A stretch of DNA of 4,983 nucleotides from a virus (IMGVR_UViG_2778260995_000003:1-4983); one strand, 5' to 3'; shown: positions 1-4,983, counted from the first letter of the stretch. The notes: a model not told the origin generated them from the sequence alone. Program-made: numbers and translations.

Positions 1-362
1 ATCCGCGACAGCACGAAAGTACAGAATGCGGTTTCCACCACTTCAGCGGAGTCTCTGGCATTTTTCAGCTCCTGTGCGTCGGCCTGCGCACGCGTAAGTC
101 GATGGCGTTCGTACTCAATAGTCCCTGGCTGGAGATCTGTCTCGCTGGCCTGCCGCAGTTCTTCAACTTCCCGGCGCAGCTTTTCGTTCTCAATTTCAGC
201 ATCCCTTTCGGCATACCATTTTATGGCGGCGGCAGAGTCATAAAGCACCTCATTACCCTTGCCACCGCCTCGCAGAACGGGCATTCCCTGCTCCTGCCAG
301 TTCTGAATGGTACGGATACTCGCACCGAAAATGTCAGCCAGCTGCTTTTTGTTGACTTCCAT
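1..362 (-). CDS. nu1: Terminase small subunit Nu1, 5' part (about 120 codons; gene runs off the window start)
   Basis: Reverse-strand translation from ATG at 362-360 reads [71 protein letters not shown]..., nearly identical to lambda Nu1 as I recall it. It sits immediately downstream of a cos site, as in lambda. The supplied ORFs 102..461(+) and 221..427(-) are other frames of the same DNA. Confidence 0.93.
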
Positions 363-391
363 TGTTCATTCCACGGACAAAAACAGAGAAA

Positions 392-581
392 GGAAACGAC
401 AGAGGCCAAAAAGCCCGTTTTCAGCACCTGTCGTTTCCTTTCTTTTCAGGGGGTGTTTTAAATAAAAACATTAAGTTACGGCGAAGAAGAACGGAAACGC
501 CTTAAACCGGAAAATTTTCATAAATAGCGAAAACCCGCGCGCCTTCCGCCCCGTAGCCTGCCGGATCGCTGGAAAGGACCC
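392..581. other. cos: cos packaging site: cosB (R1 392-398, R2 432-438 inverted, R3 493-499, AT-rich IHF-type segment about 455-480), cosN (540-551), cosQ-like GGGTCCT (575-581, minus strand)
   Basis: The minus strand reads ...GGGTCCTTTCCAGCGATCCGGCAGGCTACG / GGGCGGAAGGCG / CGCGGGTTTTCGCTATTTATGAAAATTTTCCGGTTTAAGGCGTTTCC..., which aligns almost base for base with the lambda right-end/left-end junction as I recall it. Three GGAAACG / CGTTTCC elements lie in the lambda R1/R2/R3 arrangement upstream of Nu1. Confidence 0.8.
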
Positions 582-626
582 AGCTACTAGCGAATGCCAG
601 TAGCCAAGGTGGGCTGCGGGCTTAAT

Positions 627-872
627 TTAAAGCGGTGTGATTTGCAACCATTCAGACGCACTAATCTCAAAGCGACGTCCGTTAGACAACTCGATAATCA
701 CGGGTAATTCACCTAGCTCCAGCCAGGCGTTTTTTTCCGTTGGAAAACTAACAGTAGAGATCTGGTAATCCGATACGCTTTCAGCCAGTCGGCAACTTTT
801 AAACACATCACCAAGGGCGGACGCGAAGAATTCATTTAGCTCATATTCAATCTGCTCTTTAGCTGCTGTCAT
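627..872 (-). CDS. Hypothetical protein (81 aa), last ORF before cos
   Basis: ATG at 872 to TAA at 627-629, on the same strand as the late operon. Codon choice looks typical for E. coli (GAA, AAA, CTG, GCG). The ribosome-binding site is weak (GATGAGACAGAAAC before the ATG). I recognise no similarity to any protein. Confidence 0.45.
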   Translation of the reverse strand: MTAAKEQIEYELNEFFASALGDVFKSCRLAESVSDYQISTVSFPTEKNAWLELGELPVIIELSNGRRFEISASEWLQITPL

Positions 873-1004
873 GTTTCTGTCTCATCAACTTGAATAGGGT
901 AATCAGGAATGGATGCGAACTACAGGTCGTCTGCACCATCTTTCAGATTAAAGCAGCTCCACATTTCGTCAGGGTCAGTATTAGCCGACATCTCTCGCAC
1001 CTGA

Positions 1005-1115
1005 TTAATATTTGGCGATATTACAACAGGCACTCAATGAATGCATGTTGTAAGCCTCTCGCTCAGGAGCACTGAATCGTTCCATTATTGAATTAAATTT
1101 CTGCGACTCTTTCAT
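1005..1115 (-). CDS. Hypothetical small protein (36 aa, MKESQKFNSIMERFSAPEREAYNMHSLSACCNIAKY)
   Basis: ATG at 1115-1113 is preceded by a consensus Shine-Dalgarno (AGGAGG, then TTTTG, then ATG). The supplied 91-aa ORF 1005..1280 is the same frame extended to an upstream GTG that has no ribosome-binding site. Support is the ribosome-binding site only; no similarity recognised. Confidence 0.3.
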   Translation of the reverse strand: MKESQKFNSIMERFSAPEREAYNMHSLSACCNIAKY

Positions 1116-1137
1116 CAAAACCTCCTGACAAAGATAC

Positions 1138-1157
1138 CGTGCGACCACGGTCGCACG
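1138..1157. promoter_or_regulatory. 20-bp palindrome CGTGCGACC-ac-GGTCGCACG (two 9-bp arms, 2-bp centre); possible operator or stable RNA hairpin
   Basis: Arms at 1138-1146 and 1149-1157 are exact reverse complements. The site lies 11 nt upstream of the AGGAGG of the 36-aa ORF on the minus strand. On the minus strand it is followed by GTATCTTTGTC, which is only weakly U-rich, so a terminator role is doubtful. Confidence 0.3.
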
Positions 1158-1445
1158 CTCCTGAATACATGCCCTGTTTCTTCCACCCTCGCACAGGGCT
1201 GGCGAGCATGAGGGACAAACCCGCGAATCATAAACGTGGTAAAAACCCGGTGTGCATCGTTTTTGATTATTCCCACACACTCACGCAGAAGGAATTCCCC
1301 GTCGGGCTACGGTCATGGTTAATGCAGGAATACGGCGACGATACAGCGCATAATGTGTCAGGCTTGAATACCTTTATCGAATCCCGGTAACGAATTCTCC
1401 TGACGTTCCAGTCAGGTGATGATATGCATGGTGAGATTCAGATAT

Positions 1446-1469
1446 GAAAAAGCCCCGCTAAAAGCGAGG
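1446..1469 (-). terminator. Intrinsic terminator downstream of the 124-aa cargo gene
   Basis: Minus strand reads CCTCGC-TTTTA-GCGGGG then CTTTTTCATATC (5 Watson-Crick pairs plus one G-U, then a T-run). It starts about 20 nt after the TAA at 1489-1491. On the plus strand the hairpin is not followed by a T-run. Confidence 0.55.
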
Positions 1470-1488
1470 TCATAAATCACTTAATATC

Positions 1489-1863
1489 TTATTGAGGACG
1501 CTGGAGTAATCCGTGCTGAGCGAGAGTTAGAGCAATGTCATAAGACCCTTGCCTGTCTTTATAGCAAGTTTTATCAACTAGCTCAGCTTTGCTAATTCCG
1601 GGTAAATCAAGAATCAGATTCGCAACTTCAATTGCCCTTTGGTACAACTTACCGATCTTTTTCTCCCCATGCTGTGGTTTTACATTCTTCAGATAACCGC
1701 TATCCGCCAGAGCGAGAAACGTTGCCCTTGGGCATCCCTTCTTTCTTGACGATTCGCTTTCTGTAACCTCTGCAACAGCTGCATCCCATGCATCACGAGG
1801 GGATATTGAATTATCAGCAACCAAATAATAAGCAATTAAAGCGGCGCGCGCGTATTGAGACAT
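1489..1863 (-). CDS. Hypothetical cargo (moron) protein, 124 aa (MSQYARAALIAYYLVADNSISPRDAWDAAVAEV...LTLAQHGLLQRPQ)
   Basis: ATG at 1863 to TAA at 1489. The supplied 141-aa ORF begins at a GTG at 1914 that overlaps the Rz 3' end; I prefer the ATG. The coding region is visibly AT-richer than the flanking R/Rz (about 43% vs about 50% GC by rough hand count). It has its own terminator and occupies the slot where lambda carries bor. No TM segment or lipobox; no similarity recognised. Confidence 0.55.
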   Translation of the reverse strand: MSQYARAALIAYYLVADNSISPRDAWDAAVAEVTESESSRKKGCPRATFLALADSGYLKNVKPQHGEKKIGKLYQRAIEVANLILDLPGISKAELVDKTCYKDRQGSYDIALTLAQHGLLQRPQ

Positions 1864-1901
1864 AATGCATCCATATACAAAAATCTTATGATAAGACTTT
1901 T

Positions 1902-2345
1902 CTAATATGAACACTGTGATCTCACATACTCTTGCAGACCATTCAATTGGTTAGTTACGGTTTCGATGCGCTCTCTGAGAACGAAATAATCCCGTTGAGC
2001 GGTGTCAGTAAGTCTGGGGCTGGCACCATCATCCACGTCGGAGGCGGCGGTGGTTTTATGCATGTCCGGACAGACTGCTTTGACGCGCAGCCACTTACGA
2101 CCAGCAAAAACATCAGCACGTAGACTTTCGATAGTCGCGTTAGCATCAGCAAGCTCCTTTGTGTATCTGGCGTCGAGTTCTGCTACATCACGTTGACGCT
2201 TCTGCATGTCAGCGATAGTGGATGCGGCTTTGTCGCGCTGCTCTTTGTAGGCGATGGCGTTATCACGGTAATGATTAACAGTCCATAACAGGCAGACGAT
2301 GATGCAGATAACCAGAGCGGAGATAATCGCGGTTACTCTGCTCAT
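1902..2345 (-). CDS. Rz: Spanin inner-membrane subunit Rz (i-spanin)
   Basis: [39 protein letters not shown]...[23 protein letters not shown]... closely matches lambda Rz as I recall it. It has an N-terminal TMD, and its ATG overlaps the R stop (ATGA). Confidence 0.93.
1955..2146 (-). CDS. Rz1: Spanin outer-membrane lipoprotein subunit Rz1 (o-spanin), embedded in the +1 frame of Rz
   Basis: [55 protein letters not shown]... has a lipobox (LVVSGC, Cys20), a penta-proline tract and a lambda Rz1-like C-terminus. ATG at 2146 is preceded by AAGGAG plus 7 nt. The supplied ORF start at 2152 is a TTG two codons upstream. Confidence 0.9.
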
Positions 2346-2818
2346 GCCTGATTCTCTCTGACCGTTCCGCCAGCTTCTTTGAATTTTGCAATCAGGATGT
2401 CAGTCTTATGCTCGAACTGACCATAACCAGCGCCCGGCAGTGAAGCCCAGATATTGCTGCAACGGTCGATAGCCTGACGGATATCACCGCGATCAATCAT
2501 CGGTAAAGCTCCACGCTCCTTAATCTGCTGCAGTGCAACAGCGTCCTGGCTTTTGGGAGAGAAGTCTTTCAGACCAAGCTGCTTACGGTAGGCATCCCAC
2601 CAACGGGAAAGAAGCTGGTAACGTCCGGCGGCTGTTGATTTGAGTTTGGGGTTTAGCGTGACAAGTTTGCGAGGGTGATCGGAGTAATCAGTAAACAGTT
2701 CGCCGCCAACAATAACATCATAACCGTGGTTACGTGTCGGTTGTCGCCCGTTATCCGTTCCTTCTGACCAAGCTAACATATCGAGGAAGGCTTTACGCTG
2801 AGGATTAAGATTTTGCAT
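2342..2818 (-). CDS. R: Endolysin, lambda R-type lytic transglycosylase (158 aa)
   Basis: [62 protein letters not shown]... is near-identical to lambda R from residue 7 onward. The catalytic Glu19 in the AWSEGT motif is present. Its ATG at 2818 overlaps the holin 3' end by 14 nt. Confidence 0.95.
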
Positions 2819-3110
2819 TTTTCACCCCTGTCAGTCGTTCCCAGAAGTACGTCAGTGCAACCGAACCCATCGCACCACTAATCCCCGCTGTCGCGAGAAT
2901 CATGTAAATACTGAATCCACTTTCGATGCTGATCAGGCCACCAATAACACCGGTGAATCCTGATACCACTATTTGAGCCAGAGCATTTATCCAACTCCAC
3001 GTTGCTTTACTCTGCTTCACATCTATCAGGTAGCGGACCAGACCGCCCCAACCTGCGATGATCAGCAAAACGAGCCAGAACGCTCCGGCAAGGCTCTCTT
3101 TTTCGTGCAT
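2805..3110 (-). CDS. Holin, class I-like topology (three predicted TMDs, charged C-terminus); not lambda S
   Basis: The gene lies immediately upstream of and overlapping R. The protein MHEKESLAGAFWLVLLIIAGWGGLV...WSWINALAQIVVSGFTGVIGGLISI...[36 protein letters not shown] has three hydrophobic spans and a basic tail. ATG at 3110 is the only ATG start; an in-frame TTG at 3122 adds MAIH. It does not align with lambda S as I recall it. Confidence 0.7.
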   Translation of the reverse strand: MHEKESLAGAFWLVLLIIAGWGGLVRYLIDVKQSKATWSWINALAQIVVSGFTGVIGGLISIESGFSIYMILATAGISGAMGSVALTYFWERLTGVKNAKS

Positions 3111-3224
3111 ATGAATAGCCAATGTTTCGCCGCCGACAAAAGGCCGGGACGTTAAATGTCAGAAATCAGGCTCACGGGGTAATTTAACGACAAAGCACGG
3201 AGTTTATGCTCCCCGCAAGCCTGG

Positions 3225-3250
3225 AATAAAAAAGCCAGCATGTAGCTGGC
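3225..3250 (-). terminator. Intrinsic terminator in the late-operon leader (second of two)
   Basis: Minus strand reads GCCAGC-TACAT-GCTGGC followed by TTTTTTATT. On the plus strand the hairpin is followed by AACAGAGGG, so it is minus-oriented. Confidence 0.55.
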
Positions 3251-3327
3251 AACAGAGGGTTAAGCAATATCAACTCAACAGCTGAAGACACCCTGGCTGG
3301 GGTAGGTTGGAAGGCTACTCACCGTCC

Positions 3328-3364
3328 AGAAACAGAAAAGCCCAAGGCTTAAAACCTCGGGCTT
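3328..3364 (-). terminator. Intrinsic terminator in the late-operon leader (first of two; tR'-like position)
   Basis: Minus strand reads AAGCCCgAGG-TTTTAAG-CCTtGGGCTT (6+3 bp stem with one mismatch) followed by TTCTGTTTCT. It lies about 50-80 nt downstream of the candidate late promoter. Confidence 0.5.
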
Positions 3365-3419
3365 GAATTTGGATTACTGCCAGTGCGTACAACATTGGCA
3401 AAATATCAGATTTACATGA

Positions 3420-3448
3420 AATATATGCTTTTTAATCCAGTTTTGCAA
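3420..3448 (-). promoter_or_regulatory. Candidate sigma70 late promoter (-35 TTGCAA, 17-bp spacer, -10 TATATT) straddling the stop codon of the Q-like gene
   Basis: Minus strand reads TTGCAA-AACTGGATTAAAAAGCA-TATATT. A -10-like GATATT (plus 3402-3407) sits about 5-15 nt into the predicted transcript, where Q-type systems have a sigma-dependent pause element. This is motif reading only. Confidence 0.4.
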
Positions 3449-4121
3449 TATTTTGCTGTGAAAATGTCGCCTTTTGTTTTGAACGTGTTCTCGTTACAAG
3501 CAATAAAGCTTCGCTATCAAGCTGTAGAAAAATGTGCTTCATTGCAACCCAGCGTTCAGTGAATGTCTCAGACCAGTTTTTTGATGTCACTCCCACCAGT
3601 GATGCCAGTTCCCGGTATTCATAAGTCTCACGTCCAGCCAGCTCGCTCTTCACATCCTGTGCTGCCAGCCAGATCAACTTCTTTAAGCGTTCCAGTGTCT
3701 TACTGGCAATTTTTCTTGTACCTAACAGAGTCTTAAACTCGTTCCATGCCCACTGCGTTATGGCAACCTGATGCTCCCAGCGAACACTTTCGCTGTAACT
3801 CCACAGCAACCACGCTTTCTGATGTTCTTCGAGAGACAGAACCGCGCGGCGCCATGAAGATGTTGAGAACTCAACCTGGCTGACCAGTGCAATGGATGGA
3901 CCTTTTGCGTACGACTGCTTACCGGAAATCGGCGGATTATCCAGCGTAATCATCCTGCCAGTTACCTCATCCAGAATGCGCGGCTTCTTTCGTTTGTAAG
4001 TACCAGTATCAAATTGTGCATGCTCCAGCCAGGCTTCAAGCTGGCCTTTCGTTGCTCCGCTCAAATCAGCGGTAGCCACAATGAGTTGCTCGCGGACATA
4101 CTGTAAATATTGGGTATTCAT
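3432..4121 (-). CDS. Putative late-gene antiterminator (Q-like by position, 229 aa; not lambda-Q type)
   Basis: ATG at 4121 is preceded by AAGGAG plus 7 nt. It sits between ylcG/rusA and the promoter-terminator leader ahead of the lysis genes, which is the Q slot in lambdoid phages. The C-terminal segment YEYRELASLVGVTSKNWSETF looks like a helix-turn-helix. The sequence does not resemble lambda Q as I recall it. That this is a real CDS I rate about 0.9; the confidence given here is for the Q function. Confidence 0.55.
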   Translation of the reverse strand: MNTQYLQYVREQLIVATADLSGATKGQLEAWLEHAQFDTGTYKRKKPRILDEVTGRMITLDNPPISGKQSYAKGPSIALVSQVEFSTSSWRRAVLSLEEHQKAWLLWSYSESVRWEHQVAITQWAWNEFKTLLGTRKIASKTLERLKKLIWLAAQDVKSELAGRETYEYRELASLVGVTSKNWSETFTERWVAMKHIFLQLDSEALLLVTRTRSKQKATFSQQNIAKLD

Positions 4122-4258
4122 GCGGCAGCTCCTTTCAGTGTTTTGGCGTAATTCTTCAGTATCCGGTAATCGGTCAAAACAGAACCGGGGAAACGATATA
4201 AGCGCAGGCGCATCCAGCGGTGGCGAAGACGTTCTGCCACATAAGACTCAAACATCAT
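4118..4258 (-). CDS. ylcG: YlcG-like small protein (46 aa, [46 protein letters not shown])
   Basis: This ORF is absent from the supplied track because it is short. Its ATG at 4258-4256 overlaps the rusA stop (ATGA) and its TGA overlaps the ATG of the Q-like gene (ATGA). It sits between rusA and Q as ylcG does in DLP12, and resembles YlcG as I recall it. Confidence 0.7.
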
Positions 4259-4617
4259 TCATTCCCCAGTTCGGTGATGGTCAGCTCCAGCTTCCCACCT
4301 TTGGTAACGGGCATCTTCACAACGCGGTAATCAACGACCTGAGCATCATCCAGCCAGAAACCTGCTTTGGTGAGTGCGTCAAAAGCTGCTTTTTGCAGAT
4401 TATCCAGGTCACGGCGACGGCGATCCGGCATGTGGCACTCAATACGGATTTTCACTGGCATAGCCAGACCGATATCCAGCATGGAGCCTTTGATGATTCG
4501 GGCGACGTTATCGCGGTATACCTGCCCCTCTGCGCTGATGTGCGTGCGCCCGCGATTATGGCGGTAGTAGCGGTTATTGCTCGGCGGCCAGGGTAGTGTG
4601 ATGTAGTAAGTATTCAC
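4255..4617 (-). CDS. rusA: Holliday junction resolvase RusA (120 aa)
   Basis: [43 protein letters not shown]...[58 protein letters not shown] closely matches E. coli RusA as I recall it. The catalytic acidic residues (D70, D72, D91) are present. The start is a GTG at 4617 overlapping the ybcO stop (GTGA). The supplied 141-aa ORF overextends to an upstream ATG. Confidence 0.95.
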
Positions 4618-4904
4618 GCCTTGATTACCCCCTCTTTCAGCCAGATAACCTGCGTTCTCGCCATACCTTCCAGCGCGCATTCTTTTGCATACTCAGCATC
4701 GACAAAATGTGTGCGGCGGTCGATTTCGTCGTGACAGGCAGAACATGCAATGGTGGCAATCAGGTCTGGCGGTTTGATACCGGTACCGCCCAATCCAGCC
4801 AGCCGGATATGTGCCAGTACAGACGTTTCAGGATTGCCATTACATACGCCAGGGATTCTTGCCTGGCATTCCCGACCACGCGCTGCTTTTCTCAAATCAG
4901 CCAT
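4614..4904 (-). CDS. ybcO: YbcO-like protein (DUF1364-type putative zinc-binding nuclease, 96 aa)
   Basis: [64 protein letters not shown]... matches DLP12 YbcO as I recall it, with Cys-x-x-Cys-His and upstream Cys clusters. ATG at 4904 is preceded by AGGAGG plus 5 nt. The supplied ORF start at 4943 is an upstream TTG. Confidence 0.8.
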
Positions 4905-4983
4905 GGTTCCTCCTTGCTGCCAGTCGCAACCATTTTTTATCAACCAGGCTGGCGGTATATCCGAGCAGTGTTGGTATTTCGGA
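4897..4983 (-). CDS. ninE: 3' end of an upstream gene (C-terminal 28 codons), NinE-like by position and basic W-L-R...A-R-R tail
   Basis: The open frame enters from the window end as ...[28 protein letters not shown] and stops at TGA 4899-4897, overlapping the ybcO start region by 8 nt. The identity is inferred mainly from gene order (ninE-ybcO-rusA in DLP12). Confidence 0.5.
   Translation of the reverse strand, partial: SEIPTLLGYTASLVDKKWLRLAARRNHG

What the first reader, a model, noticed from the sequence alone, without database searches (positions are those of the whole stretch)
873..1160. Small ORF with a consensus ribosome-binding site directly behind a 20-bp palindrome
A perfect AGGAGG at ideal spacing precedes a 36-aa ORF (1115-1005, minus strand), and 11 nt upstream of that site lies a 9+2+9 bp exact palindrome (1138-1157). 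This pairing resembles a repressor operator or a structured leader controlling a small protein such as a toxin, antitoxin or regulatory peptide. Immediately downstream of the TAA is a second possible mini-ORF (ATG 991 to TAG 920, 23 aa, acidic: MSANTDPDEMWSCFNLKDGADDL), and then the 81-aa ORF, so these may form a small operon. None of this is covered by the large annotated genes.
Basis: seen in the sequence. Interest (0 to 1): 0.45.

Follow-up and report, generated by a model that had tools for sequence, protein, structure and literature searches.

The report
Plasmid-partition site beside two gene relics
The palindrome is a copy of the DNA site that the partition protein SopB of the linear phage-plasmid N15 binds, and the two small reading frames behind it are debris of a longer gene and of a broken tRNA-like RNA gene, so this is a recombination scar in a prophage and not a new small-protein system.

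Summary
It is not a small regulated operon.

- **Palindrome (1138-1157).** Its 18-bp core GTGCGACCACGGTCGCAC is identical to the experimentally used SopB centromere sites IR1/IR4 of phage-plasmid N15.
- **AGGAGG, ATG and the first ~19 codons of the 36-aa ORF.** These are the start region of a 276-286-aa gene that follows the same site in N15-like phage-plasmids such as PhiR46_1. Homology stops at about 1060, so the ORF is a chimeric stump. It is open in all 7 copies compared, with 6 nonsynonymous and 1 synonymous substitutions.
- **The 23-aa mini-ORF.** It lies inside a broken copy of a covariation-supported tRNA-like RNA gene. It carries a stop at codon 11 in 3 of 7 copies and in all 21 distinct intact RNA genes aligned.
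- **The 81-aa ORF.** This looks like a real small gene, found only in Escherichia.
- **Setting.** The closest relatives are integrated lambdoid prophages with an integrase and no sopAB. The site is therefore probably an orphan carried in by recombination with an N15-like element.

Interest is low to moderate. The intact tRNA-like RNA family is the more novel by-product.

The parts
1138..1157 (.). N15-type SopB (ParB) binding inverted repeat; 18-bp core at 1139-1156, GTGCGACC-AC-GGTCGCAC
   Evidence: Perfect 9+2+9 palindrome. The core is identical to the N15 IR1/IR4 centromere oligonucleotides in PMC7205306 Table 4 and to IR4 at 45561-45578 in the N15 record. It differs from the F sopC site TGGGACCACGGTCCCA at the known specificity position.
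1121..1126 (-). Shine-Dalgarno AGGAGG inherited from the 276-286-aa gene
   Evidence: The stretch IR-GGTATCTTTGTCAGGAGGTTTTGATGAAAGAG is shared with PhiR46_1 and with more than 13 IMG/VR contigs, where it heads the long gene.
1060..1115 (-). 5' stump (about 19 codons) of a 276-286-aa gene of N15-like phage-plasmids (PHROG 2571)
   Evidence: Window 1060-1160 is 94% identical to PhiR46_1 and YDC107_1, and homology stops at 1060. PHROG 2571 profile positions 1-24 match with E=0.0025. The family N-terminus is MKELQKINSIMERLSALERKL.
1005..1115 (-). Chimeric 36-aa ORF (gene stump plus 17 codons read out of the RNA-gene upstream region); probably not a functional gene
   Evidence: Open in 7 of 7 composite copies, with 6 nonsynonymous and 1 synonymous substitutions. 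Not annotated by PGAP in L001, L130 or L131. Its TAA is the first three bases of the RNA's acceptor strand TAATCAGG.
897..1007 (-). Broken copy of a tRNA-like structured RNA gene. The 5' acceptor strand is at 1007-1000 and the 3' acceptor strand at 907-900. The 3' strand of the long arm and the 5' strand of the T stem are deleted, ACCA has become ACCC, and there is no terminator.
   Evidence: 78-81% identity to unannotated intergenic DNA of mEp390 and E. coli prophages. Intact copies fold as acceptor stem, two hairpins, long arm and T arm, with covariation.
1021..1053 (.). 33-bp near-palindrome upstream of the RNA gene, conserved in mEp390-type copies, followed by a degenerate extended -10 (TGTTGTAAT in the window against TGTGATAAT in intact copies)
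   Evidence: Inverted repeat I2 with 16-nt arms, 88% complementary. Hairpin -19.1 kcal/mol, z = -4.96. Alignment.
920..991 (-). 23-aa mini-ORF; not a gene
   Evidence: TGG is TGA at codon 11 in L157, L218 and L219 and in all 21 distinct intact RNA genes aligned. The ATG is lost in L007. All differences among copies are nonsynonymous.
627..872 (-). 81-aa ORF; probably a real small gene of unknown function at the extreme right end, just before cosQ/cosN
   Evidence: Ten protein clusters, those named Escherichia. Nine are 81-82 aa at 73-100% identity and one is a 52-aa fragment. The C-terminus is conserved. Annotated in RefSeq as WP_000122986. Identical in L001 and L130.
1158..1378 (.). Widespread lambdoid module whose homology ends at the inverted repeat. 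It contains a + strand 60-aa ORF (1208-1390), annotated in some RefSeq genomes.
   Evidence: 3651 of 5426 E. coli genomes match some part of window 600-1500; the listed hits lie mostly at about 1176-1378. PhiR46_1 has an inverted-repeat copy at each end of the module. The + strand ORF is broken in 7 of 20 distinct variants.

Best explanation
The finding sits on a mosaic joint in the variable region between the lysis genes and cos of a lambda-like prophage whose late operon runs on the minus strand.

**Shown by sequence**
- The palindrome is a copy of the N15-type SopB-binding centromere repeat (IR). In N15-like linear phage-plasmids, 4-5 such repeats are scattered over the genome. One lies between the lysis genes and cos, directly upstream of a 276-286-aa gene.
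- The window has kept that repeat, the gene's ribosome-binding site, its ATG and about 19 codons.
- At about 1060 the gene body was replaced by a piece of another phage that carries a now broken tRNA-like RNA gene, followed by an 81-aa gene.
- The 36-aa ORF is the chimeric read-out of this joint. The 23-aa ORF is a chance frame inside the dead RNA gene.

**Inferred**
- In an N15-like plasmid, SopB dimers bind the repeat, spread, and with SopA segregate the plasmid.
- The closest relatives of the window are integrated prophages without sopAB. The repeat here is therefore most likely an orphan that arrived by recombination. This fits the window's cosN, which is of the PhiR46_1 type.
- The repeat is probably inert unless an N15-like plasmid supplies SopB in trans.
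- On the late mRNA the repeat forms an 8-bp GC-rich hairpin. Q-modified RNA polymerase should read through it.
- The stump ORF may well be translated from its strong ribosome-binding site, but without selected function.
For: **Identity of the repeat**
- The 18-bp core is 18 of 18 identical to the N15 IR1/IR4 oligonucleotides used to build a working N15 centromere (PMC7205306) and to IR4 in the N15 record.
- N15 and F sites differ at one base per half-site, and the window carries the N15 base.
- Exact copies occur in at least 12 unrelated contexts on 119 or more IMG/VR contigs, up to 4 per stretch. Among them are the N15 IR3 and IR4 contexts and PhiR46_1's counterpart of IR2.

**Link to N15-like elements**
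- PhiR46_1 is N15-like: telL/telR, ParAB, and a ParB 74% identical to N15 SopB. It has 5 repeats. The one at 18013-18030 lies 23 nt before the 286-aa gene.
- The window's cosN GGGCGGAAGGCG equals that of PhiR46_1 and differs from lambda's.

**Stump ORF**
- Homology to the long gene ends at 1060, and PHROG 2571 matches.
- All full-length members listed are 276-286 aa; the longest contigs of most of them are about 46-47 kb.
- A frameshifted 104-aa version exists in L006.
- 6 nonsynonymous to 1 synonymous substitutions across 7 copies.

**Mini-ORF**
- Broken in 3 of 7 copies and in all intact RNA genes.
- The RNA structure has covariation: 11 pairs changed on both sides against 3.1 +/- 1.3 in shuffles, 0 of 500 shuffles as high.

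**Orphan status**
- The best whole-window matches are chromosomal. They lack window ~584-1137 (~550 bp) and have about 55 bp of unrelated sequence in its place.
- The complete related prophage L131 has an integrase, N and cI, no parAB, and one exact repeat.
- In 82 IMG/VR loci anchored on the neighbouring module, 35 repeats are exact, 28 carry the same 3 symmetry-breaking mismatches, 9 carry 1-3 other mismatches and 10 are deleted.
Against: - The window is only 5 kb, so absence of sopAB on its own replicon is inferred from relatives, not shown.
- The repeat is still perfect here and in 35 of 82 sampled loci. That could mean selection rather than recent arrival. The diversity comparison was unaligned and inconclusive.
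- The 36-aa ORF is open in all 7 copies and has a consensus ribosome-binding site. With only 7 substitutions, the 6:1 ratio cannot exclude a functional micropeptide.
- No binding, transcription or translation data exist for this locus.
Confidence: 0.8

Rival explanations
1. One reading: the palindrome is the operator or structured leader of a functional small protein (toxin, antitoxin or regulatory peptide), and ORF1, ORF2 and the 81-aa ORF form a small operon.
For: Consensus AGGAGG 5 nt before the ATG. ORF1 is open in 7 of 7 copies. All three frames lie on the late strand.
Against: - ORF1 is a chimera of a long gene's N-terminus and unrelated DNA, with 6 nonsynonymous to 1 synonymous changes.
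- ORF2 is broken in 3 of 7 copies and in all intact RNA genes.
- The same palindrome occurs in a dozen unrelated contexts.
- Pfam and NCBIfam give no hit for ORF1 or ORF2; the PADLOC library was not searched.
Confidence: 0.05
2. The palindrome works at the RNA level as an intrinsic terminator or attenuator that closes the upstream unit (the DUF6979 gene and the widespread module). Its identity to the SopB site is secondary.
For: - The terminator scan flags 1157-1138 on the minus strand: 8-bp stem, 6 GC pairs, tail GTATCTTTGT.
- The N15 GenBank record annotates IR4 as a 'putative rho-indep. transcription terminator'.
- The hairpin dominates the local fold.
Against: - The U-tract is poor, and the fold z-score is only -1.8 on the late strand.
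- A much better terminator already follows the DUF6979 gene at 1469-1453.
- Identical hairpins in unrelated contexts, several without any T-run, argue for a DNA-level protein site.
- Late transcription is Q-antiterminated (established lambda biology).
Confidence: 0.12
3. The orphan SopB site is kept because it acts in trans. When an N15-like phage-plasmid enters the lysogen, its SopB binds the chromosomal site. This either destabilises the incoming plasmid (centromere-type incompatibility) or alters expression of the prophage's late region.
For: - The repeat is exact in the window, in L131, L006, L156 and L218-L221, and in 35 of 82 module-anchored loci.
- N15-like plasmids of about 46 kb co-occur in E. 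coli.
- SopB spreading and silencing are documented (PMC7205306).
- A paper title cited in PMC11652158 reports that the N15 Sop system facilitates late gene expression. I could not read that paper.
Against: - 28 of 82 loci share a 3-mismatch version that breaks the symmetry, 10 of 82 have lost the site, and L002 and L130 carry single mismatches. This pattern is what decay of a neutral hitch-hiker would give.
- There is one site per prophage, against 4-5 per N15-like genome.
- No experiment exists.
Confidence: 0.1

Closest known systems
N15 centromere sites IR1-IR4 (SopB-binding inverted repeats) and F plasmid sopC
   Same: The 18-bp core GTGCGACC-NN-GGTCGCAC is identical to N15 IR1/IR4, and the central dinucleotide varies as among IR1-4. 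The position between the lysis genes and cos is that of N15 IR4 and of the PhiR46_1 repeats at 17793 and 18013. The site differs from F sopC (TGGGACCACGGTCCCA) only at the specificity base.
   Different: A single copy in what appears to be an integrated lambdoid prophage, with no sopAB in complete relatives. N15-like plasmids have 4-5 dispersed copies together with sopAB.
276-286-aa hypothetical gene of N15-like E. coli phage-plasmids (PhiR46_1 XSB42772, YDC107_1; PHROG 2571)
   Same: The same inverted repeat, spacer, AGGAGG, ATG and first ~19 codons at 92-94% nucleotide identity.
   Different: The window keeps only the stump. Everything after codon ~19 is unrelated DNA. A frameshifted 104-aa version in L006 shows that the gene also decays elsewhere.
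tRNA-like RNAs (the tRNA-like domain of tmRNA; bacterial Y-RNA-like YrlA). The comparison is from my own knowledge of these families and was not tested.
   Same: Intact relatives of window 897-1007 have an acceptor-type stem ending in ACCA and a 5-bp T arm with a GGTTCGAATCC loop.
   Different: About 123 nt, with two extra hairpins and a 14-bp arm whose 7-nt loop is GCAGACG. No Rfam hit, no ARAGORN call, and no tag reading frame. The window copy is broken.
Mosaic 'moron' region at the right end of lambda (bor, lambdap78, lambdap79)
   Same: The same genomic slot between Rz and cos, filled with interchangeable short modules.
   Different: None of the lambda genes is present, and lambda has no repeat-like palindrome there with up to 4 mismatches.

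Membership tests
N15-type SopB centromere site (IR / sopC-like) | 16-18-bp inverted repeat matching GTGCGACC-NN-GGTCGCAC | tested here: met
   18 of 18 identical to the IR1/IR4 oligonucleotides and to N15 45561-45578. Chance expectation with up to 3 mismatches is 0.01.
N15-type SopB centromere site (IR / sopC-like) | N15-specific base (C/G) at the half-site position that distinguishes it from F sopC (G/C) | tested here: met
   The window has TGCGACC; F has TGGGACC.
N15-type SopB centromere site (IR / sopC-like) | Cognate sopA/sopB on the same replicon | tested here: not met
   None in the window. The complete related prophage L131 has an integrase, N and cI and no parAB. For the window's own replicon beyond 5 kb this cannot be tested.
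N15-type SopB centromere site (IR / sopC-like) | Several dispersed copies per genome (4 in N15, 5 in PhiR46_1) | tested here: not met
   One copy in the window and one in the 40.8-kb stretch L131, which spans nearly the whole prophage. N15 has 4 and PhiR46_1 has 5.
N15-type SopB centromere site (IR / sopC-like) | Binds SopB and supports partition | not testable with these tools
   Needs a gel-shift or ChIP assay and a plasmid-stability assay.
Functional small protein gene (toxin, antitoxin or leader peptide) | ORF conserved under purifying selection across diverged relatives | tested here: not met
   ORF1 shows 6 nonsynonymous to 1 synonymous changes and exists only in the recombinant lineage. 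ORF2 has a stop at codon 11 in 3 of 7 copies and in all intact RNA genes.
Functional small protein gene (toxin, antitoxin or leader peptide) | Match to a known small-protein family | tested here: not met
   Pfam and NCBIfam give no hit. The only PHROG hit is the N-terminus of the 291-position profile 2571.
Functional small protein gene (toxin, antitoxin or leader peptide) | Translation initiation signal | tested here: met
   AGGAGG-5 nt-ATG. It is inherited from the long gene.
Intrinsic (rho-independent) terminator | GC-rich stem followed directly by a U-run | tested here: inconclusive
   Passes the permissive scan, with 5 T in the tail GTATCTTTGT. The tract is interrupted and the z-score is only -1.8.
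tRNA-like phage RNA (unnamed family, alignment A5) | Acceptor stem, long arm and T arm all able to pair, followed by ACCA and a terminator | tested here: not met
   The window keeps both acceptor strands and the first hairpin. It lacks the 3' strand of the long arm and the 5' strand of the T stem, and it has ACCC and no terminator.

The most novel reading that the evidence does not exclude
Orphan N15-type SopB sites are kept on integrated lambdoid prophages because they act in trans on co-resident N15-like phage-plasmids. They would serve either as decoy centromeres that cause partition incompatibility, a form of inter-phage competition, or as a handle by which the plasmid's SopB modulates the prophage's late region. 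The repeat would also serve as the preferred joint for module exchange between the two phage types.
Probability: 0.1. Interest if true: 0.55.

Novelty: new member of a known kind. Interest (0 to 1): 0.25.

Why it matters
For annotation, the 36-aa and 23-aa frames should not be called as genes, and a 'perfect RBS plus palindrome' can be a fossil of a recombination event. For phage biology, a plasmid-partition site travels into integrated lambdoid prophages. In this sample the homology between modules often ends at the site. That is a concrete trace of gene flow between phage-plasmids and integrative phages, which PMC10879196 reports as frequent. It also raises a testable question: do such orphan sites interfere with N15-like plasmids? 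The intact tRNA-like RNA family found on the way is unannotated and may deserve its own study.

Tried and rejected
- **Rfam.** Scans of the window and of the mEp390 region gave nothing for 873-1160. There was only a sub-threshold isrJ-like hit at 3337-3416 and noise.
- **ARAGORN.** It found no tRNA or tmRNA in the window or in L001, L004 or L005, so the tRNA-like element is not a standard tRNA.
- **Protein family libraries.** Pfam and NCBIfam on the small ORFs were empty.
- **N15 gp59, the gene after IR4.** I tested whether the long gene is its homologue. It is not, and neither protein has an informative Pfam domain.
- **Mobile-element idea.** I considered that the palindrome marks a miniature mobile element, because two copies flank the 220-bp module in PhiR46_1. 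I dropped this once the sequence matched the N15 SopB sites.
- **The + strand 60-aa ORF (1208-1390) as the true target of the palindrome.** It is broken in 7 of 20 variants, and no promoter-like site was found.
- **Promoter scan.** There is no sigma-70 match for the RNA remnant in the window. Its -10 has lost the A at position 2.
- **Literature.**
  - Searches for a described dispersed palindrome in lambdoid phages found nothing; the N15-directed search did.
  - Searches for the tRNA-like RNA found nothing relevant, and the Pas sRNA preprint concerns other loci.
  - Ravin & Lane 1999 and Ravin et al. 2008 are not held.
- **Genome-contig scan with an RNA motif.** It returned only chance hits in unrelated phyla.
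- **Diversity comparison of the repeat against its flanks.** It was unaligned and uninformative.

Full report
**Observation.**
- The 36-aa ORF runs 1115-1005 on the minus strand.
- AGGAGG is the complement of 1121-1126, 5 nt before the ATG.
- A perfect 9+2+9 palindrome lies at 1138-1157, 11 nt further upstream.
- A 23-aa frame runs 991-920, and the 81-aa ORF runs 872-627.
- The window has only two AGGAGG sites, both on the late strand and both followed by an ATG. The other one starts a real gene at 4902.
- The palindrome's 18-mer with up to 3 mismatches is expected 0.01 times.

**Setting.** The window is the right end of a lambda-like prophage with its late operon on the minus strand.
- In order it carries a DUF1364/NinG-like gene, rusA, Q, holin, lysozyme, Rz, a DUF6979 gene, the finding, the 81-aa ORF, cosQ/cosN and the start of Nu1.
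- The best whole-window matches are chromosomal E. coli prophages at about 96% identity. They lack window ~584-1137 (~550 bp) and have about 55 bp of unrelated sequence in its place.
- The full composite is in only 2 of 5426 complete E. coli genomes. It recurs in other assemblies and in IMG/VR contigs (L156, L157, L218-L221).
- One of the two genomes holds it in a prophage bounded by a tyrosine integrase on one side. That prophage has N, cI, replication genes, nin genes and Q, and no parAB.

**The palindrome.**
- An exact-match scan of IMG/VR found the 18-mer on at least 119 stretches, up to four times each, in a dozen unrelated flanking contexts. It is a dispersed element, not the private operator of this ORF.
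- One carrier, phage PhiR46_1, is an N15-like linear phage-plasmid with telL/telR, ParA/ParB and a protelomerase-sized first gene. Its ParB is 74% identical to N15 SopB.
- Table 4 of PMC7205306 lists the four N15 centromere sites used to build a working N15 centromere. IR1 and IR4 have the core GTGCGACCACGGTCGCAC, identical to window 1139-1156. IR2 and IR3 differ only in the central dinucleotide.
- Scanning the N15 record puts the sites as follows:
  - IR1 inside repA.
  - IR2 after the Q-like gene 40.
  - IR3 21 bp before the annotated late -35.
  - IR4 at 45561-45578, between the lysis genes and cos, annotated there as a putative terminator.
- The F plasmid SopB site TGGGACCACGGTCCCA differs at one base per half-site. 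That base determines F versus N15 specificity, and the window has the N15 base.
- PhiR46_1 has five sites. Two of them (17793 and 18013) flank a 220-bp module that is also window 1158-1378.

**The 36-aa ORF.**
- In PhiR46_1, YDC107_1 and about 35 E. coli genomes (14 of the 40 places on plasmids, most of about 46 kb), the repeat is followed by the same spacer, AGGAGG and ATG. These head an annotated hypothetical gene of 276-286 aa: 286 aa in PhiR46_1, and a frameshifted 104-aa form in L006.
- The window matches this at 94% down to position 1060 and not beyond. The first 24 positions of PHROG 2571 match the peptide.
- ORF1 therefore consists of about 19 codons of that gene (MKESQKFNSIMERFSAPER against MKELQKINSIMERLSALER) fused to 17 codons of unrelated DNA. 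It ends at a TAA that is the first three bases of the RNA element described next.
- Across seven copies of the composite the frame stays open. The seven substitutions are six nonsynonymous and one synonymous. That ratio is the neutral expectation, but the numbers are small.
- PGAP does not call the ORF.

**The 23-aa ORF and the RNA relic.**
- Window about 890-1057 is 78-81% identical to unannotated intergenic DNA in phage mEp390 and in E. coli prophages.
- There the sequence is a compact unit. It has an extended -10-like TGTGATAAT, an 8-bp acceptor-type stem, two small hairpins and a 14-bp arm. These are followed by a 5-bp T arm with a GGTTCGAATCC loop, ACCA and a rho-independent terminator.
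- On 21 distinct copies the structure is 97% paired. It has 11 pairs changed on both sides, against 3.1 +/- 1.3 in shuffles (0 of 500 as high) and 1-4 in slid controls.
- Rfam and ARAGORN do not recognise it.
- The window copy has lost the 3' strand of the long arm and the 5' strand of the T stem. It has ACCC and no terminator, and its -10 has lost the A at position 2.
- The mini-ORF lies inside this relic. It has TGA at codon 11 in all intact copies and in 3 of 7 composite copies, and its ATG is missing in L007. It is not a gene.

**The 81-aa ORF.**
- Ten protein clusters were found, those named Escherichia. Nine are 81-82 aa at 73-100% identity and one is a 52-aa fragment. The C-terminal half is conserved.
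- It is annotated in RefSeq, and it is identical in two genomes in which the relic region just upstream differs by about 5%.
- It is probably a real late-strand gene of unknown function. It does not depend on the two relic frames.

**How it most likely works.**
- Shown: the sequence identities and the mosaic structure.
- Inferred: in N15-like plasmids SopB binds the repeat and, with SopA, partitions the plasmid. Here the repeat came in with the PhiR46_1-type right end. The window's cosN GGGCGGAAGGCG is the PhiR46_1 type and not lambda's. The site has no cognate protein unless a phage-plasmid is co-resident.
- In an unbiased sample of 82 loci anchored on the neighbouring module:
  - 35 repeats are exact.
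  - 28 share three symmetry-breaking mismatches.
  - 9 have one to three other mismatches.
  - 10 are deleted.
  - Next to the long gene, 18 of 19 are exact.
- This fits function in phage-plasmids and decay elsewhere, but the lineages are not independent.
- The same left-hand module joins at least five different right-hand sequences at the repeat. The repeat is therefore a recurrent mosaic joint.

**Rivals.**
- The regulated small-protein model is essentially refuted.
- A terminator role on the late RNA is possible but weak, and it is not exclusive of the main reading.
- A trans-acting role for the orphan site cannot be excluded.

**Novelty.** The site type is known, and the ORFs are not real genes. 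What may be new is the record of this partition site as an orphan and recombination joint in integrated lambdoid prophages, and the unannotated tRNA-like RNA family. Gene flow between phage-plasmids and phages is documented in general (PMC10879196).

**Limits.**
- The window is 5 kb.
- Ravin & Lane 1999 and Ravin et al. 2008 could not be read. What I say about SopB function beyond the cited open papers rests on my own knowledge.

Noticed in passing
L005 2918-3089(-), L007 2418-2589(-), alignment A5; broken copy at window 897-1007(-): An unannotated family of tRNA-like RNAs in lambdoid and P22-like phages. It has its own -10-like element, an acceptor-type stem ending in ACCA, a T arm with GGTTCGAATCC, a 14-bp covarying arm and a terminator, and in L007 and most sampled copies it sits just upstream of what appears to be the terminase small-subunit start (shown only for L007). 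It is not in Rfam 15 and is not called by ARAGORN. Covariation is strong.
   Followed up: partly
window 1021-1053: A 33-bp near-perfect palindrome (hairpin -19.1 kcal/mol, z = -4.96) lies over the -35 to -10 region of the RNA gene. It is conserved in mEp390-type copies. In L230 and L234 it is also found downstream of the RNA. It may be an operator or a terminator.
   Followed up: partly
window 1208-1390 (+), inside the module 1158-1378: A 60-aa ORF on the opposite strand, annotated in RefSeq (WP_033560302), lies in a module for which 3651 of 5426 E. coli genomes match some part of window 600-1500 (listed hits mostly ~1176-1378). The frame carries stops or frameshifts in 7 of 20 distinct variants, so what conserves the module is unclear.
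   Followed up: partly
window ~545-556 (cosN, minus strand): The cohesive-end sequence is GGGCGGAAGGCG. It is identical to PhiR46_1 and L006 and differs from lambda's GGGCGGCGACCT and from N15's GGGCGGCGTCCG.
   Followed up: partly
window 3337-3416 (-), between Q and the holin: A sub-threshold match to the Hfq-binding sRNA isrJ (29.3 bits against a gathering score of 37, E=0.017) ending in a terminator hairpin. It could be a prophage sRNA or the late leader RNA.
   Followed up: no
L130 1767-1784, L157 507-524, against window 1139-1156: In some copies of the composite the central dinucleotide of the repeat is flipped (GT to AC) and one arm base is changed. This suggests inversion at the palindrome centre or exchange between oppositely oriented repeats.
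   Followed up: no
window 627-919 against 920-1160, compared with L001 and L130: The 81-aa gene and its leader are identical in three E. coli sources (0 differences in 293 nt, 627-919). The adjoining relic region differs by 12-14 of 241 nt. This sharp step in divergence suggests a further recent exchange at about 920.
   Followed up: no

Follow-up and report, generated by a model that had tools for sequence, protein, structure and literature searches.

A predicted phage 82-type late-gene transcription switch in a lambdoid prophage, its IsrJ-like leader RNA and a terminator element linked to the lysis cassette

Introduction

Lambdoid phages use Q antiterminators of three unrelated families, one of which, PF06323, is the Q82 family (PMC9388147). 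Q21 and Q-lambda form a closed nozzle, and the mode of Q82 was left undecided in the same literature (PMC9388147). Phage 21 Q and AlpA of Pseudomonas aeruginosa are structurally defined Q-like antiterminators, and a published AlphaFold reading of 82Q describes an N-terminal ring together with a C-terminal helix-turn-helix (HTH; PMC9371919). Q82 has been used in in-vitro work on sigma70-dependent pausing and antitermination, and terminator read-through that depends on the Q-binding element (QBE) and on the pause was shown for the phage 82 protein, which is 97% identical to the Q protein studied here. [quoted passage not shown]

The initially transcribed region of 82pR' is described position by position. 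The wild-type transcript starts with AAA, the -10-like element is near consensus with an extended -10, a discriminator-like GCC occupies +15-17, the pause occurs at +25/+26 with U at +25, no G follows the pause, and insertion of one base at +18 places a G at the pause site (PMC5001585); position +24 of 82pR' is therefore G. The terminator t500, which has often served as a model, also comes from phage phi82; GC interrupts its U-tract, and its reported in-vitro efficiencies are 31% and 68%. Short RNAs are described from two related settings: IsrJ of the Salmonella prophage Gifsy-1, a detected RNA of ~74 nt that is 'highly transcribed in all conditions', and StxS, a short terminated pR' transcript of Stx phages in lysogens.

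Here, we analyzed a stretch of viral DNA of 4,983 nucleotides (IMGVR_UViG_2778260995_000003:1-4983), referred to as the window, for which a sequence-only reading had proposed a Q-type antitermination module. We are highly confident that the region is the switch for late-gene transcription in a lambdoid prophage of the phage 82 type. This switch, consisting of Q82, promoter, pause site and terminators, is already known, and the locus is a real but ordinary example of it in an E. coli prophage. The result is thus the correct annotation of a textbook regulatory module, which adds nothing on Q82 itself and illustrates that a Q-type switch can be recovered by reading raw sequence. Its modest added value lies in the identity of IsrJ, in an element formed by the second terminator and an adjacent stem, and in a model of Q82 that stands beside Q-lambda and AlpA.

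Results

Gene order of the window

The minus strand encodes all genes of interest, and they follow the order that is canonical for lambdoid phages:

4943-4614, minus strand: ybcO-like nuclease gene
4680-4255, minus strand: RusA gene
4258-4118, minus strand: YlcG gene
3432-4121, minus strand: Q gene, phage 82-type antiterminator of 229 aa plus stop (ORF; PF06323; PHROG 304; CAA63332, 97%)
3431-3123, minus strand: non-coding leader, 309 bp
2805-3122, minus strand: LydA-type holin gene, the first late gene (PF16083, E=8e-22; PHROG 785, holin)
2818-2342, minus strand: lambda-R-like lysozyme gene
2345-1902, minus strand: Rz gene
2152-1958, minus strand: Rz1 lipoprotein gene, within Rz in another frame (PF06085, E=3e-15)
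1489-1914, minus strand: gene for a DUF6979 protein (PHROG 5039, unknown function)
627-872, minus strand: 81-aa ORF without a family match
362-3, minus strand: gene for the terminase small subunit Nu1, N-terminal 120 aa (PF07471, E=9e-75)

The window thereby extends from the nin region across the lysis genes as far as the beginning of the packaging genes. Its order, ybcO-rusA-ylcG-Q-pR'-holin-lysozyme-Rz/Rz1...Nu1, is that of phage 82 and lambda, and the genes upstream of Q (rusA and orf45/ylcG) are alike in phage 82. Q sits between the nin/rusA region and the lysis genes, directly upstream of the late promoter, as it does in the phage 82 entry X92588 and in phage PhiR47_2. The closest RefSeq genome has an identical gene order and names the protein 'bacteriophage antitermination protein Q'; its leader carries no annotation. 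The holin may start with TTG at 3122 or with ATG at 3110, the latter being used by RefSeq in this closest genome. Within the leader, there are only small ORFs of <=35 aa, mostly with non-ATG starts, and the indels found in homologs are not multiples of three. All parts of the Q-type module that had been read from the sequence were recovered on the minus strand in their proposed places.

The antiterminator closely matches phage 82 Q

The 229-aa protein matched PF06323 with 316.8 bits (E=1e-94; cut-off 25) over residues 4-220 of 229, and among the PHROG families it matched PHROG 304, 'anti-termination protein Q-like'. PF06323 was the sole family returned by the Pfam search, with neither PF03589 (lambda Q) nor PF06530 (phage 21 Q) among the matches, so that this search assigns the protein to the Q82 antiterminator family. 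Compared with phage 82 Q (CAA63332), 221 of 229 residues are identical (97%, eight substitutions), and the gene is 96% identical at the DNA level to the Q gene in X92588, an entry that ends at the Q stop codon, where the comparison stops as well. Judged by these alignments, the protein is essentially phage 82 Q. The Q protein of Gifsy-1 (AntQ) is 70% identical. Clustered at 90% identity, relatives form about 2,800 groups, almost all of which carry the annotation Q; at 50% identity, there are only 176.

The protein had been said to be unlike lambda Q, and indeed no sequence similarity between the two was detected (BLASTP E=11). The protein of the window contains no cysteine, and a zinc finger of the Q-lambda type is therefore not possible. 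The further suggestion that the factor might belong to a poorly characterised antiterminator family had to be given up, given the 97% identity to phage 82 Q, the membership in PF06323 and the published in-vitro work on Q82.

For the structure of the protein we relied on modelling. Searches of the PDB by sequence, with the protein as well as with the family profile, gave no match, and no experimental structure of Q82 was found. An AlphaFold model was built from an alignment of 60 sequences with identities down to 17%. It contains HTH-like helices at residues 169-176 and from 180 onward with pLDDT above 90; the N-terminal segment 21-80 is of low confidence (pLDDT 52-70). The best structural matches of the model were Q-lambda and AlpA. 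By this confident model, Q82 would be grouped with Q-lambda and AlpA in structure, which agrees with the published prediction. A permissive Pfam scan of the C-terminal third returned no HTH family, its sole extra match being DNA_meth_N (E=0.099), so that the HTH-like segment proposed in the sequence-only reading rests on the structure model: the helices are confidently predicted there, but a match to an HTH family did not materialize.

Late promoter, Q-binding element and pause site

The end of the Q gene and the beginning of the leader carry the following features:

3443-3448, minus strand: pR' -35 hexamer TTGCAA, within the last Q codons (scan; TTGC invariant in 34/34 loci)
3426-3444, minus strand: -35/-10 spacer with the putative QBE, which also encodes ...K L D stop
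3420-3425, minus strand: pR' -10 hexamer TATATT (scan; 17-bp spacing in 34/34 loci)
3413, minus strand: predicted transcription start +1, seven nt downstream of the -10, transcript AAA...
3400-3408, minus strand: sigma70-dependent pause element, extended -10-like TGaTATTTT, +6 to +14 (conservation; published 82 element)
3397-3399, minus strand: discriminator-like GCC, +15 to +17, needed for the pause (published 82pR' +15-17 GCC)
3388-3389, minus strand: predicted pause positions +25 (U) and +26 (A) (published pause; window sequence agrees)

A sigma70-like promoter that overlaps the Q stop codon had been predicted and is present: TTGCAA and TATATT are separated by 17 bp, and the stop codon TAA (3434-3432) lies inside this spacer. 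With +1 set at 3413, which we infer from the distance to the -10, the transcript begins AAAUCUGAUAUUUUGCCAAUGUUGUA, and the alignment to the Rfam isrJ model begins close by, at 3416. With this start, the window fits six of the six published facts on positions in 82pR' (PMC5001585). The probable identity of the leader with that of phage 82 is drawn from these six positions and from phage PhiR47_2, which is 98.5% identical. Promoter-like sites as such are not enriched in the window (5 found vs 6.4 expected), and the decisive evidence for the module, as read from the alignments, is its conservation. All 34 related loci, whose Q proteins are 59-78% identical to that of the window, retain the -35 and the -10 at a spacing of 17 bp, together with the start region and the pause element.

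Within the early transcript of these loci, T+4, G+7, A+8, T+9, A+10, T+14 and G+15 are invariant, which gives the pattern TGnTATnnT, and C+16 and C+17 are nearly so. The pause hexamer is accordingly TATTTT at +9 to +14 (3405-3400), with TG at +6/+7. The -10-like element that had been read as GATATT does exist in the early transcript, but its register was two bases off: GATATT (+7 to +12, 3407-3402) was rejected as the pause hexamer, as it puts the variable +12 at the T-7 position. By its sequence, the element belongs with the sigma70-dependent promoter-proximal pause elements. The combination expected of a cognate cis site, a QBE in the spacer plus a pause element with the pause at +25, is likewise present at the sequence level only. 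In lambda, the corresponding pR' pause lies at +16.

The exact bases of the QBE can be assigned only by analogy to 82pR', and the assignment in the window is therefore putative. Gifsy-1 isrJ retains the same spacer sequence at a place where no Q gene ends any longer, which argues for its conservation as a DNA site. Among the window and the loci L005-L043, the spacer/QBE region occurs in four sequence versions, AACTGGATTRAA, AAGTCAATTAAA, AAATGAACTAAT and AACCGAACTGAA.

The first terminator and an IsrJ-like leader RNA

Downstream of the promoter, the first part of the leader contains two hairpins:

3377-3401, minus strand: leader hairpin 1, +13 to +37 (fold; first helix of the Rfam isrJ model)
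3328-3364, minus strand: terminator t1, stem +50 to +76 (3364-3338, 12 bp) and interrupted U-tract UUUUCUGUUUCU
3331-3413, minus strand: short leader RNA of about 80 nt, IsrJ-family homolog expected in lysogens (Rfam isrJ; predicted 3' end)

Two tandem terminators on the minus strand ahead of the lysis genes had been claimed, and both were found. Like intrinsic terminators, t1 and the downstream t2 each consist of a GC-rich hairpin followed by a U-rich tract on the transcribed strand, and terminator-like sites are enriched in the window (15 found vs 4.7 +/- 2.9 expected). Taken as a whole, the leader forms a much more stable fold than shuffled sequences do (z=-5.0). The t1 stem alone reaches -17.8 kcal/mol, and the leader RNA from +1 to +86 reaches -27.6 kcal/mol (z=-4.15). 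MAFFT put the variable stems out of register, and per-sequence folding and covariance-model realignment were used instead. In this way, every one of the 34 related loci was found to fold a terminator between about +45 and +80, with stem sequences that differ and co-vary, and hairpin 1 turned out to be kept across loci in three different sequence versions. Hairpin 1 overlaps the end of the pause element and can form only after the polymerase has left the +25 pause.

Sequence similarity between Q82-type loci stops right after the t1 U-tract. In several of them (L010, L023 and L035), t1 is followed by the downstream flank of lambda tR', and t1 is therefore the equivalent of tR'. The t1 U-tract is GC-interrupted, as described for t500. 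Together with the t500 flanks, which would match those of t1, this suggests that t1 is probably the native form of t500. In some loci, tRNA genes begin within about 10 nt of the t1 U-tract (L012 3289-3440, L017 3274-3425, L022 3289-3360, L030 and L031), the position at which Stx phages and Gifsy-1 carry tRNAs.

The Rfam isrJ model (RF01393) aligned to the window at 3416-3337 over its full length (1-75) with 29.3 bits (E=0.017), which is below the gathering threshold of 37. It scored above the threshold in 12 of 19 related loci (41-94 bits), with a start that is always 19 nt after the last Q codon; Gifsy-1 isrJ itself scores 100 bits. Copies were located, for example, at 2534-2608 in L002 (Gifsy-1) and at about 3206-3280 in L021, L012, L017 and others. 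The segment that comprises the promoter with its spacer, the start region and the pause element is common to Gifsy-1 and the window (47 bp at 91.5%), as is the two-hairpin layout that ends in a terminator, but the two differ in the version of hairpin 1. They also differ in the position of the promoter: in Gifsy-1, pR' with its leader (isrJ) lies about 840 bp downstream of Q, whereas it directly adjoins Q in the window. From these alignments, we conclude that the Salmonella sRNA IsrJ is the leader RNA that a Q82-type pR' yields upon termination, and that the predicted RNA of the window is a divergent IsrJ homolog rather than a scored Rfam member. This origin explains the constitutive expression of IsrJ. 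No statement of this identity was found in the literature examined.

In Gifsy-1 (L002, 1685-1883 and 2501-2620), Q is separated from its promoter by an isrK-orf45-anrP insert. This insert matches the Rfam families C4 antisense RNA and c4-a1b1, which suggests that a P1 immI-like module may have been inserted between Q and its promoter.

The relationship to IsrJ raises the question of whether the RNA itself is the main product in a lysogen, namely a trans-acting, Hfq-binding sRNA that regulates host genes and whose extent is partly defined by the terminators. The alignment to the isrJ model covers its full length and reaches from the start site to t1, related loci exceed the curated threshold at the same offset, and in Salmonella IsrJ has been detected as an RNA of ~74 nt and has an invasion phenotype. 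Moreover, the structure of hairpin 1 is conserved although pausing does not need it, and StxS provides a precedent for a pR' leader RNA that acts in trans. StxS resembles the predicted RNA of the window in being a short terminated pR' transcript of lysogens, and it binds Hfq; however, it stems from a phage with a different Q family, is a different RNA, and is processed from a longer precursor, and it is StxS for which the function was shown. The window copy, in turn, stays below the Rfam threshold (29.3 vs 37 bits) and deviates in its version of hairpin 1, not even IsrJ has a known target, and the conservation can be explained by the pause element at the 5' end and by termination at the 3' end. 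We therefore consider a regulatory RNA as the main product unlikely. In lambda, the counterpart is the 6S RNA of 194 nt, compared with about 80 nt here.

The second terminator is part of an element linked to the lysis cassette

The remaining part of the leader is occupied by a second terminator and a long-range stem:

3225-3250, minus strand: terminator t2, stem 3250-3234 (+164 to +180), GCCAGC/GCUGGC, then UUUUUUAUU
3167-3223, minus strand: long-range stem after t2, 3223-3211 with 3179-3167 (13 bp), enclosing a small hairpin
3156-3260, minus strand: conserved ~105-nt element comprising t2 and the long-range stem (nhmmer; covariance model R1)

The t2 stem has 6 bp, 5 of them GC, and folds with -11.9 kcal/mol (z=-4.5); across 31 copies, all six pairs show double-sided changes. 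The long-range stem begins four bases after t2 (-27.8 kcal/mol, z=-4.7), with compensatory changes in 10 of 11 modelled pairs and 97% of the cells paired. For the whole element, 95% of the cells in the alignment pair and 16 of 17 pairs are changed on both sides. The alignment was fitted to the structure, which favours the structure; in controls, none of 500 shuffles reached the observed values, and shifted controls collapsed. A terminator-like match at 3217-3196 is the inner part of the long-range stem and was not counted as a terminator.

The covariance model R1 gave 84.5 bits for the window. Of the 41 other sources to which it was applied, 29 had a copy on the plus strand, and six of these were outside its seed. 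Rfam contains no family for the element, and neither nhmmer nor R1 detected a copy in lambda, which sets lambda apart from the window. We had considered t2 as a look-alike of lambda tR', which was rejected: t1 is the tR' equivalent, and lambda lacks t2. Copies occur in lambdoid phages with three different Q types, such as at 2017-2123 in L003 and at 1976-2083 in L004. The element is present in most genomic loci of the Q82 type. By its distribution, t2 is part of a mobile element that is linked to the lysis cassette regardless of the Q family, and two terminators before the lysis genes are common in lambdoid prophages.

As an alternative, t2 may not mainly be a backup for pR' but sit in a separate ~105-nt lysis-cassette module, which would insulate the holin gene from any upstream transcription, including that of morons or tRNA genes acquired after t1, with the adjacent long-range stem processing, stabilizing or tuning the lysis mRNA upon read-through by Q-modified polymerase. 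The end of similarity among Q82-type loci after the t1 U-tract fits this proposal, as does the variable distance of the element from pR' (+143 to +738), with ORFs or tRNAs between t1 and the element in some loci. The P22-like UPF_BP1 and mEp237, which belong to different Q families and have a t1-like hairpin of their own, also carry the element, always just upstream of holin, and both helices co-vary strongly. In the window, however, t1 and t2 are about 87 nt apart and no insert separates them, which makes the two roles indistinguishable here, and lambda itself does without the element. On balance, we give this alternative a substantial chance that falls somewhat short of even, and retain t2 as a backup of t1 in the pR' leader. 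Two terminators had been expected to give tight silencing in the lysogen. A backup contribution of t2 is plausible because t500 is only 31-68% efficient in vitro; the shares of t1 and t2 in silencing are what we infer.

More speculatively, lambdoid lysis cassettes may possess in the ~105-nt element (3260-3156) a new type of cis-regulatory RNA module, more than a spare terminator, which could serve both as an insulator and in mRNA processing, stability or translation and is swapped between phages independently of the Q family. At the same time, the ~80-nt RNA from pR' may act as an IsrJ-type riboregulator of wide occurrence, shared by the ~16% of complete E. coli genomes that contain the module. 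We offer this combined proposal as doubtful but conceivable.

About 14 nt upstream of the t2 stem, a second TGATATTG motif resembles the pause element (3265-3273, minus strand, +141 to +149). The motif is not kept in UPF_BP1, and chance probably accounts for it.

A model for late-gene control and its distribution

Taken together with the phage 82 literature, from which the pause, the dependence on the QBE, the effect of NusA and antitermination are adopted by analogy, the locus would operate as follows. The promoter pR' (3448-3420) would fire constitutively, and RNA polymerase still carrying sigma70 would be caught by TGaTATTTT (+6 to +14) and pause at +25/+26. In a lysogen, where Q is absent, the polymerase would leave the pause, stop at t1 (presumably at about +82) and release the IsrJ-like RNA of ~80 nt. 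Transcription leaking through t1 would be halted at t2 (about +188), so that holin, lysozyme, Rz/Rz1 and, further on, Nu1 stay silent. [quoted passage not shown] The exact start, the points of termination and the way in which t1 and t2 share the work are predictions in this scheme.

The module is conserved across Enterobacteriaceae. Of 5,426 complete E. coli genomes, 867 (roughly 16%) contain the 328-bp promoter-leader segment, among them O157:H7 and O25b:H4 strains; 790 of the 867 copies are full-length, mostly with 95-99% identity. In the sequenced phage PhiR47_2, this segment is 98.5% identical. From the identity of IsrJ, RNAs homologous to it are thus to be expected in many lysogens of E. 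coli, O157:H7 and O25b:H4 strains among them.

Among the E. coli prophages that carry this module, many are defective, as exemplified by DLP12-like regions, and the present prophage might be defective overall, about 5 kb of it being visible. The module could then be an inert remnant in a cryptic prophage that controls nothing any more. We regard this as quite improbable: the genes of the window, ybcO through Nu1, are without exception intact and canonically arranged, the module is 96-98.5% identical in the sequenced phage PhiR47_2, and the cis elements are unmutated compared to the family consensus.

Several minor features lie downstream of the lysis genes. Two accessory genes, the DUF6979 gene and the 81-aa ORF, are located between Rz and cos, and same-strand terminator-like hairpins at 1469-1453 and 1157-1138 are sites that a Q-modified polymerase would need to read through. 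A lambda-like cos region (about 364-600) precedes Nu1. Rfam microRNA matches at 382-448 were dismissed as spurious; they coincide with a hairpin (384-446) upstream of Nu1 in the cos region.
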